Origin: Minisyncoccota bacterium
GTDB taxonomy: Bacteria; Patescibacteriota; Minisyncoccia; RBG-13-40-8-A
Reading direction: 5' to 3'
DNA length: 64,000 nucleotides
Assembly (NCBI GenBank): GCA_035528175.1
Contig: DATKZC010000025.1
Coordinates: forward strand, 431-64,430
In this document: positions 1-64,000 of the stretch, one piece after another
Numbering within the stretch: position 1 is the stretch's first letter
Layout of the letters: every line of letters begins with the position of its first letter
Program-made: the position numbers and the translations under genes
The notes under the pieces: generated by a model
What the model saw: only the letters and a program-made list of their open reading frames with translations
Told to the model about the DNA's origin: nothing
Databases searched by the model: none

Positions 1-626
1 ACAAATTTTGTCCCTTTAATTTCTTTTATTGCTGCATTGATAATAAATTCCACCTTTCCCGTTTTAGCCAATTTTTCTTTATTAATCGGGTCGCCTTTCA
101 TTGCATCAAAAAATTCTAAGATATAAACTTTTTTGGCATATTTCACCAAATCTAGCGCTGTGCTGAAACCGGAATTCCCTCCACCCGCAACTGCCACCTC
201 TTTGTCTTTAAACATCGGCGCATCGCAGGTTGCGCAAATACTCACCCCTTTTCCTTTAAATTCTTCTTCGCCTAAAACATCCAACATTCGCGGAATCTTG
301 CCAGTGGCAACAATGACTGCCCTCGCTTCATATTCTAGCTCATTGTCTCTTACTAAAAAATTATCGCCTTTTTTATCCAAATTAATCACTTCTTTATTCT
401 GTTTTATTTCGATTTCAAATTCTTTAAGATGTTCTGTCATCTGCCTAATCAACTCTGTACCTGAAATAATCTTCGTTCCTGGCCAATTTCCAATTTCATT
501 AGCTTTGACTATCTGCCCGCCCCACTCTTTGGTAATTAAAAGAGTTTTTAGTTTTTTCCTAGCAGCATAAATCCCGGCAGTTATTCCGGCCGGACCTCCG
601 CCAATAATGATTAAATCGTATATCAT
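1..626 (-). CDS. trxB: Thioredoxin-disulfide reductase (FAD/NAD-binding), partial; the C-terminus runs off the window
   Basis: Minus-strand translation from the ATG at 624-626 begins MIYDLIIIGGGPAGITAGIYAARK (GxGxxG FAD site) and contains CATCDAPMF (the CxxC redox centre of TrxR). The 133-570 plus-strand ORF in the track is a shadow ORF of this gene. Confidence 0.8.
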   Translation of the reverse strand, partial: MIYDLIIIGGGPAGITAGIYAARKKLKTLLITKEWGGQIVKANEIGNWPGTKIISGTELIRQMTEHLKEFEIEIKQNKEVINLDKKGDNFLVRDNELEYEARAVIVATGKIPRMLDVLGEEEFKGKGVSICATCDAPMFKDKEVAVAGGGNSGFSTALDLVKYAKKVYILEFFDAMKGDPINKEKLAKTGKVEFIINAAIKEIKGTKF

Positions 627-850
627 AATTTCAATAATTGCTTAATGCGTTCTTGATTAAATCCTATAATAATTTCCCCATCAATATCTATGACCGGTAC
701 TCCGTATTGCCCTGATTTTTCAATCATTTCTTTTTGGGCTTCTAAATCCTGCGAAACATCAATGTCCTGAAATTCTATATTGCGTTCTTTTAAATAACCT
801 TTGAGCGCTACGCAATAAGGGCAGCTCGGAGTTGAAAATACTCTTACCAT
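623..850 (-). CDS. Glutaredoxin-like / NrdH-like small redox protein
   Basis: 75 aa, N-terminal FSTPSCPYCVALKGYL carries a CPYC active site, and a conserved GVPVIDIDGE motif typical of glutaredoxin/NrdH. It overlaps the trxB start by 4 bp, so an operon is likely. Confidence 0.7.
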   Translation of the reverse strand: MVRVFSTPSCPYCVALKGYLKERNIEFQDIDVSQDLEAQKEMIEKSGQYGVPVIDIDGEIIIGFNQERIKQLLKL

Positions 851-854
851 AAAA

Positions 855-1280
855 TTATATACTTAATGAGTCCTTAATTTTTTGCATTATCTCTTCAAGT
901 TTTTCTTCTAACGCATTTTTTAAATTTTCTTTCTGTTTTTCTATCGCTTTTTGAATTGCTTTATTCAGCGCATCTTTGGCTTTATTTAAATACGACTCAT
1001 AAATGCCTTTCAGTTTCTCGGCTAATTCCATGTTTCCCTTTAAAAGCATTTCTTTGGCTTCTGCTGCTCTTTTCTCTGCGAATGCCTTATATCTTTCCGC
1101 TCTGTTCTCAGCGCCAAAGGTGAAAAATGTAACAATTTTTTCCCACCAGATTTTCAGAAAATAAAACTTACTGTCAGCGGGTATCTTGGGTCCTGGCAAA
1201 TCATTGGGAAATCCTGCCAACGCATAAGCAGTTGATGCTAAAAATCCCAAAATTACCAAAACTAAAATCATTTTTTTCAT
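855..1280 (-). CDS. Secreted or periplasmic coiled-coil protein of unknown function
   Basis: N-terminal hydrophobic signal peptide (MKKMILVLVILGFLASTAYA) followed by a K/E-rich helical region. Confidence 0.35.
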   Translation of the reverse strand: MKKMILVLVILGFLASTAYALAGFPNDLPGPKIPADSKFYFLKIWWEKIVTFFTFGAENRAERYKAFAEKRAAEAKEMLLKGNMELAEKLKGIYESYLNKAKDALNKAIQKAIEKQKENLKNALEEKLEEIMQKIKDSLSI

Positions 1281-1309
1281 ATTTTTATTATATCACAAAA
1301 TTAAAATAG

Positions 1310-2179
1310 CTACACGTTTCCCGGATATACATATTTTAATCCCATTTTCTTGCCGATTTCAACCGCTTGATAAATTTTTTCTACTGGCGTAAATGGAATG
1401 TCTGATAATTTGTATTGCGGGAAAAAGCGTGAAACGTGCCAAGGAATTTCGTCTCCTAATTCTTTTTTAATAAATTCGGCAATATTTTTTAATTCTTGTT
1501 CTGAATCATTCTTGCCTGGAATGATTAGAGTGGTAATTTCTAAGTGGATTTTTCTTTTTTTAATATCAACCAGATTTTCCAAAACCGGCTTAAGCCGCGC
1601 TCCACAAATTTCTTGATAAAATTCTTCTGTAAATGCTTTCAAATCAATATTAATTGCATCCAAATACGCCTCGATTAAATCCAGTGTCTCTTTAGTCATA
1701 TAACCATTGGAAACCCAGATATTTTTTAGTCCTTTCTTATGCGCCAATTTCATACAATCCAAAGCAAATTCCACAAAAATAGTTGGCTCAGCATAAGTAT
1801 AAGAAATGCTCGGGCATTTACCATCTAGGGCGTCTTGAACAATCTGTTCTGGGATCAAGGTCTTGCCACCGACACTCCCCGCGGTCGGAACCTGTGATAT
1901 GTCCGCATTCTGACAATGCAAACATCGAAAATTACAGCCAGCCGTGGCGAAAGATAAAGAAAAAGTCCCTGGCAAAAAATGATACAGGGGCTTTTTCTCA
2001 ATCGGGTCAATATGTTCGGCAATTATCTTGCCATAGACCAAACTATACAATTTCCCATTTCGATTTTCACGTACTTTGCAGATTCCGCGCTTTTTATCCA
2101 ATATAACGCATTTATGATTACACGCATTGCATTGAACTTTACTACCACCTAATTTTTTGTAAAGTAATGCTTCTTTCAT
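1310..2179 (-). CDS. Radical SAM enzyme (AmmeMemoRadiSam-system / PFL-activating-enzyme-like family)
   Basis: GCNFRCLHCQN is a CxxxCxxC radical SAM cluster motif. An N-terminal Cys-rich segment (CNACNHKC) is typical of AmrS-like rSAM enzymes. Confidence 0.6.
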   Translation of the reverse strand: MKEALLYKKLGGSKVQCNACNHKCVILDKKRGICKVRENRNGKLYSLVYGKIIAEHIDPIEKKPLYHFLPGTFSLSFATAGCNFRCLHCQNADISQVPTAGSVGGKTLIPEQIVQDALDGKCPSISYTYAEPTIFVEFALDCMKLAHKKGLKNIWVSNGYMTKETLDLIEAYLDAINIDLKAFTEEFYQEICGARLKPVLENLVDIKKRKIHLEITTLIIPGKNDSEQELKNIAEFIKKELGDEIPWHVSRFFPQYKLSDIPFTPVEKIYQAVEIGKKMGLKYVYPGNV

Positions 2180-2186
2180 GTTTTAA

Positions 2187-3110
2187 TTATTCACACTCAC
2201 CGGCTGCAGTCGTATCAGGGCTATTGCCTAAACTTGTGGAACATTCTGATGGCGCGGTGTTAAATCCTGCGCAAATAGCGGATTTATAACCTTCTGCGCT
2301 TCTTGTTCCTGTAAACTCTTTATCATTAATTATAAGCTGGGGCGAACCACTGATGTCGTATTTCTTGCCTAATTCAACTTCATTCTCTAATAAAGAAATC
2401 TTTTCCTCTGCGAAGCAAGTTTTTACATTATTGACATCAACTCCCGAACTTTTAGCAACATTTTCCCAGCAAGCATCAACATCTTGATAATTACAAGAAG
2501 TATTTATTTGCTTTACAAAACCCCAGAATTTTTCTTTTTGATATTTCTGCACGCATAATTCTCGCACATCCTGGTTTAATTCCTGTATTCCATGCATTGA
2601 GCAATATTTGCTTTCAGCTACACAGTAATCCGAGCCACCGCCTTGATAATTTTCGTAAATCACATAATGAAGTTCAATATCCACTTTGTCCCCTAATAAA
2701 TTAACCACTGGTATTATTATTTCTTCTGCCTGATTTCCATAAGGACAAAAACTCATTACAAATAAATCAGCCTTTGTTTTGTCTTGTTTTGGTATGTCGC
2801 TATTGGCATCGCCATTGACAGTTGTGTCTTCTGTAATTGCTATGCCGCTTGGAAATATTAATTCTCCATCAAGAGAAATATATGAGATCATATCCTGTTC
2901 TCCGATTTTGAGATTTAATTTATACACTCCATTTTCTTTTACCACATCTCCGACTAATATTGCAGTAGCCTGACCTTCTAATACTTTATTAACATAATCT
3001 ATAACTATCTTACCGGCCTCTTTTGAAGATATCCCCTTTTGACTGTAAAGCACTTGAGCAATACCCAAAACAATCAAAATTATAATTATTGGAACTAAAA
3101 ATTTTTTCAT
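2187..3110 (-). CDS. Membrane-anchored thioredoxin-fold protein (DsbA-like thiol-disulfide oxidoreductase) with a Cys-rich C-terminus
   Basis: Start chosen at the internal M (MKKFLVPIIIILIVLGIA signal anchor). The longer ORF in the track would overlap the nifU-like gene. FCPYGNQ is a CPYG thioredoxin-like active site. The C-terminal 120 aa carry about 10 Cys. Confidence 0.5.
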   Translation of the reverse strand: MKKFLVPIIIILIVLGIAQVLYSQKGISSKEAGKIVIDYVNKVLEGQATAILVGDVVKENGVYKLNLKIGEQDMISYISLDGELIFPSGIAITEDTTVNGDANSDIPKQDKTKADLFVMSFCPYGNQAEEIIIPVVNLLGDKVDIELHYVIYENYQGGGSDYCVAESKYCSMHGIQELNQDVRELCVQKYQKEKFWGFVKQINTSCNYQDVDACWENVAKSSGVDVNNVKTCFAEEKISLLENEVELGKKYDISGSPQLIINDKEFTGTRSAEGYKSAICAGFNTAPSECSTSLGNSPDTTAAGECE

Positions 3111-3150
3111 ACTTTGTCCCGCCGTAGCTTTAGCGAAGGCGGAATTTACT

Positions 3151-3519
3151 TTATTTATACTTATTAATCGCATCGCTTAATGCCTCAGTGACTAACTGAG
3201 CACAATGAATTTTTAATGGAGGCAATGTTCCCAATTCATCAGAAACATCCTGAAAATCAATTTTTAATGCCTGCTCTAATGTCTTGCCTTTTGCCAACTT
3301 ACAAATCATGTCTGAAGAAGCAATGGCTGAGGCGCAGCCCAATGTTTCGAATTTAATGCCTTTTATTCTCCTGCTTTTTTCGTCAATTTTCAAATATAAA
3401 GTCAGTAAATCTCCGCAACGCGGATTACCGGCTTTCCCAATCACATCCGGATTATTAATTTTACCAAAAAACTTGGGATTAGTAAAATGCTGCATTATTT
3501 GTTTGTTATAAATAGGCAT
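3151..3519 (-). CDS. nifU: NifU/IscU-type Fe-S cluster scaffold
   Basis: PRCGDLL, GCASAIASS and HCAQL give the three conserved Cys of U-type scaffolds. It sits directly downstream of the cysteine desulfurase. Confidence 0.8.
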   Translation of the reverse strand: MPIYNKQIMQHFTNPKFFGKINNPDVIGKAGNPRCGDLLTLYLKIDEKSRRIKGIKFETLGCASAIASSDMICKLAKGKTLEQALKIDFQDVSDELGTLPPLKIHCAQLVTEALSDAINKYK

Positions 3520-3523
3520 ATAT

Positions 3524-4717
3524 TTAACGTCCGGAAATTTTTCTTAGTTTTTCTACTACCCTAGGTAATATTTTAATAAAATAATCTATTTCTTTCACTG
3601 TTGTATATCTTCCCATACTCACCCTTAAACTTGAATGCGCGTCTAATTCGGGTAATCCCATTGCGATTAAAACATGCGACGGCATCAAAGAAGTTGAGGT
3701 GCAGGCCGAGCCGGTTGAAACAGCAATCCCTTCTTCGTTTAAAGCAATAACCAGGCTTTCCCCTTCAACTCCCAAAAAACTGAAATTAACGATGTTCGGC
3801 AGTCTTTCTTCTGGTCGTTTCGAACCATTAACCTTGCTGCCTTGGACGTTTTCTAGAACACCGTCTACTAATTTATTCCTTAATATTTCCATTTTTCGAA
3901 TTTCGGCTTTCGTATTTCGGATTTTTGCAATTACCTCCCCTATGCCGACAATACCGGCAACGTTTTCCGTCCCTGCCCTCAATTTCCATTCATGGCTCCC
4001 GCCAGTAATTAACGACGCAATCGGCGTACCCTCTTTAATATAGAGAATCCCAACTCCTTTTGGCCCATAAATTTTATGGGCTGAAAGTGTTAACAAATCA
4101 ACTTTCAAATCATCAACTCTACAATCCAGCCAATTCGCTGCCTGGACCGCGTCAACGTGGAAATAAGTCGGATGCTCTTCGTTTTTGTTGATTTCACTAA
4201 TAATTTTTCCGATTTTCTTAATTGACTGCACAGAACCAATCTCATTATTCGCGTACATTATTGAAACTAAATCAGTTTCCGGAGTAATCTCGGCTCTAAG
4301 ATCATCCAAATTTATCAAACCATCCGGCCCTACTGGCAAATAAGTTATTCTGATTCCTTCTTTTTCCAAATCCCTGCAGGTTTCCAACACTGCCTTGTGC
4401 TCTATTTTTGAAGTAATAATATGAATTCTCTCCCCTGCTTGTTTTTTATGTTTTAATGCTTTTATTAAGCCCCTAATCGCAAGATTATCGCTTTCTGACG
4501 CAGAGCCCGTAAAAACAATTTCCATTGGCTTGCAGTTTAAAAATCTAGCCACTTTTTTCCTGGCTTCATCGATCGCGCTACTTCCTTCCTGACCGAATTT
4601 ATGGATGGACGACGGATTGCCATATTTATCAGTTAAATACGGCATCATTTTTTTCAAAACCCCGGCATCCAATGGTGTCGTAGCAGCATAATCTAAATAA
4701 ATCCTTGACTTACTCAT
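3524..4717 (-). CDS. nifS: Cysteine desulfurase (class V aminotransferase, NifS/IscS type)
   Basis: YLDYAATTP start, SAHKIYGPKGVG PLP-lysine region and SGSACTS active-site Cys loop. Confidence 0.85.
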   Translation of the reverse strand: MSKSRIYLDYAATTPLDAGVLKKMMPYLTDKYGNPSSIHKFGQEGSSAIDEARKKVARFLNCKPMEIVFTGSASESDNLAIRGLIKALKHKKQAGERIHIITSKIEHKAVLETCRDLEKEGIRITYLPVGPDGLINLDDLRAEITPETDLVSIMYANNEIGSVQSIKKIGKIISEINKNEEHPTYFHVDAVQAANWLDCRVDDLKVDLLTLSAHKIYGPKGVGILYIKEGTPIASLITGGSHEWKLRAGTENVAGIVGIGEVIAKIRNTKAEIRKMEILRNKLVDGVLENVQGSKVNGSKRPEERLPNIVNFSFLGVEGESLVIALNEEGIAVSTGSACTSTSLMPSHVLIAMGLPELDAHSSLRVSMGRYTTVKEIDYFIKILPRVVEKLRKISGR

Positions 4718-4721
4718 AATA

Positions 4722-5606
4722 TTATATTACCAAAAGACTTAATCCTATACAAATAAAAATGATGGCGATGATTTTTTGAATAAGAACCTCTTTATTAAAC
4801 TGTTCTTTCAAAACCGGAATCTTCTTCAATAATAATAAAGCCAAAATCAAAACAAAAACATACTGTAATCCTTGAAAAGCAATTGTCAGGGTTACGCTTC
4901 CCAAAAATGCTGCTAAATACAAAAACAAACTTCCAGCAACATTAAAAAGCCTGCCGAATATAAAAAATTTTGTTGTTTTTGATTTAACCTGCTTTGTTTC
5001 TGAAAATATAAGCTCTCGATTCTTTTTTGAAAACAATAAAGTCAGAGCTATTAATACTACTCCAACCCTTACCCATATCAGACCGCTGACAAAATTGGTT
5101 CCCAAAAATAAATACTTAGTGATTACCCAAAAAAGCGCAAAGAGAAAGGCCGAAACAATAGATAGCCCCAAAACTCCATTCCTCAAAAAATGTTTTCTTC
5201 TAAACCCTATAACTAGGCATCCTAAAACCAATAATACAAAGGCTATTATTTGTCGAAGAGTCAAAAACTCTTTTATAATAGAAGAACTCAAAATTAAAAC
5301 AAATACTGAACTCACGGCGCCTACAAAAGGCACGACCCTAGAAATTTCTTCTCTGTTCACGGCTTTATAAAAAAGCAAAAAACCGCTAATTTGCGCAACT
5401 CCAGCAACCAAACTCCAGAAAATTTCCGCGCCATTGGGCATTACAAACCCGAATGGAATTAGAACTAAAACAAATATACCTAAAACCCCAACATAGAAAG
5501 AATAAACCACTTGGTGTGGCATCGACCTAGAAAGGATATATTTGTCAAATATAAAGACTAATGCGTAGAAAAACTGGGCTAAAATTACTAATAAAATCCA
5601 ACTCAT
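4722..5606 (-). CDS. DMT/EamA-like 10-TM transporter
   Basis: Entirely hydrophobic with about 10 predicted TM helices in two-halves architecture. No catalytic motifs. Confidence 0.45.
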   Translation of the reverse strand: MSWILLVILAQFFYALVFIFDKYILSRSMPHQVVYSFYVGVLGIFVLVLIPFGFVMPNGAEIFWSLVAGVAQISGFLLFYKAVNREEISRVVPFVGAVSSVFVLILSSSIIKEFLTLRQIIAFVLLVLGCLVIGFRRKHFLRNGVLGLSIVSAFLFALFWVITKYLFLGTNFVSGLIWVRVGVVLIALTLLFSKKNRELIFSETKQVKSKTTKFFIFGRLFNVAGSLFLYLAAFLGSVTLTIAFQGLQYVFVLILALLLLKKIPVLKEQFNKEVLIQKIIAIIFICIGLSLLVI

Positions 5607-6727
5607 AAATTTGTTCCATTATTCTTACAAATTTCCGCGTAAACTCTGCTACTGGGGCGCGGAATTCGTTGAAAGGTTTTGTAATCAATTTCAATCAAGC
5701 CAAAACGTGGCTCAAATCCTTTATCCCACTCAAAATTATCCAATAACGACCAATGGAAATATCCGCGTACATCAACCCCTTCTTCAATTGCCTTATAAAC
5801 CCACTTCAAATGCTCAATAATGAATTTTGTTCGTTTTTCATCCTTGGCATCAGCCAAACCATTTTCCGTAATGTAAATCGGCTTGTTATATTTTTTAAAA
5901 TCTTTTAAAACATGATAAATCCCTTCGGGGTATATTTCCCAACCGATATCTGTTCTCTTTCTATGAGAAAGTTTTAATATCTCAGATAATGAATGGTGAA
6001 AATAATAATTCAGACCAATAAAATCATGATGATTTTCTATTTTATTTAAAAATTTTTGATTCCAGAATGTATTTAAAATTTTTAAAAATCCTTTAAAATG
6101 AGTATAGTTTTGAGCTATGCCAACAAAAGCATCGGGAGAAATTTTGTGAATTAATTCATAAATCTCCTTGTGGGTTATAATCAATTGTTTACAAACTCTG
6201 CGAAATTTAAACCAATTTTTTATAAATGGTGGCCACTTACCTATTAAAAAAGACAGAACGGCATAAACATTGTCTGGCTCATTTAAAGTAATCCAAAATT
6301 TAACCAGGTCTTTATATTCCGAGACAATTTTCCCGACAAATCGCCCGAAATCTTTCGGCGCATCTTCATTCAGCCAACCTCCCTTTTCAACGAACCAAAT
6401 CGGCAAAGTCCAGTGATATAAGGTCATAAACGGCTCCAGCCCCCTTTCTTTAAGTGCCAAAATTACTTTTCTGTAATGCTCAATTTCTTTTTGGTCAAAT
6501 TTTCCTTCCTCGGGTTCGATACGAGCCCATTCGATTGAAAATCTATGGGCATTATTATTCAGTGATTTCGCTAAATCAAAATCTTCTTCAAATTTATGAT
6601 AATGGTCGCAAGCAATACCTGCGTCAAACTTTTTTCCAATCATTGACCAATCATTCTTTATTCCTCCCTCCACTTGATATGCAGATGTAGCTGTACCCCA
6701 ATAAAAATTTTCTGGGAATTTTAACAT
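5603..6727 (-). CDS. Glycoside hydrolase family 1 beta-glucosidase, cytoplasmic
   Basis: FYWGTATSAYQVEGG N-terminal GH1 signature, LNEP acid/base region and ITENG nucleophile motif (YITENGLAD). Confidence 0.85.
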   Translation of the reverse strand: MLKFPENFYWGTATSAYQVEGGIKNDWSMIGKKFDAGIACDHYHKFEEDFDLAKSLNNNAHRFSIEWARIEPEEGKFDQKEIEHYRKVILALKERGLEPFMTLYHWTLPIWFVEKGGWLNEDAPKDFGRFVGKIVSEYKDLVKFWITLNEPDNVYAVLSFLIGKWPPFIKNWFKFRRVCKQLIITHKEIYELIHKISPDAFVGIAQNYTHFKGFLKILNTFWNQKFLNKIENHHDFIGLNYYFHHSLSEILKLSHRKRTDIGWEIYPEGIYHVLKDFKKYNKPIYITENGLADAKDEKRTKFIIEHLKWVYKAIEEGVDVRGYFHWSLLDNFEWDKGFEPRFGLIEIDYKTFQRIPRPSSRVYAEICKNNGTNL

Positions 6728-7887
6728 TACTGCACGATTAAAATATTGTTATAATTCTCGGTCAGCATTTTTTCCGCTTTTTTGGTTTTTACATTTAATC
6801 TCATAATATTAAACATATTCACCTCTTCTCCTTCTGCCCTTTCAAGAAAGTATAAAGAATTACTGGAACCGTCAAATGCCAGCTGGCTGATATAGCTTCC
6901 GGAATATATCTCATTATCCGTTTCCTTATATAAATCAACCAAGTGGATTGTTTCAATTATTTCATTGTTTTTACCCGACTTCTGTTCTGTGTAAAAAAAT
7001 CCTTTTTCTGTATCCAACCAGATTTTGTCACTAATTCTATCTGTGGTTAAAACCGGTTTGTAGTCTCTTTTTTCGAAATCGCCCAAATAAAGTTCGGTAA
7101 TTTCCTTGTTGTTTTTCCTGCTGTAGATCTCATAAAGAAACATTTTGCCGCTTGGCGAAAATTCTATGTTCTGGCAATTAGTCAAATTGGCGTCGCAGCT
7201 TTTTGGAATTATGTATTCTACTTTCTTGGTTTCTATATTTATTCTGCCTAAGCTTTTAATATTCGCGTCAAAAATCCCCTGGAAATAAATATAATCCTCA
7301 TTCCAACGTTTTAATAAAAGCACATTTTCCTCAAATTTTGCTAATAACTGCGGACCTTCGCCATCTGCTATGCTTATCCATAATTCCCTTTTTGTATTAT
7401 TTGTCTCTATTTCTTCATAGGTTGAATCTTTAATTTCTTTAATCCAGGCAATACTATTACTATCCGGAGAAAAAACCAAGCTGGTTGAATCAATCGGTTG
7501 TTCAATTTTCTTTTCTGTGCCGGTTCTTAGATTAACTAGAATCGGATCATAATAAATTCTGCTTGCCACCATGCCATCGCCTAAATCCTCTATTTGTTCC
7601 TCTTTTGACTTTTTAGAATAAATCAATTGGCGCCTGTCCGGCGAAATAAAAGAGTGGCGGGGCGGCTTGTATTTGCCCAAATCAACTTCCTGAGCAGCAA
7701 CTGCGACGATTTTCTCGCCTTCGCCTTTATTATCTAATAAAAACAAATTAGCTTTATTCTCGTTAAGTCGGTAATAAAAAACCCCTTCGCCCAGTTTCGG
7801 GCTAAGAATTTTCCAAAGCAGAATTCCAAGAATAATACCGATTAGAACTGCTATTAAAATAAAGAAAGTTAATCGCTTTCTCTCCAT
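6727..7887 (-). CDS. Membrane-anchored beta-propeller (TolB/PD40-like) protein
   Basis: N-terminal TM anchor, then repeated SPD..IA(W/F) segments (SPDRRQLIY, SPDSNSIAWI, SPSGKMFLY) typical of PD40 blades. Confidence 0.4.
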   Translation of the reverse strand: MERKRLTFFILIAVLIGIILGILLWKILSPKLGEGVFYYRLNENKANLFLLDNKGEGEKIVAVAAQEVDLGKYKPPRHSFISPDRRQLIYSKKSKEEQIEDLGDGMVASRIYYDPILVNLRTGTEKKIEQPIDSTSLVFSPDSNSIAWIKEIKDSTYEEIETNNTKRELWISIADGEGPQLLAKFEENVLLLKRWNEDYIYFQGIFDANIKSLGRINIETKKVEYIIPKSCDANLTNCQNIEFSPSGKMFLYEIYSRKNNKEITELYLGDFEKRDYKPVLTTDRISDKIWLDTEKGFFYTEQKSGKNNEIIETIHLVDLYKETDNEIYSGSYISQLAFDGSSNSLYFLERAEGEEVNMFNIMRLNVKTKKAEKMLTENYNNILIVQ

Positions 7888-7957
7888 GGAATCAATATAT
7901 CACGAAATTAATCAACCTGCAATATTTCTTGACAAGTTCTTCTAAAAGGCCGGCACA

Positions 7958-7987
7958 ACAAAAAAGGGGTGGTCTAGGACCACCCCT
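7958..7987 (-). terminator. Rho-independent terminator for tyrS
   Basis: GGGGTGGTC-TAG-GACCACCCC hairpin at 7966-7986. On the minus strand it is followed by a U-run (A-run 7959-7965 on the plus strand). Confidence 0.6.
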
Positions 7988-8008
7988 ACTTTATTTCTGA
8001 AATCAAAT

Positions 8009-9193
8009 TTATACGATTTTCACAAAAAATCGTTTTCCTTTTTGAATAATACTATTTCGATTAACTATAATGTCAATCGATTTTATTTCTTCGCCGTCAA
8101 TTTCAATCCCGCCCTGTTCAATCAATCTTTTTGCGTCTCCCCTACTCGTTGCTAAATTTGTCTCGACTAAAACATCAACAATATTCTTTCCTGCTAATTT
8201 ATATTCTTGGATTTCATCCGGTAAATCTTTTTTCTGGAAAACCGAGACAAAATATTTTTTGCCATTTTCTGCGCCTTTTTCTCCCCAATATATTTTTACA
8301 ATTTCAAAAGCCAATTCCATCTTAATATCGCGCGGATTTGTTGTTTCCAGTAATAATTGCTTTTCGTATCCTCTGATTTTATCCATATCAATGCGAGTAC
8401 AATGCACAAAATAAGTAATAATCAAATCATCAGAAATGCTCATCACTTTTCCAAACATATCTTCTGGTTTATCTGTAATATTAATTGTGTTTCCCCAACT
8501 TGAGCTCATTTTTCTGCTATCGGTTCCCAGAATCAAATTAGTCATTAAAATGTCCTGCGCTTCTTGTTTGTAATGTTCCTGTAGAGTCCTGCCTGCCAAT
8601 AAATTAAATCTCTGGTCTGTTCCGCCAAGTTCAACATCAACCTTAGTGGCAATACTGTCATAGCCCTGCATTAGAGGATATAATAACTCTCTCAAAGAAA
8701 CGTGCCTTCCTTCTTCTAATCTTTTTCTGATATTCTCTCTGGCAATGAACTCCCCTAATGAAAACTGGTTTGCTAATCTGCCGATTTCACTGAAATTAAG
8801 TTTTTTAAGCCATTTTGAATTATGTTCAATTTTGGCTTTTTTAATATTGATAATCTTTCCTGTCTGCTCAACATAATTTTTCATATTTTTCTTAATCTGC
8901 TCCTCGGAAAGCATCGGCCTTTCGGAGTCCTTGTCAGAAGTATCGCCTACCATGCCCGTAAAGTCGCCTATAACAAAAATAATCTCGTGGCCAAGCTCCT
9001 GAAAGTCCCTCATTTTCAGCAATGTGACTGCTCTACCAATATGGATATTAGGGCTGGTGGGGTCAATTCCAAGCTTTACTCTTAATTTTTTGCCAGACAT
9101 CAATTTCTCACGCAAGTGCTTTAAATCAATCACCTCGCTCACCCCACGGGTCAGTATCTCTTCTATTTTGTTTTCATCAACTTTTATACTCAT
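8009..9193 (-). CDS. tyrS: Tyrosyl-tRNA synthetase
   Basis: GIDPTSPNIHIGR (HIGH-class motif), KMSSS (KMSKS motif) and a C-terminal S4-like RNA-binding domain (RLIEQGGIEIDGEEI). Confidence 0.85.
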   Translation of the reverse strand: MSIKVDENKIEEILTRGVSEVIDLKHLREKLMSGKKLRVKLGIDPTSPNIHIGRAVTLLKMRDFQELGHEIIFVIGDFTGMVGDTSDKDSERPMLSEEQIKKNMKNYVEQTGKIINIKKAKIEHNSKWLKKLNFSEIGRLANQFSLGEFIARENIRKRLEEGRHVSLRELLYPLMQGYDSIATKVDVELGGTDQRFNLLAGRTLQEHYKQEAQDILMTNLILGTDSRKMSSSWGNTINITDKPEDMFGKVMSISDDLIITYFVHCTRIDMDKIRGYEKQLLLETTNPRDIKMELAFEIVKIYWGEKGAENGKKYFVSVFQKKDLPDEIQEYKLAGKNIVDVLVETNLATSRGDAKRLIEQGGIEIDGEEIKSIDIIVNRNSIIQKGKRFFVKIV

Positions 9194-9225
9194 AATTTTA
9201 TTATAGCAAAATTTCTAAAACCTAT

Positions 9226-9296
9226 CTGCGGGACAGGGATTCGAACCCCGATCGACTCCTTCAAAGGGAGCTGTCCTACCATTAGACGATCCCGCA
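9226..9296 (-). tRNA. tRNA-Gln (anticodon UUG), 71 nt, CCA not encoded
   Basis: Reverse complement reads TGCGGGA-TC-GTCT-AATGGTA-GGAC-A-GCTCC-CTTTGAA-GGAGT-CGAT-CGGGG-TTCGAAT-CCCTG-TCCCGCA-G. It has a 7-bp acceptor stem, T-loop TTCGAAT, anticodon loop CU-UUG-AA, a U1:A72 pair and G73 discriminator, as in bacterial tRNA-Gln. Confidence 0.7.
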
Positions 9297-9300
9297 ATGA

Positions 9301-10395
9301 TTATCTCCCGCAGATTTCTACTGCTGCTAATTCTACATTAATTTGCGGGAATTTGGAAAATTTCATTTTATACAAAGTTTCAAGCAGAATATCAATCATT
9401 TTAGAAATCTCTGCCAGAGAAAACTCTTCTGACTGTTTTAAAGCGGTGTTTAACTGTTCCGCGCTTATCTCTTCTTTTATCAGTTTTAAAAGATCTTTGT
9501 CAACTCTTAAAAACATCAATTTTCTGGAATAATTTATCAATGACTCAATAAACTGTACTAAATCATATCCCTGATTCACAAATTTATCAATAAAACTTAG
9601 TACCTCGCTGGAGTTTTTCTTTGCCAATAAATCAATAAATTTTATTGCCAAATTGATATCAACAATACCCAGAATATTTTCAATATCTTCTACGGAAATT
9701 TCCTTATCGCCGCTAAACGCAATCACCTGCCCCAACATGCTTTCCGCATCGCGCATAAACCCTTCAGAATTTAAGGCAATAATCCTCAGTGCTTTATCGC
9801 TGATTTTAACTCCTTCTTTTCTGGCAACCATTTCCAGTTTTTTAATCACGTTCTGCAAAGATAATTTCCTGAAATCAAATCTCTGCACGCGCGAAAGAAT
9901 GGTTGGCAGCATTTTATGCGCTTCGGTTGTGGCAAGAATAAAAATGGCATGGGCTGGCGGTTCTTCTAATGTTTTCAACAGAGCGTTAAAAGCAGCTGGA
10001 GTTAATTGATGCGCTTCATCAATAATAAAAACCTTATACTTACCATGACTTGGAGCAAACCTGATTCTTTCTCTTAATTCCCGAACTTCATCAATTCCTC
10101 TATTTGAGGCAGCGTCGATTTCAATTAAGTCCATTGCCCTACTCTCTATAATCTCCAAACAGGATTCACACTTGTTGCACGGCTCAAAACCGGAATCGTC
10201 CTGGCAATTCACTGCTTTTGCCAAAAGCCGGGCTACTGTGGTCTTACCTGTTCCACGCGGTCCGGAAAATAAATAAGCATGAGCAACTTTATTGTTGTTT
10301 AAAGCACTGGTCAGGGTTTTTATAATATGGTCTTGACCAATTACCTCGGAAAACTTTTGAGGTCTATATTTGCGATAAATCACTAGTTCCGCCAT
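9301..10395 (-). CDS. dnaX: DNA polymerase III subunit gamma/tau, short form
   Basis: YRPQKFSEVIGQ, GPRGTGKTT Walker A, DEAH-like IIDEAHQL, and a CxxC...CxxC zinc module (CNKCESC). Confidence 0.85.
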   Translation of the reverse strand: MAELVIYRKYRPQKFSEVIGQDHIIKTLTSALNNNKVAHAYLFSGPRGTGKTTVARLLAKAVNCQDDSGFEPCNKCESCLEIIESRAMDLIEIDAASNRGIDEVRELRERIRFAPSHGKYKVFIIDEAHQLTPAAFNALLKTLEEPPAHAIFILATTEAHKMLPTILSRVQRFDFRKLSLQNVIKKLEMVARKEGVKISDKALRIIALNSEGFMRDAESMLGQVIAFSGDKEISVEDIENILGIVDINLAIKFIDLLAKKNSSEVLSFIDKFVNQGYDLVQFIESLINYSRKLMFLRVDKDLLKLIKEEISAEQLNTALKQSEEFSLAEISKMIDILLETLYKMKFSKFPQINVELAAVEICGR

Positions 10396-11053
10396 CTTTT
10401 TTATTAAATACGATAAATTTATAACCTACAAAATTCCACACCATTGAGACTACCGAAGCAATTGCCGCAGCAGCAATGGCCCACTGTTCTACATTTAATC
10501 CTCCTATTGCGGGAATGAGTTTAAAAATAGACGAAGCAATTCCGACATTAATCAGAAAACCGATAATCGAAACAATTAAAAACTGCATAAATTCTCTGCC
10601 TAGTTTTTCTGTAGTTTTCTTTTTAAATGTCCAGAATTTGTTCCAAATATAACTATTAATTGTAGCAATAATAAATGAGGTCGCCTTTAATAAAGTGAAA
10701 AGAATAATCGTTATAGAAAAAACCTCAAACAGGACCTTATCCGAATTAATACCGGAGCGCTTAAAGGCAAAGATAAAAAAACTTAATACTCCCCAATCAA
10801 CCAAAGTATTAAATCCGCCGACCAAGACAAACTTTGCCACCTCGTAAGCAACTTTAATCTTTTTGCTGATTATACTTGCCAAATAAAGAAAAATTAAACA
10901 CACAATCGGAAAAACTATCGGCAAAATTATAGTTATTAATCCGTGAATCTTATCGTACAAATCCGGATTTAAAACCCCTTTGACTACTGCCAAAATCAGC
11001 CAGGCAGCAATTTCACCTAAAACCAAAACCGCGATAACATCGTTTTTTTTCAT
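10364..11053 (-). CDS. GtrA-family membrane protein (polysaccharide synthesis/translocation accessory)
   Basis: FVLVGGFNTLVDWGV and FLIVSIIGFLINVG GtrA-like motifs, four TM helices. Its 3' end overlaps the dnaX start by 32 bp. Confidence 0.55.
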   Translation of the reverse strand: MKKNDVIAVLVLGEIAAWLILAVVKGVLNPDLYDKIHGLITIILPIVFPIVCLIFLYLASIISKKIKVAYEVAKFVLVGGFNTLVDWGVLSFFIFAFKRSGINSDKVLFEVFSITIILFTLLKATSFIIATINSYIWNKFWTFKKKTTEKLGREFMQFLIVSIIGFLINVGIASSIFKLIPAIGGLNVEQWAIAAAAIASVVSMVWNFVGYKFIVFNKKDGGTSDLSQI

Positions 11054-11075
11054 AAATTTTAATTTTTACTAATTA

Positions 11076-13529
11076 TTATTTTAAATTTATCTCTTCTGAT
11101 AAAGCGTCTGCGCCAGGGGCATTGTTCGCTTTAATTTTTGATCTTTCAAAAATTTCTTTATCAACAATTACTTTATCACGTCCGTATTTTATACGCGAAA
11201 GTTCCTTAATTCTTATTGCAATTTGAGAATCGCCCCTTGCCGGTGGATTGCATTTAATATTAAACGGCGTGCTAGTCATGTTATTTATCAATAATTTAAC
11301 ATAAGCATTAAAATTATCAATATTCAACAAATCCTGCGCGCTAAAAACCGGTTCAAATTGTTTTACTAAGAATTCTGCATCGTCAGCTCCAACTCTAAAA
11401 ACGGCCATACTACCAACATTTCCAAATACTGCGTCTTTAATTTTATCCTCCAATTGCCCAATAAATTGATGCGCTATAATTAAATTTAATTTATATTTTC
11501 TCGCTTCAGCTAAAATCGTTGAAATACTATCAGTTGTAAAATTCTGGAATTCGTCAATATAAAGATAAAAATCCGGCCTTTGATCTTCTGGGGTATCTAC
11601 TCTGGAAAAAGCTCCCATTAAAAATTTACCAACAATAATTAAACCCAATAAATAACTATTTAAATCACCCATTTTCCCTTTTGACAAGTTTGCTAAGAAA
11701 ATTTTCTTTTCATTCATTATTTTCCTAAAATCAAAAGCGCTTTTCTGCTGACACAAAATAGGACGCATGATATCGTTTGCTAAAAATATATTTGTTTTGG
11801 AAGTAATATAAGGAACAATATTTGCTAACGAGGCCTCTCCTCCTGCTTTTTCAGCTTCTTTTTCCCAAAAATCTTTAACTACAATATTGTTTGTTTTTGA
11901 AAGCTTATATTTTCTGAATTCCGCATCAACCAACACTTTAGGAACCTCTAAAAGCGTTGCACCTGATTCTGGATCATCCATAACCAATAATAACGCTCCT
12001 CTCATATACTGTTGGAATACCGGACCCATTCCCTCTGGCGCTTCAGGAAAGATTTTTTTGAAAATATTTATCATTTCATTGGCAAGAAAAGTTTTTTGTT
12101 CTGGGAATTTCGGATCATACTCAAGCATGTTTAAACCCATCGGTCTTTCAACGTCACCGGGATTAAAATAAATAACATCTTCCGCTCTTTCTGGAGGAAT
12201 CATGCCCAAAATATCATCAACATCTGAACCATGAGGGTCAATAAAACAAACACCTTTGCCATTCATAATGTCCTGCTTAATCATATTAATCATTAATTTT
12301 GTCTTACCTGTTCCGGTTTGACCAATAACATAAAAATGTCTGCGCCTATCATTTTCAGTCATTCTAATTTCTGTTTCCTCGCCCCTAAAAATATTCTTGC
12401 CGAGTAATACTCCCTCTTTGGAAATATTTATCGGCGGAACCGATTCTTTAGATTTTAACCATTTCATTTTTGGAGAACCAAGCGAAGTCAATGGAAAATG
12501 AAAAATACTTGCCACTTCCTCGCTGTTTAAAATCATTTTTTGCCTTTTACTGAATACTCTGAACGAAAAATAGAAAGAGAGTTTTTTTAAGCCGTTTTTC
12601 TTCATTTTTTCCAATCTTAAAGAATTAAGATTAGGCACGCCGAACTGATAAAAAGAACCTTCCATGTGGGATAAAAGTTCTGCTGACCTTTCCTGTGTAT
12701 TCCCGGAAAACAAGAGCCGAATATTCGCCTCAAATCCGGTTTTTGATATTTTTGATTGCAAAGATTTTATTGTTTCTTGGGCATCTAAAGTCATTTGCGA
12801 CTGGATTTGTGGTTCGCCTTCTTTTGGTTTTTTCGCAATTTTTCCCTTTACAGCATCGATAAAACTCTGCCCTCTATTCATTTTTCTTATAATGGATAAC
12901 CCGAATTTATCCCAGTTTTTCGAAGCTGGTTTTAAAATAATCTGCAATGCCCCACCCTCGCCGGTTTCTTCTATTTTGCTCAATGCAGTGGAAATATTTT
13001 CCAGAGGGTCGATTTCCAATTCTTTGTATGTTTTTATCGGCAAAATACTATTTTTTTCTAATTTTAAAAATCCTCCAGCGCAAGCTCCTTGAGGATTGAA
13101 AATATTGTAATCCTTAACCTTTTGCACGATAGCTTTCGGATAAAACCCGTAAATTTGTTTTTCCAAAAATGTTTCGTATTTTTTGGGAGCTGCCAGATAA
13201 AAAGAAATTTCTGCGCCAGAAAAGGGAACAGCCATTTCTAAAACAATATACGGCTGGCCATAGGAAAACTGAATTCTAGAACCCCTCTCTCTTAAAGACC
13301 CCAAACTTGATAAAAATTGCTCCATCACAGCAATCCTGTTTTTCTTTTCTTCGGCTGACAAATCCTCTTTTGTCTCTCTGGGTATCTTAATTAAAAATAA
13401 ACTCATATTCAGAGCCCTGACAATTAATCCCCTGCCCCTCGATCTTTCAACTAACAAAATAAACGCCAATCCGCCGATTAGAAGCACAATCAGCCCGCTG
13501 ACAATATAAATAAATTGCATTGTCTCCAT
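11076..13529 (-). CDS. Fusion protein: N-terminal membrane-anchored domain plus C-terminal TraD/TraG/VirD4-like type IV coupling-protein P-loop ATPase
   Basis: N-terminal TM, then about 380 aa similar in outline to the separate 429-aa protein at 21704-22993. C-terminal YVIGQTGTGKTK Walker A, FIDPHGSD, YLYIDEFQNF Walker B, and the LIIAHQF...FGNVGSMAVFRVG motif shared with the 513-aa ATPase at 20161-21702. Confidence 0.6.
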   Translation of the reverse strand: METMQFIYIVSGLIVLLIGGLAFILLVERSRGRGLIVRALNMSLFLIKIPRETKEDLSAEEKKNRIAVMEQFLSSLGSLRERGSRIQFSYGQPYIVLEMAVPFSGAEISFYLAAPKKYETFLEKQIYGFYPKAIVQKVKDYNIFNPQGACAGGFLKLEKNSILPIKTYKELEIDPLENISTALSKIEETGEGGALQIILKPASKNWDKFGLSIIRKMNRGQSFIDAVKGKIAKKPKEGEPQIQSQMTLDAQETIKSLQSKISKTGFEANIRLLFSGNTQERSAELLSHMEGSFYQFGVPNLNSLRLEKMKKNGLKKLSFYFSFRVFSKRQKMILNSEEVASIFHFPLTSLGSPKMKWLKSKESVPPINISKEGVLLGKNIFRGEETEIRMTENDRRRHFYVIGQTGTGKTKLMINMIKQDIMNGKGVCFIDPHGSDVDDILGMIPPERAEDVIYFNPGDVERPMGLNMLEYDPKFPEQKTFLANEMINIFKKIFPEAPEGMGPVFQQYMRGALLLVMDDPESGATLLEVPKVLVDAEFRKYKLSKTNNIVVKDFWEKEAEKAGGEASLANIVPYITSKTNIFLANDIMRPILCQQKSAFDFRKIMNEKKIFLANLSKGKMGDLNSYLLGLIIVGKFLMGAFSRVDTPEDQRPDFYLYIDEFQNFTTDSISTILAEARKYKLNLIIAHQFIGQLEDKIKDAVFGNVGSMAVFRVGADDAEFLVKQFEPVFSAQDLLNIDNFNAYVKLLINNMTSTPFNIKCNPPARGDSQIAIRIKELSRIKYGRDKVIVDKEIFERSKIKANNAPGADALSEEINLK

Positions 13530-13530
13530 A

Positions 13531-13905
13531 TTATATCGCTTTCAATTTTCCTTGTTCGACTAATTTTTTATAAAACTCATCTATTAAGGCATCGTGGAAT
13601 TCATCCAAAAGATAAGGATTGTCAAGATTTTTGGCGACCTCCACCGCTTCAATAACTCCCTTTTCAAAAGCCACTTCAATAAGAAGCTGAATCTGTCTGT
13701 CTTTTGGCTGGTCTTTTAATTTCTGCGCTGTTTGTATAGTAGCCTGCTGCTGGCCTGCTGCTGGCTGAGCTGTGGCTATTTTTTCGGAAATAGCTTCTTT
13801 TAGAATTTCTTTTTGCTTTTCTGAACTCAATTCGCCTTCTTTGATTTCTGATTGTTTTAAAATCTCGGCTTTTCTTGCCTCAAAATTTTTATATATTTCT
13901 TCCAT
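13531..13905 (-). CDS. Small acidic/Q-rich helical protein of unknown function
   Basis: 124 aa, fills the gap immediately upstream of the fused ATPase (a 1-bp intergenic gap suggests co-transcription). No recognisable motif. Confidence 0.35.
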   Translation of the reverse strand: MEEIYKNFEARKAEILKQSEIKEGELSSEKQKEILKEAISEKIATAQPAAGQQQATIQTAQKLKDQPKDRQIQLLIEVAFEKGVIEAVEVAKNLDNPYLLDEFHDALIDEFYKKLVEQGKLKAI

Positions 13906-13943
13906 ATCTATTATTGTACCATATTAAATGATATAATAAAAAT

Positions 13944-15737
13944 ATGAAAAAATATATACCTTTATTTTCGATTTTATTAATAATTCTGATGTTGGCCCTG
14001 GCAACCATCAGCCAAAAACAGGAATCAGCAATTATGGACGAGGTTGCCCACACTCCTGCGGGCTATTCTTATTTAACCCAAAAAGATATGCGTTTAAACC
14101 CAGAACATCCACCTTTATTAAAAGATTTGTCCGCCATTCCCGCACTTTTTATGAATAACCTGCCTGCTGGTAGGCAAGGTATCAACTTTCCGGAAGATTT
14201 AAAATCTTGGACAAGCGAAGTAAACAGTCAGTGGGATTTCGGGTTTAAATTTCTATACGAATCTAATAACAACGCTGATAAAATTATTTTCTGGTCCAGA
14301 ATTCCAATGCTTCTACTACTGATTCTTTTGGGGTTTTTCATTTATCGTTGGACAAAAGAATTATACGGAAAACTTCCCGCTCTGTTCGCAGTTTTCCTTT
14401 TTTCTTTTTCTCCAACATTCTTGGCGCACGGTCGTTATGTTACTACTGATGTCGGCGCTGCTTTCGCATTTTTCTTTGCTTCTTATTTCTTCATAAAATA
14501 CCTAAAGAACCAAAACGGAAAAAATCTGTTTTGGGCAGGAATAGCTTTTGGCATTGCCCAGCTTATAAAATTCTCTTTGATTCTGCTTGTCCCCTATTTT
14601 GGAATCTTGATTTTGATTTGGGTCTATATCAAATGGCGGGAAAACAGACAATTCTGGAAAACATTTTTTCATTATATTTTCAGATTTGCCCTGATTATGA
14701 TTATCGGCTATATTCTTGTTTATCCTGTTTATCTGTTCCATACTTATAATTACCCGCAGGAAAAACAAATTTCCGATACAACTTTCATTGCCTCGCAATT
14801 TCCAGTAAAACCAATCGGCGACCTGACAATTTGGATGTCTAAACAGCCAATTCTTAGGCCGTATGCCCAGTATGCTCTAGGATTATTTATGGTTTTCCAA
14901 AGAGCGACCGGTGGCAATACTACCTATTTCTTGGGAGATGTAACCAATAAGGGTTGGAAGAGTTATTTCCCGATTGTATATGCCATAAAAGAACCATTAA
15001 CATTACACATATTAACTATTATTGCTCTTTTGGTTCTGGCCGCTGGCGGCACTAGAAAAGCTTGGTCGCGAGCATTCGAGTCATTTTCAAATTTTCTGAA
15101 AAACCATTTTACAGAAATTGCAATGTTGATTTTCTTGGCAATTTACTGGGGCGCAAGTATTACCAGCAACTTAAATATCGGCATACGTCATATCCTCCCC
15201 ACATTTCCATTTATTTATGTGCTTGTTTCTGGCCAGATAAGGAAATTATTCAATCAAATCCATAATAAAAAAAGAGTTTTTATTACTTGTTGCCTATTAC
15301 TCGGCGCTTTATTGGCATGGTATGCGTTTTCATCCTTATCAATCTATCCTCATTACCTCGCTTATTTTAACGAATTAATTGGCGGCGCTAAAAACGGTTA
15401 TATATATGTAACCGACTCCAATCTCGACTGGGGACAAGACTTAAAACGTCTAGCAGAATGGGTTGAGAAAAATAACGTCCAAAAAATAAAAATAGATTAT
15501 TTCGGCGGGGCAACTGCGAAATATTATTTAGGAGACAAAGCTGAAGAATGGCATGCGGATTATGATCCGCAAAAAGCAAAAAACAGCTGGTTAGCTGTTT
15601 CCGCAACTTTTCTGCAGCAGAATCGCGCCATAGCGACAAAGGGATTTGAAAGAAGAACTGATTACTATGTCTGGCTTAACCAATACGAACCAGTAACCGT
15701 AATCGGGAATTCAATTTTTGTATATTATATTCCGTAA
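13944..15737 (+). CDS. PMT/ArnT-like polyprenyl-phosphate-sugar dependent glycosyltransferase (GT39/GT83 fold)
   Basis: N-terminal TM followed by DEVAHTPAG (the DE motif of PMT-family GT-C enzymes in the first extracytoplasmic loop), about 11 TM helices and a C-terminal soluble domain. Confidence 0.6.
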   Translation: MKKYIPLFSILLIILMLALATISQKQESAIMDEVAHTPAGYSYLTQKDMRLNPEHPPLLKDLSAIPALFMNNLPAGRQGINFPEDLKSWTSEVNSQWDFGFKFLYESNNNADKIIFWSRIPMLLLLILLGFFIYRWTKELYGKLPALFAVFLFSFSPTFLAHGRYVTTDVGAAFAFFFASYFFIKYLKNQNGKNLFWAGIAFGIAQLIKFSLILLVPYFGILILIWVYIKWRENRQFWKTFFHYIFRFALIMIIGYILVYPVYLFHTYNYPQEKQISDTTFIASQFPVKPIGDLTIWMSKQPILRPYAQYALGLFMVFQRATGGNTTYFLGDVTNKGWKSYFPIVYAIKEPLTLHILTIIALLVLAAGGTRKAWSRAFESFSNFLKNHFTEIAMLIFLAIYWGASITSNLNIGIRHILPTFPFIYVLVSGQIRKLFNQIHNKKRVFITCCLLLGALLAWYAFSSLSIYPHYLAYFNELIGGAKNGYIYVTDSNLDWGQDLKRLAEWVEKNNVQKIKIDYFGGATAKYYLGDKAEEWHADYDPQKAKNSWLAVSATFLQQNRAIATKGFERRTDYYVWLNQYEPVTVIGNSIFVYYIP

Positions 15738-16289
15738 TTACTTATAGTAAATTCTGTTTTCAATTCTTAAATCAATATACCGTAAGCTCATCCTGTTCTC
15801 GATTTTCTCATCTAAAGCCACTTTTAAAGCTAAAAGCTGGCTTTTTATGTCTCTCTTTAAACTAAACAGTATGTACCAACTCTCATTGGTCACAACCCTC
15901 AATACTTCTATTGGAAATAATTCTATATCAAAACTCGCGACCATTAAACCCATTTTAGAAAATAGTTCGTCTTTTGCCTGCAATAAAATATCCAGAAAAC
16001 TTTTATCTAAAACCTTATCTCCTAATTTGTAATCTTTTTGGGAATAATCTTTTATCAGCAAAATTAAACTGCCACTTGTTTGTGGCGCATCCTTAAAAAT
16101 AATTCCGTCTTTGTTAAAATAAAAACAACTGCCAGTATTGTCTTTACAAATAATACCTATCTCCTGCTCGTCTCTTATTTCTGGCTTCTTTTTAAATAAA
16201 CTCTCTCCGATGGATGAGAAAAATAAAACATAAACCAATCCAGCTAATATAAAAGGAGAGATAATCCAGCTTATTTTGTAACGATACAT
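15738..16289 (-). CDS. Membrane-anchored protein, possibly an FtsQ/DivIB-like cell-division protein
   Basis: Single N-terminal TM, about 160-aa periplasmic domain ending in LRYIDLRIENRIYYK, which resembles the FtsQ beta-domain C-terminus. Weak call. Confidence 0.3.
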   Translation of the reverse strand: MYRYKISWIISPFILAGLVYVLFFSSIGESLFKKKPEIRDEQEIGIICKDNTGSCFYFNKDGIIFKDAPQTSGSLILLIKDYSQKDYKLGDKVLDKSFLDILLQAKDELFSKMGLMVASFDIELFPIEVLRVVTNESWYILFSLKRDIKSQLLALKVALDEKIENRMSLRYIDLRIENRIYYK

Positions 16290-17497
16290 TTTATTCCGGT
16301 ATATTTTCTTAAAACCTTCGGAACTTTAATGCTTCCATCTTTTTGCTGATAATTTTCAATAATCGCAATTAATGTTCTACCAATTGCAAAAGCCGTGCCA
16401 TTCAAGGTGTGAACAAATTCCAATCCGTTTTTTGTTTTATATTTAATGTTTAATCTTCGCGCTTGAAAATCAGTACAACTAGAGGTGGAGTGCGTCTCGC
16501 GATACTCGTTCTGCCCCGGAAACCAAGCTTCAATATCATATTTAGCTGCAGCTGGATGGCCTAAATCTCCTGTGCACATTTGCACAACGCGATAGGGTAT
16601 TTTCAAAAGGTTCATCAGTTTTTCCTCCAAAGACAACAGAAATTTGTGTTCTTTTATTGAATCCTCCGGCTTACAAAAACTAAACATTTCAACCTTATCA
16701 AATTGATGAACTCTTAAAATTCCTTTTGTATCCTTGCCATAAGAACCCGCCTCCCTTCTAAAGCAGGTTGAAAATCCAACATATCTTTTTGGCAATTCAT
16801 TTTCATTAAAAATTTCGTCCGCGTGCATTGCGCCCAATGATTGTTCTGATGTGCCTATAAGATAAAGATTATCGCTATTGATATAATATGCTTCCTCGCT
16901 GTTCGTTTGCTCTATATAACCCATGCCCTTGGCCATTTCCGGCTTTATCATTACTGGTGGAATAACCGGAATAAATCCCTCTTTTCCTAAAACATCAAAA
17001 GCTAATCGCACTAATCCAAATTCCAGAATCGCTAAATCGCCTTTCAAATATCCGAAACGCGAGCCAGAAGTTTTAGCTGCGCGTTTCACGTCTATAATAT
17101 CCAGTTTTTCAGCTATTTCCATATAATCCCTTAGTCCTTTTTCTGTTTTGCCGACTGCTTTAATAACTTTATTTCCTGTTTCATTGCTGCCAATTGGCAC
17201 ATCGTCCAAGGGCAGGTTGGGTATTTGATTAAACGAAACCTGAAACTTTAAATTGAGTTCATCTCGTTTTTGCTCCCCCTTTTTTATATCGTCTTTTAGT
17301 TTTCTTAATTCTGCCTCTTTTTCTGGAGCATATTCCGTTCTTGCTCGTTGAGCTCTTAATTCTTCTGTTTTTTTAATTACCTCTCTTTTATTTTTATCTA
17401 ATTCCAAAACTTTATCAATATCAATTTTAGCGCCTTTGTTTTCGCAGGCCTTTTTCACTTTTTCTCGATTTTCGCGTAATAATTTAATATCAATCAT
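16271..17497 (-). CDS. serS: Seryl-tRNA synthetase
   Basis: N-terminal coiled-coil arm, class II motifs (FRREAGSYGKDTKGILRVHQFDKVE, GTAFAIGRTLIAIIENYQ). Confidence 0.9.
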   Translation of the reverse strand: MIDIKLLRENREKVKKACENKGAKIDIDKVLELDKNKREVIKKTEELRAQRARTEYAPEKEAELRKLKDDIKKGEQKRDELNLKFQVSFNQIPNLPLDDVPIGSNETGNKVIKAVGKTEKGLRDYMEIAEKLDIIDVKRAAKTSGSRFGYLKGDLAILEFGLVRLAFDVLGKEGFIPVIPPVMIKPEMAKGMGYIEQTNSEEAYYINSDNLYLIGTSEQSLGAMHADEIFNENELPKRYVGFSTCFRREAGSYGKDTKGILRVHQFDKVEMFSFCKPEDSIKEHKFLLSLEEKLMNLLKIPYRVVQMCTGDLGHPAAAKYDIEAWFPGQNEYRETHSTSSCTDFQARRLNIKYKTKNGLEFVHTLNGTAFAIGRTLIAIIENYQQKDGSIKVPKVLRKYTGIKCIVTK

Positions 17498-18830
17498 TGT
17501 TTTTTGGTTTCATTGTCGGAAATAAAATTATTTCCCGTACTGTTCTTGAATTAGTCAATAAAACCGTTAATCTATCAATGCCAACGCCAATGCCCGCAGC
17601 TGGCGGCATACCGTATTCCAACGCTTCAATAAAGTCCTTATCATACTGGTGTGCTTCCAGATTTCCTCCCCTCCTCTCTATTTCCTGCGCTTTAAATCTC
17701 TCCACTTGGTCAAATGGGTCATTTAATTCGGAAAATCCATTGGCAATTTCCAATCCATTAACAATTAATTGAAATCTCTCTACTTTTTGATTCTTGCCCT
17801 GAGCTTGTCGAAGAGGTTTCGCCAGAGGCGAAATTTCAATCGGGTGATTGATTATAAAAGTAGGTTCTTTAATTTTTGCAAAAACTTCTTTTTCATCTTT
17901 ATTACCGACAATTTTGCTGTATTCCGCTTTTTTAAACTTTTTTCCGAAAACCTTCTTATCCAGTGAACCTAATAATTTTTCCGTAAAATCCATCATTTTA
18001 TTATAATCCCAATAAGCTGCGTAAAACTCCAGCATAGTGAATTCTGGATTATGTTCCCTGTCCATGCCTTCGTTTCTAAAATTTCTGTTTAATTCATAAA
18101 CTTTTTCAAATCCACCAACTAATAACCTTTTTAAATACAATTCCGGCGCAATTCTTAAATATAAATCCATATCCAAGGCATTCAAATGCGTCTCAAACGG
18201 CCTAGCATTTGCTCCACCAGCCATTGTTTGTAGCATTGGAGTTTCAACTTCCAAAAATCCATTTTCATCCAATAATTTTCTGATTTTTTTGATAATTTCC
18301 GACCGCTTTATAAATTTATCTTTAACTTCTTTATTTATCATTAAATCCAGATATCTTTTTCTGAACCTTTCTTCAACATCTTCTAACCCATACCATTCAC
18401 TCGGCAATGGCAATAAAGATTTGGTTAAAATTTTCCAATCCGAAACCAATAAAGTTTTCTCGCCTTTTTTCGTTAAAAATAATTTACCAGTTGCTTGGAT
18501 AAAATCGCCGATATCCACATTTTCCAAAAACAGCTTATACTTCTTTTCGCCAATTTTGTCTTTTTTAAAATAAACTTGAATCTGCACACTTGTGGTGAGC
18601 GAAGTCGAACCATCTTCGATATGCGCAAAAGTCGAACCCCCGTGCTCCCTAATTGAACGCACCCTGCCAACTAAAGTAATTCTCTTATTTGCCAGTTTTT
18701 TGAAATCATTAATTGCCTCCTTATTTGTATGCGTACGCAAAACCTCAGCCGGATACGCATTAATCCCAGCTTTTTTCAAATTTTCAAGTTTTTCTATTCT
18801 AATTTTCCTTATTTCTTCTAAATTATCCAT
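17490..18830 (-). CDS. lysS: Lysyl-tRNA synthetase, class II
   Basis: N-terminal OB-fold anticodon-binding region, class II motifs (YELNRNFRNEGMDREHNPEFTMLEFY, GIGVGIDRLTVLLT). Confidence 0.9.
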   Translation of the reverse strand: MDNLEEIRKIRIEKLENLKKAGINAYPAEVLRTHTNKEAINDFKKLANKRITLVGRVRSIREHGGSTFAHIEDGSTSLTTSVQIQVYFKKDKIGEKKYKLFLENVDIGDFIQATGKLFLTKKGEKTLLVSDWKILTKSLLPLPSEWYGLEDVEERFRKRYLDLMINKEVKDKFIKRSEIIKKIRKLLDENGFLEVETPMLQTMAGGANARPFETHLNALDMDLYLRIAPELYLKRLLVGGFEKVYELNRNFRNEGMDREHNPEFTMLEFYAAYWDYNKMMDFTEKLLGSLDKKVFGKKFKKAEYSKIVGNKDEKEVFAKIKEPTFIINHPIEISPLAKPLRQAQGKNQKVERFQLIVNGLEIANGFSELNDPFDQVERFKAQEIERRGGNLEAHQYDKDFIEALEYGMPPAAGIGVGIDRLTVLLTNSRTVREIILFPTMKPKNND

Positions 18831-18856
18831 ATGATTTTATTATAGCATAATTTTAA

Positions 18857-18899
18857 AATAAAAAAACCCGCTGTTCGCTTTTGCTACTTAGCGGGTTTG
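18857..18899 (-). terminator. Rho-independent terminator for the small membrane-protein gene
   Basis: CCCGCT...AGCGGG stem (18867-18896). On the minus strand it is followed by UUUUUUUAUUUU. Confidence 0.6.
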
Positions 18900-18902
18900 A
18901 GT

Positions 18903-19199
18903 TCACTTTCCGGAAAGCCAGGTAAAAACCCCGGTCAGGGTTTGTTTGGAAAATATAAGGCACAGAATCTCAAATCCTCGATCCAAATTTCGATATATAA
19001 CAATAAAAAAGCCAACGAGCAGCGCCATGCCTAAAACAAAGACTGTCGGAGCAATGATCACGGTCATGATAAACTCAAAAATCATGGTGAGCATAGCTTC
19101 GTTGGATGCCACATGCCAGACTCCCAAGAACATGGCGAAGAGAATCGCCACGACTAAGGGAATCCTCCAAAGCATCCTGTTTCTCTGAATCAATTCCAT
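18903..19199 (-). CDS. Small (98 aa) hydrophobic membrane protein, 2-3 TM helices
   Basis: Near-consensus SD (AAAGGAGGA, 7 nt upstream), an upstream TTGACA box, its own terminator, and a sequence that is almost entirely TM helices. Confidence 0.5.
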   Translation of the reverse strand: MELIQRNRMLWRIPLVVAILFAMFLGVWHVASNEAMLTMIFEFIMTVIIAPTVFVLGMALLVGFFIVIYRNLDRGFEILCLIFSKQTLTGVFTWLSGK

Positions 19200-19296
19200 T
19201 GTTTCCTCCTTTGTTTTTTTATTGTAATTTAAAACTGATAATAATCAGTTTTATGACTATTATCAGCTTAGCACATACAATTATTTTTGTCAATGG
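19200..19296 (-). promoter_or_regulatory. Promoter, perfect palindrome and SD for the small membrane-protein gene
   Basis: On the minus strand: TTGACA (plus coordinates 19288-19293), about 18-nt spacer, TAAGCT. The perfect 9-bp/4-nt-loop palindrome AAAACTGAT-AATA-ATCAGTTTT (19231-19252) is followed by a third TGATAATAG half-site (19255-19267), then the AAAGGAGGA SD. Confidence 0.5.
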
Positions 19297-19689
19297 TTAT
19301 TCTTTTTCCTCCTCTACTACTTTGTCCTCTCGATTAGAAGCAAAAATATATGCTTCATGAACCAAGGAACCATTAATCTGTGTATCCTCTGATATTTTGG
19401 TTTCGGATTTAAAGTCTAATAACGCTTGTATTATATGATCTTCTTTTCGAAAAATCCCAATTCGTGCTATGGATTTTCTTTCTTCTGAATCAAGATGACC
19501 ATCTAATAATCCTTTCGTAAATTTAAATATTTCTCCTCTATTTGCTTCTGTAGCCCAAGAAGCACATAATATAACCGTCCATTTGTCTGTTAATTCATCT
19601 ATTTTCATAATCGCAAATAAAACAACATCACCTTTTGAGGCTTTAATCTCGGATAATATCTTCTGAAATTTTTCTGTTATATTTCCCAT
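19297..19689 (-). CDS. Unknown 130-aa protein, downstream partner of the HEPN-like gene, ending in an acidic tail
   Basis: 13-bp overlap with the upstream gene. No GS...DxD nucleotidyltransferase motif. C-terminal EDKVVEEEKE. Confidence 0.35.
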   Translation of the reverse strand: MGNITEKFQKILSEIKASKGDVVLFAIMKIDELTDKWTVILCASWATEANRGEIFKFTKGLLDGHLDSEERKSIARIGIFRKEDHIIQALLDFKSETKISEDTQINGSLVHEAYIFASNREDKVVEEEKE

Positions 19690-20117
19690 TGTTTTTTTAT
19701 ACGATTAATTAAATTTTTAAGATTATTATGCACCCTAGCTGTTTTAATCTCATCCCAACCAGGATCTAAAGTATATCTTAATGTAGGCCAATTTCCATGA
19801 AACTCCTGTGTGAATCCTGACCAATCTTCATATAACTCTCCATCGTAGCCCAAAACATCTACCATACCGGATAATATTAATAAGGTTTCAAATTCGTGAG
19901 CTCTAAAAAAGGTAGGTATTTTTTCAGACGAAAAATTTTTTTGAGGACAATCTGGATAATCAGATAAGTGAAGAGTTTTACAAATAACTGCCTTTAGAGC
20001 ACATTCTAATGCATAGCCCATCATATATGCAGCCATGCCCCAATCCTTTGCAGATATAAGTGTATTAATTGTCGTTAATCGAGCATCTGTAATATTGCGA
20101 AGATCTTGTGATGTCAT
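19677..20117 (-). CDS. HEPN-like domain protein
   Basis: AKDWGMAAYMMGYALECALKAVI resembles the first HEPN helix (A..EkalKA). Later FRAHEFETLLIL (H.L..L) and NWPTLRYTLDP (R-Y-x-x-P C-terminal HEPN signature). By-eye assignment only. Confidence 0.45.
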   Translation of the reverse strand: MTSQDLRNITDARLTTINTLISAKDWGMAAYMMGYALECALKAVICKTLHLSDYPDCPQKNFSSEKIPTFFRAHEFETLLILSGMVDVLGYDGELYEDWSGFTQEFHGNWPTLRYTLDPGWDEIKTARVHNNLKNLINRIKKQWEI

Positions 20118-20160
20118 TTACTATTATACTATGAATAAATAATAAAGAAAATTGAACCTT

Positions 20161-21702
20161 CTACTTTTTTTTGTCTTCCCCTACTGCTTTTTTGATTGCT
20201 TCACGAATGCCAACAAGGTCAATTTCCGGCTTTTGTTTTTTAATCGGCTGAGATTGAGTATTTGGTTTTTTCTCTCTTTCTTTTTGTAAACAGGACGAAC
20301 AATAAACCGGCCTTACTCCATCTGGTTTAAAAGCAACTTTGGTTTTTTTGCCGCAATCAGAACAAACTGCCTCAAATTTTTTCGCTTCTTCTTCTGTTTC
20401 TGCCACTTCACTCCATCTAGCAATTTTTTCTTCCACTGCTTTTCGCGATATGGTATATCTTTCGCGGGAGAGTTTAATAATTTTATCCTCAAAAGATTTT
20501 TTAGGAACCGTAGATGGAGCCATGGTCTGAGCGCTGAAAGCCCGAGAAGCAACACCATCAATCATTAGTTTTAAATAAATAGTATACTTTGTTAAATTGA
20601 CTAAATCATCGGCAATAAATACTGGCAGAAATTCCCTTTCCAAAAACTCGGCATCATCTGCGCCAACACGGAAAGTAATCAGAGTTCCGACATTGCCGAA
20701 AATCGCATCTCTTACTTTAGTATTTTTGCCTTTATCGCCCATAGAATCTAATTGAGCAACATATTGATGGGCTAAAGTCAGACAGAGATGATATTTTCTG
20801 GCCTCAGAAAGAATGCTCGCAAATGCGTCTGTGGCAAAAGTTTGGAATTCATCAACATAAAGATAAAAATCTTTTCTTTCGTGTTCAAGCACATCCACCC
20901 TACTCATAGCCGCAAGTTGTAATTTGGTTATTACCAAAGCTCCCAACAACTGACTGGCGTCCTCACCAACTCTACCTTTTGAAAGATTGACAATTAAAAT
21001 CTTCCCTTGGTCCATTATCTCCCGCATATCAATTGACGACTTAACTTGTCCGATAATATTCCTGATTAAGGGAGTAGAAATAAATTGCCCGACCTTATTT
21101 TGAATCGGCGCTACTGCTTCTTCCCTGAATCGGTCAGGATATTTGGCAAATTCATTTGTCCAAAACGCTTTTACGCTGGGATCAGTAACCTTTTCCAGAA
21201 CTTTTTGGCGATAATCCTTGTCAGCTAAAAGACGATTAACACCCAAAAGAGTTGAGCCGGGATATTCCAGTAATGATAAAATCGCATTTCTTAAAATATA
21301 TTCCATCCTTGCGCTCCAAACATCAGGCCAGATTTTCTTAAATACGCCCATTAAACCAGAAACAACCAAATGACGGTATTCTGGCTCAACATTCTCCATA
21401 ATATTAAAAGTAATAGGATATTCCAAATCAGCAGGATTGAAATAAATTATATCATTCACCCTGTTAGACGGAACAAAATCAAGCATTGTTTCCGCAAAAT
21501 CTCCATGCGGATCAACAATTGCTACGCCATGCCCATTTTGGATATCTTGAATTGCCATATTTTTCAGAAGTTCTGATTTCCCTGTACCGGTTTTACCAAC
21601 GACATAGACATGCTGGCGCCTGTCTTTTGTTTTTATGCCAAATTTTGTCCGTTTGTTGCGGAAATTTGTTTCGCCTAAAATTGTTATTTCGTTTTCAATC
21701 AT
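20161..21702 (-). CDS. TraD/TraG/VirD4-like P-loop ATPase with a C-terminal zinc ribbon, stand-alone
   Basis: YVVGKTGTGKSE Walker A, VDPHGDF, YLYVDEFQTF Walker B, TLAHQY...FGNVGTLITFRVGADDAEFL. The C-terminal CSDCGKKTKVAFKPDGVRPVYCSSC is a CxxC-x17-CxxC ribbon. Confidence 0.6.
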   Translation of the reverse strand: MIENEITILGETNFRNKRTKFGIKTKDRRQHVYVVGKTGTGKSELLKNMAIQDIQNGHGVAIVDPHGDFAETMLDFVPSNRVNDIIYFNPADLEYPITFNIMENVEPEYRHLVVSGLMGVFKKIWPDVWSARMEYILRNAILSLLEYPGSTLLGVNRLLADKDYRQKVLEKVTDPSVKAFWTNEFAKYPDRFREEAVAPIQNKVGQFISTPLIRNIIGQVKSSIDMREIMDQGKILIVNLSKGRVGEDASQLLGALVITKLQLAAMSRVDVLEHERKDFYLYVDEFQTFATDAFASILSEARKYHLCLTLAHQYVAQLDSMGDKGKNTKVRDAIFGNVGTLITFRVGADDAEFLEREFLPVFIADDLVNLTKYTIYLKLMIDGVASRAFSAQTMAPSTVPKKSFEDKIIKLSRERYTISRKAVEEKIARWSEVAETEEEAKKFEAVCSDCGKKTKVAFKPDGVRPVYCSSCLQKEREKKPNTQSQPIKKQKPEIDLVGIREAIKKAVGEDKKK

Positions 21703-21703
21703 A

Positions 21704-22993
21704 TTATTGGACTATAGGAAGCTCGCTGGGCGGTCCGCCTTTCTTGGCTTCAATCTTAGATAATCTTTCAGCTTCAACAAACTTCCCAGGAAGATGGAAA
21801 ATTGTTGCCAGTTCCTCAATATTAAAAACAAATCCCCTAGTTTTGAGCTTATGAAACGGAAAAAATCTTTTCTTGAAAATACCCACAAAAAATCTTCTCT
21901 GTCCCGGCTCTCTTTTTCTTTTAAAGATTTTCCCCCTTCCAGGAGTGGATTTTTTATTGATTTTAAAACCATTTAGATTTTGGGTATTAAATTGTCTGAA
22001 AAATCCAGCTACTACTGTTGGCTTGTCCTTGGAAAAAAGATCTTTAGGCGCCCAATACATAAATCTTATCATTGTTTTAAATCCTATTTTTCCAATATTC
22101 CTTTCAATTGCCAAAACAACTTCTTTCTGACCTGGGGTTAAAAACGGCATAACTTTTTCGACTTTCTTTTCCCCGCCAACAGCACCCTCCTCGCCCCCCA
22201 AGCCAAAAAATCTTGCAATACCCTGACCCAACGCTTCAAGCCAGCTTCTAGCTTCTTCCACTATCATTAATCCTTTCTTGCTTTCTTTTACTTCTTTGCC
22301 AATTATATTTCCAACCAAATTTTCCCCATCTTTTATCCATTGTTTATCGGTAACTGGACTGATTGGGCTGATTAAGATATGAATGGCAATGCTTTCTTTC
22401 GGATTCAAGCTGCTTAAAAATTCAAAAAGTCCGGCAATGGGGTCAGTTCTTTCTTCTGCTTCTTTTTCCTCAAAAAACACCGGATAAGTCCTAATAGGAT
22501 AAGCATCCTGCTTGGTTAAAATCAATTCTGTGCCCCAGGCATCAAAATCCGCGGTCGGAGTGCCGGGCGGAATACTGTTTATATAATCCTCCGCATCTAT
22601 TATTTCTGCTTGTGGGTATTGGGCGTAAAGATGTGATTCAACAAGATTTCTGTATTTTGCTTCGGTTCTGATATAAAAATGGATCTCCCCGCCATGCCCA
22701 AGCATTTCAATGCTAAACCATGGAGGAAGGTCGCCTTTTATATATTTCTCTTTAAATTTTCTCCCCTTTTCAGCAGCGTGCAAGCCAGCAAAAAACTGCT
22801 CCATGGCTTTCGGCGTTTTAATTAGATCTCTAGGAAATTTTACTTCCAAAATAATCCATTCCAAACCTCGTATATATTTAACAATAAGATAATTCACCCA
22901 GAGATGCTTTAAGAATAAAAAAAGAGCTATTGGTGCGATAATCCACCAATAACTCACAAATATATCCCTATAAATATTAAGGATTTCAGTCAT
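21704..22993 (-). CDS. Membrane-anchored partner protein of the TraD/VirD4-like ATPase
   Basis: N-terminal TM pair, then a soluble domain with the same outline as the N-terminal 380 aa of the fused 817-aa protein (EVKFPRD / LIKIPRET, HFYIRTEAKY / SFYLAAPKKY). A 1-bp gap separates it from the ATPase gene. Confidence 0.5.
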   Translation of the reverse strand: MTEILNIYRDIFVSYWWIIAPIALFLFLKHLWVNYLIVKYIRGLEWIILEVKFPRDLIKTPKAMEQFFAGLHAAEKGRKFKEKYIKGDLPPWFSIEMLGHGGEIHFYIRTEAKYRNLVESHLYAQYPQAEIIDAEDYINSIPPGTPTADFDAWGTELILTKQDAYPIRTYPVFFEEKEAEERTDPIAGLFEFLSSLNPKESIAIHILISPISPVTDKQWIKDGENLVGNIIGKEVKESKKGLMIVEEARSWLEALGQGIARFFGLGGEEGAVGGEKKVEKVMPFLTPGQKEVVLAIERNIGKIGFKTMIRFMYWAPKDLFSKDKPTVVAGFFRQFNTQNLNGFKINKKSTPGRGKIFKRKREPGQRRFFVGIFKKRFFPFHKLKTRGFVFNIEELATIFHLPGKFVEAERLSKIEAKKGGPPSELPIVQ

Positions 22994-23025
22994 GAAATAG
23001 TTAAATTGCTTGTTTTAAGGCTGTT

Positions 23026-24066
23026 TTAAGCTAAAATATATTTTCCATTTTCCAATCTCTTTACTTTTGGAGATCGGTGAAGGTTCAAAATGATTGTATT
23101 TGGCCTCACCTGCCGTTTTGCCAGAACAGAATCAATAATTTCTTTCCTGGTTAACGGTTTTTTGTTTTCAACTAAAGTCTTTTGAATCACTTCCTCCACT
23201 GTTCCCGATTCATAACCCCAATCAGTAAGAGCATAGGTTCCTCTTCCTACTAAAATAAATCTTGGGTCTTTTATTAATTCATTATGAACAGTCTGAGTAT
23301 AAGCCGGCTTATCTACGAATATCTTATTTATCAACTCAGTAATAGCAGTAAAATGGCGAGGTTCGCCTTCTTTTTTAAGGATTAAATAGGCGCGGTCTTT
23401 TACTCCCTGCGGAGAAATCTCCGGCCAATAATTTAAACCAATTTCTCCGAAAATATTTTTGTTAATTTCTCTAGAGATTTCCAAAACAACAGAAAACATT
23501 TTTGGGGGAATATTGGAATGCTTCCTGGAAAGTAAATCAAAAACTTCTGATTCATGAAAAACTTTATCGTGCTTCTTAAAATGGTCAATTAAAAAATCAA
23601 TAATTTCCTTGGCTTTCTGACGGGCAGATTTGTGAGCAACCCAGTAAGGATGGAATTTTTCATCTCTGGCTATTCTTTCGAACGGCTCGCCCAATGTCAA
23701 TGCTAAATAAATATAACCCCTTGAAGTATGGGGTTCGGTTGTTCCAGTTGCAGCATGATACAAATAATTCTCCCCCATAATATGGCCGTGCGCGAAAAAT
23801 AAATCATTCAAATAATCGAAAGCTGCCTCAAAAAATGGCAGAACTTTTTCTGATTTAAGAATTTTTATCCCATTTTCTTCTAATTGCCTAACTCTTTCCC
23901 TGGTTATACCATGGTTTTGGCCAATAGCTTCCAGGGTTTCGCTTTTACCGTTCTTTAACCCAAATCGACGCTCAATAACCTCTCTGACCCTCGGGTTGCT
24001 CAAATATAAAAGCGCCTTTTCTATTTTTTTAGAAATATCTTTAGAAATTGTTGATTTCTTGTTCAT
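23026..24066 (-). CDS. Two-domain DNA-binding protein: sigma-70 region 4 HTH plus a C-terminal HARE-HTH-like winged helix
   Basis: N-terminal VREVIERRFGLKNGKSETLEAIGQNHGITRERVRQLEENGIKILK is a textbook sigma-70 region 4.2. The C-terminal FILVGRGTYALTDWGY matches the HARE-HTH GRG.Y.L..W pattern. No sigma region 2 or 3. Confidence 0.5.
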   Translation of the reverse strand: MNKKSTISKDISKKIEKALLYLSNPRVREVIERRFGLKNGKSETLEAIGQNHGITRERVRQLEENGIKILKSEKVLPFFEAAFDYLNDLFFAHGHIMGENYLYHAATGTTEPHTSRGYIYLALTLGEPFERIARDEKFHPYWVAHKSARQKAKEIIDFLIDHFKKHDKVFHESEVFDLLSRKHSNIPPKMFSVVLEISREINKNIFGEIGLNYWPEISPQGVKDRAYLILKKEGEPRHFTAITELINKIFVDKPAYTQTVHNELIKDPRFILVGRGTYALTDWGYESGTVEEVIQKTLVENKKPLTRKEIIDSVLAKRQVRPNTIILNLHRSPKVKRLENGKYILA

Positions 24067-24111
24067 ATGTTTATTCTTATAAGATTAATATACTACATTA
24101 AAAATTGTCTG

Positions 24112-25014
24112 TCAAGAACCAATTCTTTTTCTACCCCAACTTATCAATAAAGCGCTAGCAATGAAAAGCGAAGTATATGTCCCTACAACAATTCCGATTA
24201 TCAATGTCAATGAAAAATATTTCAGCGTTTCGCCTCCTAAAAAGAATATAGAAAAAAGAACCAAAAGCGTGCAAAAACCAGTACTAAGCGAACGGCTAAT
24301 TACCTGATTCAAGCTTTGATTTATTGTCCCAGCAAAATCTTCCGACCTTGTTCTTAAAATATTTTCTCTTACCCTATCAAAAACAATTACCTTATCATTC
24401 ATGGTATAACCCAAAATAGTAAGCAAAGCAGCCACAATCGGTATATTAAATTGAACATTATTGAATTTTCCGAGCAAAATCAAAACAAAAACCGGAATAA
24501 TAACATCAATTGCCAGGGTAATAATCGAAACCAGCCCGTATTGCCAGCCGCTGATTGGCCAGGAAAGCTTTCTGAACGCAACAGCAATATAAATAAGCAA
24601 TGAAATCAAGGAAATGACTATCAGGGTAATTGTTTTGTTGCGCAGCTCCTTACCTATTGTCGGGCCAATACTCTCAAATCTTCCTTCCTCAACTTTTGAA
24701 ATTTCATTCAAACTGGATAACATCTGCTGATGGACATTTTCATCAATATCTTTAAATCTCAAAATAATGCCTTTTTCTCCTGTTGGCTGTATAATAATTT
24801 CACCTAAATCAAATTTATTTAATTTTTCCTGAATAATAGCATTATCCGGCCTATTCTCAAATTGAAATTCCCAAATTGTCCCACCCAAAAAATCAATTCC
24901 AAGATTCAATCCCAAAATAAATAGACAGGCTATGCTGGCAATAATAAGAATACTAATCAAGAAGTAATGTATTTTATAATATTTTACAAAGGGAAAATTC
25001 ATATTTATAGCCAA
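24112..25014 (-). CDS. secF: Protein translocase subunit SecF
   Basis: LGLNLGIDFLGGTIWEF and a 6-TM SecD/F fold. Its stop overlaps secD. Confidence 0.85.
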   Translation of the reverse strand: MAINMNFPFVKYYKIHYFLISILIIASIACLFILGLNLGIDFLGGTIWEFQFENRPDNAIIQEKLNKFDLGEIIIQPTGEKGIILRFKDIDENVHQQMLSSLNEISKVEEGRFESIGPTIGKELRNKTITLIVISLISLLIYIAVAFRKLSWPISGWQYGLVSIITLAIDVIIPVFVLILLGKFNNVQFNIPIVAALLTILGYTMNDKVIVFDRVRENILRTRSEDFAGTINQSLNQVISRSLSTGFCTLLVLFSIFFLGGETLKYFSLTLIIGIVVGTYTSLFIASALLISWGRKRIGS

Positions 25015-26354
25015 AGCTTTTTAATTTTCTCTCCATTTATGCTGAAGAAAAACTTAATTAAATAATTGGTGATTACGATTGCTGAAAACATGTTCACTAA
25101 ATTACCAACAACCAAAGTAAGGGCGAATCCTTTAACAAAACTAGTGCCGAAAATAAATAAAATCAAACCAACCAAGATGGTGGTAAAATTTCCGTCCCTA
25201 ATCGAAGGCCATGCTCTCTTAACGCCATTAGTCAAAGCATCCAGATAATTCCTTCCATTCTTTAATTCCTCTTTAGTTCTAGAAAATATCAAAATGTTGG
25301 CATCAACAGCCATGCCCATTGAAAGCAAAAAACCAGCAATGCCAGCTAGAGTAAGAGTTACTGGCACTAATTTAAAAACAGCCAAAAGCAATAGAACATA
25401 AATTATCAGAGAAATGGAAGCAAAAAATCCGCTCAAGCGGTAGGAAATAATCATAAATAAGAGTATTGCCAAAAATCCGATTATTCCCGCTTTCAAACTC
25501 TTGGTCAGAGAATCGTGCCCTAAAGAAGCTCCGATGCTCTGCTGACCGATTAAGTTAATCGGCACTGGCAAGGCTCCGGTATTTAATCTTTCAGCCAATT
25601 GCTTAGCTTCTTTCTGGGTAAATTGTCCGCTAATCTGAGCTTTGCCGCTCGGAATTTCTTCATTCACAACCGGAATACTGATTGGCGCCCCATCCAGATA
25701 AATAGCTAATCTTTTGCCTATGTTTTTCTTGGTCAAATCAGCAAAAATTTTCGCACCTTCATTATCAAACTCCAAAGTGACATATGGCTGATAAGTAGTC
25801 TGATCAAATTCCAATTGTGCGCTTTTCAAAAATCTGCCGGTCAAAGAAGTATTTGTAAAATCTGTTCCATCTGCATTTTCTTCTTTAAATTCCAGATACG
25901 GAGTTCCACCAATCATTTCAATTGCTTCAGCGACATCTCTAACTCCAGGCAGTTCTATAATCAGACGGTTGGAGTCCCCTACTTTATTAATCTGGACTAA
26001 TGGCTCGGCAACGCCGAATAGATTCACCCTCCTTTCAATTAAATCTCTAATTCCGTCCATAGATGAATCTCTATCTATCTCTCCTATTCCAGCAAGGTTC
26101 GCTTCATAAACTAAATGCGTCCCGCCTTGTAAATCCAGTCCTAATCTGAATGGTAATTTGTAAAACTCTGGAAGATTGAATCCAATTTGAGAATTCACCC
26201 AATTGACTGCCTTATCCCATAATACTGGATAATCCAGGGAGCCAGCTAAAACAAGTAAAATAAAAATCCCCAGCACAATCAGCCGGATTTTACTTTTTTC
26301 TTTGGCCGCATAATTCCCCTTTTCAACTGTTTGTTTTCTGTCTATAAAAGCCAT
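25005..26354 (-). CDS. secD: Protein translocase subunit SecD
   Basis: LGLDLQGGTHLVYEA periplasmic-domain signature and a C-terminal 6-TM domain. Confidence 0.85.
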   Translation of the reverse strand: MAFIDRKQTVEKGNYAAKEKSKIRLIVLGIFILLVLAGSLDYPVLWDKAVNWVNSQIGFNLPEFYKLPFRLGLDLQGGTHLVYEANLAGIGEIDRDSSMDGIRDLIERRVNLFGVAEPLVQINKVGDSNRLIIELPGVRDVAEAIEMIGGTPYLEFKEENADGTDFTNTSLTGRFLKSAQLEFDQTTYQPYVTLEFDNEGAKIFADLTKKNIGKRLAIYLDGAPISIPVVNEEIPSGKAQISGQFTQKEAKQLAERLNTGALPVPINLIGQQSIGASLGHDSLTKSLKAGIIGFLAILLFMIISYRLSGFFASISLIIYVLLLLAVFKLVPVTLTLAGIAGFLLSMGMAVDANILIFSRTKEELKNGRNYLDALTNGVKRAWPSIRDGNFTTILVGLILFIFGTSFVKGFALTLVVGNLVNMFSAIVITNYLIKFFFSINGEKIKKLWL

Positions 26355-26400
26355 GAAATTTTATTGTAAAGCAAAAAATTATTTTTGTAAAGTTTCGCAT

Positions 26401-27327
26401 TTATTTTCCGCGACGCTTCTTCTCAATGAAATAATCTCTCATTAATATTGCTCCTTCATCCTGCGTATCTTTGGCTTCACAAATTACAACAGGATTCAAA
26501 CCTCTTTTTAAGATAGCGTCAATAAAGGGTTCGACCTGAGGATAATATCTATCATCATTATAATAGTCATCTTTTGAAAAAGCTAATTGATTACCTTTTG
26601 TTTTATCAGAAAATGCCTTATGACCCTTCTCTCCGGTATGATCTATTCCTACTGGATACATATGAAAATGACATTGTTTTAACATTTTCTTGCCCAAATG
26701 TTTTTCAATAGTGTCAAAAATGTTCAATATGTCTTCGGGAGCTTTTAAAATTCCTCCTTCGCGTGCATGCAAGTGTGCCAGATCTAGACAAGGTCTTGCA
26801 AAGTTGACCTTGTTACAAATTTCTATAATCTCCATTAACGACCCTAATTGATTTACCTTGCCTGATATTTCAGGATATATCTTAATTTTTTCTGTCGGCA
26901 AGTCGTCCTTAATTTCATTTAGATTTTGAATAAGTTTATCTAGTCCTGCTTTTCTATCATTATCAGAAGTGCCTGGAAAGTGTCCTGGATGAAAAATTAT
27001 TCTCTGCGAGTTTATTAGTTCTGCCAGATGAAATGCTTTTTTAATTCTCTCTTGGGATCTTTTTACTATTTCTTTGTCCTTGCTTGCAAGAGTAATGTAA
27101 TAAGGGGCATGAATTGAAATTCCAATTTTATATCGCGAGGCTAATTCTCTATATTTAATAGCTTGCTCATCAGGCATCTTAATTCCGTAAGTATTCTGTA
27201 ATTCAATCCAATTCAAACCAAGAAAATTTAACCATTGAAAAATATTTTCTCGCTTATTTTTAAAATCACTTTTAAAAAAATTCGGGGGGAAACCAGCAAC
27301 GCCAAATTTAACTTCGGGTTCAGGCAT
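26401..27327 (-). CDS. nfo: AP endonuclease family 2 (endonuclease IV-like TIM barrel) with a C-terminal extension
   Basis: HAPYYITLAS (Endo IV: HAPYLINLA), IFHPGHF, and CLDLAHLHA metal-binding His/Asp pattern. Confidence 0.55.
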   Translation of the reverse strand: MPEPEVKFGVAGFPPNFFKSDFKNKRENIFQWLNFLGLNWIELQNTYGIKMPDEQAIKYRELASRYKIGISIHAPYYITLASKDKEIVKRSQERIKKAFHLAELINSQRIIFHPGHFPGTSDNDRKAGLDKLIQNLNEIKDDLPTEKIKIYPEISGKVNQLGSLMEIIEICNKVNFARPCLDLAHLHAREGGILKAPEDILNIFDTIEKHLGKKMLKQCHFHMYPVGIDHTGEKGHKAFSDKTKGNQLAFSKDDYYNDDRYYPQVEPFIDAILKRGLNPVVICEAKDTQDEGAILMRDYFIEKKRRGK

Positions 27328-27353
27328 ATTTATAACAATTTATTTTGCATTTT

Positions 27354-27563
27354 TTATTTCTTGATATAATCAAATCTCGGGATTTTTTTGCCATCTATTT
27401 CAACTTCTTCCAAAAACATTTTTAAAGGGCGTACCCAAATCTGATTGTCGCCATATAATGCCCGATACATAACCATATCTTCTTGCGTTTCACTATGCTT
27501 GGCTATACCAATCACCTCGTATTCATTTCCTTTATAATGTTTATATTTCCCTAATTTAATCAT
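27354..27563 (-). CDS. DUF1653-family small protein
   Basis: YKHYKGNEYEVIGIAKHSETQEDMVMYRALYGD matches the DUF1653 core. Confidence 0.55.
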   Translation of the reverse strand: MIKLGKYKHYKGNEYEVIGIAKHSETQEDMVMYRALYGDNQIWVRPLKMFLEEVEIDGKKIPRFDYIKK

Positions 27564-27641
27564 ATTATTTTTGCTACAATATTTTTATTCCTCTTAGCTC
27601 GAAATTTGACAATTATTCAAGATGGGATTAATATAAAATCA

Positions 27642-27756
27642 TTCGTGTCAGCGTAGGACAATGTCCGAATAACGAGGCGTGCGTGAGACGCCTACAAGAG
27701 ATAAAATCTCGGAGACTGACCCTTCAGCCAGTTATTAAAACGCTGGCTTTTTTTTA
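27642..27756 (+). ncRNA. Candidate small structured RNA with its own promoter and intrinsic terminator
   Basis: TTGACA (27606-27611), 17-nt spacer, TAATAT (27629-27634). About 115 nt with nested hairpins: GUCAG...CUGAC closing stem, GGAC-AAU-GUCC, AGGCGU-GCGUGAG-ACGCCU and GAGAU-AAA-AUCUC. It ends in an AGCCAG-N11-CUGGCU hairpin plus U8 (27726-27756). No plus-strand ORF follows. Confidence 0.35.
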
Positions 27757-30255
27757 TTTCCCATGACACTTCTTATATTTCTTACCTGAACCGCACGGAC
27801 AGGGATCGTTGCGGCCAATATGTTTTGTTTGTTGGCTACCTTGCTGGCGTTGCGGGCGGGTTAATTCTACTTTCAACAACATCTCAACAATCGCATTATC
27901 AATTTCTTCCAGCATGTGCTTGAATAAACGATGACCTTCGTTTTTATATTCAACCAATGGGTCGCGCTGTCCATAGGCGCGCAAACGCACGCTCTCGCGT
28001 AAACATTCCATTGTTTCCAAGTGTTCCATCCAAAGCATATCAATTGAACGTAATGATACAAATTTTTCCAATCCCGCTCTCTCATTTTCAGGAACATCCC
28101 CGCCCAAACCTTCGGATTGTGGCGGGCCTGCCTGTTTGCGCTCCGCGCTTACGGCGGATTTCTCAAATTTATTACAATATTGCTTATACTCGTCTTCTGT
28201 CATTAATTCCTTAATTTTTTGATGCATCTCTTTATCTGTTGCTTCGAATAAAATTTCTTTTCTCATTTTATAAATCGTTTCCCTGTGCTTATTCATCACC
28301 TCGTCATATTCCAAAACATGATTCCTAATATCAAAATTATATCCTTCAATTTTTGCCTGCGCTTTTTCAATCGCCGATGAAATCATTTTATTTTCAATCG
28401 GCTGATCCTCGGGAATTTTTAAAGCATCCATCAGGGTTTTAATCCTCTCTGAACCGAATCTCTGCATCAATTCATCTTCCAATGAAACAAAAAATTCGGT
28501 AGAACCAGGATCGCCTTGCCTACCGGATCTTCCTCTTAATTGATTGTCAATTCTTCTTGCTTCATGGCGTTCAGTACCAAGAACATGAAGCCCTCCGGAT
28601 TCACAAACTCTTCGACTCTGTTCGGGGTCTTGGGGATTACCTCCCAAAACAATATCAACTCCACGACCTGCCATGTTGGTTGCAACCGTCACGGCTCCTA
28701 ATCTTCCTGCCTGGGCAATAATCGCGCCTTCCCCCTCGTGCTGTTTAGCATTTAAAATTTCGCATTGTATTCCCTCTATTTTTAAGAGCATTCCCAAGTA
28801 CTCGTTTTTTTCAATAGAAATCGTGCCTATCAAAACTGGCTGGCCTTTTTTATGGCGTTCTTTTATTTCCTGAACAATCGCTTTAAATTTCCCCTGCTCG
28901 GTTTTGTAAATCTTGTCTGGCAAATCTTTCCTAATCATCGGCTTATTAGTCGGCACAACTATAGTGTCCAACTTATAAACCTTATCAAACTCTTCAGCAT
29001 TGGTTAATGCAGTTCCTGTCATTCCAGCTAATTTGTTATACATCCTAAAAAGATTCTGGAAAGTAATTGTTGCCAAAGTTTTCGATTCCTTCTGCACTTG
29101 TACATTTTCTTTTGCTTCCAATGCCTGATGCAACCCGCCGGAATAACGCCTGCCAGGCATCAGCCTGCCGGTGAATTCATCAACAATAATTACTTCCCCA
29201 TTTTTAACTACATAATCTTTATCTCTTTTGAATAAAACTTCTGCGCGTAAAGCTTGCTCCAAATGATGCACTAATTGGATTCCGGCTTCATCATAAATAT
29301 TCCCAACTCCCAAAACTTTTTCCACTTTATCCATACCCTCATTAGTTAAAGTAGCTGCGCGCATTTTTTCATCAATTTTAAAATCAATATCCCTTTTTAA
29401 TTGCGAAGCGATTTTGGAAAATTTCTTGTAAAGCTGGGCTGATTCCACATCCGGAGCGGAAATAATCAAAGGAGTTCTGGCTTCATCTATTAGAATACTA
29501 TCTACTTCATCAACAATTGCATAATTAAAAACTCTTTGCGCCATATTATCCTTATCATAAGCCATATTGTCCCGCAAATAATCAAATCCGAATTCATTAT
29601 TTGTTCCATATAAAATATCACAATTATAAGATTCTTTTCTCGAGATCGGTTTTAAAAAATCATCAATTACCTTAAATCCGCCCAATTTATCACGTTCCTC
29701 GTCTAATTTTAATTCCGGCTTGCCCGCCGAAGCCTTGGCAAAGGCGGGATCGTAAATATAAGAAGTTTCATGGTTTATACATCCAACGCTCAATCCAAGA
29801 AAATTATATATTTGCCCCATCCACACTGCATCTCTCCTTGCCAAATAATCATTAACTGTGATTAAATGCGCTCCTTTGCCTTCCAAGGCGTTTAAATATA
29901 ATGGCAGGGTTGCAGACAAGGTTTTGCCTTCTCCTGTTTTCATTTCAGCAATCATTCCTTGGTGTAAAATTATTCCGCCCATAAGCTGAACATCAAAATG
30001 CCTTTGATTTAATGTTCTCTTGGCTGCTTCTCTAATTAAGGCAAATGCTTCTGGCAAAATATCATCCAAGGTCTCTGACCTTGCCCCGAGCGCAGTCGAG
30101 GGGTTTAATCTATTCTTAAATTCAGAAGTTTTTTGTTTTAATTCCTCATTTGAAATAAGCTCGAATTGAGATTCAAGCTTATTTATTTCATCAACAATCA
30201 ACTGGATTTTATTCAAATACCTTTTATTCGGGTCTCCGAATAATTTCTCAAACAT
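27754..30255 (-). CDS. secA: Preprotein translocase ATPase SecA
   Basis: DEAD-like motor motifs ([37 protein letters not shown]) and a C-terminal zinc finger [14 protein letters not shown]. Confidence 0.9.
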
Positions 30256-30256
30256 T

Positions 30257-32044
30257 TTATAATGTCGTTTTATCTTCTCCTTTTGGATACCAGTCCAATT
30301 CTGATTTGTTAATTATAAATATTGATTCCGGTTTTCCGCCTTGAGATAGAAAGTTCTCGCCGGTTATGTTTAACCAACTTAAAATTCCTGTATCCTCGCC
30401 GGATATTTCCAGTTTATAAACTTTGTCTTCGCTTACGTACCTATAATAATTAGATGTCTTGAACGCGTCTCTTACTTCCGGACTAACGGTTTTAACTGCT
30501 TTCCATCCGCCAGTCAAATGGCCGTACATATTAAAGATAGCAGGATTAAGAAATAATCTTTTGTAGCCATATTGGCTAATGATGAAAATATCAAAATCAC
30601 CAACTGCCCTGATTAAATCTCCTTCTTTTAATCCAAAATCTTCTGGCTTGGGCAATTCTTCTCCAGGTGGCTCAACCGGCTCATCAAAAAGATCCGTAAA
30701 TGCGGAAAGAATAAAAGGATTTGTCGGTTCATTGTTTTGAAAATCGCTTTTCTTAAATTGATTAGAGATAGCAATCGTAACTGAATCAACTCTTGTTTTG
30801 AAATCAGGTATTTTCAGGATTCCGCTTTGATTTTCTAAGGTTAATTTTCCAACCACTGTCTGCTGATCTATATAATCAACAATATAATAAACATTAAAAT
30901 CACCCTGTCCCATAAAACCTTCAAACTCAATTTCCAAATCTTTAGCAATAGTGCTTGCATCCTGTTTATTAACAAAACGATACCAATATGGCGACCAATC
31001 TTTTACCTGCTGCGCAATATTAATTACGTTTGCTGATACGATGCTGTAAGTAATTGGTGAAATCTGGACATTTCCTTTCAAATACGGATTTTTGTAGCCG
31101 TATATGCCGCTATAAATTGATTTGTCATTCAGATAATTAGCAATTGCCCAATTATTAAATATCTGAGAAAAAGTAGAACTATATCCTTTTTCTCTTAACG
31201 CCTGTTCAATGCTGTAGATTCCAACTTTATTGTTTTTTATCATTAAAGAAAAAATATCTTCTCCGAACTGCTCAGCCAGATAATGGCCCAAAAGATTCAC
31301 TGATGGATAATCATACCTGTCGCCTTTCCACTCGGTCAGAGAATCTGATGGTTGAAAAAGAAAATCTTCAACGCGCCTTTCTAAGTTGCTTCCTACGTAA
31401 TCGCTATCCAATCCAGCTACTGTTGAAGCGTATTCACTCCTTAATTCATTAAGCCAAATATCTTCTTGGACATTATTAAGTCTTTGTTTTTGATTCCAAT
31501 TAATCATATGCTGCAATTCATGAGCAATCAAACCGTGAACTAAACTAGTGCCAACCTGGCTGACATTAATATAAATCATTTCTCTGTTATTGGAAGTGGG
31601 TTCCTGTAAGCTGGCGACTTCATCTCTTTCATTAAAATATCCTCCTGCTGTCTTTTTTAACTGTGTGAGGAGAATTGTAATTCTTTCATCGTTATCAATT
31701 CCAGGATTCCATTCCGAGCCAAAAATATATCTCAAAGAAGGATATGTTTTCTCATTAAATTGGACAGCAATGTCATCTAGTCCATCAAGAAAAGAACCTT
31801 GCTGGACCAAAGACAATTCTTGCCAAAATGGATCTTCAACATAAAAATAAGCATTAGCAGAAACCTTTTGCAAGGTAGCTGCTATTTTTGTTCTTGTTTC
31901 ATAATCAAAAGATGAATCAACAAAAAATTCACTGCTATCGCCGACTTCAAAAACAGCAAAAACAGAACAACTGCAAATAATAAAAATCCCGCCTGAAACC
32001 AGCAGGATTGATAAAAATTTATTTTTTCTTAAAAGGGAAATCAT
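30257..32044 (-). CDS. Secreted putative zinc metalloprotease (HExxH) with a C-terminal beta-rich domain
   Basis: Start moved to the internal M ([23 protein letters not shown] signal anchor). [14 protein letters not shown] HExxH motif. The track's 75-codon N-terminal extension runs through a GC-rich structured intergenic region and was rejected. Confidence 0.45.
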
Positions 32045-32317
32045 AAAAATTTTGCGTTGCCAAAGGAGCCGGGAAAGTAAAACCCCAATACTTGGTATTA
32101 AATGGGTACTAGTTCCCGGACTCCTCAAGCAACACAATCTATAGTTTAAGTATAGCTGATACGAATAATGTGTGTCAAACCCCTCGACTTCGCTCGGGGT
32201 AAAAAGAAAAACGTCGACTAAAAGCCAGACGTTTTTCCCCAAGTATAGAGTTTTCCCTTGCGGGATCACCCATTCAACTGTTTATATACTAGCAGGTAAA
32301 AAATTCGTTGTCAAGCA

Positions 32318-33046
32318 CTAGTAAGAAAATTCGGCGTCTATGATAATATCCTTGTCAAATTCCTGACATCCAAGAGCGAAAATTTTAAACATTGGAGAGA
32401 TATCGGCTCCGTCTAAAAATTCCAGAGATTTGTTTTCGCTGAGTTTCAGTTCAATCAAAACCTCAAATTCCAAAAATGTTTCTCTGTCATAAGGATAAAT
32501 ATCACCCAAAGGATAATCAGAGAGTTCTATGAGCATATATTCTGTACCACCTAATTTTATTTCCTGCTCATAACCGTTCACCACTAAAGTCATTTTAGAG
32601 ACATATGATTTTTCCAAAGCATAAACCTTGTCTTCTCTGATGCTTAATTTATCGCTAAAAAAATATAACCAAAGTTTACGGATATCTAAAATTGTATTAA
32701 CGGGATTTTTAATTTTGTATTTACCTAAACTAATAGTATTAGATTCGCCATTTTTAGATATTGCCCAAATTTTATCTGGTTCTTTTGTTGTTGTCGGCTC
32801 AATGGTTGCCGGGCTTGCGCAGCCATATTTGGAGAAATCCGTAATTACTTCAGAGCGCCTAAGATTATCTTTAAGAGAAATTGGTTTTGGCTTATATTCT
32901 TCCGAAGTTGAATTATTTGGTGGATTTGGGTCGTCTCCTGGTTTCTGATAATCAAGATAGATGAAAATTACTGCAACAACTACAGCTAAAATAACGGGCG
33001 CAATTATAGCCCAGTTGATTTTTTTGCTTTTATTTGTATCTTCCAT
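32318..33046 (-). CDS. Membrane-anchored extracytoplasmic protein of unknown function
   Basis: N-terminal TM, a Pro-rich linker (DDPNPPNNSTSEEYKPKP) and a beta-rich domain. Confidence 0.35.
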   Translation of the reverse strand: MEDTNKSKKINWAIIAPVILAVVVAVIFIYLDYQKPGDDPNPPNNSTSEEYKPKPISLKDNLRRSEVITDFSKYGCASPATIEPTTTKEPDKIWAISKNGESNTISLGKYKIKNPVNTILDIRKLWLYFFSDKLSIREDKVYALEKSYVSKMTLVVNGYEQEIKLGGTEYMLIELSDYPLGDIYPYDRETFLEFEVLIELKLSENKSLEFLDGADISPMFKIFALGCQEFDKDIIIDAEFSY

Positions 33047-33059
33047 GTTTTATATTTAA

Positions 33060-33626
33060 TTACTTAATCTGAAAATTTCCCGCAATCTGATGAAACAAAT
33101 TTTTGTATTCATCCCAACTTTCTTTAAGCGTATTGAATGAGATTATCCAGACATCCTTATCCTTAATGTTTACAGCCAATAAAACTTTAAAGTCAATATC
33201 CTGCTGAATAATGTCTGCCTCCATAAAATAAATTGGTTCGCCATCCATATTTTTGTCTTCTTCCTTTGATATTTTTACTTCTGGAAAATTTCCCTTTAAA
33301 GAAGTTTCTATTTTCTCCAGATAGTCATTATCGGTTTTTTCATTAAAAGTATCGTAAACAACAGAGTAATAACTCCTAAAACCTATTTTCGCAGCATCTG
33401 CATTATTAATCTGTTCCTTGTTATTCATCGCTGTTGCAAAAGAACCCATCACAGCTTCTACTTCAACCCACCCCCCTGGTAATTGAATAACAAAACCATC
33501 TTTATTTATTTCGGTTTGTGCGTTTTGCTCTGGCGACGTCTTTTTAAAAATAAAAAAATAAGCCAGAACCAACCCTGCCAATATGATAAATAATATCCCT
33601 AGAATAATTAATGTTTTTTTATTCAT
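33060..33626 (-). CDS. Membrane-anchored extracytoplasmic protein of unknown function
   Basis: N-terminal TM (LIILGILFIILAGLVLAYFFIF) and a 160-aa soluble domain. Confidence 0.35.
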   Translation of the reverse strand: MNKKTLIILGILFIILAGLVLAYFFIFKKTSPEQNAQTEINKDGFVIQLPGGWVEVEAVMGSFATAMNNKEQINNADAAKIGFRSYYSVVYDTFNEKTDNDYLEKIETSLKGNFPEVKISKEEDKNMDGEPIYFMEADIIQQDIDFKVLLAVNIKDKDVWIISFNTLKESWDEYKNLFHQIAGNFQIK

Positions 33627-33638
33627 CTGTTTATTATT

Positions 33639-35876
33639 TTAACGCGGTAATAAATTAATAAATTTTTCAGCGTCTGATTTAAAATTCGGATCAATTTCAG
33701 CTGATTTTAACGCTTCTTCTCTGGCATTTTCATAATCTCCAATTTTAGCATACGCAGCTGCCAAAGAAGCATGCATCTGGGCGTTGTTCGGTTGTTTTAA
33801 TATTGCCAATTTGTAAACTTCTACAATTTTACTATAATTCCCGATTTTATCATAAATATAAACTAAACGCATCAAATCATTTATACTGCTTTTGTAATTG
33901 TATCCCATTACTATCGCCTTTTCAACAAGTTGAGCGGCTTCCTGGTAATGGCTTAAATCGTAACGGCCATTTTCATAAGCAGCCATACCCAAAAACCAGT
34001 AAGAGATGGCTACCTGTGGATTAATGTTTAATGCTTCCTTGAAACTATCATAAGCTTCTTTATATTTATCGAGTGATAATTGCGCTTGTCCAAGTTCATA
34101 CCATATTCTTGGATTCTTTCTATTTAAATCCAGGGCTTTGCCGATGAATTCTTCTGCTAATTTACCAGCCGTATCCGCCTCCTCATCAATTAAAAGAATA
34201 TACATTCTTCCAACATAAAGATAAGGCGTTGTATCTAAAGGGAATTTTTCGATGTTCTTCTTCATTTGTTCAATTGTATAATGCGCCAAATTTACATCAA
34301 TGGTTTTATCCTTCTGTCTTTGTGCTTCAATAACCTGTATAGTAAAAACGGCAAGTTTATGCCTGATATCATAATTTACTTGAGGGCTGTCATAATCAAT
34401 CGCTTTTTTGTAATACTGGAAAGCTTCATTCGCCTCTCCTTTTTGGCCAGCTACAATTGCTCTAGTGCAAGCATAATTGGCTTTTGCCGGTTTTATTCCA
34501 GTTTGGAATATTAATACTATGGCAATAATTAACAGAATTGTAGTCAGAAAAATAGAAGGATCTTTTGTCACTGGAACATCTTCTTCTTGCTCCGGCAAAT
34601 ATGGGCGGTTGATATATCCCAATATTAAAAAGAATAAAAAATAATTAGCAAATGTGTCAAAGATAAACAGATTCTGTCCAATATAGGCAATAAGCATTGC
34701 TATAATTATGCCAAAATCAGAATTCTCGATTTGCTTTTGCTTAAATTTTTTAATCAGAATATAAAAGATGCTGAAAAAAATGAAAATATAACTTAAAAGA
34801 CCAACTATGCCCATAGTTGAAAGCATTTCCAAAATTATATTATGGGCCCTGTCCCAGATTGTTTCAGAACCCAAGCCGGTAAAATGACGAGAGTCAAAAT
34901 ATTTCATATGCAGAAAAGTAAAATTCTCTGGACCCCATCCCAAAATCGGCTTTTCCTTCCAGCCATTGATTGCGCTTTCCCATGACCATAATCTAGTTTG
35001 GATAGTTTCACTCTTTAAAGAAATATCAGTAATCCTTTGTAATAGATCATTGTTTTGAACCCAATCTTTATTCCTCTCTAACCAGATAATGGTACTGAAA
35101 ATTACGAAAACAATAATTGCTACCAATAAAAAGATTTTTATTTTTCGATTTTTCTGAGAAAAGATGAAAAACAATGCCAAAAGCACAAGGCTGCCGAAAA
35201 GGCTTATAATCGCACCCCTCACCCCTGTCATCAATAAAACCGGGATACCCAAAATAAGCACGGCAGCGAAAAATCCTTTCTGCCATGAAGGAGTTGTCTT
35301 TCTTGATAAGAATAAAATCGCCAAATACAAAATAAATAAAAGATAACCCGCAAAAAGAGCAGGATTGCCGATCGTGCCAATTACTCTGTTACCATGCTGC
35401 CAGCCAACGAAAAAATTGCCCAATTTCAGACGCTGACCGTAAGCAAAAAGAATAGAAAGAAACCCGACCAAAACCGAGACTTTAAGAACTTTATTCCAGT
35501 CAACCTCTTTTTTAATAACACTAATCAAAATTATAAAGTAGACCCAATAATGCAGAAAACTGAAAATTCCCCCCATTCTCTCAATCGTCCCCCAAAAACT
35601 GGAATAAAAATTATTTCCTACTAAGCCACTGAAAAAATACAAAAATGTAAAAATAGAAACACTGGTTAAAACCAGTGTCCATTTTGGCCGATATTTTTTA
35701 TCGGTAATAATCAACGAAATATAAAAAACCGCCATTATTTCTACCAATGCCCGAAATATAACCACTTTGCCAAAATGAAACGGCGATAAATATTGGGAAA
35801 AAATCACTAATGGTAAAAACAAGGAAATAAAAATTCCCCAGCGGAGTATTTTTACAAAAGCTTCAGAAATAACCAT
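33639..35876 (-). CDS. O-antigen ligase/polymerase-like (Wzy_C/WaaL) membrane domain fused to C-terminal TPR repeats
   Basis: About 12 TM helices with a large periplasmic loop, then at least 6 TPR-like repeats (A..YKKAI..DP, AYDSFKEALNINP, ...). Confidence 0.55.
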   Translation of the reverse strand: MVISEAFVKILRWGIFISLFLPLVIFSQYLSPFHFGKVVIFRALVEIMAVFYISLIITDKKYRPKWTLVLTSVSIFTFLYFFSGLVGNNFYSSFWGTIERMGGIFSFLHYWVYFIILISVIKKEVDWNKVLKVSVLVGFLSILFAYGQRLKLGNFFVGWQHGNRVIGTIGNPALFAGYLLFILYLAILFLSRKTTPSWQKGFFAAVLILGIPVLLMTGVRGAIISLFGSLVLLALFFIFSQKNRKIKIFLLVAIIVFVIFSTIIWLERNKDWVQNNDLLQRITDISLKSETIQTRLWSWESAINGWKEKPILGWGPENFTFLHMKYFDSRHFTGLGSETIWDRAHNIILEMLSTMGIVGLLSYIFIFFSIFYILIKKFKQKQIENSDFGIIIAMLIAYIGQNLFIFDTFANYFLFFLILGYINRPYLPEQEEDVPVTKDPSIFLTTILLIIAIVLIFQTGIKPAKANYACTRAIVAGQKGEANEAFQYYKKAIDYDSPQVNYDIRHKLAVFTIQVIEAQRQKDKTIDVNLAHYTIEQMKKNIEKFPLDTTPYLYVGRMYILLIDEEADTAGKLAEEFIGKALDLNRKNPRIWYELGQAQLSLDKYKEAYDSFKEALNINPQVAISYWFLGMAAYENGRYDLSHYQEAAQLVEKAIVMGYNYKSSINDLMRLVYIYDKIGNYSKIVEVYKLAILKQPNNAQMHASLAAAYAKIGDYENAREEALKSAEIDPNFKSDAEKFINLLPR

Positions 35877-35956
35877 AATACAATAATTATATGTTTACAT
35901 AAATTTCATGTCAAACTATTGTCAAAAAAAATAAATTGAGATAGAATAAAACCAAT

Positions 35957-37327
35957 ATGAAAACGAAAAAATTAGTCCTTCTTGTCGGGGATTTGATTAT
36001 TTTGTACGTTTCTTTGGCCATTGCTCTTGTAGTCCGCTATAAAGAGCTTAATTTGAATACTTTCCAGGCCCACTTTATCCCTTTTTCGATTATCTATTTA
36101 TTCTGGATAATTGTTTTTTATATTCACAACCTTTACGAATTGGATATTGCCAAAAATAATATTGCTTTTTCTTCGGCCCTGATAAGAGCGTTAATTATTG
36201 GTGGATTAATTTCAATCGCATTTTTCTACATCATACCGGGATTTATCGTGTCTTCAATTACGCCAAAAACGAATTTGGCTTTGAATATTGTATTCTTTAT
36301 AATCCTGTTTTACGGCTGGAGATATTTGTTTAATTTATTGGCCGGATCTTTAAAGCTGAAAACCAATATAGCAATCATCGGATACAATCCCCAGGCCATA
36401 GAACTGGCAAAAGAGATAATCAAGAATCCCCAACTGGGATATAAACTAAAACTGATTATCATAGACCACGAGCAAGTCGACCGAACCGAGTTGCCGGAGA
36501 TAAAAATAACGCAGGGATTTAAAAACCTGAGGGAAACCCTGCAACAGGAAAAGATAAGCATGGCTATTGTCACACCGGAAGTTTACAGATACCAGGATTT
36601 AATCCAAAATCTTTTTGAATGCATTAAATATAAAATCGATTTTGTGAATCTGCCAGAATTCTACGAAGATATAACAAAAAAAATTCCATTGGCTGCCATA
36701 AACCAAGTATGGTTCTTGGAAAATATATCTCAAGGAAAAAAACAATCTTATGAAATCGCCAAAAGATTATTTGACTTTGTTTTTGGGATATTGCTTTTAA
36801 CTGTCAGTTTGCCGTTTTGGCCATTAATCGCTATTATTATCAAATTGGAATCACGAGGCAAAATATTCTACACACAAACAAGGGTCGGGCAAGGCGGTAG
36901 GCCATTCAAAATGGTGAAATTTCGCTCAATGGTAAAAGACGCGGAAAAAGACGGGCCAAAAATGACTTCGGAAAAAGATTCCCGAATTACCAAATTCGGA
37001 AACTTCTTAAGAAAATCGAGATTGGATGAAATGCCACAGCTTTGGATTATTATTAAAGGAGAAATGAGTTTTGTCGGACCACGGGCAGAAAGACCGGAAT
37101 TTCATCAAGAACTTAAAGCACATATCCCCTTCTACCAAGAAAGATACCTAATAAAGCCGGGTCTTTCCGGCTGGGCACAGATAAAATACGGCTATGGTTC
37201 ATCCGTTGCAGATAATTTTGAGAAAGTTCAATACGATTTGTATTATATTAAAAACAGATCATTTATCTTTGATTTGAGTATTATCCTTAAAACAATTAAT
37301 ATTATTCTCCGAGGTGGCGGACGATAA
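35957..37327 (+). CDS. Polyprenyl-phosphate hexose-1-phosphate transferase (bacterial sugar transferase, WbaP/PglB-like initiating enzyme)
   Basis: 4-5 TM N-terminus and a C-terminal catalytic domain with PLIAIIIKLESRGKIFYTQTRVG...FKMVKFRSM and DEMPQLWIIIKGEMSFVGPRAERP. Confidence 0.8.
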   Translation: MKTKKLVLLVGDLIILYVSLAIALVVRYKELNLNTFQAHFIPFSIIYLFWIIVFYIHNLYELDIAKNNIAFSSALIRALIIGGLISIAFFYIIPGFIVSSITPKTNLALNIVFFIILFYGWRYLFNLLAGSLKLKTNIAIIGYNPQAIELAKEIIKNPQLGYKLKLIIIDHEQVDRTELPEIKITQGFKNLRETLQQEKISMAIVTPEVYRYQDLIQNLFECIKYKIDFVNLPEFYEDITKKIPLAAINQVWFLENISQGKKQSYEIAKRLFDFVFGILLLTVSLPFWPLIAIIIKLESRGKIFYTQTRVGQGGRPFKMVKFRSMVKDAEKDGPKMTSEKDSRITKFGNFLRKSRLDEMPQLWIIIKGEMSFVGPRAERPEFHQELKAHIPFYQERYLIKPGLSGWAQIKYGYGSSVADNFEKVQYDLYYIKNRSFIFDLSIILKTINIILRGGGR

Positions 37328-37330
37328 AAT

Positions 37331-38668
37331 ATGAAAGACTTCCTATCTAAAACAGCCAATTTAAATCGATCAATTGTATCCGAAGATTTTGAAAAAACCC
37401 TTGATGTAATTAATCAAAGGATACCATTGATAATTCATAAATATCCGACGAGCACTGGGTGCTTCGGATGGGTACTTCCTAAAAAATGGATCATTCGCGA
37501 TGCTTATATTAAAAACGAAATGGGTGAAAAAATATTGGATTGGAAAAAACATCCATTGCACGTGACAATCGGCTCTCTGTCTGTTAAAAAAACATTATTA
37601 AAAAAAGAAGAATTGCTGAAAAAAATCTGCGTTGCCGAAGATTGTCCTGATTCAATCCCTTATCAATTTAAATTCTATGATTTGAATTGGGGATTTTGTA
37701 TGAGTAAAAATCAAAGAGATAAAATTCAAGGTAATTCTTTCGAAGTATTTATAGATTCGGAATATGTCGATGACAATCTCTTAGTGGGAGAATATATAAT
37801 AAAAGGCAAAAGTGAAAAATCCATAATCATAATGGCGCATATAGATCATCCGGCACAGGTCAATGATGGTCTAGCCGGAGCAGCCGTACTCATTAAACTT
37901 GCAGAACAATTAAAAGAAACCACTCCTGAATATACTTTAAGATTTCAATTTTTACCAGAGAGAATAGGTTCTATCGCCTATCTGCATCACAATTATAAAC
38001 AAATAGACAACATTCTCGGCGGAATCTTTTGCGACATGCCAGGAACGCCAAATCTATCAATGGCACTACAATATTCAAAATGGAAAGATTCCAGAATAGA
38101 TAGAGTGGCTAAATATGTCTTAAAAAATTCCGGCAATAAAACTATATTCGGAAATTGTTTTGAACATGTTGTCAATGACGATGGTTTCTATAATAGTCCC
38201 GGAGTAGATATCCCCTGCATTTCTCTTTCACGTTCCGAGGAACAAAAGGACGAAAACAACTGGAGGCATTTTCCATTTTATCATACGAGCGGCGACTCTC
38301 TTGAAAATTTCGATTTTGCGCAAGCTGAGGAATTCCTTTCTTTACTTTCGGAAATTATTTTTATCTTAAACGAAGATAGAAAAATAATAAGAAAGTATAT
38401 CGGCGTACCGCATCTCTCAAAATACAATTTATGGGTCGACAGAAAAATAAATCCCAAACTTTCCAATAGCATTGAAATCATGCTCTATGATTTCAATAAT
38501 AGAATTTCAATTTTTGACATCTGTGAAAAAAATGGTCTCAATTTTAAAGAAACGCTCGAATTTATTAAAAAATTGGAAAACGCCGGACTGATTAAACTGG
38601 AAGCGACAGATTCCATTTGGTTCAATCCTGAAAATCCATTCGAAAAACTGGCTAGCCGCGAAAAATAA
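37331..38668 (+). CDS. Aminopeptidase-fold (M28/DUF4910-like) protein of unknown role
   Basis: AHIDHPAQVNDGLAGAAVLIKL resembles the metal-binding HxD...D(G) region of the M28/M42 fold. Confidence 0.3.
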   Translation: MKDFLSKTANLNRSIVSEDFEKTLDVINQRIPLIIHKYPTSTGCFGWVLPKKWIIRDAYIKNEMGEKILDWKKHPLHVTIGSLSVKKTLLKKEELLKKICVAEDCPDSIPYQFKFYDLNWGFCMSKNQRDKIQGNSFEVFIDSEYVDDNLLVGEYIIKGKSEKSIIIMAHIDHPAQVNDGLAGAAVLIKLAEQLKETTPEYTLRFQFLPERIGSIAYLHHNYKQIDNILGGIFCDMPGTPNLSMALQYSKWKDSRIDRVAKYVLKNSGNKTIFGNCFEHVVNDDGFYNSPGVDIPCISLSRSEEQKDENNWRHFPFYHTSGDSLENFDFAQAEEFLSLLSEIIFILNEDRKIIRKYIGVPHLSKYNLWVDRKINPKLSNSIEIMLYDFNNRISIFDICEKNGLNFKETLEFIKKLENAGLIKLEATDSIWFNPENPFEKLASREK

Positions 38669-38671
38669 ACT

Positions 38672-39781
38672 ATGAAAAATATCAAAATAGAATATTTATC
38701 GAACAGCAAGCTCACCGAAGAATTCATAAAAGACGTTGTTGATCAACTTAAAGATGATTTGGTTGGAAATAAAACCAGCGAAGAAAAAGAAATCATAGAA
38801 AAACTCATTAGTGACTTAACCGCCAAAACAGAAGGCGGATTTGTCGTTCAGGAAAATGAATATAATTTCCTCTCTCAGAATGAAAAATCTCTATGGACAA
38901 AATATTTGATTTTCAGGTATAAATTCAAAATCTATCCCCTGCTCAAAAAACTAACCGACTTTCCAATGCATCTCTTGGTTGAATTGATGTCTTATTGCAA
39001 TCTAAAATGTATTATGTGTTTCCAGTCAGATCCAACTTTCAACAAGCCCGAATATATGGGGCAAATTGACGTCGATTTGTTCAAAAAAGTTGTAGATGAA
39101 GCAGTAAAAGAAAATTGCGGATCATTGACAATGGCATCCCGCGGCGAGCCGACACTCCATCCCCAATTTGGCGAAATTTTGGAATATATAAAAGGCAAAT
39201 TCTTTGATATTAAGCTCAATACCAACGCTATGCTTCTTAATGAAGAAAAATGCCATCAAATATTGAAGAACGAAGTCACTGAATTGGTTTTTTCTGTTGA
39301 TGCAACATCAAAGGAGGAGTATGAAAAAATACGCAGGAATGGCAACTTCGAACAAGTAGTTAATAATATAAAACAATTTCACAAAATCAGAACTGAATTC
39401 TATCCTGATTCCAAGTGTAGAACACGGATTAGTGGAGTAAAATACAATCAAAATTTCGATACGGAAAAATTTATGGAATTTTGGAAAGCGATTGTTGATA
39501 ATGTTGTCTGTGCTACCATGGAAGATTTCCATGATACGTATAATAATAAACCTAATGGCAAAAACTCTCCCTGTCCAAATCCTTGGTGGAGTCTTTATGT
39601 TTGGTATGACGGCACGGTCAGTCCTTGCGACTACGACTATAAAAGCCAGTTGAATATGGGAAACGTGCGAGAAAAATCAATCAGAGAAGTTTGGACTGGA
39701 GGAAAATTCTCTGAATTAAGAAATAACCATGCTAGCGGAAATCGCAATCGCTATATCCCTTGCGACCGCTGCGAAAATTGA
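38672..39781 (+). CDS. Radical SAM enzyme with C-terminal SPASM/twitch domain
   Basis: CNLKCIMCFQ (CxxxCxxC) and a C-terminal Cys cluster CPNPWW...SPCDYDYKSQLNMGNV...IPCDRCE. Paralogous to the 371-aa minus-strand gene at 60730-61845 (CNLNCVMCYQ). Confidence 0.7.
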   Translation: MKNIKIEYLSNSKLTEEFIKDVVDQLKDDLVGNKTSEEKEIIEKLISDLTAKTEGGFVVQENEYNFLSQNEKSLWTKYLIFRYKFKIYPLLKKLTDFPMHLLVELMSYCNLKCIMCFQSDPTFNKPEYMGQIDVDLFKKVVDEAVKENCGSLTMASRGEPTLHPQFGEILEYIKGKFFDIKLNTNAMLLNEEKCHQILKNEVTELVFSVDATSKEEYEKIRRNGNFEQVVNNIKQFHKIRTEFYPDSKCRTRISGVKYNQNFDTEKFMEFWKAIVDNVVCATMEDFHDTYNNKPNGKNSPCPNPWWSLYVWYDGTVSPCDYDYKSQLNMGNVREKSIREVWTGGKFSELRNNHASGNRNRYIPCDRCEN

Positions 39782-39782
39782 T

Positions 39783-40784
39783 ATGCCGAAAATAAAAATC
39801 GGATTCATAGGATATAAAGGGCACGCAATGCGTTTAATCAAAATATTCTCAAAAATAAAAGATTGCGAGATTTCTTATTTTTATCATCCGGAAAAAAATA
39901 TAGACCTCAAACAAATTTCAATAACCAATAAATCGAAGCTGATTGCAACGCGCAATTTAAAAGGTATGTATTCGTGCGACTGCATTGTAATCTCCTCTCC
40001 AAATTATAGTCATTTCAATTATATTAAAAAACTATTGAAAAACTATAAAGGATATATATTTTGCGAAAAACCACCAGTTGCAAATCTGAAAGAATTAAAT
40101 GCATTAGCCAAAATATCAATTAAAAACAAAAAGAGAATTTATTTTAATTTTAATATGCGATTTAGTTTTCTCAATGATGTTTTAAAAAATTTCTCTCGAA
40201 AATATAATCTTGGAAAACCCATAAGAATAGCAACAACGGTTGGGCATGGATTGGCCTTCAAAAAGTCTTATAAATCATCTTGGCGAGCAAAAAAAGAATT
40301 ACACAAAACCGGAGTACTAGAAACGTTGGGAATTCATTATTTTGATTTAGTAAGTTTTTTGTTCGGCTCACCGGAAAATTTTTGCTATAAATCCGAAAAT
40401 TATTCTCCATACGGCAATTCTATTGATACAAGTCATTTATCGTGTAGCTTTAAAACCCATTGTTATTTCAATTTGACTTGTAGCTATTGCATACCATTTA
40501 TAGAAAACACACAAATTATTTATACAAACGGTTTAATTGAATTAAATGCCACCGAGATAAAAGTTTTTGGACCAAGGGAAGTTTTTGACAAAAAAGGATT
40601 TTTTACCAATCCTCCTTTGATTTTTAAAAAATCTTTAAATAGTGAAAAATTATATTTTGAATCTTTGGTTATGTCCTGTGAATACTTTATTGATTGTGTT
40701 CGCCGAAAAAGAACAATAAATCCGAAATATTTTAAACAAAGCATACTTTCTAATAAGATATGTTTAAACACTGTAGAAAATTAA
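39783..40784 (+). CDS. Gfo/Idh/MocA-family NAD(P)-dependent oxidoreductase
   Basis: Start set at MPKIKIGFIGYKGHA (Rossmann GxxGxxG). The longer 39729 start in the track overlaps the rSAM gene. EKP motif (FCEKPPVA) typical of the family. Confidence 0.55.
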   Translation: MPKIKIGFIGYKGHAMRLIKIFSKIKDCEISYFYHPEKNIDLKQISITNKSKLIATRNLKGMYSCDCIVISSPNYSHFNYIKKLLKNYKGYIFCEKPPVANLKELNALAKISIKNKKRIYFNFNMRFSFLNDVLKNFSRKYNLGKPIRIATTVGHGLAFKKSYKSSWRAKKELHKTGVLETLGIHYFDLVSFLFGSPENFCYKSENYSPYGNSIDTSHLSCSFKTHCYFNLTCSYCIPFIENTQIIYTNGLIELNATEIKVFGPREVFDKKGFFTNPPLIFKKSLNSEKLYFESLVMSCEYFIDCVRRKRTINPKYFKQSILSNKICLNTVEN

Positions 40785-40796
40785 TAACAAATAAAA

Positions 40797-40824
40797 GAAG
40801 AACATCTATTGTTCTTTTTTTTAT
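40797..40824 (+). terminator. Rho-independent terminator after the rSAM/oxidoreductase pair
   Basis: GAAGAACA-TCTAT-TGTTCTT hairpin followed by T8. Confidence 0.6.
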
Positions 40825-40840
40825 TTGTCCACAGATAAGT

Positions 40841-40895
40841 ACCTGACACCATTTGACACCTATTGACACTATCATTTTTACTACTATATAATTAA
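40841..40895 (+). promoter_or_regulatory. Promoter with three direct TGACAC repeats at exact 10-bp spacing
   Basis: TGACAC at 40844, 40854 and 40864. The last forms a TTGACA -35 with an about 18-nt spacer to TATAAT (40887-40892). The gene starts at 40902. Confidence 0.55.
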
Positions 40896-40901
40896 ATCAA
40901 T

Positions 40902-41150
40902 ATGAAAAAAGAGGTAAATTCAAACTCAATATACACTACCAATGAAACCAAAGAACTCTTGAAAGTAAGCGACAGCACCATAAAGCGCCTGCTCAAAAAA
41001 GGTATCATTAAAGCCAATAAAGTCGGTGGTCAATACAGAATTATGGGAAAGGAAATCCTCCGACTCGTCTCGCCTAAAGTTGAAAGAAAGGCAGTATCAA
41101 TTTATCAGAAGCTTAAAAAAGATATAAAAACTAAAATTAAGAAGTGGTAA
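40902..41150 (+). CDS. Excisionase-family (HTH_17-like) small DNA-binding protein
   Basis: ETKELLKVSDSTIKRLLKKGIIKANKVGGQYRI: the HTH and the conserved ...(R/K)xGxxxRI wing of Xis/AlpA-like excisionase-family regulators. K-rich tail. Confidence 0.5.
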   Translation: MKKEVNSNSIYTTNETKELLKVSDSTIKRLLKKGIIKANKVGGQYRIMGKEILRLVSPKVERKAVSIYQKLKKDIKTKIKKW

Positions 41151-41160
41151 TTTAAATACT

Positions 41161-42120
41161 ATGAAAAAAGCTTTAGTTTGCGGAGCAGGTGGTTTTATTG
41201 GTGGCCATCTGGTAAAACAATTAAAAAAAGAAGGTTATTGGGTACGCGGAGTTGATTTAAAAAAACATGAATTTTCTCCAAGTGCTGCGGATGAATTTTT
41301 AATACTAGACCTAAGAGAAGAAAAAAATTGCCAAACAGCTGTTCTTGGCCCAAATGGCGAGATTTTTGACGAAGTTTACCAATTAGCAGCTGACATGGGC
41401 GGCATGGGATTTATTCATACAGCTGAATGCGAAATTATGCGCAATAACGCCTTAATCAATATTAATATGATTAATTCAAGCGCTGATGCCAGAGTCAAGC
41501 GTTATTTCTTTTCCTCGTCTGCCTGCATTTATAGGAATATGGAATATAATGAGCCCGAACTATCCGAAGAAGACGCTTACCCTGCATTACCAGATAATGA
41601 ATATGGCTGGGAAAAGCTTTATGCCGAGCGCATGGCCATGGCTTATGGCCGACGTTTTGGTCTGGCTATTCGATTGGCTCGATTCCAAAACTGCTATGGA
41701 CCAGAGGGCACATGGAAAGGCGGAAGGGAAAAGGCTCCAGCTGCATTGTGCCGTAAAATTGCTGAAGCCAAAGACGATGACACTATTGAAATTTGGGGCG
41801 ATGGCACGGCTATGCGTGCTTATACTTACATTGATGATATGATTGAAGGAATCCGTATGCTTATGGATTCTGAATTAGAAAACGGCGTGAATATCGGCCG
41901 ACAAGAATATGTGAGCGTAGACGAATTAGCGAAAACAATTGCCGAAATTTCCAACAAGAAAGTAAATCTTAAACATATAAATGGACCAGTGGGGGTAAAA
42001 GCTAGAAATTTCCGCATTGACCGCATTTCTTCTTTGGGCTGGAACTCCCAGTTTTCCCTACGAGATGGTCTAACTAAAACATATTCCTGGATTAAAGAAC
42101 AAGTATGGAAAACCTCATAA
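41161..42120 (+). CDS. NAD-dependent sugar epimerase/dehydratase (extended SDR)
   Basis: ALVCGAGGFIGGHLV Rossmann motif, catalytic YGWEK (YxxxK), 319 aa. Confidence 0.75.
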   Translation: MKKALVCGAGGFIGGHLVKQLKKEGYWVRGVDLKKHEFSPSAADEFLILDLREEKNCQTAVLGPNGEIFDEVYQLAADMGGMGFIHTAECEIMRNNALININMINSSADARVKRYFFSSSACIYRNMEYNEPELSEEDAYPALPDNEYGWEKLYAERMAMAYGRRFGLAIRLARFQNCYGPEGTWKGGREKAPAALCRKIAEAKDDDTIEIWGDGTAMRAYTYIDDMIEGIRMLMDSELENGVNIGRQEYVSVDELAKTIAEISNKKVNLKHINGPVGVKARNFRIDRISSLGWNSQFSLRDGLTKTYSWIKEQVWKTS

Positions 42121-42926
42121 TCATAAAACCTCAAAAGAGATTTAGCCTACAAGACTTAAAGGAAATTTGGATATATAAAGAATTGCTTTATTTCTTTACT
42201 TGGCGCGATCTTAAAGTCCGATACAAACAAACCGCAATAGGTGTTCTCTGGGCAATTTTCCGACCATTTATTACCATGATTATTTTTAGTGTCTTTTTCG
42301 GCGGACTAATGAAAGTTCCTTCTGATAATATCCCTTATCCTATATTTGTTTATGTTGGTCTATTGTTTTGGCAGTTGTTTTCCGCGTCTTTATCCGAATC
42401 TAGCAATAGCTTGGTCAGCAGCCGAGCCATATTTACGAAAATTTATTTTCCACGTTTAATTCTGCCGATTTCTTCAATAATTCCTCATTTTGTTGATTTT
42501 TTAATTGCTTCGATAATTCTAATTGGTATGATGTTTTATTATCATTTTATTCCTGGACTGATTGGTTTATTGATTCTGCCAATTTTAATTTTAATAACAC
42601 TAACAATGTCTTGCGGACTGGGCATCTTTTTATCGGCAATAAACGTTAAATACCGGGACGTGCCCCATATTCTGCCTTTTTTAATCCAAACATTAATGTT
42701 TGTTACCCCTGTTATTTATCCCACGAGCATATTACAAAAATATTCGTGGATTATGGCCATAAACCCCATGACCGGAGTTATTCAGACAGCTCGTGCGGCA
42801 ATATTGGGAACATCATCAATTAATTGGTTTTTATTGCTCATTTCTGGTTTGATTTGTTTAACGGTATTAATTTTTGGAATAATTTATTTTAAAAAAACAG
42901 AAAAACATTTTGCGGATTTGGTATAA
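42105..42926 (+). CDS. wzm: ABC-2 type polysaccharide/O-antigen export permease
   Basis: WRDLKVRYKQTAIGVLWAIFRPF N-terminal ABC-2 signature and 6 TM helices. Overlaps the upstream gene by 16 bp. Confidence 0.8.
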   Translation: MENLIIIKPQKRFSLQDLKEIWIYKELLYFFTWRDLKVRYKQTAIGVLWAIFRPFITMIIFSVFFGGLMKVPSDNIPYPIFVYVGLLFWQLFSASLSESSNSLVSSRAIFTKIYFPRLILPISSIIPHFVDFLIASIILIGMMFYYHFIPGLIGLLILPILILITLTMSCGLGIFLSAINVKYRDVPHILPFLIQTLMFVTPVIYPTSILQKYSWIMAINPMTGVIQTARAAILGTSSINWFLLLISGLICLTVLIFGIIYFKKTEKHFADLV

Positions 42927-42941
42927 AATTACAAAAAATAT

Positions 42942-44213
42942 ATGTCAGTCGTTGAAATAAAAAATATATCAAAAAAATATCGCATTATGCGCCAAAAAGA
43001 ACGCTATGGCACACTGCGCGATACGCTTATCAATATTACTAAAAACCCATTCAGATTTTTCAAAAATACCATACTAGGCAACAATACTAGAGAAGAATTC
43101 TGGGCATTAAAAAATATAAATTTAGATATCAAAAAGGGAGAAGCCATCGGCATAATTGGAGCTAATGGCGCCGGCAAGTCCACGTTTTTAAAAATTATTT
43201 CCAGAATCACATTCCCGACAACTGGCGAAATCAAAATCAGAGGACGAGTAGCTTCTTTGCTGGAAATCGGCACGGGATTCCATCCGGAATTAACGGGATA
43301 CGAAAATATTTTTCTGAACGGAGCTATTATGGGAATGACCAAAAAAGAAATTAAAGCGAAGCTTAACGATATAATTAAATTTGCCGGAATTGAAAAATTT
43401 ATTGATACTCCGGTAAAACGTTATTCGTCCGGCATGTATATCAGGCTTGCGTTTTCTGTGGCTGCACACATGGAGCCGGATATTTTAATAGTCGACGAAG
43501 TGCTTGCCGTGGGAGACGTCAGTTTTCAAAAAAAGTGTCTTGGGAAGATGAATGAAGTGGCCAAAAAACAAGGCAGGACCGTTTTATTCGTCAGTCATAA
43601 TATGGCGGCGATTCAAAACCTTTGTGAAAGGTGCATTCTATTAGAAAATGGGATGATTAAAAAACGGGGCAAGACAGATGAAATAATAAGTTACTACCTA
43701 AGTCAAACTAACGGTAATACCACTATTGGAGAATATAAACATAGCAAGAATGATTTTTTGGCAAATGATTTTGTTGAATTAATTTCCGTTAAATTAACCG
43801 ATCAAAACGGAGATATCAGTGCGGATTTTGGCTCCACTGAAGATATATATATGTTAATAGAGTATAAAATAAAAAAAGAATTATCCACTTTGGTTATTGA
43901 TGCCGACATTAAAAATGAAGATGGCCTTACCATATTTCACTCCACGGATAATGATGATGGCAAACTTGCCGGCGAAAAAAGGGTTCCTGGAACTTACATC
44001 AGTCGTTGCCAAATTCCTAAAAGTTTATTAAATACTGGAAAATATTTTGTAGGAGTAGGGGGAGGCATTCCTAAAATAGAACAATTTTTCCATGCAAAAA
44101 ATATTTTAAGCTTTAATTTAAGATCTACCGGCGGACCAACAAGCGTAGACTCGCCAAGAAGCGGGGTGGTCTGCCCCGAACTTAAGTGGGAAACTACTTT
44201 AAAAATGATATAA
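42942..44213 (+). CDS. wzt: ABC polysaccharide export ATP-binding protein with C-terminal carbohydrate-binding-like domain
   Basis: GIIGANGAGKST Walker A, YSSGMYIRLAF signature, ILIVDEVLAVGD Walker B, and a 170-aa beta-rich extension as in Wzt. Confidence 0.85.
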   Translation: MSVVEIKNISKKYRIMRQKERYGTLRDTLINITKNPFRFFKNTILGNNTREEFWALKNINLDIKKGEAIGIIGANGAGKSTFLKIISRITFPTTGEIKIRGRVASLLEIGTGFHPELTGYENIFLNGAIMGMTKKEIKAKLNDIIKFAGIEKFIDTPVKRYSSGMYIRLAFSVAAHMEPDILIVDEVLAVGDVSFQKKCLGKMNEVAKKQGRTVLFVSHNMAAIQNLCERCILLENGMIKKRGKTDEIISYYLSQTNGNTTIGEYKHSKNDFLANDFVELISVKLTDQNGDISADFGSTEDIYMLIEYKIKKELSTLVIDADIKNEDGLTIFHSTDNDDGKLAGEKRVPGTYISRCQIPKSLLNTGKYFVGVGGGIPKIEQFFHAKNILSFNLRSTGGPTSVDSPRSGVVCPELKWETTLKMI

Positions 44214-44221
44214 GTAATTTT

Positions 44222-45643
44222 ATGAAAATACTTTTACTTTACGATACAAAAGGCTCAAAAGCAAAGAATTTAATGCTAGAATTAGAAAAAAATTCTAATA
44301 AAATAATCTATTGGGTAGGCGCCCCTGGGGGAGAAATAGATAATTTGCCTGAAAGTATTTTTCATTCAAGCTCCGATGCATTGCTCGGATTGCCGGCTAA
44401 AAATATTAATATTTCTGAATTTGCTCCACCAAGCAATAATCTGATAGAAAAATTATACAGAACTGAATCTCTAATTCTAACGATGATGAATGCAAAATAC
44501 GATAATTTGCGCACCAGCGAACGCAAGCATTTATATTATGAAATGTTAAGATATTGGTACGGTATACTCAATAAATATAAACCAGATGTTGTTCTCCATG
44601 GACTTATCCCTCATGCCGTCCATACCTTTTTAATACAGGAATTGGCGCGCTTGCTAAATATCAAAACCGTGATGTTTGAAGACACAGGAGCATCTGATAG
44701 ATTACTGGCATTTAACGATTTCCGCGACGGAAGCAAAGATCTACAAAGAGAAATCAAAAGAAATCATGGCAAAAATTTTTCATTAAAAGATTTGAGCAAT
44801 GATATACAAAAATACTATAAATCACAACTCGACTTTAAGCACGATTCTACGCCAGTATATGTAGGAGTCCTGAAAAATCGATACACTGGATCAGAATTAT
44901 TAAAACGCAGATTGAACCGCTTTAGAAAAAGCATCCAAGAAGGCATTTTTCTGAAAACAATAATACAAACCATAATTAAGAGATTTAGAAAAAATAGCAA
45001 AGATGAATATGCCAGCCTTCAAGCCGAACCGGATTTAAATAAAAAATTTATTTATGCCCCGCTACATTTGCAGCCAGAATGCACCACTTCCCCAAAAGGC
45101 GATTTATTCGTTGACCAAATTCTAATGCTCGAAACTTTATCTGCCGCCCTACCCAAAGATTGGGTAATATATGTTAAAGAGCATCCAATTCAATGGTACC
45201 AGCGCGGAACAGATTTTTCCGGCGCAAGATACCGAGGATATTACAAAAAAATATCTGAGATAAAAAATATTCAATTGATTCCAGTCCAAATCAGCACCTA
45301 TACTTTAATCAATAAATCACAGGCAGTAGCTACTGTTGCCGGAATGGCATCGTGGGAAGCAGTACTGAGGTCTAAACCAGCCATAATATTCGGCTACTCC
45401 TGGTATAGGGATTGTTATGGAGTTTTTAAAGTTGATAACATTTACTCCTGTAGTGTGGCTTTAGAAAAAATTGCCAGCGGTTTTGCCGTAGACCAACAAC
45501 AAGTTATTAATTATTTAAAATGCTTTGATGATGCAACCATCCATGGATATCTCGACGTTGATTATGCAAAAAGCTCTGAACTTACTCCTGAAGAAAATAA
45601 AAATAATGTAATTCAAAAAATGTTATTTGAGATTAAAAATTAA
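44222..45643 (+). CDS. Capsule_synth (KpsC/KpsS)-like glycosyltransferase candidate
   Basis: Start set at MKILLLYDTKG. YAPLHLQPECTTSP and VKEHPIQW resemble the H.QPE and K.HP motifs of KpsC/KpsS-type ulosonic-acid transferases. By-eye only. Confidence 0.35.
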   Translation: MKILLLYDTKGSKAKNLMLELEKNSNKIIYWVGAPGGEIDNLPESIFHSSSDALLGLPAKNINISEFAPPSNNLIEKLYRTESLILTMMNAKYDNLRTSERKHLYYEMLRYWYGILNKYKPDVVLHGLIPHAVHTFLIQELARLLNIKTVMFEDTGASDRLLAFNDFRDGSKDLQREIKRNHGKNFSLKDLSNDIQKYYKSQLDFKHDSTPVYVGVLKNRYTGSELLKRRLNRFRKSIQEGIFLKTIIQTIIKRFRKNSKDEYASLQAEPDLNKKFIYAPLHLQPECTTSPKGDLFVDQILMLETLSAALPKDWVIYVKEHPIQWYQRGTDFSGARYRGYYKKISEIKNIQLIPVQISTYTLINKSQAVATVAGMASWEAVLRSKPAIIFGYSWYRDCYGVFKVDNIYSCSVALEKIASGFAVDQQQVINYLKCFDDATIHGYLDVDYAKSSELTPEENKNNVIQKMLFEIKN

Positions 45644-45663
45644 TTAAGAATTGAGATGAAATT

Positions 45664-46644
45664 ATGATTGAAGATTTATTTAAAGATAAAACAATATTGA
45701 TTACAGGCGGCACCGGATCTTTTGGTTCCAATTTTGTTAAGTATCTACTAAAAAACTCTAAGGCAAAAAAATTAATAATTTACAGCAGAGACGAACTCAA
45801 GCAATCAAAGATGGATGCCGAAATCAATGACAAAAGACTGCGCTTCTTTATTGGAGATGTCCGAGAATCGGAAAGGTTGCGAAGGGCATTTAATGGCGTT
45901 GATATTGTGATACATGCTGCGGCCCTCAAACAAGTTCCGGCCTTGGAATATAATCCATTTGAAGCAATTAAAACCAATATACTCGGCAGCCAGAATATTA
46001 TCAATGCTGCCATTGACCAAGGAATAGAAAAAGTGTTGTTAGTTTCAACAGATAAAGCAGTCCATCCAGTAAATCTTTATGGCGCGACCAAATTATGCGC
46101 CGAGAAATTATTTGTAAACGGCAATGTTTATGCCCCTAAAAAATCAATCTTCAGCGTAGTAAGATATGGCAATGTTTTAGGCAGCCGGGGAAGTATTGTA
46201 GAAACATTACTTAAAGAGAAAAATCCGAAAAAAGTCCAAATTACCGATATGGAAATGACCCGATTCTGGATTACATTAGAACAGACATTTGAATTGGTAT
46301 TGTTTGCGCTTGAGCATATGCGCGGCGGGGAGATTTTTGTGCCCAAGATACCGAGCATGAAATTGGTTGATTTATTTGATGCTATTGCGCCAAACACAGA
46401 GAAAGAAATTATCGGAATCAGACCAGGAGAAAAACTGCACGAAGTCCTACTCACTCAGGAAGAAGCTAAACATGCCATGGAATTAGACAGACATTTCGCC
46501 ATCGTGCCTCATGATAAAAAACTGGAGTTTTACGCGGAAGTAATAAGAAACGGCAAAAAAGTAGCGCATGATTTTAGTTTTAGCAGCCATACCAATAATC
46601 ATTGGTTGACCAAGGAGGAGCTTAAAAAATTAATAAATAACTAA
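45664..46644 (+). CDS. pseB: UDP-GlcNAc 4,6-dehydratase (PseB/CapD/FlaA1-like inverting dehydratase)
   Basis: ILITGGTGSFGS, IYSRDELKQ, LRFFIGDVRE, VIHAAALKQVP...PFEAIKTNILGSQN, and STDKAVHPVNLYGATK with Lys in place of the usual SDR Tyr-partner arrangement, characteristic of PseB/CapD. Confidence 0.85.
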   Translation: MIEDLFKDKTILITGGTGSFGSNFVKYLLKNSKAKKLIIYSRDELKQSKMDAEINDKRLRFFIGDVRESERLRRAFNGVDIVIHAAALKQVPALEYNPFEAIKTNILGSQNIINAAIDQGIEKVLLVSTDKAVHPVNLYGATKLCAEKLFVNGNVYAPKKSIFSVVRYGNVLGSRGSIVETLLKEKNPKKVQITDMEMTRFWITLEQTFELVLFALEHMRGGEIFVPKIPSMKLVDLFDAIAPNTEKEIIGIRPGEKLHEVLLTQEEAKHAMELDRHFAIVPHDKKLEFYAEVIRNGKKVAHDFSFSSHTNNHWLTKEELKKLINN

Positions 46645-46651
46645 TTAAAAT

Positions 46652-47722
46652 ATGGCCAAAAAAGAATTCCCTAAAGTTATAAAAATAGGTTCAAAGTTAG
46701 TCGGCAAAGAACAACCAACGTACTTTATCGCTGACATCGGAGCAAACTTCGATAGCAATTTGGAAAAGGCGAAGAAATTGGCTTTAGCAGTAAAAAAATC
46801 TGGCGCAGATTGCGTTAAATTTCAAACTTTTGCAGCAGACAAAATTGTTTCCGGCCCAAGCTTCGCTAAAATGCATTTAAAAGGCATCCACGGGTCATGG
46901 AAAAAGCCAATTAACCAAATTTTTAAAGAAGCGGAATTCCCTAGGGCATGGCATAAAAAACTTGCTGATTACTGCAAAAAAATAAATATTGATTTCTCTT
47001 CTTCTCCATATGATTTCGAGGCCGTAGATCTTTTGGATAAAATCGGCGTTAATTTTTTCAAAATCGGCTCCGGAGAAATAATCTGGCCAGAAATGTTAAA
47101 ATATATCGCGAGAAAAAACAAACCGATGATTCTGGCAACCGGCGATAGCACATTGGCTGAAGTCGACGAGGCAATAAGAATTATTGAAAGTACAGGAAAC
47201 AATAAATTGATTTTACTTCAGTGCATCACCAATTATCCGTCCAAAATTGAAAATGCAAATATTAATGTCCTTAAAACATATCAAACCGCCTTCAATATTA
47301 TAACCGGATATTCTGATCATAGCCCGGGCGATATAGTCGTTCTGGGTTCTGTTGCATTGGGAGGCAAGGTAATCGAAAAACATTTTACGTTGAACAAAAA
47401 AGATTCTGGCCCAGACCATCCCCATTCTATGGAACCGCAAGAATTCAAACAAATGGTAGATAAAGTAAGATTATTAGAAAAAGCCCTTGGCAGCACCAGA
47501 AAAGAAGTTACGGCCGAAGAATTTGAAACTGTAATTGTCCAGCGTCGATCGCTTCATGTTAACAAAAATATCAAAGCGGGGGAAACAATCAAACGAAACG
47601 ATATAATCGAATTGAGACCAGCGACAGGAATACTTCCTAAACACAAAGACATTGTCGTTGGACGAAAAGCAAAAATCAATATTAAAAAACGCGAAGCAAT
47701 ACAATGGGAGGATATTGCATAA
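46652..47722 (+). CDS. Nonulosonic acid synthase (NeuB/PseI/LegI family) with C-terminal SAF domain
   Basis: YFIADIGANF, ADCVKFQTF TIM-barrel N-terminus of the NeuB family and a C-terminal antifreeze-like domain. Confidence 0.85.
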   Translation: MAKKEFPKVIKIGSKLVGKEQPTYFIADIGANFDSNLEKAKKLALAVKKSGADCVKFQTFAADKIVSGPSFAKMHLKGIHGSWKKPINQIFKEAEFPRAWHKKLADYCKKINIDFSSSPYDFEAVDLLDKIGVNFFKIGSGEIIWPEMLKYIARKNKPMILATGDSTLAEVDEAIRIIESTGNNKLILLQCITNYPSKIENANINVLKTYQTAFNIITGYSDHSPGDIVVLGSVALGGKVIEKHFTLNKKDSGPDHPHSMEPQEFKQMVDKVRLLEKALGSTRKEVTAEEFETVIVQRRSLHVNKNIKAGETIKRNDIIELRPATGILPKHKDIVVGRKAKINIKKREAIQWEDIA

Positions 47723-47725
47723 ATA

Positions 47726-48349
47726 ATGAAATTCAAAGGAAAATTAGTCAATTTAATAAAATTAATGGTCGTTACTTATAACGACCTAATTGACGAATCT
47801 GATGTTGTTGTCTGCCTAGAGGGAGATGGATATAATCGCATAGAAAAAACTATTGAATTGTTTAGGAATGGGTTGGCAAAAAATATTGTTATCTCCGGCG
47901 GATTCAATTCTCCCCCGTTTTGCCTTCACGCAGAAATACTTGCGCAAGAAATTATCAAAAGGGGCATTCCTAAAAATAAAATAATTTTAGAAAAAAATTC
48001 CCAAAATACATACGAACAGGGATTGGAGGTTCTAAAAATCGTTCAGGAAAAGAAATGGAATAAAATAATCCTTGTTGCATCACATTTTCATCAACCAAGG
48101 GCATATCTAGCGTTCTTAAAGGCGATGAAAGATTTAAAATTGAAAGTCCATATATTCAACGCTCCGGCAAAAGACCTTCTTTGGTTTGAAAAAACCGATG
48201 CCGGACCAACAAGAATCCAATTAATGGAAGATGAATTAGAAAAAATCAAAGAATACACAAAAAAAGGTCATCTTATTGAAATTAAAGAAGCATTAAATTA
48301 TCAAAAATGGCAAGAGAAAAAACTGGCTTCGAAAAAATCAAAAAAATAA
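47726..48349 (+). CDS. DUF218 (YdcF/SanA-like) domain protein
   Basis: VVCLEGDGYNRIEKTIELFRNGLAKNIVISGG and LVASHFHQPRA match the DUF218 core. Confidence 0.55.
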   Translation: MKFKGKLVNLIKLMVVTYNDLIDESDVVVCLEGDGYNRIEKTIELFRNGLAKNIVISGGFNSPPFCLHAEILAQEIIKRGIPKNKIILEKNSQNTYEQGLEVLKIVQEKKWNKIILVASHFHQPRAYLAFLKAMKDLKLKVHIFNAPAKDLLWFEKTDAGPTRIQLMEDELEKIKEYTKKGHLIEIKEALNYQKWQEKKLASKKSKK

Positions 48350-48975
48350 TGGGTAAGAATTTTATTGGCCTAAAAGAGCTAAATAAAATTAGCCATTATT
48401 TTAAAATCTCAAACCTTCCCAGGTCTGGTCGTTCAATACCCGACGTTCCCTTTAATTTGAACTATTTAAAAAAAGTTCGCAAAGATTATATATTAATCTT
48501 GGGAATACCAAAAGATAGACAAGACCAAAAATTAACCATAAATAATCTACGTTTAAAATTCGGCTATAACCCATTTAAATCTGAGCCTTGTTTCTATAAC
48601 CAGGACTGGTATTTAAAAGAAAAATTCGCAAAAAATACTACGCTTGAATTCAAATGGTATCTTATAAAAAAGACTGTTGACCAAAATACGCGCGGTAAAA
48701 ATCCTGAAAATATCATAAGAACTTTAAAAGGCAACGAAATATTTCCATCTGCTATTCTCGCTGCCTTCACATTTTTTGCTTATTATCTCTTGAATCACGG
48801 TGAAATCTTATGGAAACATGATTTTATCTGGTGTTCCGATAAAGACAAAAACAATGACAGAATTTATACTGGCCGCTACATTGACCCAAAAAAGATTAAT
48901 AAGAATGGATTTAATATCCATAGACATCTTTCTATCCGTCCCTGCTACGGATTGGTTCCTCAAATAAAATATTAA
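48307..48975 (+). CDS. Protein of unknown function
   Basis: The ORF overlaps the upstream gene by 43 bp, so the true start may be the internal M at codon 15 (MGKNFIGLKEL). One TM-like segment (ILAAFTFFAYYLL). Confidence 0.3.
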   Translation: MAREKTGFEKIKKIMGKNFIGLKELNKISHYFKISNLPRSGRSIPDVPFNLNYLKKVRKDYILILGIPKDRQDQKLTINNLRLKFGYNPFKSEPCFYNQDWYLKEKFAKNTTLEFKWYLIKKTVDQNTRGKNPENIIRTLKGNEIFPSAILAAFTFFAYYLLNHGEILWKHDFIWCSDKDKNNDRIYTGRYIDPKKINKNGFNIHRHLSIRPCYGLVPQIKY

Positions 48976-48999
48976 TATTGATTAAGTCAATTAATAATT

Positions 49000-49689
49000 A
49001 TGAAAGACACAATTCTTTGGAATAAAGAGAGCGATAACTACACAAAAAGAGCTAAAATATCTTATGAGGATTTATATAATAGAAAAATAGATTATGATGA
49101 TGTCGAAAAACTTACAAAAATATTACCAACCAGAATTAAAACCATTTTAGATATTGGTTGTGGATTTGGAGGGTTTACAGGAAAATTAGCTGAAAAATTT
49201 CCTCGCGCAAAAATAATTGGCATTGATCCGGGAAAAAGAACAATTGCTTTGGCTAAAAATAAATTTAAAAAATATAAAAATTTGTCTTTCTATGTTGGGC
49301 ATTCACACAAAATAAATCTTAATGAGGAACAATTTGATTTAGTTATTCTAAGAATGGTTTTTCAATGGATTCCTAGAAAATATTTATTTAAAACAATCGC
49401 AGAAATTGATAAATTATGTAAAAATTTTATATTTATTAAAGAGTTTTATCCTGCCATTCCATCAAGCTCAAAATCTATTCATGATAAAAAAATTAAAATA
49501 TTCAAAGAAGATTACGCAAAAATTTTTATTAGCGTTCCGTGGTATAAATTAATATATAAAAAAATTCAGGATAAAAAATATGGGGATAGTTTTCAAAGAG
49601 GAGATTTTTTAATCCAAAAATTTTCTATTTCTAAATCATATATTTACAAAAAGGCCGTCCAAGAAAAAGATAAAAAAACGCAAAAATAA
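49000..49689 (+). CDS. Class I SAM-dependent methyltransferase
   Basis: ILDIGCGFGGFTGKLA (motif I), IIGIDPG (motif II), LVILRMVFQWIP. Confidence 0.7.
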   Translation: MKDTILWNKESDNYTKRAKISYEDLYNRKIDYDDVEKLTKILPTRIKTILDIGCGFGGFTGKLAEKFPRAKIIGIDPGKRTIALAKNKFKKYKNLSFYVGHSHKINLNEEQFDLVILRMVFQWIPRKYLFKTIAEIDKLCKNFIFIKEFYPAIPSSSKSIHDKKIKIFKEDYAKIFISVPWYKLIYKKIQDKKYGDSFQRGDFLIQKFSISKSYIYKKAVQEKDKKTQK

Positions 49690-49691
49690 AT

Positions 49692-50450
49692 ATGATTACA
49701 GCAATTATCCAAGCCAGAATGGGTTCTACAAGATTGCCCGGCAAAGTACTGAAAAAAATAAAAGGCAAAACCCTGCTGGAAATACTCGTAGAAAGATTAA
49801 GACAGGCAAAAAAAATAGATCAAATTATCATTGCCACCAGCACTGACAAAAAAAATTCGGCCATTGTTAAATTGGCAAAAAAAATAAATTGCTCTTATTT
49901 TATCGGAAATGAAAATGATGTCCTAGATAGAATTTACCAGACCGCTAAAAAATTCAAAGCGCAAACAATTATCAGAGTTACTGCCGATTGCCCATTCCAC
50001 GATCCTGAATTAATAGACCAAATGGTCAATTTTTATTTGAAAAATAAGGATAAATACGATTATGTAAGCAATGTCGACCCGCCAAGCTTTCCTGACGGAC
50101 TAGATCTCTGGATTATCCCCTTCAAAACTCTAGAGCGCACATGGAAAGAAGCAAAACTAACATCAGAAAGAGAGCATGTCTGCCCATACATCTGGAAAAA
50201 TCCTCACTTATTTAAAATCGGGCATTTTGAATCGAAAAAAGATTACTCCCATTTAAGATGGACTGTGGATGATATCGGCGATTTCAATTTTATTAAAAAA
50301 ATCTACGAAAAACTTTACAAAAAAGGAAAAATTTTCCACATGAAAGATATATTAGATTTATTAAAAAAACACCCAGAATTGCATAAAGCCCAAGAAGGAA
50401 AAATTAGAGATGCGGGATATTTAAAATCAATTAAAAACGATAAAAAATAA
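49692..50450 (+). CDS. CMP-nonulosonic acid synthetase / acylneuraminate cytidylyltransferase family (PseF/NeuA/KdsB-like)
   Basis: ITAIIQARMGSTRLPGKVLK (the N-terminal CTP_transf_3 signature) and RVTADCPF. Confidence 0.75.
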   Translation: MITAIIQARMGSTRLPGKVLKKIKGKTLLEILVERLRQAKKIDQIIIATSTDKKNSAIVKLAKKINCSYFIGNENDVLDRIYQTAKKFKAQTIIRVTADCPFHDPELIDQMVNFYLKNKDKYDYVSNVDPPSFPDGLDLWIIPFKTLERTWKEAKLTSEREHVCPYIWKNPHLFKIGHFESKKDYSHLRWTVDDIGDFNFIKKIYEKLYKKGKIFHMKDILDLLKKHPELHKAQEGKIRDAGYLKSIKNDKK

Positions 50451-50454
50451 AATC

Positions 50455-51321
50455 ATGAAAGAAAGACTTCCTATCAGCATAATTATCCGCGCCATAAATG
50501 AAGAATCGAACATTTCTGATTGCATTAAAGCGTGCAAAGACAACAATCCTGAAGAAATTATTGTTGTTGATGGCGGCTCAAAGGATAAAACGCGAGAAAT
50601 AGCGCAGCAATGCGGAGCAAAAGTAGTAATTTCCGAACGCGGACTCTCTAATCAAAGAGATGCCGGCGTAAAAGCTGCTTCCTGTCCGTATATAGCCATT
50701 GTAGACGCTGATGACCGCTTAAAAGAAGACTGCCTGGAAAAGTTGCTTAAAGAAATAAGAGAAAACGATTACGACGCAATCCAAGCGCAACTGCGCAATT
50801 TCTACAAATGGTACGGCAATGAAGAAAAACAAGCAACATATCTTGAACGGGCAATGGATGTTAATCTTAGAATAATCCGCTCTCAAATCGGCCCTACAAC
50901 AATGGTTGGCAGGCCAGCGCTCTATAAAACAAGTTCACTAAAAGCTGTTCCCATGGATCCCCTGTTCCAGGACGCGTCCGAAGATTCAGACCTTTCGTAC
51001 AGATTCCATCAAAATGGATTCAAACAAGGAATAGGCACTGGAGTTTCTTACAGAAAACATCTTTCTAGTTTCAGAAAAGCCGTCAAAAAATACATTTTAA
51101 GCGGAAAGGGAGAAGCTTTATTTACTTTCCGCCATCCGGAAAGATTGTTCGCAACGCTCAAGCACGAGCTTTATGTGTATCCGATTAAAAGATCATTTAA
51201 AGCAATTCGCAATGGTTATATGTTTTATGCTCCGTTTTTCGTCTTGGTTGGCTGGTGCCGTTTCTTCGGTTTTATTAAAACAAAAATAAAGTTTCTTCTT
51301 AAGGGAAAACCTAGATTATGA
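50455..51321 (+). CDS. Family 2 glycosyltransferase
   Basis: ISIIIRAINEE, VVDGGSKDKT and AIVDADD (DxD) motifs. Confidence 0.75.
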   Translation: MKERLPISIIIRAINEESNISDCIKACKDNNPEEIIVVDGGSKDKTREIAQQCGAKVVISERGLSNQRDAGVKAASCPYIAIVDADDRLKEDCLEKLLKEIRENDYDAIQAQLRNFYKWYGNEEKQATYLERAMDVNLRIIRSQIGPTTMVGRPALYKTSSLKAVPMDPLFQDASEDSDLSYRFHQNGFKQGIGTGVSYRKHLSSFRKAVKKYILSGKGEALFTFRHPERLFATLKHELYVYPIKRSFKAIRNGYMFYAPFFVLVGWCRFFGFIKTKIKFLLKGKPRL

Positions 51322-52739
51322 AAATAGCTTTTATACAAAAAAGAACTTATGAAAAAATTGGCGTTCACCAAATTTCTGGCTGCCTGAAAAACGCCAACAA
51401 AGATTTTATAATTGATATTTTTATCGAAGAACTTGAACCTAATTTCTACGATAAAATTGCCACATTTAAGCCAGATTTTGTGCTCTACAGCCTTTTTATC
51501 GGCGAAGAATCATTCGTCTTGGAAGCATTTTCGAAAATAAAAGAATTCTTGCCCCAAGTTAAAACAATTATTGGCGGGCCATTCACGCTTGTTTTTCCAG
51601 AAATTGCCAAAAGAGACGAAGTTGATTTTGTAATCCGAGGTGACGGAGAATATTCTCTTCCCCTCTTTTTTAAATTATATGAGGACAAAAAATCTCTTCA
51701 TGAGGTTCCAGGAATATATTTCATACAAGAAGACGGAACTCTATTTAAAAATGACAATATCCGATTAACTTCTGATTTAAAAAACATTCCTGACCCGGAT
51801 CGAGATCTATATTACAAATACGAATCGCTACGTAATCAAGACACTAAAGGTTTTATCGCTTCGCGCGGATGCCCTTATAACTGTACTTATTGTTATAATG
51901 CCGAGCTTAAAAAGTTTTATACAGAGTCTTATTGGCGCCTCAGAGACCAAGAAGCGGTACTCAGGGAAATCGAATACGTCAAAAACAAATACGGCCTGAA
52001 ATGGGTTCATTTCCACGATGGTACGTTCAATTCGAGTATCGAATGGTTGAAGTCATTCCTTGTAGAATATAAAAAACGCGGCTTGCCACCTTTTCTCTGT
52101 AATTGCAGGGTAGAAAATATAAATGAGGAATCAGTATCTCTAATGAAACAGGCCGGTTGCGAGAGGATTACTTTTGGAATACAATCTGGCAACCAATATA
52201 TCAGGGAAGATATTTCTGGAAGGCATATGCCGGACAAACAAATAGAAGATGCTTTCGCGCTATGTAAAAAATATAACATCCGAGTTGGTGCAGATATTAT
52301 TTTTGGTTGGCCAGGAGAAACCATGGAACAAGCGATGGATACGATAAATATGTGCAGAAAAATCAAACCTGATACTTGCCATTCTAATGTACTTATTCCC
52401 TATCCTGGACTCTGGATTACTAAAAGAGCGATAAAAGAAGGATTTTTGGAACACGAACCGACTTTCAAAGAAATCAGAGAACTAGACAGCAATAAATCAT
52501 TAATAAAGCAAAAAAATATCAGATTGTTAATCAATATGGATAAACTTTTTAATTATTTGATACAATTTCCGTTTATAGAAAAGTTTTTCAAATTTTTACT
52601 GCACCTGCCTCCCAATAAGTTTTTCAAGTTTTTAAAAAATTTACATCTTTTAAAAAGAAGTTTAAAATATGATTCTGACGACTTTTTATCGTCACTCAAA
52701 ATTATTAGAAACTACATACAGCATTATAATGACGCTTAA
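51318..52739 (+). CDS. Cobalamin-binding radical SAM enzyme (class B rSAM)
   Basis: About 150-aa N-terminal B12-binding-like Rossmann domain (IIGGPF), then ASRGCPYNCTYCYN (CxxxCxxC) and ERITFGIQSG TIM-barrel motif. Confidence 0.75.
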   Translation: MKIAFIQKRTYEKIGVHQISGCLKNANKDFIIDIFIEELEPNFYDKIATFKPDFVLYSLFIGEESFVLEAFSKIKEFLPQVKTIIGGPFTLVFPEIAKRDEVDFVIRGDGEYSLPLFFKLYEDKKSLHEVPGIYFIQEDGTLFKNDNIRLTSDLKNIPDPDRDLYYKYESLRNQDTKGFIASRGCPYNCTYCYNAELKKFYTESYWRLRDQEAVLREIEYVKNKYGLKWVHFHDGTFNSSIEWLKSFLVEYKKRGLPPFLCNCRVENINEESVSLMKQAGCERITFGIQSGNQYIREDISGRHMPDKQIEDAFALCKKYNIRVGADIIFGWPGETMEQAMDTINMCRKIKPDTCHSNVLIPYPGLWITKRAIKEGFLEHEPTFKEIRELDSNKSLIKQKNIRLLINMDKLFNYLIQFPFIEKFFKFLLHLPPNKFFKFLKNLHLLKRSLKYDSDDFLSSLKIIRNYIQHYNDA

Positions 52740-52742
52740 TTT

Positions 52743-54368
52743 ATGAAAACAATAAAAAATATTTTATTTTTAAATCCGCCCGATCCTTCTTTATTGAAAC
52801 AAAATTCTAAAAAGATTAATTGTCCATATTTTGAACCTCCATTGGGATTGCTTTATGTTTATTCATTTATAAAAAGAAACAAAAAAGATTTGTCAGTCCG
52901 TTTTTGCGATCTGAATATAGAAATGGGCTTTAAGGGCGCAAAAACTCTTGAGGAGGCAATTAAACGCTCAATGGATAATTTTGCTCCCGACCTTGTTTGT
53001 GTGTCGGCCCTATATTATTCGGCAATTTCCATTTTTCATTCCACGGTAAAGGAAGTTAAAAAACTGGCGCCTGGTGTTTTGGTTGTATTGGGGGGGCACT
53101 ATGCGACTCATTTGACAAATATGGCAATGAAAGACGAATTAATTGACTTTTGCGTCCTTTCCGAGGGCGAAATCGGGCTGTCGGACTTAATTGACGCTCT
53201 TAACTCTGAAAAAAATCTTGAAGAAATAGAAGGTTTAGCCTATAGAAAAAACAATGAAATAATCAGGAAACCGCGCAATAATTTTTGGAGCGGATACAGC
53301 GATTTTGACACGCTGGAATGGAATGACTTGGAAATGGAATACTATTTCAAAGAAGGCAGAAACGTATTCGACAGATTCGAAAATAGAAATCAGAGAAAGT
53401 TTGCGGCAATGACTGCCACGCGCGGATGCCCGAATGCCTGCATTTTTTGCTCTTCAAAAAATTTCTGGCACAGAAATTGGAGAAAGAGAAAAATACCCAA
53501 AATCATAGATGAGGTAAAATTCCTAATTAATAATTATGGCGCAAACACGATTATTTTCAATGATGAAAACATGAGCGTAGACAAAGATTGGTTCTTCGAA
53601 TTAATGGATGAATTAGAAAAATTAAAAATTACCTGGATAGCAGGCAGCGGTCTCTCAGTAAGAACTATCAACGACGAAAAAGTGATTAAAAAAATGTATT
53701 CAAGCGGTATAGGATATTTTAATCTGGCCATTGAATCAAGTAGCGACGAATCACTAAAAAAATTACAGAAACCGAGTTCAATCGAAGAAATAAAAAACGT
53801 GATTAAAATGATTAGGGAAAACGGCAATGGTTATGTTAACGGGTTTTTTATAACCGGATTTCCGTTTGAAGCAAAAAAAGACGTAATTTATACTTATGAT
53901 TTTGCCCGCTCGCTCGGGCTGGATTGGTATTCTTTTTATTGCCTGCAACCATTCCCAGGAACCGAAATCCATAATTATTGCCTAGAAAATAAATTAATAG
54001 AAGCGTTTGATATAAACTATGGAGAAAATTATTTTGCTCCAGATATGAAACATTTGGATTATACTTCTGAAGAATTGAACAAATTGAACTATATAGCCAA
54101 CTTAAAATACAATTTTGTCGAAAATCGCAACTTAAAAATGAATACGGAAAAATCTCTCCAGCAGGCCGAACGCGACTTTAAATACATCCTTGATATGGTA
54201 CCCAATCATGTTTTCGCTTTTTGGGGATTATCGGAAATAGCAAGATTAAAAAATCAAGAAGACAAAAGGAAAGAATACATTGCTTTAGCGAAAAAAGCGC
54301 TTATTGAAGACAAAACTACAGACTGGCAATACTATTTAAAAGAATTTAATTTAAATATTAACCAATAA
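52743..54368 (+). CDS. Cobalamin-binding radical SAM enzyme (class B rSAM), tandem paralog
   Basis: N-terminal B12-binding-like domain (VVLGGHYATH), ATRGCPNACIFCSS (CxxxCxxC) and a C-terminal about 150-aa extension. Confidence 0.75.
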   Translation: MKTIKNILFLNPPDPSLLKQNSKKINCPYFEPPLGLLYVYSFIKRNKKDLSVRFCDLNIEMGFKGAKTLEEAIKRSMDNFAPDLVCVSALYYSAISIFHSTVKEVKKLAPGVLVVLGGHYATHLTNMAMKDELIDFCVLSEGEIGLSDLIDALNSEKNLEEIEGLAYRKNNEIIRKPRNNFWSGYSDFDTLEWNDLEMEYYFKEGRNVFDRFENRNQRKFAAMTATRGCPNACIFCSSKNFWHRNWRKRKIPKIIDEVKFLINNYGANTIIFNDENMSVDKDWFFELMDELEKLKITWIAGSGLSVRTINDEKVIKKMYSSGIGYFNLAIESSSDESLKKLQKPSSIEEIKNVIKMIRENGNGYVNGFFITGFPFEAKKDVIYTYDFARSLGLDWYSFYCLQPFPGTEIHNYCLENKLIEAFDINYGENYFAPDMKHLDYTSEELNKLNYIANLKYNFVENRNLKMNTEKSLQQAERDFKYILDMVPNHVFAFWGLSEIARLKNQEDKRKEYIALAKKALIEDKTTDWQYYLKEFNLNINQ

Positions 54369-54382
54369 ACAAATCCAAACTT

Positions 54383-55696
54383 ATGAAACCTAATCGAGGC
54401 ATCAAATTATGGAATAAAGCGAAAAAATTAATCCCTGGCGGCTCTCAGCTGCTTTCAAAGCGCGCAGAAATGTTTCTGCCAGACCAATGGCCTGCCTATT
54501 TTAAAAAATCCAAAGGCGTAAATGTCTGGGATTTAGACGGAAATAAATATCTGGACACATGGGCAAGTATTGGCGCCTGCATATTAGGCTATGCTGATCC
54601 GGATGTGAATAAAGCTGTTAAAAGAGCAATAGATGATGGTTCGGTATCTACGCTTAATTCACCAGAAGAAGTAGAACTGACAGAATTATTGTGCAAATTG
54701 CATCCCTGGGCTCAAATGGCAAGATATGCCAGAGGCGGAGGCGAAGCAATGGCAGTAGCTATTAGAATTGCCCGCGCTGCCAGCAACAAGGACAAAATAG
54801 CGTTCTGCGGTTATCATGGATGGCAGGATTGGTACCTTGCCGCAAACCTCGCTAAAGATAAAAACCTTGACGGACATCTCTTGCCTGGGCTTGAACCAAG
54901 GGGCGTACCCAGAGGGCTGAAAGGAACCGCCATCCCCTTCCATTACAACAAGATCGAGGAGCTTGAAAAAATAATTGCTCAAAATAGAGACATAGGAGTA
55001 ATTGTAATGGAACCATTAAGAGACCATGAACCACAAAACAATTTTTTACAGAAAGTCAGAAAGATTGCCGACAAAATCAATGCAGTATTGATTTTTGATG
55101 AAATAACTATTGGCTGGAGATTATGCATTGGCGGAGCGCATCTTAAATACGGAGTTAATCCCGACATTGCAGTATTCGCCAAAGGTATAAGCAATGGTTT
55201 TCCCATGGGGGCTATTATTGGCAAAAAGAAAATTATGGAAGCAGCTCAAACTAGCTTTATCAGCAGTTCTTCATGGACAGAAAGAATCGGTTTTACTGCT
55301 GCGCTGGCAACCATTAAAAAATTCATGGCTAAAAATGTTCCTGTCCATCTTAATAAAATTGGAAAAATACTTATCGTCGGCTTAAAAGAAGTTGCAAAAA
55401 AAAATGGAATAAAATTAACAATAGCCGGCCCTGCGCCATTATTCCATTTTTCTTTCGATTATGGCACGGACAGCCAGGCAATTCGCACTCTTTTTACGCA
55501 AGAAATGCTAAAAAGAGGAATTTTAGCTTCTGGTGGCGTTTATATCAGTTATAGTTTTAAAACTGAGCATGTTAAAAAATATTTAAAAGCAGCAGACAGC
55601 GTTTTTTTCTTGCTTAAAAAAGCCATTGATAAGAAAACAATTTACAGCTTATTGGAAGGACCAATTGCGCATAAACGATTTGAAAGATTAACCTAA
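54383..55696 (+). CDS. Class III PLP-dependent aminotransferase (GSA-aminomutase-like)
   Basis: GGSQLLSKR, VWDLDGNKYLD, GYHGWQDWY, VIFDEITIGWRL and FAKGISNGFPMGAI (PLP-Lys) are all class III hallmarks. Confidence 0.8.
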   Translation: MKPNRGIKLWNKAKKLIPGGSQLLSKRAEMFLPDQWPAYFKKSKGVNVWDLDGNKYLDTWASIGACILGYADPDVNKAVKRAIDDGSVSTLNSPEEVELTELLCKLHPWAQMARYARGGGEAMAVAIRIARAASNKDKIAFCGYHGWQDWYLAANLAKDKNLDGHLLPGLEPRGVPRGLKGTAIPFHYNKIEELEKIIAQNRDIGVIVMEPLRDHEPQNNFLQKVRKIADKINAVLIFDEITIGWRLCIGGAHLKYGVNPDIAVFAKGISNGFPMGAIIGKKKIMEAAQTSFISSSSWTERIGFTAALATIKKFMAKNVPVHLNKIGKILIVGLKEVAKKNGIKLTIAGPAPLFHFSFDYGTDSQAIRTLFTQEMLKRGILASGGVYISYSFKTEHVKKYLKAADSVFFLLKKAIDKKTIYSLLEGPIAHKRFERLT

Positions 55697-55701
55697 TTTT
55701 T

Positions 55702-57234
55702 ATGGATGAATTCATAAGAAAAAACAAAGCATTTTGGTCCCAATTCAAGACCAAGCACGGAGAGAAAAAATTGCTTATTGAGGAACCCGGCCGTGTGATG
55801 ATTACGCATGCGAATGCGGTTTTCTCAATAATGATAAACCAGGCAAAAGATTATATGCCTGTGTGGCTTTGCGGCAAAGATTGCGAAGAAAAAAAGCTAA
55901 TTTTCTCTTATTGCCCTGAAGCAGAAATTATAACCACCAAAGAATGGACGTTTATAAAAATCTATTCTGCTTTAGTCGCTTTTGTTAAATATTTAAAGAT
56001 ATATTTAACCAAAGATGTATTAGGATTCCATTACGATGGCATAAAATACGGCGACATCCTCTACGATGCTTATCTATTTGAAAACAACGTCGCAACCATA
56101 AAAAAAATAGATTTTAAAATTATAAAAATTATCGCCAAGTGCATTTTCCGCCACATTAAGATTAAAAAAACCTTAAATAGCGGTAATTATTTCGGCGTTC
56201 TAGTTTCCCATTTAACCGGCATCAGCAGCGGCGTGATGGCGCGCTGCGCCCTGCGTTATGGCTATTATGTATATGTACGCACCGGCCACCATCGTTCAAG
56301 GCTTCAATTACTAAAAGGCACAGAAAGCTCTTATGATTATCCGCTTACCGCCCATATGACTGATGTTGATAAAATTATTACCCAAGCAGGACCGAACTTA
56401 GAAAAAATATTCCAAAAAACACTGGAAGAAGAAATTATTGGCAAAGGTAATGCAAACAGCATCAATGCCTTTTCAAAAAACAGTTCTTTTTATGATAATC
56501 GTATAGTTTTTAATTCCGATTATCATCTCGACCCGAATAAAAAAAATGTGTTTATCATGTTGCATATTTTCAACGACCACCCGCATTCGCACTTTCGATG
56601 GATGCTTTTCAACGATTATTATGACTGGATGGTGCAGACGCTCAACTTTGCCAAAACAAATAATAAGGTCAATTGGATTTTTAAACAGCATCCTTCAATT
56701 AAAAATTACGTTACTAAAGGTACGGATTTAAACGAATTATTCAAAGACCTACCCCCAAATATCGCTTATATCGATGAAAACAAACAAATAAACACTCAAA
56801 GTTTAATCCATTGCGCAGATTTAATTGTCACCTGCCTTGGTTCTGCTGGTTTTGAATTGCCGGCGATGAAAGCCATTCCCTCGCTGGTTGCTGGCGACAA
56901 CCCTTATACAGGGTTAGGTTTTGCCCTTGAACCGAAAACAAAGAAAGAATATTTTCAAATACTGGAGAATGCCGATAAAATTGACAAAATCAAACCCGAA
57001 GCGCAAAAACGCGCGCAAGCAGCCTTTATTTATATCTACAAAGTTTCCAATATAAATATGTCTGTCTGCCCCATTCTGTCCCAGGCAGAAGAAAAAGACA
57101 AAAACATTAAACAGCGTTATTGGAATATGATTTGCAACCAATATGCTACGAAAAAAGATATTATTTTAAAAGAATTAAACCAATATATTCAAGAAATAGC
57201 TAAGCCAAAATTTAAAAGATTGATTAATGAATAA
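55702..57234 (+). CDS. Unknown polysaccharide-biosynthesis protein, possibly a second Capsule_synth/TagF-like transferase
   Basis: FKQHPSIKNY and DLIVTCLGSAGFE resemble the K.HP and nucleotide-sugar-binding C-terminal half of KpsS/TagF-like enzymes. Weak call. Confidence 0.3.
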   Translation: MDEFIRKNKAFWSQFKTKHGEKKLLIEEPGRVMITHANAVFSIMINQAKDYMPVWLCGKDCEEKKLIFSYCPEAEIITTKEWTFIKIYSALVAFVKYLKIYLTKDVLGFHYDGIKYGDILYDAYLFENNVATIKKIDFKIIKIIAKCIFRHIKIKKTLNSGNYFGVLVSHLTGISSGVMARCALRYGYYVYVRTGHHRSRLQLLKGTESSYDYPLTAHMTDVDKIITQAGPNLEKIFQKTLEEEIIGKGNANSINAFSKNSSFYDNRIVFNSDYHLDPNKKNVFIMLHIFNDHPHSHFRWMLFNDYYDWMVQTLNFAKTNNKVNWIFKQHPSIKNYVTKGTDLNELFKDLPPNIAYIDENKQINTQSLIHCADLIVTCLGSAGFELPAMKAIPSLVAGDNPYTGLGFALEPKTKKEYFQILENADKIDKIKPEAQKRAQAAFIYIYKVSNINMSVCPILSQAEEKDKNIKQRYWNMICNQYATKKDIILKELNQYIQEIAKPKFKRLINE

Positions 57235-58402
57235 AAACAACATAGCCATTAGTCTTTTGCAAATTTCGCACCACAGCCCTACTGGTGTTTTTGTTTATGT
57301 TCAAAGTCTCTTGGATAATCTTTTAAAAATCGATAAAAACAATGAATATTATCTTTTGCTGAGACTTAACGATTTTAGATATTTCCGAAAAAGATACAAA
57401 AATGACAAAAATATCAAATTGAAAATCATTGATATGCGCCGCGACTTACTATTTAATCCTGTGAGGGCATGTTTAAAAATAATCGCAGGCATAAAGAAAG
57501 ACAAATCCGCAAAAGAAGAGATTTTAAGAAAAGAAATACAAAAACTTACGGATGAAAATAATATAAATATATTCTTTTTCCCTTCAGGGATTATTTATCC
57601 TAAAAACATTAAAAATACAAAGAAAATCGTTACTATCTGTGATTTACAGTATGAATATTTCCCTGAAAACTTCCCCGGAAAATATTTAAAATACAGAAAA
57701 GAAAGCCACCGATATGCTATGCTAAATTCCGACCGGATTATTGCTATTTCCAATTATACCCGCAATACCATTATTGAAAATTATGGCATTAGCCCGGAAA
57801 AAATTACCACAATTTATCTTGGCACCGACGCTAAAAAAATAAAAAAAGGTAATATTTTATTACCCAACAATTTCATCTTCTATCCAGCCGCCGTATGGCC
57901 ACACAAAAACCACAAAATACTTATTGATTTATTGAAAAAAATCGAGATCCAGTTCCCCGACCTATGTCTTGTTTTTACCGGAATGATAAAAAATCATGGT
58001 TTAAAAAAAGAAATTGATAATCTTATTAATAATTATAATTTGTCAAAAAAAATAATCTTTCTTGGATATGTCTCAGATAACAATTTAAACTGCATTTATC
58101 AAAATGCGAAAGTCTTAATCTATCCTTCTTCTTTTGAGGGTTTCGGTTTGCCAATTATAGAGGCTTTCAAACACAAATTGCCTGTTATAGCTGCTGACAA
58201 TACTAGTATTCGCGAGATTGTCGAAGACGCAGGACTGCTGTTTGAAACTAATAATCTGGAAATGCTTGCTGATTGCGTAAAAAAAATTCTCACAGACCAA
58301 AGCCTGAGAGAACATTTGATAAATAATGGTTTTGAGCGTGCGAAAAATTTTACCTGGGAAAATACCGCGCTGGAAACGCTTTCACTTTTTAATAAGCTGT
58401 AA
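57227..58402 (+). CDS. GT4-family glycosyltransferase
   Basis: YPSSFEGFGLPIIEAFKHKLPVIAADNTSIREIV (the E-x7-E GT4 motif region). Confidence 0.8.
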   Translation: MNKNNIAISLLQISHHSPTGVFVYVQSLLDNLLKIDKNNEYYLLLRLNDFRYFRKRYKNDKNIKLKIIDMRRDLLFNPVRACLKIIAGIKKDKSAKEEILRKEIQKLTDENNINIFFFPSGIIYPKNIKNTKKIVTICDLQYEYFPENFPGKYLKYRKESHRYAMLNSDRIIAISNYTRNTIIENYGISPEKITTIYLGTDAKKIKKGNILLPNNFIFYPAAVWPHKNHKILIDLLKKIEIQFPDLCLVFTGMIKNHGLKKEIDNLINNYNLSKKIIFLGYVSDNNLNCIYQNAKVLIYPSSFEGFGLPIIEAFKHKLPVIAADNTSIREIVEDAGLLFETNNLEMLADCVKKILTDQSLREHLINNGFERAKNFTWENTALETLSLFNKL

Positions 58403-59500
58403 GCATAAACTCAGTAATTCATTGCCCAAAACTGCAGGAGTTAATTTCTCCTGATATAATTTATAGCCGTTATCGGCTATTTTTTTACCCAATTCCGGAT
58501 TATTCTTAAGTTCTATTATTTTTTCAGCTAAATCTTCTGGATCTGCCAAATTAACCAATAAACAGTTTTCCCTGTCTCGCAATAATTCTTTTATCCCGTC
58601 TCCATTACCGTTAATATAGGGTAATTTTATTGCTAAATATTCAAATGCCTTGTAAGGAACTGTTCTTTTTAAGCGTTCATGGCTTTCAATTTGCCCGATG
58701 CCAATGTCTGCAGAAAGCATTTTCTCGCGCAGCTCATCAATAGTCAGACGCCTGGATATCAATTCAACATTCCCCAAACCGAGATCTTTAATCTGTTTTT
58801 GGATTTCTTCTTCTAAGAGACCGAAGCCTAATATCAAAAATTTAATATCTTCATCTTTTAAAATTTTGGCTGTTTTTAAAATGTGCCTTACCCCTGCTTC
58901 GGGAAGCAGCCTTCCGCGGAATAAAACAGTAAACTTCCCAATTCTTTCTGGCCTTGCTTCTGGATAAAAAATAGCATCATTGGCACCGGTATAAAGCCTG
59001 GCGAATTTTTTTTCCTTGATTTTAAACTTCTTAACCAAATAATCTTTCTGTTTGCTAGTTTCTACTAATACTAAATCGGAAAGCCTAAATGCCAGCCAAT
59101 CAATAAGCCAAATGCGCCAGGCAAAAGGAGAATATGAAGCATGCTTGCCTCTTGATACAATACTCGCTTCATACAAAGAAGTCATGGCATTAAAAACTAT
59201 CGGCTTGCTGGAAATTAATTTTGCGAACGGAACTAAAAAATGGCCAGCGTATCCGACAATCATCACATCATATTTTTTCCTGATTTTCCAATGCTTGGCA
59301 AATAATTTGAAGTATTTTGCGATTCCTGAGCTGCTATCTGAGCATTCAATTACTTCAACATTATTCTGTCTTAGTCCCCTGAGATAAACTTCATTCCTGG
59401 CTAATTCAGAATTATACGCGCCAAAATAACAAATTGTGGGTTTATTATTTATCATATAACTATTTTTTATTAAGCATGTAGATATATTGATTAATTCCAA
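58382..59500 (-). CDS. GT4-like glycosyltransferase
   Basis: GT-B two-domain outline. The C-terminal domain has FEYLAIKLPYINGNGDGIKELL in the position of the GT4 E-x7-E region. Its 3' end overlaps the convergent GT4 by 21 bp. Confidence 0.65.
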   Translation of the reverse strand: MELINISTCLIKNSYMINNKPTICYFGAYNSELARNEVYLRGLRQNNVEVIECSDSSSGIAKYFKLFAKHWKIRKKYDVMIVGYAGHFLVPFAKLISSKPIVFNAMTSLYEASIVSRGKHASYSPFAWRIWLIDWLAFRLSDLVLVETSKQKDYLVKKFKIKEKKFARLYTGANDAIFYPEARPERIGKFTVLFRGRLLPEAGVRHILKTAKILKDEDIKFLILGFGLLEEEIQKQIKDLGLGNVELISRRLTIDELREKMLSADIGIGQIESHERLKRTVPYKAFEYLAIKLPYINGNGDGIKELLRDRENCLLVNLADPEDLAEKIIELKNNPELGKKIADNGYKLYQEKLTPAVLGNELLSLCLQLIKK

Positions 59501-60083
59501 GCATTATATTCTCTTTGCGCATAACCTGAAAATGATTTTCAATTTCTTTATTAATTCTATTTACAGATTTACGATCAACAACCCAATGGTGATGACTGGA
59601 ATAAGGAAACTTGGTTAAGATATTCTGGGCAATCCTTAAAAATGACCTCTTCAAGATTTTTCTGATAAACGGAAATCTTAAAATACATTCAAAGCCAACT
59701 TGCCTCACCGGCAGAGACAAAACAACCCATTTTCTAGTAATCTGGTGTATTCTCGAAAGTATTTTTGAAAAATAATCGAATGGAATATGTTCCAAAACCT
59801 GGCAAATAACAACGCAATCAAATTCATTGTCTTTAAATGGTAAATTTATAACATCGCCGACAATGTCGGGATTTAATTCTTGATCTATATCAAAAGTAAT
59901 AAGTTCTATTCCGGGAATCTTTTTTAAATAATCAGGGACCAAACCATCTCCAACACCGACAAAAAGAATCTTTTTTGCCTCGGTTTTCCTGATAAAATCA
60001 ATCTGATAATAGTACGAGATAAAACGCCTTAGATCTGCGTATCTTTCCTGAAAATAATGATTTTTATCAACCTGTAATTCCAT
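59460..60083 (-). CDS. Class I SAM-dependent methyltransferase (Methyltransf_11-like)
   Basis: ILFVGVGDGLV (motif I), VVICQVLEHIP. Confidence 0.7.
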   Translation of the reverse strand: MELQVDKNHYFQERYADLRRFISYYYQIDFIRKTEAKKILFVGVGDGLVPDYLKKIPGIELITFDIDQELNPDIVGDVINLPFKDNEFDCVVICQVLEHIPFDYFSKILSRIHQITRKWVVLSLPVRQVGFECILRFPFIRKILKRSFLRIAQNILTKFPYSSHHHWVVDRKSVNRINKEIENHFQVMRKENIMLGINQYIYMLNKK

Positions 60084-60749
60084 TTATTTTTTACACTCAA
60101 AATAATAAATTAAAACATATTTATCTTTATTGTGTATTTTTCTGATTCTGGCGATGATTTTATCCAATAAAATTGCCGGAAACATAAAGATGGGGCGGAG
60201 GAATCTTGGAATTGAAAAGGAAATTGTATAGTACCCCACAACAAATGGCCCATAGCCCAGCGCCTCAATCCGCACCTCTGCGAAGCCGGATGCTTTAAAA
60301 ATCCCTTCCAATGCCGACTTGGTATAGCGGAAATAATCATTAGGATCAGCATGCACGCTAGCCAGAAATGGAACTGCGCCGATTAGCCTGCCTCCTTGTC
60401 TCAAAACGCGGTGAGCTTCGCCAATTAGATTCCTATAATCGAAAATATGTTCCAGTAAATTAAAGCAAAGAACATAATCAAATTCTTTATCGTCAAATGG
60501 AAACTTCTGCTCTAAATCAGCATAAACATCGGGTTTTCTTTCATCCGAAACGTCAACTGAAATGATTTTAGAATCTTTGCTTATTTTTAAAAAATCATGG
60601 TAGCTTGGACGGATTGTTCCTGAACCCAAATCTAAAATCCTGCCATCTAATTCCTGGACTTTTCTCAGCCTATTATTCATTAAAATCCTAAGTATGGTTT
60701 TATCCTTTAGCGTCCCTATTATTAAATCTTTAAACAATTTGTTCCTCAT
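60084..60749 (-). CDS. Class I SAM-dependent methyltransferase (Methyltransf_11-like), tandem paralog
   Basis: RILDLGSGT (motif I), YVLCFNLLEHI, LRQGGRLI. Confidence 0.7.
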   Translation of the reverse strand: MRNKLFKDLIIGTLKDKTILRILMNNRLRKVQELDGRILDLGSGTIRPSYHDFLKISKDSKIISVDVSDERKPDVYADLEQKFPFDDKEFDYVLCFNLLEHIFDYRNLIGEAHRVLRQGGRLIGAVPFLASVHADPNDYFRYTKSALEGIFKASGFAEVRIEALGYGPFVVGYYTISFSIPRFLRPIFMFPAILLDKIIARIRKIHNKDKYVLIYYFECKK

Positions 60750-61845
60750 TTTTATCAGCTCTTAATCCCAATTTACAGCAACGCTTACAAATTGGCAATA
60801 AGTTATTTTTTACTAATTTATTCCTAAACGATTTGAATTCCTCCTTGTTCCAAATCTGCTCCATTGTTTCATTAAGCAGATTGCCGAAAGGCTTTTTGAT
60901 AAAAGGGCAAAAAATCACATCGCCCTGGGCATTAACCCTACCAACAAACATATTCTTGCAGACAAGCTTGGTTTTGCCTCTTAATCTCCCGCCATAGAGT
61001 TCTTCGGGGAAAGAATCGAAAATATCTGGATGTATAACTACATTTATCCCTTTGATTTTCCTTATTTTACTAATTGTCTCTTTTAATTTATTGAAAGAAA
61101 ATTTATACCCGGGCTGGCTTGATATTGAAGTTGCAAATGCCGGATTCTCTTCGACTAATATCTTTTTAGAAGCAACGGCTTCCTCGGCAGTAGAAAACAT
61201 TTCCATGGTCAACCCAAAATTAATCACTCCCATATTGCTTAGATATTGGACTAAATCATAAAGCTCATCAAGATTGCTCTCCATCATTACCGAATTGACG
61301 CTTACATTAAAATCGTTTTTAAGCAGGTTTATCGCCTTAATCGTTCTATCAAAAGCCGAATTAAGCCCTCTGATTTTATTATGCGTCTCTTTTGAACCAT
61401 CAAGAGAAAAACCGATGCCGCGAATCCCATTTTTATATTTTTTCAGCTTTTCAGCAACTTCTTCGTTTATCAAGGTGCCATTACTTGTCAGATACAGCTT
61501 GATTCCTCTTTTTATAAACTCTTCTATAATTTGGAAAATATCCGGTCTGGTAAAAATTTCCGCTCCTATCAACGAAGCTTGTTTAATATTGCCAAGATTA
61601 TTGATAACTTTCTTGATTTCTTCAAAAGACAAATCGCGCTTTCCCAATAATCTTTCTTCTTTTTGGTAGCACATCACGCAGTTCAAATTGCATTTTGTGG
61701 TTAATTCAAAACCCACAGACAGCGGCAAATCTGCTGTCCCATCTGGCAATAAAATTTGTCGGCGGCTACGAAAAAAAACCCTCTTTATTGGGTCTGCCAA
61801 GCGAAGCTTCTTAGTAATTCTAATAGCTAAAATCCTGAAATTCAT
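60730..61845 (-). CDS. Radical SAM enzyme with C-terminal SPASM/twitch domain (paralog of 38672-39781)
   Basis: CNLNCVMCYQ (CxxxCxxC), GxE-like LIGAEIFTRPD, and a C-terminal Cys cluster (CKNMF...CPFIKKPFGN...PICKRCC). Confidence 0.7.
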   Translation of the reverse strand: MNFRILAIRITKKLRLADPIKRVFFRSRRQILLPDGTADLPLSVGFELTTKCNLNCVMCYQKEERLLGKRDLSFEEIKKVINNLGNIKQASLIGAEIFTRPDIFQIIEEFIKRGIKLYLTSNGTLINEEVAEKLKKYKNGIRGIGFSLDGSKETHNKIRGLNSAFDRTIKAINLLKNDFNVSVNSVMMESNLDELYDLVQYLSNMGVINFGLTMEMFSTAEEAVASKKILVEENPAFATSISSQPGYKFSFNKLKETISKIRKIKGINVVIHPDIFDSFPEELYGGRLRGKTKLVCKNMFVGRVNAQGDVIFCPFIKKPFGNLLNETMEQIWNKEEFKSFRNKLVKNNLLPICKRCCKLGLRADKNEEQIV

Positions 61846-62939
61846 AATTCAAATAATGCTATAAATTTATTAACTACTTTTTCTAAAGAATATTCCTTGA
61901 CTTTTTGTAGCTCTTCTTTTCTGAACGCCTCATAAACTTTTTGGTCCGAGAGCAGATTCTCTATTTTGTGAGCGAACATTTCGACGTCGCCAGATTTAAC
62001 CAGGAACCTTTGTGCTGTTTCTGCAGATATTTCGCGCACTGCGCCAACATCAGAAGCGACATATGGAACGCCCATGGCCATTGCCTCTAGTAATACCCTG
62101 GGAAACCCTTCTTCCATTGACGGCATAATAAATATATCCGTCTTTTTATAATACTCAATAATATCTTCGTTGGGAACGGGGCCAAGAATCTTAATAACGC
62201 TTTTCAACTTATTCTCTTCTACCTCTCTAGATAAATCATCTTTATACGGCCCGTCGCCGATAACCAATAATTTATAATCCACTGATTTCAATTGAAAGTC
62301 CTGGTTTAAATGCCTGACAATCGGCACAATCATATCAGCGCCTTTTCTTTTTGAAAGCCAATGCACGAATAAAAATGTTTTTTCTTTTGATGAAGGGGCC
62401 TCCGCGGGCTGAAATCGTTCCAGATTTATCCAATTCGGCATCACTTTTATTTTCTCAGGATCCAAATGATAATGCTCGATATATCCCTGCTTCATTCCTT
62501 CGCCTCCGGTCACCAGATAGTGGGACAGTTTCAAACTTAATTCATAGCCGATTTTAGACGAATCTTTCTTTTTGAACAGCCAATTCATTGCGCAATTCCA
62601 ATAATATGATTTTCCGCCGAAAACCCTGGAAACAATAGCCGCATTCACTCCTCCAATATAGCAATAATGCGTATAAAAATTCTTATATCCTTTAATTCTG
62701 GCTTTAAGTATAATAATGAAGCTCTCAATAAAGCGCAAAGGAATAAATTTAAATTTTTGCACATAAACCGCATTCGCAATTTTAATATCTTCGGTTTTAA
62801 CATTCGATTTTTCAACGATTAAAAATATATCCGCTTTTTGCGAAGCCTTTTCCAGAAATTCATAGACATGAAAGAAGTGACTGTCAGTTTTTTGGTTATA
62901 ATCAGGAAGAATGTAGCAAACTTTCAAAGATTTTTGCAT
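61842..62939 (-). CDS. GT4-family glycosyltransferase
   Basis: MPSMEEGFPRVLLEAMAMGVPYVASDVGAVREI. Confidence 0.75.
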   Translation of the reverse strand: MQKSLKVCYILPDYNQKTDSHFFHVYEFLEKASQKADIFLIVEKSNVKTEDIKIANAVYVQKFKFIPLRFIESFIIILKARIKGYKNFYTHYCYIGGVNAAIVSRVFGGKSYYWNCAMNWLFKKKDSSKIGYELSLKLSHYLVTGGEGMKQGYIEHYHLDPEKIKVMPNWINLERFQPAEAPSSKEKTFLFVHWLSKRKGADMIVPIVRHLNQDFQLKSVDYKLLVIGDGPYKDDLSREVEENKLKSVIKILGPVPNEDIIEYYKKTDIFIMPSMEEGFPRVLLEAMAMGVPYVASDVGAVREISAETAQRFLVKSGDVEMFAHKIENLLSDQKVYEAFRKEELQKVKEYSLEKVVNKFIALFEL

Positions 62940-63993
62940 AATTTTCTATTATTTTTTTTCTCTCGAATTGCTGTACGGTTTGATAGCCGTTTTCGACAAT
63001 TTTTTCCCTTAATCCGTTATTGTCCAGCAATAATTTAATTTTATCAGCAATATCCTTTGCATTCCAATCCATAAACACGCCATTGGCTTGTTCCGAATCA
63101 ATTGAAGGATCACGGATTATATCCAGCATAATTCCAACCTTACTGGTTATTACTGCCGTTTTGCAGGCCATTGCCTCCAATGTCACTCTCGGTCCGCCTT
63201 CATTAAATGACGGCATAACCATAATCTTGGACTGGTTATAAATCCTTGCCACATCGCCTGCGGTTTGAAGCCATCCGGAAAACTCTATATTTCCACCAAG
63301 ATTATGCTTTTTGATATATTTTTGGATTTTATCTTTTTGCGATCCTTCACCGATAATTATCGTTTTTAATTCAAAATTGCCGCCTTTTAATACATTAATC
63401 GCCTCCAACAGCAGATTAATGCCCTTATTTTTAGCCAGGCGCCCGGCGAAGACCAAATCGTATTTCTTTTCTAAGTCTAAAAAGGAAAATGTCTCCAAAT
63501 CAATATAAGCCGATGGCGCATAAATGATTTTCTTGCTGTCAACTCCGTATCTTTTTAAAAACCCCGGCGTCTGCTTCTGATTTACGACTCTCACTATTGC
63601 TGCTTTTTTGGCGCTGTATCTGATGAATATTTTATTTAAAAATCTGTAAAAGCGCTCTTTAGTATTCCCGGCCCTGGGATAGCCGGTAATGTGGTGCACT
63701 TCAAGAATAAACGGCTTCTTTATTTTGTTATGCAGCCAACATCCACCAATATCATTATAAAACGGGGGGTAGCTGTGAGTCGTGAAAAAATCGAATTTCT
63801 GTTCTTTAAAAATTTCCGTCCCTTTTTTAAGAATAAACCAAGGATGAAAGATTTTCGGCAAATTTGAACTATGTACATATACATTATTAAAAAACTTTTG
63901 AACAAAGGGTTTTGCTTGCCCGCCGAAGCATTGGCGAAGGCGGGGGCAAATAATATCGATTCTTTCCCAATAACGAGAAAATTCCTCCAGCAT
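62902..63993 (-). CDS. GT4-family glycosyltransferase
   Basis: MPSFNEGGPRVTLEAMACKTAVITSKVGIMLDII. Overlaps the downstream GT4 by 38 bp. Confidence 0.75.
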   Translation of the reverse strand: MLEEFSRYWERIDIICPRLRQCFGGQAKPFVQKFFNNVYVHSSNLPKIFHPWFILKKGTEIFKEQKFDFFTTHSYPPFYNDIGGCWLHNKIKKPFILEVHHITGYPRAGNTKERFYRFLNKIFIRYSAKKAAIVRVVNQKQTPGFLKRYGVDSKKIIYAPSAYIDLETFSFLDLEKKYDLVFAGRLAKNKGINLLLEAINVLKGGNFELKTIIIGEGSQKDKIQKYIKKHNLGGNIEFSGWLQTAGDVARIYNQSKIMVMPSFNEGGPRVTLEAMACKTAVITSKVGIMLDIIRDPSIDSEQANGVFMDWNAKDIADKIKLLLDNNGLREKIVENGYQTVQQFERKKIIENYAKIFESLLHSS

Positions 63994-64000
63994 ATAATAA

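What the first reader, a model, noticed from the sequence alone, without database searches (positions are those of the whole stretch)
19297..20117. Overlapping two-gene cassette: HEPN-like protein followed by an unknown acidic-tailed partner
The 146-aa protein shows HEPN-like features: an A..EcalKA first helix, H.L..L, and a C-terminal R-Y-x-x-P. It is followed, with a 13-bp coding overlap, by a 130-aa protein that has no MNT (GS...DxD) motif and ends in EDKVVEEEKE. HEPN domains usually act as RNases in toxin-antitoxin and abortive-infection pairs. The usual partner is an MNT nucleotidyltransferase encoded upstream, so this gene order and partner are atypical. The pair may be a new HEPN toxin-antitoxin or defence variant.
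Basis: partly seen in the sequence, partly recalled or inferred. Interest (0 to 1): 0.6.

Follow-up and report, generated by a model that had tools for sequence, protein, structure and literature searches.

The report
HEPN gene pair with unknown partner
Two small overlapping genes in a Candidatus Paceibacterota genome form a self-contained, mobile cassette: a divergent HEPN protein that is a predicted RNA-cutting toxin, followed by a protein from a large family no database describes, and the pair most likely acts as a toxin-antitoxin or phage-defence module.

Summary
Two minus-strand ORFs, A (19677-20117, 146 aa) and B (19297-19689, 130 aa), overlap by 13 nt.

B belongs to a sizeable family (799 clusters at 50% identity) with no Pfam, PADLOC, NCBIfam, PHROG or PDB-sequence match. 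It has no MNT motifs. Its fold resembles MNT antitoxins and the MafI2 immunity protein only weakly.

The pair is tightly co-conserved. HEPN is always first, and 35 of 44 distinct junctions are literally ATGGTAG. Flanking genes differ between loci, with serine recombinases and R-M genes recurring.

More distant versions occur in Bacteroidota, on an Acinetobacter plasmid, in a Klebsiella phage and in lambdoid prophages of 190 of 5426 E. coli genomes.

My best reading, at about 50% confidence, is that A is an RNase-type toxin or effector held in check by B through direct binding. No toxicity or RNase activity has been shown. I rate it a new variant of a known kind, of moderate interest.

The parts
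19677..20117 (-). Gene A: 146-aa divergent HEPN domain protein (PF05168 / HEPN-T type). It is the predicted RNase-type toxin or effector. Conserved residues are E38, K42, H74, W99, W110, R114-Y115 and W144.
19297..19689 (-). Gene B: 130-aa acidic alpha/beta protein from an undescribed family. It is the predicted cognate inhibitor or regulator of A. The structured core is residues ~4-118, and the C-terminal acidic tail (122-130) is variable and disordered.
19677..19689 (-). 13-nt coding overlap (ATGGGAAATATAA). B's ATG is embedded in A's terminal Trp codon context. This is a derived form of the family's ATGGTAG junction and implies translational coupling.
   Evidence: Sequence. 35 of 44 distinct homologous junctions are exactly ATGGTAG, a 7-nt overlap.
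20123..20128 (-). TATAAT (-10-like) hexamer ending 5 nt before A's ATG, with no Shine-Dalgarno sequence. This suggests the cassette has its own promoter and a leaderless or near-leaderless mRNA (inferred).
   Evidence: Sequence. TA[TAC]AAT ends 4-9 nt before A's ATG in 15 of 45 distinct loci, against 23 of 285 control genes (Fisher p=1.8e-5). Positional binomial p=4e-12. 0 of 45 A starts have an SD-like tetramer. The generic promoter scan did not call it because no good -35 is present.
19230..19253 (.). AT-rich perfect inverted repeat (10-nt arms, 4-nt loop) in the 97-nt spacer after B's stop codon. It may be the end of the transcription unit. Its role is not established.
   Evidence: the repeat finder I2. 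It does not meet the terminator scan's G+C criteria.

Best explanation
The two genes form an autonomous, horizontally mobile, two-gene conflict module of the toxin-antitoxin / abortive-infection kind.

Gene A encodes a small HEPN-T (PF05168-type) domain. Like other HEPN proteins it probably dimerises and cuts RNA. It would use the alternative catalytic set proposed for HEPN-T proteins (H74 with R114-Y115, helped by E38 and K42) instead of the canonical Rx4-6H motif.

Gene B is translated by coupling from a start codon embedded in A's last codons. It encodes an acidic, non-enzymatic alpha/beta protein that binds A stoichiometrically and blocks it. Neutralisation would therefore be protein-protein (type II-like), not AMPylation as in HepT/MntA.

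Loss or displacement of B, for example on phage infection or loss of the element, would free A to arrest growth.

Shown here: the HEPN fold and conserved residues of A, the absence of NTase motifs in B, strict co-conservation with a fixed order and a fixed overlapping junction, and variable, mobile-element-rich neighbourhoods.

Inferred: RNase activity, toxicity, direct A-B binding, and the trigger.
For: A is a HEPN domain:
- PF05168 hits in 19 of 19 family members.

A carries the HEPN-T pattern that Anantharaman et al. 2013 describe for AF0298-like proteins: R kept, the H of Rx4-6H absent, and a second conserved H N-terminal to it, proposed as an alternative active site (PMC3710099).
- In 64 distinct relatives from four or more phyla, a plasmid and a phage: E38 64/64, K42 64/64, H74 63/64, R114 61/64, Y115 62/64.

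B looks like a binder rather than an enzyme:
- Only W37 and G107 are >=90% conserved in 138 members.
- The family is acidic (median pI 5.4) while the A family is basic (median pI 8.7).

Co-conservation:
- 58 of the 69 loci fetched through A or through B hold both genes, always A then B on one strand.
- 43 of the 51 junctions measured overlap by 7 nt.
- 35 of 44 distinct junctions are literally ATGGTAG.
- Four distant or fused B-family members all sit directly after a PF05168 HEPN gene.

Mobility and context:
- Flanking genes differ between loci. The most recurrent neighbours are large serine recombinases (5), N6/N4 methylases (3) and ResIII (3).
- Related pairs lie next to BrnTA on an Acinetobacter plasmid, in a Klebsiella phage, and between ren and the nin genes of lambdoid prophages in 190 of 5426 E. 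coli genomes.
- All 19 A-family members match PADLOC candidate PDC-M28A.

Decay pattern fits A as the toxin:
- The one CPR-type A without B (L012) is truncated and has lost R-Y.
- The one B without A (L031) is intact, next to a fragment that looks like a transposase by its sequence.
Against: - No experiment exists for this family.
- Yao et al. 2020 state that PF05168-type ('Class II') HEPN modules lack the RNase motif, had no biochemical study, and still need validation as TA systems (PMC7641770).
- The window's own A protein is acidic (pI 5.5), unlike the family median.
- No A-B complex model could be made, so binding is inferred only from the genetics.
- B-family members with large C-terminal extra domains suggest B may do more than inhibit.
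- The decay pattern rests on one case each.
- Close relatives were not found in IMG/VR viral contigs.
- In this window the neighbours are housekeeping genes (secDF, lysS, serS), with no integrase nearby.
Confidence: 0.5

Rival explanations
1. Sensor-effector phage defence rather than classical TA. B, whose C-terminus tolerates added domains, would be the sensor or regulator that activates or releases A only when it meets a phage cue. A would not be constitutively toxic without B.
For: - B-family members carry diverse C-terminal extensions: NPxxNxxI repeats plus a beta-rich domain, other unknown domains, coiled coils and a SEC-C motif. They still keep the upstream HEPN gene.
- The A family pairs with different downstream partners at the same overlapping junction: B, the 134-aa B' and a 460-aa DUF3800 protein.
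- A matches the untested defence candidate PDC-M28A.
- The E. coli relatives sit in a lambdoid prophage accessory-gene region.
Against: - The window's B has only a short disordered acidic tail and no extra domain.
- The tight ATGGTAG coupling and the 1:1 small-protein architecture are typical of inhibitor-type partners.
- There are no defence assay data.
- PADLOC has no model that matches B.
Confidence: 0.2
2. B is a degenerate minimal nucleotidyltransferase, a pseudo-MNT. On this reading the cassette descends from a Class II HEPN/MNT module in which the MNT lost catalysis, moved downstream, and now neutralises by binding alone. This concerns B's origin and is compatible with the best explanation.
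For: - MNT is the usual partner of PF05168 HEPN proteins (PMC7641770).
- The helix-strand-strand-helix-strand order of B's N-terminal half is the order I recall for the NTase core. That comparison is from memory, not a test.
- The only hhalign match places B's 'vvLFAim' on the MNT 'vrvFGSv' strand.
Against: - hhalign of the B family against four solved MNTs gives probability 0.1%, E=0.64.
- The 138-member profile finds no PDB chain at E<=10.
- No PF01909 or other NTase family hit appears in 138 members.
- GS and DxD are absent; A26/I27 and D35-K36-W37 stand in their places.
- Foldseek TM-scores are <=0.44 with no hit at E<=1e-3. Equally good matches go to unrelated alpha/beta sandwiches: RimP, BolA, KH domains, CDF transporter C-terminal domains and ANL C-terminal domains.
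Confidence: 0.25
3. The pair is a non-toxic accessory heterodimer. A would be a catalytically inactive HEPN acting as an RNA- or nucleotide-binding subunit and B its partner, with a regulatory or stress function and no role in conflict.
For: - A lacks the canonical Rx4-6H motif.
- Anantharaman et al. note that some HEPN domains are non-catalytic binders, and the sacsin HEPN domain is the top structural match.
- Class II HEPN toxicity is unvalidated.
- In this window the cassette sits among housekeeping genes.
Against: - A keeps a near-invariant polar set (E, K, H, R-Y) across very distant relatives, which argues for catalysis or a precise ligand site.
- Distribution is patchy, the context varies, and pairs lie next to recombinases and R-M genes or on plasmids, phages and prophages. 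That is not the pattern of a housekeeping function.
Confidence: 0.15
4. The roles are reversed: B is the toxin and the HEPN protein A is the antitoxin. This was the original prediction for MNT-HEPN pairs.
For: - In most type II TA operons the first gene is the antitoxin.
- The historical prediction for HEPN as antitoxin is cited in PMC3710099.
- B has a few conserved charged residues: D31, D35, E70 and R76.
Against: - B has no recognisable catalytic motif and very few invariant residues across the family.
- A has the enzyme-like conservation.
- Screens and biochemistry showed HEPN to be the toxin in HEPN/MNT.
- The intact orphan B and the truncated orphan A fit A as the toxin.
Confidence: 0.07

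Closest known systems
Class II HEPN/MNT modules (PF05168 HEPN + PF01909 MNT; Makarova/Koonin prediction, named Class II by Yao et al. 2020, PMC7641770)
   Same: - A small PF05168-type HEPN lacking RX4HXY but keeping a conserved R-Y.
- A two-gene cassette.
- Predicted TA function that is still experimentally unvalidated.
   Different: - The partner is not an MNT: no GSX10DXD, no PF01909 hit, and no profile similarity.
- The gene order is HEPN first.
- The junction is a fixed ATGGTAG overlap.
- The family is concentrated in Patescibacteria/CPR rather than in archaea and thermophiles.
HepT/MntA (Class I HEPN/MNT, type VII TA; Shewanella SO_3166/SO_3165, Aphanizomenon HEPN-MNT)
   Same: - MNT antitoxins 5yep_A, 7ae2_B and 6m6v_A are weak structural matches to B.
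- A two-gene module.
   Different: - A has no Rx4-6H / RX4HXY motif.
- B has no nucleotidyltransferase motif, so neutralisation by AMPylation is not expected.
- In the tested modules the antitoxin is encoded upstream; here the partner is downstream.
HEPN-T family typified by AF0298 (PDB 2hsb; Anantharaman et al. 2013, PMC3710099)
   Same: - R retained, the H of the motif absent, and a second conserved H (H74) N-terminal to it, proposed as an alternative active site.
- Occasional clustering with R-M genes.
   Different: - Sequence similarity is too low for the window protein to reach the Pfam threshold (14.7 against 22 bits).
- It is associated with the B family instead of MNT.
- It has a conserved C-terminal Trp that carries the partner's start codon.
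PADLOC phage-defence candidate PDC-M28 (Payne et al. 2024 bioRxiv, guilt-by-embedding; untested)
   Same: All 19 A-family members and the plasmid, phage and Planctomycetota relatives match the PDC-M28A model, E 1.8e-9 to 8.6e-3.
   Different: - The matches are weak and partial.
- No B, Bacteroidota B-like or B' protein matches PDC-M28B or any other PADLOC model.
- So it is not the same system, only a related HEPN component.
MafB2-CT / MafI2 toxin-immunity pair (PDB 8hhj; PMC9970974)
   Same: - It is a small acidic alpha/beta protein encoded immediately after an RNase toxin, which it blocks through charge complementarity.
   Different: - There is no sequence relationship (9% identity).
- The Foldseek TM-score is only 0.41-0.50.
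- The toxin there is RNase A-like, not HEPN, and belongs to a secreted polymorphic toxin system.

Membership tests
HEPN superfamily (clan CL0291) | All-alpha up-down helical bundle of the HEPN fold | tested here: met
   [not shown]
HEPN superfamily (catalytic forms) | Rx4-6H motif at the start of the last core helix | tested here: not met
   R114 is followed by Y-T-L-D-P-G-W, with no His at +5 to +7. This holds across the family.
Pfam PF05168 HEPN / HEPN-T (AF0298-like) | Match to the PF05168 model at or above the gathering score | tested here: inconclusive
   The window protein scores E=0.035, 14.7 bits against a cut-off of 22, covering residues 4-47 only. All 19 family members match at E<=1, best 1.3e-6. 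Five homologues and three of four HEPN neighbours of distant B proteins carry precomputed PF05168 hits.
Pfam PF05168 HEPN / HEPN-T (AF0298-like) | R of the motif retained, H absent, and a second strongly conserved His N-terminal to it (alternative active site; PMC3710099) | tested here: met
   H74 63/64, R114 61/64 and Y115 62/64, plus E38 and K42 64/64, in 64 distinct relatives.
HepT/MntA type VII TA (Class I HEPN/MNT) | RX4HXY in the HEPN toxin | tested here: not met
.
HepT/MntA type VII TA and Class II HEPN/MNT | Partner is a minimal nucleotidyltransferase (PF01909) with GSX10DXD | tested here: not met
   - No PF01909 or other NTase hit in 138 B-family members.
- The columns that would hold GS and DxD are A/L and D-K-W.
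- hhalign against four solved MNTs gives probability 0.1%.
- The profile against PDB sequences gives no hits at E<=10.
HepT/MntA type VII TA | Antitoxin (MNT) encoded upstream of the HEPN toxin | tested here: not met
   HEPN is upstream of the partner in every locus that holds both genes. The upstream MNT in tested modules is described.
Pol-beta-type minimal nucleotidyltransferase fold (for B) | Structural equivalence to the MNT core | tested here: inconclusive
   [not shown]
PADLOC PDC-M28 (candidate defence system) | Both component models (A and B) matched by adjacent genes | tested here: not met
   The A model is matched weakly: E=3e-5 for the window protein, and 19 of 19 members. No PADLOC model matches B or its distant counterparts.
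Type II toxin-antitoxin module (generic) | Two small adjacent co-directional genes, co-inherited, with patchy distribution and variable genomic context | tested here: met
   Related pairs occur on a plasmid, a phage and prophages.
Type II toxin-antitoxin module (generic) | One product is toxic and the other neutralises it by direct binding | not testable with these tools
   This needs expression and rescue assays plus complex formation.
Type II toxin-antitoxin module (generic) | Autoregulated promoter with an operator bound by the antitoxin or the complex | not tested
   I saw only a -10-like box abutting the A start codon. B has no recognisable DNA-binding domain.

The most novel reading that the evidence does not exclude
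The B family is a previously unrecognised class of HEPN-cognate proteins: 799 or more clusters at 50% identity and no model in any library searched. Together with this HEPN-T subfamily it would define a new, widespread toxin-antitoxin / antiphage module. Its features would be: HEPN first, an ATGGTAG-coupled and possibly leaderless operon, and neutralisation without AMPylation. It is enriched in Patescibacteria and has remote relatives in lambdoid prophages of E. coli. If confirmed, it would also give the first functional proof that the 'alternative' H/R-Y active site of PF05168-type HEPN domains is catalytic.
Probability: 0.4. Interest if true: 0.65.

Novelty: new variant of a known kind. Interest (0 to 1): 0.5.

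Why it matters
[quoted passage not shown] 2020). Even so, the PF05168-type half of that world has no biochemistry, and its lack of the RNase motif leaves its activity open.
- This cassette is a compact, strongly conserved version of such a HEPN. Its partner cannot AMPylate, so it separates HEPN regulation from nucleotidyl transfer.
- It adds a sizeable unannotated protein family to the list of conflict-system components.
- It is one of few candidate TA or defence modules that appear typical of ultra-small CPR bacteria, whose phage defence is poorly understood.
- Recognisable relatives sit in E. coli prophages, so the hypothesis can be tested directly in a standard host.

Tried and rejected
- **Sequence search of A and B against PDB chains**, as single sequences and as profiles: no useful hits.
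- **B as an MNT by sequence:** rejected. There are no motifs, no Pfam NTase hit in 138 members, and hhalign probability is 0.1%.
- **B as PDC-M28B or any PADLOC component:** no match.
- **Fusion partners of B as a clue to function:** the long B-family proteins have C-terminal domains with no Pfam match, so they gave no functional name.
- **Housekeeping operon:** rejected because neighbours are not conserved.
- **A conserved third gene** (for example the 98-aa membrane protein at 18903-19199, or the upstream TrwB-like ATPase): neither recurs next to the pair in other loci.
- **Phage origin of the CPR family:** pattern scans of IMG/VR with A and B found no relatives. The A3 alignment was too diverse to scan.
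- **Foldseek against AFDB:** the library was unavailable.
- **Promoter and terminator scan:** it found nothing convincing around the cassette. The -10 box abutting the start codon came only from the cross-locus comparison.
- **Literature searches** for PDC-M28, for the E. coli and Acinetobacter protein accessions, and for HEPN in Patescibacteria: no description of this pair. The library is incomplete, so this is not proof that no description exists.

Full report
**1. The observation**

The window is a low-GC (~35%) stretch of a Candidatus Paceibacterota (CPR/Patescibacteria) metagenome-assembled genome. NCBI names both proteins hypothetical: VMW82_02700 and VMW82_02695.

On the minus strand, ORF A (19677-20117, 146 aa) is followed by ORF B (19297-19689, 130 aa). 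They share 13 nt. Both have clear protein-level homologues, so they are genes and not chance ORFs.

- The E-C-A-L-K-A motif is in predicted helix 2.
- The C-terminal motif is R-Y-x-x-x-P.
- B's acidic tail is real but neither conserved nor structured.

**2. Gene A is a divergent HEPN domain of the PF05168 / HEPN-T type**

- The window protein matches PF05168 only below threshold: E=0.035, 14.7 bits against 22, first two helices only.
- All 19 aligned family members hit PF05168, with a best E of 1.3e-6.
- An AlphaFold2 model built on that alignment is confident (pLDDT 85.6).

The canonical Rx4-6H motif is absent. In an alignment of 64 distinct relatives, a polar set is almost invariant: E38 64/64, K42 64/64, H74 63/64, R114 61/64 and Y115 62/64. 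Those relatives come from CPR, Bacteroidota, a Planctomycetota MAG, plasmids of Acinetobacter and Deinococcus, and a Klebsiella phage.

This is the pattern Anantharaman et al. (2013) describe for the AF0298-like HEPN-T family. The R is kept, the motif His is lost, and a second conserved His lies N-terminal to it and could form an alternative active site (PMC3710099).

Yao et al. (2020) call the PF05168 modules 'Class II'. They note the conserved Tyr and the missing RNase motif, and say no biochemistry existed (PMC7641770).

**3. Gene B belongs to a large family that no library describes**

- B has no hit in Pfam, NCBIfam, PHROGs, PADLOC or PDB sequences.
- A profile of nine homologues finds 799 cluster representatives at E<=1e-3 among 1.84 billion, and 184 at <=1e-10.
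- None of 138 members has a relevant Pfam or PADLOC match.
- The 138-member profile still finds no PDB chain at E<=10.
- Conservation is thin. Only W37 and G107 reach 90%, with L24, F25, D/E31, D35, K/R36, W45, E70, R76 and N106 frequent.
- The family is acidic (median pI 5.4) while the A family is basic (median 8.7). The window's own A is an exception at pI 5.5.
- The AF2 model (pLDDT 86.9) is a two-layer alpha/beta domain with a disordered tail.

**4. Is B a hidden MNT?**

For:
- It then lists several minimal nucleotidyltransferases, including three MNT antitoxins (1ylq 7.0, 5yep_A 6.2, 2rff 6.0, 8xeh_E 5.6, 1no5 5.2, 7ae2_B 5.1, 1wot 4.9).
- Foldseek also ranks MNT antitoxins near the top.

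Against:
- The same lists hold RimP, BolA, KH, CDF-transporter and ANL C-terminal domains at similar scores.
- Foldseek gives no hit at E<=1e-3 and TM-scores <=0.44.
- I recovered four real MNT sequences from the PDB search output, aligned them and compared profiles. hhalign probability was 0.1%.
- GS and DxD are not present.

Membership of the MNT family is therefore not supported. A very remote, catalytically dead MNT origin remains possible, and I put it at about 0.25.

**5. The pair is a tightly coupled, mobile cassette**

I fetched 22 loci through A from GTDB species genomes and 47 through B from metagenomes.

- By tblastn, 58 of the 69 loci contain both genes, always A then B on one strand.
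- Of the 51 junctions I could measure, 43 overlap by exactly 7 nt.
- Among 44 distinct junctions, 35 are literally ATGGTAG. A ends ...[K/R]-W-stop and B starts M-V-[E/D].
- The window's 13-nt ATGGGAAATATAA is a derived form of that junction.

The loci without both genes are explained as follows:
- L035 lacks A because the contig ends just upstream of B.
- L012 has a truncated A that has lost R-Y, has no B, and is followed by a gene that looks Mrr-like by its sequence.
- L031 has an intact B preceded by a fragment that looks like a transposase by its sequence.
- L015-L022, from Bacteroidota and other phyla, have A but no B by tblastn. Their partners are covered in section 7.

That decay pattern is what one expects if A is the harmful partner, but it is one case each.

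Four distant or fused B-family members (P0118, P0122, P0159, P0171) each sit directly after a PF05168 HEPN gene with a 4- or 7-nt overlap.

Neighbouring genes are not conserved. Only A and B cluster across 34 loci. Among 128 neighbours from 29 non-redundant loci, the most recurrent families are:
- large serine recombinase (Resolvase 5, Recombinase 4),
- N6/N4 DNA methylase (3),
- ResIII (3),
- LexA/S24 (3),
- otherwise assorted housekeeping genes.

No third gene is conserved.

**6. The cassette seems to carry its own promoter, placed for a leaderless transcript**

- A TA[TAC]AAT hexamer ends 4-9 nt (mode 6) before A's ATG in 15 of 45 distinct loci. One is the window: TATAAT at 20123-20128, then 5 nt, then the ATG.
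- Only 15 such hexamers occupy all other upstream positions (binomial p=4e-12).
- The rate at other genes of the same loci is 23 of 285 (Fisher p=1.8e-5).
- None of the 45 A starts has a Shine-Dalgarno-like tetramer.

This is an inference from sequence. No transcript data exist.

**7. Wider relatives**

- **Bacteroidota.** A homologues (26-40% identity) are followed, with a 22-nt overlap, by 107-134-aa proteins. As a profile these match the B family (hhalign probability 95.6%, E=1.3e-8).
- **Acinetobacter plasmid and Klebsiella phage.** Plasmid pAJ4131 (next to brnTA) and phage Kp4864-1 carry an A homologue plus an overlapping 134-aa B'. The plasmid and phage A homologues score 71 and 56 bits against the CPR A profile, and the E. 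coli one 71 bits.
- **E. coli.** The same pair is present in 190 of 5426 complete genomes. In the one genome I examined it lies in a lambdoid prophage between ren and ybcN/ninE, and it is annotated 'HEPN domain-containing protein | hypothetical protein'.
- **B' against B.** With a 21-member profile the result is suggestive only (probability 50%, E=1.6e-4, in register at W37 and N-G).
- **Deinococcus plasmid.** This A homologue, 66 bits against the CPR A profile, overlaps a 460-aa DUF3800 protein instead.
- **PADLOC.** All A-type proteins tested match PDC-M28A weakly. This is one of 145 untested 'guilt-by-embedding' candidates. No partner matches any PADLOC model.

**8. Mechanism**

The most economical reading has four parts:
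- A is an RNase-type HEPN toxin or effector using the H74/R114-Y115 site.
- B is its co-translated, stoichiometric protein inhibitor.
- Neutralisation is by binding, because B cannot AMPylate.
- The module behaves as a TA or abortive-infection cassette.

I give this about 0.5. The rivals are:
- a sensor-effector defence in which B regulates rather than simply inhibits (0.2);
- a non-toxic binding heterodimer (0.15);
- reversed roles (0.07).

The pseudo-MNT origin of B is compatible with the main reading.

Nothing here demonstrates toxicity, RNase activity or physical interaction. Both structure-prediction jobs went on the monomers, so no complex model was made.

**9. Verdict**

The thing is not categorically new. 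It is a HEPN-based two-gene conflict module, but it differs from the described HEPN/MNT classes in four ways:
- its partner family,
- its gene order,
- its fixed overlapping junction,
- its likely neutralisation mode.

The partner family is large and unannotated. I rate it a new variant of a known kind, interest 0.5.

Noticed in passing
window 20118-20128 (minus strand), and the upstream regions of A in L001-L069: A consensus -10 box (often TGnTATAAT) ends about 6 nt before the HEPN start codon in a third of the loci, and none has a Shine-Dalgarno sequence. This suggests the cassette is transcribed as a leaderless mRNA.
   Followed up: partly
P0118, P0149, P0140, P0131, P0161 (e.g. L073:3001-3903): Some B-family proteins carry a C-terminal extension made of tandem NP(I/V)(F/Y/L)N(H/R/P)xI heptad-like repeats followed by a beta-rich domain. 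Neither part has a Pfam match. These proteins still follow a HEPN gene with the 7-nt overlap.
   Followed up: partly
L077:8001-8797 (E. coli EC21Z-014 chromosome), L072:2495-3300 (Klebsiella phage Kp4864-1), L070:2501-3300 (Acinetobacter plasmid pAJ4131): A related HEPN plus 134-aa pair with a 22-nt overlap occurs in 190 of 5426 complete E. coli genomes. In the genome examined it lies between ren and the nin genes of a lambdoid prophage. It also occurs in a phage and on a plasmid beside brnTA. It is annotated only as HEPN plus hypothetical protein.
   Followed up: partly
L071:2498-4266 (Deinococcus sp. plasmid): A homologue of the same HEPN overlaps by 22 nt a 460-aa DUF3800 protein instead of a B-like protein. 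This suggests the partner can be swapped at a conserved junction.
   Followed up: no
window 20161-22993 (minus strand): Directly upstream of the cassette lies a 513-aa TrwB/DUF87/TraG-type ATPase with a C-terminal treble-clef zinc finger (PF23477, E=8e-15). Before it is a 429-aa membrane protein with no Pfam match. This pair does not recur next to the cassette elsewhere.
   Followed up: partly
L012:4995-5797 and L031:47-1036: Two decayed copies. In L012 a truncated HEPN that has lost R-Y has no B and is followed by a gene that looks Mrr-like by its sequence. In L031 an intact B follows a fragment that looks like a transposase by its sequence, where the HEPN gene should be.
   Followed up: partly
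L006:1019-4522: A 1167-aa UvrB next to one copy of the pair carries a long insertion with intein/homing-endonuclease-like sequence, compared with 676-728-aa UvrB proteins in L041 and L064.
   Followed up: no
window 19230-19269: Two overlapping AT-rich inverted repeats (a perfect 10-nt stem with a 4-nt loop, and a 16-nt imperfect one) lie in the spacer between B's stop codon and the 98-aa membrane-protein gene. Their function is unknown.
   Followed up: no

Follow-up and report, generated by a model that had tools for sequence, protein, structure and literature searches.

A CxxC-x17-CxxC zinc finger at the C-terminus of a split, coupling-protein-like ATPase of Patescibacteria: a candidate appendage for substrate recruitment

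An ATPase of 513 amino acids, encoded as a stand-alone gene in a 64-kb stretch of DNA (hereafter the window) from a member of the candidate phyla radiation (CPR, Patescibacteria), ends in a zinc-finger domain of the CxxC-x17-CxxC type. The finger is a real, catalogued domain on this protein and not a chance pattern: NCBI already names exactly this protein after the domain, and both NCBI and JGI so name its homologues. Since the domain and its presence are part of public annotation, the value as a discovery is to be sought in the context and not in the motif. We tentatively read the finger and the tail behind it as an appendage by which a domesticated coupling motor recruits its substrate, probably through binding of nucleic acid; on the comparative evidence given below, this reading appears plausible but short of probable.

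The ATPase gene occupies positions 20161-21702 and, like every gene and domain for which coordinates are given here, lies on the minus strand. Its product has Pfam matches to TrwB_AAD_bind, DUF87 and TraG-D_C as well as to T4SS-DNA_transf, and a Foldseek search with its AlphaFold2 model ranks DotL, Cag-beta and TrwB highest (E ~1e-10). Like the coupling proteins known as T4CPs (TrwB of R388, VirD4, F-plasmid TraD, DotL and Cag-beta), it has a P-loop nucleotide-binding domain into which an all-alpha domain is inserted and in which both Walker motifs are intact. The Walker A motif GKTGTGKS (residues 36-43, 21574-21597) is present in 120 of 120 ATPase homologues, and its G36, G39, G41 and K42 are invariant in an alignment of 45 orthologues, as are D284 and E285 of the Walker B motif YLYVDEF (residues 280-286, 20845-20865). 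The protein differs from the T4CPs in that the polypeptide lacks an N-terminal transmembrane domain of its own (no 19-residue segment reaches a Kyte-Doolittle hydropathy of 1.6), that the gene is chromosomal without a nearby VirB4-type ATPase, and that it carries the zinc finger. None of the curated NCBIfam equivalog or subfamily thresholds for T4CPs (SXT_TraD, TraD_Ftype, conju_CD1115 and others) was reached, the best score being 50.2 bits versus a cut-off of 366.

The ATPase gene directly follows the gene of a 429-residue partner (21704-22993), with a single base between them. The partner represents a separately encoded N-domain: a soluble alpha/beta domain behind a predicted single membrane anchor (residues 10-38, 22880-22966), which is indicated by hydropathy and by a long helix that AlphaFold2 places at the N-terminus, and is the sole anchor of the split pair in the hydropathy scan. 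The family PF26449 is found in the precomputed Pfam annotation of 120 of 120 partner homologues, and the protein in the window was placed in it by homology. In 65 of 83 loci the partner gene lies upstream of the ATPase gene, almost always as its immediate neighbour, and the intervening gap has a median length of 26 nt. The AlphaFold2 model of the partner resembles the N-terminal domain of VirB4 proteins (e.g. TrwK of R388). This likeness stays at the level of the fold, since three kinds of search gave no sequence support: the Pfam model CagE_TrbE_VirB had no match among 44 members of the family even at E up to 10, hhalign aligned only the Walker A region of TrwK and TcpF (probabilities of 14% and 5%), and a profile search of the PDB reached TrwB and DotL by way of the ATPase half alone. 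The ATPase half resembles coupling proteins more closely than it does VirB4. Membership of the VirB4 family (an N-terminal domain recognisable by CagE_TrbE_VirB or TIGR00929) was accordingly rejected for want of a sequence-level signal.

A second copy of the module is present in the window as a fused protein of 817 residues (11076-13529), in which a membrane anchor and a PF26449 domain (residues 1-366) precede a T4CP-like ATPase (residues 369-799). The 513-residue ATPase is 40% identical to residues 369-799 of this protein (E = 1e-109), and the partner aligns to its residues 16-366 (E = 9e-23); with a profile of the partner the match covers residues 44-375 (E = 4.5e-28). These two paralogues are the only ones that match the ATPase profile in the window, where the other open reading frames of at least 600 codons encode SecA, a Wzy/TPR protein and a protein without family match. 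As the preliminary description had it, we are thus dealing with a split and a fused copy of one module, of which the fused one lacks the C-terminal cysteine motif. The BLASTP alignment of the two C-termini stops at residue 433 of the split ATPase, and the finger lies beyond it. The last element that both copies share is a set of C-terminal helices (residues 405-439, 20386-20490), modelled by AlphaFold2 as helices 405-416 and 420-439; the fused copy terminates about 18 residues past the last of them, without any Cys motif. Its orthologues combine PF26449 and the ATPase in 120 of 120 cases and have the motif in 0 of 120. Since the fused group lacks the finger and the split group has it, the two copies represent distinct orthologous groups of ancient divergence.

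The finger, a domain of roughly 37 residues, is placed at residues 442-476 (20275-20379). The tail around the Cys motif reads FEAVCSDCGKKTKVAFKPDGVRPVYCSSCLQKEREKK, with a core CSDC-GKKTKVAFKPDGVRPVY-CSSC in which the two CxxC pairs, C447 and C450 (20362-20364 and 20353-20355) and C468 and C471 (20299-20301 and 20290-20292), are separated by exactly 17 residues. The pattern occurs only once in the six reading frames of the window. Pfam family PF23477 (zf_Tbcl_2) matches the tail with 54.7 bits (E = 8.3e-15, cut-off 27) and NCBIfam family TIGR04272 likewise with 54.7 bits (cut-off 36), and the inner F-x-P...R-P-V-Y motif of this family is present; the Pfam model zinc_ribbon_6 stayed under its cut-off (16.2 bits versus 27). 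The sequence had been described beforehand as a classic four-Cys ribbon with a Lys-rich basic tail near 20290-20385. The four-Cys site (Cys codons within 20290-20364) and the basic tail hold good, and AlphaFold2 predicts a fold for the region (pLDDT ~75) rather than disorder, but the ribbon does not hold. In the AlphaFold2 model a hairpin (443-446/453-456) flanks C447 and C450 and a helix (469-477) starts at C468 and C471, so that the second Cys pair sits at a helix start; the classical zinc ribbon with two beta-hairpin knuckles (as in TFIIB and TFIIS) was therefore rejected. The predicted topology is that of a knuckle plus helix, treble-clef-like, and Pfam describes the family as a probable treble clef. 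Within the PF23477/TIGR04272 family, zinc binding has been demonstrated by ICP-MS only for two small proteins of Methanosarcina mazei (PMC12704099). The finger of the ATPase would bind one zinc ion via its four cysteines. A search of the PDB with the finger profile gave only spurious matches to WD40 'VAFSPDG' repeats and a weak match to Nop10 (E = 0.15), which leaves the family without a solved relative there.

Conservation of the finger is extensive. In the 45 aligned orthologues C447, C450, C468 and C471 are invariant together with F458, P460 and P465, and conservation of R464, V466 and Y467 is 90% or higher. All 120 close ATPase homologues (508-608 residues) have exactly one motif with a 17-residue spacer. 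The four cysteines are thus conserved in orthologues, contrary to what would have refuted the preliminary description. That the motif could have arisen by chance, or be what remains of a decaying domain, and be without function finds some support in its loss or degradation in some lineages. This explanation has next to no probability, given an HMM match above the curated cut-offs (E = 8e-15), cysteines that are invariant across orthologues only 52-95% identical, and the 6,466 cluster representatives that the finger profile retrieved among 1.84 billion proteins; it would seem effectively refuted by the conservation already.

Across many CPR lineages the complete four-Cys motif was observed in 66 of the 83 loci. 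About eight lineages in this set have wholly lost the finger, and in six it is replaced by variants of the three-Cys or Cys3-His type, which indicates that the finger is dispensable in some settings. The orthologues without a finger still have basic, Arg/Lys-rich tails. The finger-less ATPase gene of one locus (L070) is followed, about 180 nt downstream, by a separate gene for a protein with two fingers, an arrangement that we count in favour of substrate recruitment as it suggests that finger and ATPase are functionally connected. The wider family includes small stand-alone proteins without an enzyme domain (P0361 and others), which carry 1-5 fingers, among them proteins with 2-5 tandem copies, and the tandem-finger proteins have RGG- or Arg-rich linkers. 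Both the M. mazei proteins (PMC12704099) and the P0361-type proteins belong to PF23477/TIGR04272, and they differ from the protein studied here in being stand-alone and free of an ATPase. Among the best 150 of the 6,466 representatives, zf_Tbcl_2 and generic zinc-ribbon models were the only Pfam domains observed, and a five-finger protein had no tblastn match in phage genomes.

These distributions bear on the possibility that the zinc site has no ligand of its own and plays a structural or regulatory part, in which the finger might serve as a lid for autoinhibition of the ATPase, support its oligomerisation or sense redox state or zinc. The conserved four-Cys site agrees with such a role, the linker between ATPase core and finger (residues 432-441, low AlphaFold2 confidence) could let the finger fold back onto the core, and the PDB holds a structure of the coupling protein Cag-beta that is, according to the entry title, regulated by CagZ. 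The tandem copies in enzyme-free small proteins point to an autonomous binding module instead, and locus L070 encodes the finger as a separate protein; we consider a purely structural or regulatory site improbable.

The extension of the ATPase (residues 434-513) contains 17 Lys, 3 Arg, 4 Asp and 10 Glu, a net charge of +6; the finger with its flanks averages +3.6. Behind the finger follow a Lys-rich linker (residues 477-494, 20221-20274), predicted to be disordered from residue 479 onwards (479-494, pLDDT <50), and a terminal amphipathic helix EIDLVGIREAIKKA (residues 495-508, 20179-20220; helix 496-507 in the AlphaFold2 model). The helix is a variant of a conserved tail motif, +KEVDxxxL+xxLxxxL, that recurs in the tails of orthologues, the finger-less ones included; ISLxEA..PVSF and, in some orthologues, ..ILKPGxxIKFD are further short conserved motifs. 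The net charges of +3.6 and +6, the RGG- or Arg-rich linkers of the small proteins and the basic tails of the finger-less orthologues are a hint at binding of a polyanion.

A positive net charge of only moderate size and a terminal helix with many acidic as well as basic residues agree equally well with protein-protein docking. Finger and helix might then form a docking module for an adaptor, for another zinc-finger protein or for the product of the neighbouring sigma-70 region 4/HARE-HTH gene. A string of short conserved linear motifs in disordered sequence is typical of docking peptides, and among coupling proteins TraD and DotL bind other proteins through their C-terminal tails. In one subclade, moreover, Cys-rich proteins of 557-593 residues with weak finger matches at the N-terminus, the C-terminus or both are encoded next to the ATPase. 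The sigma-70 region 4/HARE-HTH gene (23026-24066; assigned by Pfam and NCBIfam) is a conserved neighbour, found upstream of the partner gene in most of the 83 loci. Its synteny, however, involves a housekeeping block (SecA, SecD, SecF) and may merely be conserved gene order, and the linkers of the stand-alone finger proteins point more to nucleic acid. Docking on a protein is therefore a serious alternative that we nevertheless regard as unlikely.

The sigma-70 region 4/HARE-HTH gene is possibly co-transcribed with the module, of which its membership is uncertain. A promoter scan did not rise above background (31 sites versus 28.8 in shuffled sequences); its top consensus match for this region falls directly upstream of the gene, which is weak evidence. 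Terminator-like sites were more frequent than in shuffles (14 versus 6.6), and none was found just after the ATPase gene. The operon structure is consequently derived from gene spacing only. Elsewhere in the window, gene strand and GC skew switch at about 36 kb. A replication origin at that position was considered and rejected, the flanking genes encoding a sugar transferase, an M28-like peptidase and a radical-SAM enzyme and not being dnaA or dnaN.

A further explanation links the finger to the split of the gene: finger and tail would compensate for it by tethering the soluble ATPase to the PF26449 partner or to the membrane. The ATPase indeed lacks a hydrophobic segment, all sampled finger-bearing ATPases are unfused (83 of 83 loci, and 120 of 120 proteins of 508-608 residues), and none of the 120 fused orthologues has a finger. 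However, in six loci (L034, L062, L063, L064, L069 and L079) the ATPase lacks the finger and is still split, with the partner directly upstream, and a haloarchaeal plasmid version is likewise split without a finger. The terminal helix, judging from its sequence, contains Asp and Glu, in contrast to typical membrane-targeting helices. The correlation between split and finger traces to one ancient duplication event and not to repeated co-evolution. Compensation for the split was rejected as the main reading on account of the finger-less split orthologues, and retains a decidedly low probability.

The ancestry of the module can be sought among plasmids. A profile of the CPR proteins matched an 870-residue protein of a Peribacillus plasmid (NZ_CP068052) over N-domain and ATPase (hhalign probability 99.95%, E = 6e-38, 630 columns), and the gene of this protein adjoins a replication-relaxation gene, TcpE and a TcpF/VirB4-like gene. 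The same layout is found on the B. subtilis plasmid NZ_CP032854, and the Haloterrigena plasmid pHTS138 has a split version of N-domain and ATPase in a conjugation-like cluster. The Bacillota Tcp-type loci and the haloarchaeal loci thus have in common with the CPR copies the architecture of a PF26449-like N-domain with a T4CP-like ATPase, and the fused Bacillota and split haloarchaeal versions mirror the two copies in the window. They differ in being plasmid-borne and only ~24-28% identical to the CPR copies, and in lacking the CxxC-x17-CxxC finger, which none of the best plasmid homologues carries. In the Tcp-type loci this module is the coupling-protein-like gene, and the comparison suggests a conjugative ancestry of the CPR copies, which we count for the recruitment reading. 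A more specific scenario, rather improbable at present, is that Patescibacteria domesticated a monoderm conjugative coupling protein that gave rise to ancient chromosomal paralogues, about two per genome and without linkage to virB4 or relaxases. The split one would capture nucleic acid directly with its finger and basic tail, as a relaxase-independent motor for DNA or RNA translocation at the CPR membrane, and could in that case be the route by which these auxotrophic epibionts take up or export nucleic acids.

Both CPR copies are chromosomal and lie among housekeeping genes (SecA, SecD, SecF and tRNA synthetases). No second VirB4-type ATPase was found near the split or the fused copy in the 64-kb window, and the family matches of the neighbouring housekeeping genes included no relaxase or DNA-processing gene. 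In our best explanation the split ATPase of Patescibacteria would be vertically inherited. In conjugation, substrates are recruited by relaxosome proteins and by the C-terminal extensions of the coupling proteins, and a variable extension used for recruitment is a known theme among T4CPs: these extensions bind substrates or adaptors, as in TraD, which binds TraM, and in DotL, which forms an adaptor platform.

Substrate recruitment by the finger tail could then proceed as follows. The ATPase and its PF26449 partner would form a membrane-tethered ring motor, to which the partner would contribute a single-pass anchor together with the domain whose fold resembles that of the VirB4 N-terminus. The finger, the basic tail and the helix at its end would project into the cytoplasm. 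There they would bind either the substrate itself, most likely a nucleic acid or some other polyanion, or an adaptor loaded with substrate. In either case the appendage would give the split paralogue a specificity that is absent from the finger-less fused paralogue. Counted against this reading are the lack of an informative partner domain among the best 150 finger representatives, the losses of the finger, the moderate charge and mixed helix that suit docking equally well, the missing linkage to virB4, relaxase or DNA-processing genes among the neighbours and the non-essentiality of a homologue in Ca. Southlakia epibionticum, in which the coupling-protein homologue was not essential for epibiotic growth (PMC12102498).

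That homologue was reported in a 2025 survey of 2,918 patescibacterial genomes with 5,713 VirD4-like homologues of coupling proteins. Only 148 of these homologues are encoded near virB4, and the authors considered it possible that they were exapted for other functions (PMC12102498). Literature searches on coupling-protein ATPases with a zinc-finger tail in Patescibacteria, on PF23477 and on PF26449 returned no paper on the architecture described here. For the approximately two coupling-protein homologues per patescibacterial genome, the window suggests one fused and one split paralogue of the N-domain and ATPase module. The split paralogue has a lineage-wide finger tail in a very poorly annotated phylum, and its 80 residues provide a testable handle on the substrate of this abundant motor.

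The 513-aa T4CP-like ATPase (20161-21702, minus strand) has a CSDC-x17-CSSC sequence in its C-terminal region, the only motif of this kind in any of the six frames of the window. The cysteines C447, C450, C468 and C471 are encoded at 20362-20364, 20353-20355, 20299-20301 and 20290-20292, respectively, on the minus strand, in agreement with the position that the preliminary description had given for a CxxC-x17-CxxC element. Residues 442-476 exceed the cut-offs of both PF23477 (zf_Tbcl_2; E = 8.3e-15, 54.7 bits, Pfam cut-off 27), which Pfam describes as a 'probable treble clef zinc finger', and TIGR04272 (CxxC-x17-CxxC domain; 54.7 bits, NCBIfam cut-off 36). The finger therefore belongs to a family that is known and catalogued, and NCBI already has it annotated on this very protein: the identical entry there is named 'CxxC-x17-CxxC domain-containing protein [Candidatus Paceibacterota bacterium]'. 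A literature search yielded no paper on the combination of this finger with a T4CP-like ATPase. Zinc binding has been documented experimentally for two small M. mazei proteins of the finger family (PMC12704099). A search with the finger profile matched 6,466 cluster representatives, the best-scoring of which are proteins of 80-360 aa with two to five tandem fingers and no other domain; the linkers of such stand-alone tandem-finger proteins are RGG- or Arg-rich.

In fold comparisons with the PDB, the AlphaFold2 model of the ATPase (mean pLDDT 71) is most similar to DotL, Cag-beta and TrwB (E about 1e-10); HerA and the C-terminal domain of VirB4 rank lower. Outside the tail, Pfam matches to TrwB_AAD_bind, DUF87 and TraG-D_C identify a P-loop ATPase, of which the Walker A (GKTGTGKS) and Walker B (YLYVDEF) motifs are intact and conserved. 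The finger had been called a classic zinc ribbon, but its predicted topology is that of a treble clef rather than a two-knuckle ribbon: a hairpin (443-446/453-456) bears C447 and C450, and a helix (469-477) starts at C468 and C471. The finger itself is modelled as folded (pLDDT about 75), residues 479-494 are predicted to be disordered, and a terminal helix follows at residues 496-507. The sequence of this helix is one form of a +KEVDxxxL+xxLxxxL motif found again in the tails of orthologues, including those that lack the finger; longer orthologue tails carry additional ISLxEA..PVSF and terminal ..ILKPGxxIKFD motifs. The whole extension (residues 434-513) contains 17 lysines and has a net charge of +6.

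The ATPase aligns with residues 369-799 of the fused 817-aa copy (11076-13529, minus strand) at 40% identity (E = 1e-109), and its separately encoded 429-aa PF26449 partner (21704-22993, minus strand) aligns with residues 16-366 (E = 9e-23). A hydrophobic segment is absent from the ATPase but present in the partner (residues 10-38) and in the fused copy (residues 1-32). As had been noticed from the sequence, the fused copy lacks the finger: it stops shortly past the last shared helix, without a Cys motif. The same division holds among homologues. The 120 best homologues of the ATPase (63-100% identity, 508-608 aa) all match PF23477 and have exactly one motif, each with a 17-residue spacer. Conversely, the motif is absent from the 120 top-scoring homologues of the fused copy (793-900 aa), in all of which PF26449 is joined to the ATPase. 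The two proteins thus represent two ancient orthologous groups, one of which is marked by the finger. Both homologue lists have at least eleven 'longest contig' values in common, so that the two paralogues often share a contig, as in the window; beyond these two, nothing in the 64 kb matches the profiles of the ATPase or of PF26449. At locus L048, from a Paceibacterota genome, a third T4CP-like paralogue (513 aa, 3568-5106) lies about 0.9 kb 5' of the finger-bearing ATPase.

In an alignment of 45 sequences the four cysteines are invariant, as are F458, P460 and P465. When one genome per species was scanned, at least 599 species matched; 80 loci were kept (including Portnoy-, Nealson-, Falkow-, Uhr-, Moran-, Magasanik-, Buchanan-, Wolfe-, Nomura-, Doudna-, Lipton- and Niyogibacteria) and three further loci added. 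The complete four-Cys motif is present in 66 of these 83 loci, one of which has two motifs. Six loci have three-Cys or Cys3-His-type variants (L020, L032, L035, L056, L061, L076), the motif is gone from about eight (L034, L044, L062, L063, L064, L069, L070, L079), and in three the tail, truncated by the contig end or masked, could not be scored (L027, L041, L051). In L056 and in the Niyogibacteria loci L032, L061 and L076 a CxxH (YCPEH, YCKQH, YCKAH, CKEH) replaces the last CxxC, which suggests that the metal site is of a Cys3-His type and has not been lost. N-terminal fusion of the finger-group ATPase was seen in none of the 83 loci.

On the minus strand the ATPase closes a block that runs from SecA (27754-30255) through a TIM-barrel AP-endonuclease-2 family gene, SecD, SecF and a 346-aa protein gene (23026-24066) with sigma-70 region 4 (residues 5-74) and a HARE-HTH/RNA polymerase delta-like domain (residues 222-284) to the partner, the stop codon of which is separated by one base from the ATPase start codon. 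The order SecA-SecD-SecF-sigma-r4/HARE-HTH-partner-ATPase is retained at a locus with a 66%-identical orthologue. The partner lies upstream of the ATPase in 65 of the 83 loci, adjacent in nearly all (median gap 26 nt), and is immediately preceded by the sigma-r4/HARE-HTH gene in most CPR loci and, further upstream, by SecF and SecD in many. As a chromosomal module, partner and ATPase are inherited vertically; they are not a mobile element. This agrees with a survey in which only 148 of 5,713 VirD4-like homologues in 2,918 patescibacterial genomes were near virB4, and the authors of which considered exaptation possible (PMC12102498).

The ATPase is followed by two small minus-strand genes with a 13-nt overlap (19677-20117, 146 aa; 19297-19689, 130 aa) and then by lysyl- and seryl-tRNA synthetase genes. 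Neither small ORF has a significant Pfam or NCBIfam match (the 146-aa protein shows a faint HEPN similarity, E = 0.035), and both are missing from the orthologous locus L001, in which the next gene after the ATPase encodes phosphoglycerate kinase. The two ORFs may represent a toxin-antitoxin or defence-like pair that was inserted. Two ORFs of 670 and 242 aa between SecA and a PsbP-like gene (30257-33046, minus strand) likewise lack Pfam and NCBIfam matches. Near 35900 gene orientation changes from minus to plus (divergent junction 35876/35957) and the GC skew changes sign near 36 kb, but a replication origin there is not supported, because neither of the flanking genes, which encode a Wzy/TPR protein and a sugar transferase, is dnaA or dnaN. 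In a Nomurabacteria-like subclade (L065, 8269-9942; L048, 9764-13189; L077, 8137-9822) DnaK instead of the PF26449 partner is found upstream of the ATPase. Genes next to the ATPase there encode Cys-rich proteins of 557-593 aa, which have several CxxC pairs and match the finger weakly at either terminus or at both.

The preliminary description had proposed nucleic-acid binding or partner docking for the finger and its basic tail; the observation itself stands, and this interpretation is supported only in part. C-terminal extensions of coupling proteins recruit substrates or adaptors. By analogy, finger, basic tail and helix would form an exposed recruitment appendage on a membrane-tethered ring motor, most likely binding nucleic acid or another polyanion. 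At L070 (5935-8464) the ATPase is finger-less and a separate gene about 180 nt downstream (8135-8464) encodes a 109-aa protein with two zf_Tbcl_2 fingers connected by a Gly/Arg-rich linker, which indicates that finger and ATPase are linked even when unfused. Rival explanations are that the appendage serves purely for protein docking, or that the finger is a structural or regulatory zinc site. That it tethers the ATPase to its split partner has become less probable, since six finger-less orthologues and a haloarchaeal homologue are split as well.

The plasmid relatives bear on the origin of the module. The ATPase matched 785 plasmid records (tblastn), and none of the best 15 extends past residue 427; the fused copy matched 589, of which 56 cover at least 80% of the protein, N-domain included. 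An 870-aa 'DUF87' protein of a Peribacillus plasmid aligns with the CPR profile over both halves (hhalign probability 99.95%, E = 6e-38, 630 columns). Its neighbours are genes for replication-relaxation, TcpE, conjugal transfer and a lytic transglycosylase, and an ORF that crosses the origin of the record resembles TcpF/VirB4 (836 bits in NCBIfam, E = 3e-251, less than the 1,100 bits at which the model has its cut-off). This layout recurs on a B. subtilis plasmid; on a Haloterrigena plasmid N-domain and ATPase are two adjacent genes beside a conjugal transfer gene. In these conjugation loci of plasmids, the coupling-protein-like gene is therefore the module of N-domain and T4CP-like ATPase, whether fused or split. 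The ATPase core has its closest plasmid homologue, at 42% identity, on a Sulfitobacter plasmid (L085, NZ_CP081110, 6983-8170): a 395-aa orphan gene without N-domain partner or finger, which lies amid recombinase and transposase genes. This plasmid is typed as non-mobilizable.

The CPR copies are chromosomal relatives of these plasmid coupling-protein-like genes, and the finger was added within the CPR lineage. This places the orphan coupling-protein homologues of Patescibacteria in a new context: they have a two-paralogue structure, they are related to Tcp-type plasmid coupling genes, and their N-domain resembles VirB4 at the fold level.

Follow-up and report, generated by a model that had tools for sequence, protein, structure and literature searches.

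A putative convergent transcription unit lacking an open reading frame in the variable interval between secA and secD of a Minisyncoccota bacterium

The secA-DUF1653 spacer

The DNA analysed here, hereafter the window, is a stretch of 64,000 nucleotides from a contig of a Minisyncoccota bacterium, whose genome is compact, has few spacers and has a G+C content of 35.5%. A spacer of 190 bp separates secA from a DUF1653 gene, and an earlier reading, made from the sequence alone (the sequence-only reading), had proposed a novel structured small RNA (sRNA) on the plus strand of this spacer. The genome is a Patescibacteria MAG of Paceibacteria/Portnoybacteria-like affinity, and the encoded SecA has its best matches at 72-76% identity among GTDB species and at 86% in a large protein database. 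The main features of the locus are listed below, where the minimum free energy fold is abbreviated MFE.

27354..27563 (-), DUF1653 gene, 69 aa (PF07866, E = 8e-33)
27565..27605 (-), spacer part adjoining the DUF1653 start; its last ~12 nt (AAAAATAATATG) are common to relatives
27606..27634 (+), sigma-70-type promoter-like site, TTGACA-17-TAATAT, 10/12 matches
27641..27755 (+), predicted non-coding transcript of ~115 nt, convergent to secA, from promoter and terminator
27647..27720 (+), closed four-way junction body, MFE of the body alone
27647-51/27716-20 (+), helix P1, GUCAG/CUGAC
27656-59/27663-66 (+), helix P2, GGAC-AAU-GUCC
27675-80/27688-93 (+), helix P3, AGGCGU-GCGUGAG-ACGCCU
27698-02/27706-10 (+), helix P4, GAGAU-AAA-AUCUC
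27726..27755 (+), intrinsic terminator, 6-bp stem AGCCAG/CUGGCU, 11-nt loop and U8, from sequence and a strict scan
27754..30255 (-), secA, 833 aa

All the sequence features described in the sequence-only reading were found where it had placed them. The flanking genes secA and DUF1653 are both on the minus strand, as it said, and no credible plus-strand ORF follows. The locally GC-rich body that it noted is also apparent: the 80-nt G+C maximum of this spacer is 0.53, against 35.5% for the genome, which equals that of the tRNA spacer and is higher than in all other spacers of the window. The candidate is single-copy in the 64-kb window. The remainder of the part that adjoins the DUF1653 start (27565..27605) weakly resembles the SEC-C-coding end of secA (GGAATAAAA..TTGTAGCAAAAATAA) and is possibly a decayed copy of it.

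Promoter and terminator signals

The promoter that had been read here is present, with the -35 hexamer TTGACA at 27606-27611, the -10 hexamer TAATAT at 27629-27634 and a 17-nt spacing, and it predicts a transcript start near A27641. The match alone is not significant, since sites that agree with the promoter consensus at 10 or more of its 12 positions are present in the window at chance frequency (40, against 34.5 expected from shuffled sequence). True promoters in the window are sigma-70-like, as seen in the two sites with 12/12 matches (40863(+) and 35914(-)) and in the secD promoter (TTTACA-17-TACAAT, 26391-26363 (-)), which is nearly invariant across the window and the related loci L085, L086, L091 and L093; the candidate promoter is thus at least of the right kind.

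The hairpin and U8 said to lie over the secA stop were likewise located at 27726-27755. The stem-loop occupies 27726-48, its 11-nt loop ends in ..UUAAAACG, and the T-run at 27748-55 overlaps the secA stop codon (27754-56). Our first promoter/terminator scan passed over this terminator because its loop is longer than 8 nt. Strict hairpin plus T-run sites number only five in 64 kb, and a promoter 50-200 nt before such a terminator occurs three times in 64 kb against 0.1 expected. The other two of these modules are one at ~7965-8076 (-), which is simply the normal terminator of gene 8009-9193, and a conserved element at 32209-32314 (-), which is described in the last section. An apparent 738-nt spacer at 39782-40519 is an ordinary 351-aa ORF.

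The candidate hairpin is not the terminator of secA, since the minus strand reads GAAGGG after it and has no U-tract. The promoter scan found no minus-strand promoter in the spacer. With neither a promoter nor a terminator on the minus strand between the two genes, the mRNA of the secA-DUF1653 operon probably reads through the spacer; the overlap of the two genes in L086, described below, was also counted toward this read-through. On the plus strand, the promoter and the intrinsic terminator enclose no ORF, which is the layout of a free-standing sRNA or a cis-antisense RNA, drawn here from consensus signals only. The free-standing transcript claimed in the sequence-only reading therefore stands as the most economical reading of the arrangement, and as a prediction where transcription itself is concerned.

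Fold of the body

For the body alone, the four-way junction drawn in the sequence-only reading is the exact MFE (-21.9 kcal/mol). In the full transcript the MFE is -33.7 kcal/mol, against -29.5 kcal/mol for the junction fold; it retains P2-P4, but nucleotides 27647-54 pair with 27740-47, and this pairing replaces P1 and the terminator. The nested closed helices thus hold for the isolated body, whereas at full length P1 is dropped. The body is also no stabler than shuffled sequence: for its 84 nt the z score is -1.28 and 20 of 200 shuffles are equally stable, so that its folding energy is not clearly below that of shuffles. At full length, the z scores are -2.5 (plus strand) and -2.4 (minus strand), and the pairs of P1-P4 give no indication of strand since all are Watson-Crick. 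The four-way junction is probably incidental and not a selected fold.

Searches for family membership and homologues

The candidate matches no known RNA family. Rfam 15, searched over the whole window at the gathering threshold, gives only tRNA-Gln (9226-9296) and nothing at the candidate, and in E-value mode over 27500-27850 on both strands the best matches reach 10-15 bits (E > 2); these sub-threshold matches are to unrelated eukaryotic families, plus one terminator-only match. ARAGORN finds no tRNA or tmRNA at 27300-28000, and again only the tRNA-Gln in the whole window. The junction is unlike a tRNA in having 3-nt loops at the places of the D and T loops and a C at the U33 position. By-eye resemblances to a CsrA sponge, a tRNA-like structure, a hammerhead, SRP RNA and RNase P RNA were discarded, as the defining motifs are missing. 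The view that the element is not SRP RNA, 6S RNA, tmRNA or tRNA is thus upheld by Rfam 15, whose families also cover RNase P RNA, riboswitches and ribozymes, and by ARAGORN.

Homologues were sought at several levels. Searches with nhmmer and blastn found none in the secA loci of 80 related GTDB species, among which synteny 3' of secA is not conserved. The closest relatives, identified through protein searches with SecA, DUF1653 and the AP endonuclease, never carry the candidate. In ~880 kb of the relatives' loci, a covariance model built from the junction of this one sequence has no match other than to itself. A degenerate loop/junction pattern run against JGI metagenomes, which did not return the window's own contig, gave one match, which we attribute to chance since it lies in a GC-rich ABC-transporter gene and its 'stems' are non-complementary. 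Four patterns run against IMG/VR, and BLAST against phages and plasmids, gave nothing meaningful. The only further copies are in 100% identical contigs of the same strain (L081-84).

In the collections searched there are accordingly no homologues with compensatory changes of the kind that would define a new sRNA family. For the claim of a novel structured, functional sRNA, the comparative test is decisive and its outcome is negative: no related locus searched has a homologue, by sequence or by covariance model, and there is hence no covariation. The multi-helix fold is also no stabler than shuffles. Lack of conservation and covariation in relatives is also what the sequence-only reading had itself named as grounds for giving up the claim.

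The interval between secA and secD in relatives

The candidate is absent from relatives whose SecA is 85-86% identical to that of the window. In L086 and L087 (SecA 85%), DUF1653 overlaps the secA stop and leaves no spacer. At a distance of 1.2 kb, almost every base of the secD promoter region aligns among the window, L086, L085 and L093, and the region therefore serves as a yardstick for conserved non-coding DNA at this evolutionary distance. Since this nearby region still aligns in the relatives, the absence of the candidate is a real indel and not the result of divergence. Between the secA end and the secD promoter lies a slot whose cargo differs from genome to genome, as listed below.

Window: the candidate, DUF1653 and an AP_endonuc_2 gene
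L086: DUF1653 alone
L092: ASCH, DUF1653 and a convergent 125-aa membrane protein
L090 and L093: small ORFs
L085 and L097/98: a convergent 127-135-aa membrane protein
L095: empty, the secA end (..KKYKKCCGK*) abutting the secD promoter

The most informative of these loci is L091, whose DUF1653 gene has 83% nucleotide identity to that of the window. Between its secA stop and DUF1653 start lies a convergent 85-aa ORF with a Shine-Dalgarno site. On the DUF1653 side, a promoter read from the sequence (TTGACA-17-TAATCT) is placed like that of the window; the promoter scan did not list it, as its -10 matches at only 3/6 positions. A terminator (GAGCA, an 11-nt loop ending UUAAAAC, UGCUC and U8) abuts the secA stop. 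The reading of the window element as a free-standing plus-strand transcript is strengthened by this similarly bounded convergent gene in the same slot. The placing of a terminator on the secA stop is also seen with the convergent 125-135-aa membrane-protein genes in L085, L092 and L097. The body of the candidate is no more similar to the L091 ORF than shuffles are (scores of 19 and 20.4, respectively), and nothing is conserved between the hexamers of the two promoters, which could be independent of each other.

Two families of small convergent proteins are present in these slots, and neither has a Pfam match. One is a multi-pass membrane protein of 125-135 aa (MNIKKIGK..VAIYANIGYW..; L085:12760-13143, L097:8482-8889 and L092:840-1217, all (-)), and the other, at L091:144-401 (-), is 85 aa long and combines a transmembrane segment with a CxxC..CxC motif. 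A remnant of a protein gene was considered as the source of the candidate and set aside: six-frame translations are uninformative, the longest open frame (44 codons) has no protein relative among 1.84 billion representatives, and the sequence is unlike both the L091 ORF and the membrane-protein cassettes.

Two ORF-less convergent modules also adjoin a SEC-C stop, at L085:12564-12684 (-) and L099:8519-8681 (-). Both consist of a promoter-like site, a body of several hairpins and a terminator whose U-tract lies over the stop, and their folding z scores are -3.8 and -2.9, respectively. The likeness between the two is weak and lies largely in the terminator and SEC-C end; nhmmer gives no link between them. 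Homology of the window candidate to these modules was rejected, as there is no similarity and the likeness is one of architecture only.

SEC-C remnants and insertion at the secA end

Downstream of the functional secA stop, several relatives contain displaced copies of the SEC-C coding end (..KKYKKC[CH]GK*), which are often intact and separate small cargo genes. The window and its relatives hold the following copies:

26401..26420 (-), displaced ancestral SEC-C end (AGAAGCGTCGCGGAAAATAA), in the last AP_endonuc_2 codons directly before the secD promoter
27565-27600 and 27340-27365 (-), possible further SEC-C remnants in the window
L086:12640-12687; L092:515-562 and 745-792; L090:2516-2563
L093:196-243 and 1149-1196; L085:12665-12712; copies also in L002, L014, L071 and L099

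A copy on the sense strand within 2 kb downstream of the functional stop is found in 13 of 77 loci; in none of the 77 does the antisense strand or the 2 kb upstream have one. Together with the empty slot of L095, which shows the ancestral state, this distribution suggests that insertions took place one after another at the 3' end of secA and restored the motif. These reduced genomes have a secA-secD interval that turns over fast and keeps a record of its insertions as SEC-C remnants, and small convergent units, coding or non-coding, recur in it.

In six loci (L001, L002, L008, L014, L027 and L071), GC-rich hairpin elements with GCGAAGTC(CC) and GTAG motifs occur right after the secA stop, where an alternative SecA end (..HPDGRPIKYKHC[HC]GK*) precedes them and a second, intact SEC-C end follows. 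They are also found elsewhere in the same genomes (for example, at L071:1817) and look REP-like.

Interpretation of the candidate

The reading that we tentatively prefer, though with somewhat less than even confidence, is that the candidate is a lineage-specific, ORF-less convergent transcription unit in the hypervariable slot between the secA end and the secD promoter. Judged by its place, it is the positional counterpart of the small convergent protein cassettes of the relatives. Descent from such a cassette would be argued from position alone, as the body is unlike any cassette. The promoter and terminator would have been inherited from, or would have arrived as, a convergent cassette that lost its coding part or exchanged it for an unrelated GC-rich stretch of 80 nt, and RNA polymerase would still make an RNA of ~115 nt. 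Given read-through from secA, this small RNA would be perfectly complementary to the secA-DUF1653 intercistronic region and could act in cis, either through duplex formation and RNase III-type processing or through transcriptional interference. The outcome would be that expression of DUF1653 and of the AP endonuclease is uncoupled from that of secA. We infer both of the steps involved, from the presence of signals to transcription and from transcription to an action in cis; at most, the candidate is a strain-specific antisense transcript in an insertion hotspot. As it stands, it is one more unverified strain-specific sRNA prediction from a promoter and a terminator, with a negative comparative test, and it matters little.

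Another but rather doubtful explanation is that the spacer is inert debris of insertion or recombination, in which the promoter arose by chance, the hairpin stabilises the 3' end of the secA mRNA or blocks stray antisense transcription, and no discrete RNA is made. The chance frequency of promoter-like sites, the z score of the body (-1.28) and the absence of the candidate from all relatives searched fit this explanation, as do the displaced SEC-C remnants and variable cargo of the region. Moreover, an A-run after the SEC-C stop is common in relatives, so that any hairpin there automatically resembles an antisense terminator. Against it, a perfect -35, a 17-nt spacing and a strict terminator at an sRNA-like distance are jointly rare, the same arrangement drives a real ORF in L091, and the lack of a U-tract on the secA strand orients the hairpin to the plus strand.

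A bolder model, and in our view an unlikely one, takes the SEC-C end as a site-specific insertion hotspot of this Patescibacteria clade, where single-gene and ORF-less units are added in succession and each insertion restores the end and pushes the old one downstream. The candidate would then be cargo in the form of an RNA-only cassette (promoter, RNA and terminator), with a convergent transcript that insulates or processes the secA operon.

It is distinctly improbable that this lineage has newly evolved, or acquired, a structured sRNA that acts in trans or binds protein and whose functional form is the four-way junction. Selection for an RNA structure could account for the G+C content, which is comparable to the tRNA spacer's, and for the neatly closed junction; the junction is all Watson-Crick and is the MFE of the body, the element has its own promoter and terminator, and it matches no known family. 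However, there are no homologues and hence no covariation, the body is no stabler than shuffles while the minus strand folds equally well, and the element is missing in relatives with 85-86% identical SecA and single-copy in the window.

We give very little weight to an insert at the secA stop, either a miniature mobile element of the MITE, REP or PATE-like kind or a cassette of RNA only, in which the hairpins would serve as signals for recombination or transposition and not as RNA structure. In its favour, the slot is a hotspot for insertions, the slots of relatives carry the GCGAAGTC/GTAG GC-rich hairpin elements that are also found elsewhere in their genomes, and AAATAA-like direct repeats flank the insert. 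The flanking repeat, however, is only 6-7 nt of A/T and not significant, the candidate has neither terminal inverted repeats nor the motif of the relatives' hairpin elements, and no second copy exists in 64 kb or in any relative searched; the multiple copies with terminal inverted repeats or a common palindrome that mark MITE and REP elements are thus not seen within the 64 kb and the relatives.

Slightly less probable again is a riboswitch-like leader on the minus strand, serving DUF1653 and the AP endonuclease in a read-through transcript from secA. Its position directly upstream of DUF1653 is suitable and folding is equally good on both strands, but in L086 and L087 DUF1653 overlaps the secA stop and has no leader, the regions upstream of other DUF1653 genes are unrelated, Rfam is blank on both strands, and it is the plus strand that has the promoter and terminator signals. 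DUF1653 orthologues thus occur without the candidate. Nor is it a leader or riboswitch of a plus-strand gene, as the sequence-only reading had recognised, since the plus strand has no gene downstream.

Finally, a small-protein gene is scarcely credible: relatives do have small convergent protein genes in this slot, but the sole plus-strand ORF, of 27 aa with a GTG start and GAGG 5 nt upstream (27683-27766), begins inside the P3 loop, runs through the terminator to a stop 9 nt beyond it and has no protein relative.

Comparison with known systems

In Escherichia coli, GadY is a cis-encoded antisense sRNA that lies opposite the gadX-gadW spacer. The candidate, as we prefer to read it, is like GadY in being a short, convergent non-coding unit with its own promoter and intrinsic terminator, complementary to an intercistronic spacer, and its predicted action, duplex formation and processing, is the same. 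Unlike GadY, it is known from sequence signals alone and is not conserved, the sense read-through on which it would act is itself only probable, and it has no known dependence on RNase III or Hfq. It also resembles lineage-specific orphan sRNA predictions, which share the consensus signals, the GC-rich spacer and the lack of an ORF. It differs from the usual predictions of this kind in that the comparison with close relatives made here reveals an indel and not a diverged homologue.

The displaced SEC-C ends can be compared with the traces of genomic islands, which also integrate at tRNA and tmRNA genes. The island SGI1 is reported to enter the 3' end of a protein gene, trmE, and to restore it (PMC8409611). 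As with SGI1-type islands, displaced 3' ends of the target gene mark successive insertions downstream of secA. Unlike such islands, each unit of the slot cargo, 0.1-1 kb in size, is one small gene or is ORF-less, no integrase lies close by, and neither an att core nor a recombinase was identified at the slot; among the ORFs at 20-36 kb of the window, no integrase-like gene was seen.

Integron cassettes without an ORF exist, and the candidate is like them in being a small non-coding unit at a cassette position among single-gene insertions. In contrast to integron cassettes, the secA slot shows no apparent attC-like imperfect palindrome, intI or attI, and its repeats are remnants of coding sequence.

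Conserved units upstream of the secA operon

The scan for a promoter followed by a strict terminator also pointed to 32209-32314 (-). The region 32040-32325 (-) that includes it is far better conserved than the surrounding proteins in L085, L086, L097 and L099, and nhmmer finds it in L001-L004, L006 and L017 as well, with weaker matches further out. Two units, each with its own conserved promoter, can be recognised in this region:

32283-32201 (-), unit A, sRNA-like, ~80 nt
32148-32048 (-), unit B, hairpin of ~90 nt
Homologues of A/B: L085:6875-7089; L086:6654-6869; L097:3888-4168; L099:3943-4186; L002:1859-2129; L017:1857-2170; also in L004 and L006

Both units show compensatory changes, in 8 of 22 pairs of the long terminator of unit A and in 13 of 32 pairs of the unit B hairpin. 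A small GNRA hairpin in unit A lies between two single-stranded segments, GUUGAAUGGGU and AUACUUGG. Both segments have their complement in the apical loop of unit B (ACCCAUUCAAC-A-CCAAGUAU). These predicted pairings between the units also covary, with CUUGG:CCAAG in most genomes, CUAGG:CCUAG in L099, CUACG:CGUAG in L004 and L006, and GAAUGGG:CCCAUUC against GAGUGGG:CCUACUC in L006. Unit B ends at the true ATG (32044) of a membrane protein of ~595 aa that directly precedes secA. Since this is the start codon of the first gene of the operon, unit B would be the leader of the secA operon. Neither unit is matched by Rfam.

From their sequences, units A and B together look like a conserved sRNA-leader pair, or one bipartite RNA, that controls the secA operon in Patescibacteria. 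They are a far stronger novel-RNA candidate than the element in the secA-DUF1653 spacer. To our knowledge, the regulatory RNAs of Patescibacteria are essentially uncharted, and for that question it is the conserved pair at 32283-32048 that merits further work.

Between units A and B, at 32199-32180 (-), the window has one of the REP-like GC-rich hairpin elements described above (CCCCGAGCGAAGTCGAGGGG). The start of the gene downstream of unit B also needs correction. The mechanically listed ORF at 30257-32269 (-) has 670 aa and a GTG start that lies too far upstream, so that it swallows units A and B; the conserved start is the ATG at 32044 (M I S L L R K..), which gives ~595 aa as in L086.

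Follow-up and report, generated by a model that had tools for sequence, protein, structure and literature searches.

Plasmid antisense control RNAs, such as CopA, which acts on CopT in R1, and RNAI, which acts on RNAII in ColE1, are encoded on the strand opposite to their targets, are fully complementary to them, and form a four-way junction with the target hairpin. In the pT181 system (RNAI/II and the repC leader), and also in pIP501 (RNAIII) and pAMbeta1, antisense binding switches between anti-terminator and terminator folds. The duplex formed by crRNA and tracrRNA is a substrate of RNase III. Members of the Patescibacteria (CPR), most of them uncultured, have very small genomes, and our literature search found no paper on small-RNA regulators of Patescibacteria or on an RNA pair of the kind described here.

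Here we analysed a 64,000-nt stretch of DNA (hereafter the window), which has a GC content of about 34% and is low-GC DNA of a Patescibacterium. One intergenic spacer of the window encodes two putative RNAs, termed A and B. Comparison of related loci shows that A and B are both conserved, that the fold of each covaries, and that the helices predicted to join A to B co-evolve. We consider it probable that A is a new antisense sRNA and that B is its structured target RNA or leader, the two together tuning an operon that includes secA and a gene for a secreted HExxH protein. The principle of an antisense sRNA acting on a structured target is already known; new are the encoding of both RNAs in tandem on one strand, the use of two seeds in crossed order, the prediction of a four-way junction that migrates, the Patescibacteria host and the apparent co-option of an sRNA as an operon leader.

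The A/B pair resembles CopA/CopT in that a small constitutive RNA would attack an apical loop, with pairing spreading into the upper stem, in that two intermolecular helices would be flanked by two intramolecular stems, and in that the controlled gene has the target in its leader. It differs in that A is encoded in tandem with B on the same strand, 60–800 nt away, and carries two short seeds (12 and 13 pairs) that co-evolve with B; in that A is a 'permuted' hairpin, its ends being on the distal side of the junction, so that binding would pose no threading problem; and in that the locus is chromosomal and is not a replicon control region. We rejected A as a cis-encoded antisense RNA of the CopA/CopT type, because A and B lie on the same strand and their complementarity is limited to two helices. 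With attenuation of the pT181 type, the pair would share a small RNA whose binding to the nascent leader determines whether transcription stops, at a downstream terminator hairpin and U-tract, before the gene is reached, but no alternative fold of the lower stem of B was found, and attenuation is only a candidate mechanism here. Like trans-encoded sRNAs and sponge pairs such as SroC-GcvB, A has its own promoter, a 5′-terminal seed, a 3′ terminator, and short, imperfect, co-evolving pairing, and the likeness to SroC-GcvB extends to a target, B′, that is itself a small RNA in distant lineages. Unlike trans-encoded sRNAs, A has one dedicated, adjacent and highly structured target, the two seeds are arranged in crossed (pseudoknot-like) order around a hairpin, an unusual architecture, and the host is a Patescibacterium. 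The crRNA:tracrRNA system likewise comprises two separately promoted small RNAs that form a co-evolving duplex, but no repeat array or cas gene is present in the loci read, and A and B would be joined by two short helices around a junction and not by one long repeat:anti-repeat duplex.

The genes flanking the spacer are all encoded on the minus strand, in the order Wzy_C/TPR protein, PsbP-like protein, 242-aa protein, spacer, 595-aa protein and SecA. The 242-aa gene ends with a TAG stop codon (32320–32318, minus strand), and the start of secA overlaps the stop of the gene for the 595-aa protein, whose homologues carry the labels Patescibacteria group or Candidatus Portnoybacteria. A signal peptide can be read from the sequence of this protein, and its HExxH motif is invariant, but it has no match in Pfam, NCBIfam or PDB sequences, and the description 'metalloprotease-like' is therefore plausible but unproven. 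The mechanical open reading frame of this gene begins at GTG 32269, yields 670 aa, and runs through the spacer RNAs. The original prediction had suspected an annotation trap at this start, and rightly so: the homologues are ~595–605 aa long, gene calls in relatives begin at the ATG equivalent to 32044, the signal peptide begins at ATG 32044, and single-base indels in relatives disrupt the reading frame upstream of it. The coding extension from GTG 32269 was thus rejected, and the true start codon is placed at ATG 32044–32042 (minus strand), which is preceded by no Shine-Dalgarno sequence and lies 8–10 nt past the end of the hairpin of B. One public gene call (P0002, 665 aa) has the same N-terminal over-extension; extension of the HExxH protein through the RNAs is a recurrent gene-calling error, which is corrected here. 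A second terminator-like hairpin (32009–31985) sits early within the HExxH open reading frame.

The spacer (32045–32317, 273 nt) folds far better than shuffled sequences on both strands (minus strand: −90.9 kcal/mol, z = −5.8, 0/200 shuffles as good; plus strand: −78.1 kcal/mol, z = −4.4), consistent with the strong structure that had been predicted for it, and conservation in relatives and covarying stems in both A and B bear out its description as a structured-RNA locus. Its GC content (0.39–0.42, compared with 0.29–0.39 nearby) is moderately raised, so that the phrase 'far more GC-rich' was an overstatement. The original prediction listed four hairpins, taken as parts of one plus-strand RNA, whereas the evidence points to two minus-strand transcription units; it overlooked a small GNRA hairpin (32271–32248), both promoters and the pairing between A and B. 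A structured 5′ leader for the protease gene, which had also been proposed, is plausible for the hairpin nearest the gene.

The first unit is preceded by promoter P1 (32314–32286, minus strand), composed of TTGACA (32314–32309), a 17-nt spacer and the extended −10 element TGc-TAGTAT (32294–32286), which scores 10/12 with TG (sigma-70-type) in a consensus scan. TTGACA and TGCTAnnAT are positioned at a constant distance from the 5′ end of A in all relatives read, and in every relative P1 follows the stop codon and lies 7–8 nt upstream of seed 1. The start of A is predicted at G32278 or A32279. RNA A (~78 nt; 32278–32201, minus strand) is composed of a 5′ seed, a GNRA hairpin, a second seed and an intrinsic terminator, and folds with a minimum free energy (MFE) of −28.1 kcal/mol (z = −5.0); 8 of the 21 pairs of its RNAalifold consensus show compensatory changes. 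The covariance model R2 gives 95.9 bits at A, which is the sole credible copy in the window.

Specifically, seed 1 (GUUGAAUGGGUG; 32278–32267, minus strand) is positioned to pair with B 32108–32097 (helix I), and its first 7 nt (GUUGAAU) are predicted to be unpaired in free A. The GNRA hairpin (GGGU GA UCCC-GCAA-GGGA AA ACUC; 32271–32248, minus strand) has stem pairs that covary (GC/CG, CG/UA) and an insert of variable length, as in L002, and competes, through its outer GGGU:ACUC pairs, with trans pairing to B. Seed 2 (ACUCUAUACUUGG; 32251–32239, minus strand) is positioned to pair with B 32095–32083 (helix II), and contains a UAUACUU linker that folding likewise leaves unpaired in free A. The terminator (GGGGAAAAACGUC-U-GGC...GUC-GACGUUUUUC and a U-run; 32240–32201, minus strand) contains an exact 10-nt inverted repeat, and has the features of an intrinsic (Rho-independent) terminator, with ~15 pairs, a 5–6-nt loop and a following UUUUUCUUUUU. 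Covariation is seen in the stem (for example, CG/GC 11:7 and GC/AU 13:6), and the loop of the terminator and the GNRA loop are both conserved. A simple terminator scanner, which models loops of at most 8 nt without inner pairs, missed it. This structure, a 15-pair stem with a U-run, is the fourth of the predicted hairpins and is real; it was correctly recognized as a terminator, but it belongs to small RNA A and not only to the upstream 242-aa gene, read-through from which it may also stop. With its own conserved promoter, its own terminator and no conserved open reading frame, A would be classed as a trans-encoded sRNA by sequence criteria. A small open reading frame in A (AUG 32273) was rejected, as its AUG is lost in relatives.

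Between the terminator of A and the second promoter lies an ACCCC...GGGGU hairpin (32200–32179, minus strand), the third of the predicted hairpins, which exists but is itself a variable insert confined to some of the relatives. It is present with varying length in the window and in L004, L005/17, L009, L011, L083, L084, L087, L089 and L094, and is missing in L001, L006, L010, L012, L015, L018 and L091; its likely role is that of a back-up terminator or an insulator, and it lies outside the conserved module.

The second unit is preceded by promoter P2 (32178–32149, minus strand), composed of TTGACA (32178–32173), an 18-nt spacer and TATACT (32154–32149), which scores 11/12 in the consensus scan. 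Relatives retain TTGACA and TATACTTAA of P2, among them L002, in which a gene lies between A and B. The second predicted hairpin finds no support as an RNA hairpin, for it spans the −10 box and start region of P2 and its arms are unconserved in relatives. The start of B is predicted near 32142. RNA B (~95–100 nt; 32142–32045, minus strand) is composed of a long hairpin (stem 32137–32052), followed by AAUUUUU, followed by the ATG. Within the hairpin (~25 bp) there are a bulged U, an internal loop, an inner stem of 4 bp (ACCC:GGGU) and an apical loop of 18 nt that is conserved; the first predicted hairpin (GGAG[U]CCGGGAA...UUCCCGGCUCC) is genuine and forms part of this longer structure, in which 15 of the 26 consensus pairs show compensatory changes. 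The inner stem aligns best in the register ACCC:GGGU, with zero broken cells and one double change (ACCU:AGGU in L008). The MFE of B is −45.2 kcal/mol (z = −7.1), and the covariance model R1 gives 105.8 bits on the minus strand versus 36.9 bits on the plus strand. The segments targeted by A are 32108–32097 (UACCCAUUUAAU) and 32095–32083 (CCAAGUAUUGGGG), both on the minus strand. Loop and internal-loop nucleotides of B are conserved beyond the needs of pairing (AGYAC..CA..AA.AC..AG.AUUGG.GU..AAC), and the extra conservation of the apical loop could reflect a protein or another partner. Elsewhere in the window, further candidates for A or B are weak matches within open reading frames only, and were dismissed as chance.

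Inverted repeats linking A and B were found in a repeat search of the spacer (I1 and I9). The pairing was evaluated in an alignment of 18 distinct, related A+B pairs, which we anchored on motifs and which is essentially gapless; a MAFFT alignment of the full concatenated A+B misaligned seed 2 between subclades and was set aside in favour of this mini-alignment. Across 25 intermolecular pairs, 92.4% of cells are paired, compared with 32–49% when the partner is slid by 1–3 columns, and changes on both sides are found at 8 pairs (20 cells), compared with 0–2 in the slid control, which preserves phylogeny. None of 500 shuffles, a control that ignores phylogeny, reaches any of the trans-pairing measures. 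Helix I (12 pairs) is paired in 96.8% of cells and helix II (13 pairs) in 88.5%, each with four pairs changed on both sides; double changes in helix II include UA/AU (12:6) and GC/CG/UA (14:3:1). In particular, helix II joins AUACUUGG of A to CCAAGUAU of B in the window, AUACUAGG to CCUAGUAU in L004, UACUACG to CGUAGUA in L006, ACUAUG to CAUAGU in L014, and AACUACG to CGUAGUU in L018, while helix I joins GUUGAGUAGGG of A to ACCUACUCAAC of B in L008. Many of the trans G-U pairs are valid only as minus-strand RNA. Judged from these paired changes, A and B have co-evolved to base-pair with each other. Whole-length RNAduplex comparison of A with B returned spurious long duplexes and was uninformative, and a measure restricted to the two helices was used instead. 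At the region where translation of the HExxH gene initiates, pairing with A or with the core of B is no better than in shuffles and is unconserved.

For the distribution of the pair, we compared 80 metagenome loci in which a relative of the 595-aa protein is encoded, 8 species-representative genomes in which a pattern derived from the core of the long hairpin was matched, and 6 loci obtained by exact protein look-up. About 25 related Patescibacteria loci have both A and B, and essentially all relatives whose protein is at least 56% identical have the two upstream of the HExxH gene. The DNA of B is nearly identical between the window and L002, although the HExxH proteins are only 69% identical. 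In L002, A and B are separated by a 178-aa gene that has a terminator of its own, indicating that A and B are separable units, each with a promoter; the complete chromosome OZ246412.1 (L087) has the same A-gene-B arrangement. At the homologous locus of L092 and L093 (~60% protein identity), A and B are both missing. The empty site of L093 consists of the 242-aa homologue, 40 nt containing an TGTATAAT box and an AAGG Shine-Dalgarno sequence, and then the HExxH gene. Since L092 and L093 keep the gene arrangement without A or B, the module is accessory or dispensable at the locus. In most close relatives, only 8–20 nt separate B from the ATG, without a promoter or Shine-Dalgarno sequence, so that the HExxH-secA mRNA would have to start at P2 and carry B. 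In the L006 subclade, a U-tract comes after B, and the gene that follows has a separate TGnTATAAT box.

The model of B also matches loci whose HExxH proteins are 35–44% identical (L080, L055, L081, L030, L025, L067, L052 and L023). The B′ RNAs of these loci have the architecture of B, the core consensus AGYAC.CA..AA.AC..AG.AUUGG.GU..AAC, and a TATAAT box each. Their GC-rich lower stem runs directly into UUUUU, and we therefore read B′ as a self-terminating, stand-alone small RNA of ~75 nt; the next gene after B′ has a separate TGnTATAAT box in these lineages. Partners resembling A, with a promoter, 5′ seed, hairpin, second seed and terminator, are located near B′ in six of the loci (L023, L052, L081, L055, L030 and L025), with a different layout in L055, where the seeds of A′ are adjacent and the hairpin lies behind them. 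The helix sequences of A′ and B′ are unrelated to those of the window, yet complementarity is retained, as in AAGUGAGUG:CACUCACUU and CUAUUUGUU:AACAAAUAG in L023, GUACUAAGGG:CCCUUAGUAC and AAAACUC:GAGUUUU in L052, and AUUCUAAAGUC:GACUUUAGAAU in L025. The energy of the two-helix duplex is −24 to −37 kcal/mol for cognate partners, compared with about −8 to −23 kcal/mol for partners from the other clade, and its z-score against shuffled A is −2.8 to −6.6.

The position of B′ varies: it lies upstream of the HExxH gene in L023, between the HExxH gene and a murB-like gene in L081, L055 and L067, before another secreted-protein gene in L052, and on the opposite strand in L080, L030 and L025. B′ was found within flanks of at most 2.5 kb of the HExxH gene in 8 of the 61 distant-homologue loci searched, which far exceeds the expectation from one randomly placed copy per ~1 Mb genome and indicates that the pair is linked to the HExxH neighbourhood, though in no fixed position. 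The covariance model R3, which covers both clades, retrieved no B-like RNA beyond those already found, and no instance of the B pattern was found in the viral contigs searched.

We propose that A is transcribed as a stand-alone RNA of ~78 nt from its own promoter to its own terminator (predicted ends), and that B, transcribed from P2, serves as an sRNA-like hairpin and as the 5′ leader or attenuator of the HExxH-secA mRNA, with the AAUUUUU after B acting like a leaky terminator. The unpaired GUUGAAU and UAUACUU of A would nucleate on the apical loop of B. The helices would then extend, with the inner stem of B (ACCC:GGGU) and the base of the A hairpin (GGGU:ACUC) being swapped for trans pairs; because both stems are mutually exclusive with the trans pairs, growth from the toeholds by branch migration is possible. 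As the 5′ segment of A pairs with the 5′ segment of B and the 3′ segment of A with the 3′ segment of B, the product would, in the geometry that we infer, be a four-way junction composed of the lower stem of B, helix I, the GNRA hairpin of A and helix II, similar to the extended kissing complex of CopA/CopT. Binding of A most likely alters the fate of B-containing transcripts, and the outcome that we infer would be a change in termination or read-through at the U-tract, in RNase III-type cleavage or stability, or in ribosome access to the AUG, which lacks a Shine-Dalgarno sequence. This output step is the weakest part of the model, because no alternative fold was found by which binding at the apex would open the lower stem of B, and no conserved pairing of A with the initiation region was found. 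In evolutionary terms, an originally free-standing small RNA B may have become the leader or attenuator of the operon in the subclade of the window, and, where B′ is free-standing, A′ would act as an anti-sRNA.

The retention of the pair across distant lineages, whatever gene follows B′, and the frequent self-termination of B′ would also be expected if A and B were obligate halves of a bipartite structured RNA or RNP, in which the four-way complex itself is functional (as a scaffold, a catalyst or a guide) and the position beside the HExxH gene is mere linkage. Such an assembly would likewise accommodate two strong and apparently constitutive promoters, conservation of the loop and internal loop of B in excess of pairing needs, and the conserved GNRA and terminator loops of A. 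We nevertheless regard it as unlikely, given that the close relatives L092 and L093 are without both RNAs at the homologous locus, that no conserved protein gene is associated with the pair, that no known RNA family is matched, and that the different A′ layout in L055 argues against a rigid shared architecture. We give similarly little credence to the pair being an undescribed two-piece, four-way-junction RNA of Parcubacteria-type Patescibacteria, possibly an RNP core, that is linked to envelope and secretion genes (HExxH, secA and murB) and is not a simple antisense system.

The regulatory pairing of A with B that we favour must also be weighed against ordinary punctuation, in which the spacer holds no more than a terminator for the upstream operon, a promoter and a 5′ hairpin that stabilises the HExxH mRNA, and the complementarity between A and B reflects chance, low complexity or a relic of duplication. 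Terminators, promoters and 5′ stem-loops are all common elements, the terminator of A could also stop the transcript of the 242-aa gene, and the third hairpin is variable. This is hard to reconcile with the position of P1, which in every relative follows the stop codon and lies 7–8 nt upstream of seed 1, with trans helices whose compensatory double changes exceed both the slid and the shuffled controls, and with the persistence of complementarity between unrelated sequences in distant lineages, and we judge it quite improbable. A duplication relic, in particular, is at odds with seed 1 pairing to loop nucleotides of B that are left unpaired by the 3′ strand of B itself.

Highly doubtful, too, is a reading of B as a cis-acting leader responsive to a protein or small ligand (a riboswitch-like or protein-binding attenuator), with A as an unrelated neighbour. 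The highly conserved apical and internal loops of B, the U-tract and ATG that follow it, and the second terminator-like hairpin early in the open reading frame would all suit such a leader. However, no riboswitch or leader family of Rfam is matched, in several lineages B′ does not precede a gene and in some it is convergent or on the opposite strand, and the covariation with A would be left unexplained. The sub-threshold Rfam matches to Trp_leader (25.2 versus 41 bits) and ROSE_2 (24.5 versus 65 bits) lie over the terminator-like hairpin inside the open reading frame, not over A or B.

The original prediction had further suggested a degenerate RNase P, 6S or SRP RNA. Rfam 15 returned no family over the spacer at gathering score in a search of the whole window, and none relevant at E ≤ 10; five related and two distant loci likewise matched no relevant family. 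Specifically, the RNase P models RF00010 and RF00011 have no match in the window at gathering score and none in 31900–32450 at E ≤ 10, SRP (RF00169) and 6S (RF00013) have no match, and the sole tmRNA (RF00023) match, at 8.6 bits (threshold 47), falls on the plus strand within the open reading frame. ARAGORN found no tmRNA and only a distant tRNA-Gln. In the RNA of RNase P, which has many helices and a length of about 330–400 nt, the near-invariant helix P4 joins CR-I to CR-V over a long range. The GGAG[U]CCGGG / CCCGGCUCC stem of B, with its bulged U, superficially recalls helix P4, but P4 identity was rejected, as this stem is a local hairpin of a ~95-nt RNA and covaries freely (CG/GC/UA, GC/AU). 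That the spacer holds a divergent form of a housekeeping RNA, whether RNase P, SRP/4.5S, 6S or two-piece tmRNA, is extremely improbable for these families. The superficially P4-like stem and the presence of a ~100-nt hairpin next to secA speak for it; against it stand the absence of RF00010/11, RF00169, RF00013 and RF00023 matches at gathering score and of any tmRNA by ARAGORN, the free covariation of the P4-like stem, the lack of a GNRA-capped SRP domain IV, and the absence of the module at the homologous locus in L092 and L093.

The covariance models R1–R3 could be reused across all CPR genomes. The A/B pair, widely conserved and not in Rfam, would be among the first candidate sRNA/target systems of Patescibacteria, and its position on the leader of the secA operon provides a concrete, testable handle on the possible control of secretion and envelope genes.

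The 595-aa protein with an HExxH motif, encoded at window positions 30255–32044, belongs to a large family (548 database matches) that is conserved in Patescibacteria and in which residues H175, E176, and H179 are invariant. The 595-aa protein itself has no match in Pfam, in NCBIfam, or among PDB sequences, and a TIG/IPT domain is present in some distant family members. The stop codon of the HExxH gene overlaps the start of secA, suggesting that the two genes are translationally coupled. A neighboring 188-aa protein (33060–33626) matches Pfam PsbP with E = 3.3e-07, and this PsbP-like protein is kept upstream in the relatives' loci L001 and L002. PsbP is a photosystem-II-associated fold family, and the host is a non-photosynthetic Patescibacterium.

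Several database homologues of the HExxH protein are called 30–90 residues above the family norm: P0002 (665 aa; 90% identical to the window protein), P0028 (684 aa), and P0067/P0068 (632–634 aa). Such lengths fit the mis-annotation considered for P0002, in which the reading frame is extended at its N-terminus across the RNAs.

An ACCCC...GGGGU hairpin (32179–32200) lies between the terminator of A, the predicted small RNA, and the −35 box of B, the long hairpin RNA preceding the HExxH gene. Equivalent hairpins are found at the same spot in L004, L005, L009, L011, L083, L084, L087, L089, and L094, with lengths that differ greatly among the carriers, while other relatives have no insert. CCCCG...CGGGG hairpins resembling these inserts are found elsewhere in distant loci. 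In L089 (minus strand), the complete B is also preceded, at a distance of ~100 nt and in the same transcript direction, by a truncated additional copy. Specifically, this copy corresponds to the 5′ half of B, comprising the 5′ strand of the lower stem and both A-target segments, and it might serve as a decoy for A.

In distant lineages, conserved and apparently structured non-coding elements are located between A′ and B′, the divergent counterparts of A and B (L030, 4330–4860; L025, 4510–4700 and 4800–5000; L055, 4650–4830). These elements include repeated '...UAAAGUUUCCAGGG.CUUUUGCUU' ends, 'CCAAGAAGGCAAGC...GGCCUGAUUGG', and a long-range pairing, CCCGCACCAAUUUUG / CAAAAUUGGUGCGGG; they have no match in Rfam. 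Downstream of the HExxH gene, a murB-like gene, not secA, is present in L081 (4395–5321), L055 (5036–6007), L080 (2231–3157), and L023 (3099–4043), the assignment being made from a by-eye reading of an NYTTFRIGG motif. The A′/B′ pair is often positioned between the HExxH gene and the murB-like gene. In particular, the murB-like ATG of L081 follows B′ after ~7 nt, which parallels the HExxH ATG after B in the window.

Two loci, L092 and L093, encode HExxH proteins ~60% identical to that of the window, yet have neither A nor B (empty sites at 1000–1135 and 2400–2520, respectively). The spacer after the 242-aa homologue in L093 is 40 nt long, and its sole elements are a TGTATAAT box and a Shine-Dalgarno sequence, AAGG.

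L093 also has a hairpin inside its HExxH reading frame. In the window, this terminator-like hairpin (31975–32009, minus strand) spans codons about 12–23, within the signal-peptide coding part, and reads AAUCCUGCUG-GUUU-CAGGCGGGAUU followed by a U-run. Its codons are GC-rich despite the 34% GC content of the genome. The hairpin shows nucleotide-level conservation: its 9 pairs are 89% paired, and 3 of them (6 cells) carry double changes. Some of these changes are at synonymous positions, and one brings a Gly-to-Ser substitution with it. The intragenic hairpin may act as a pause site or as an attenuator coupled to translation.
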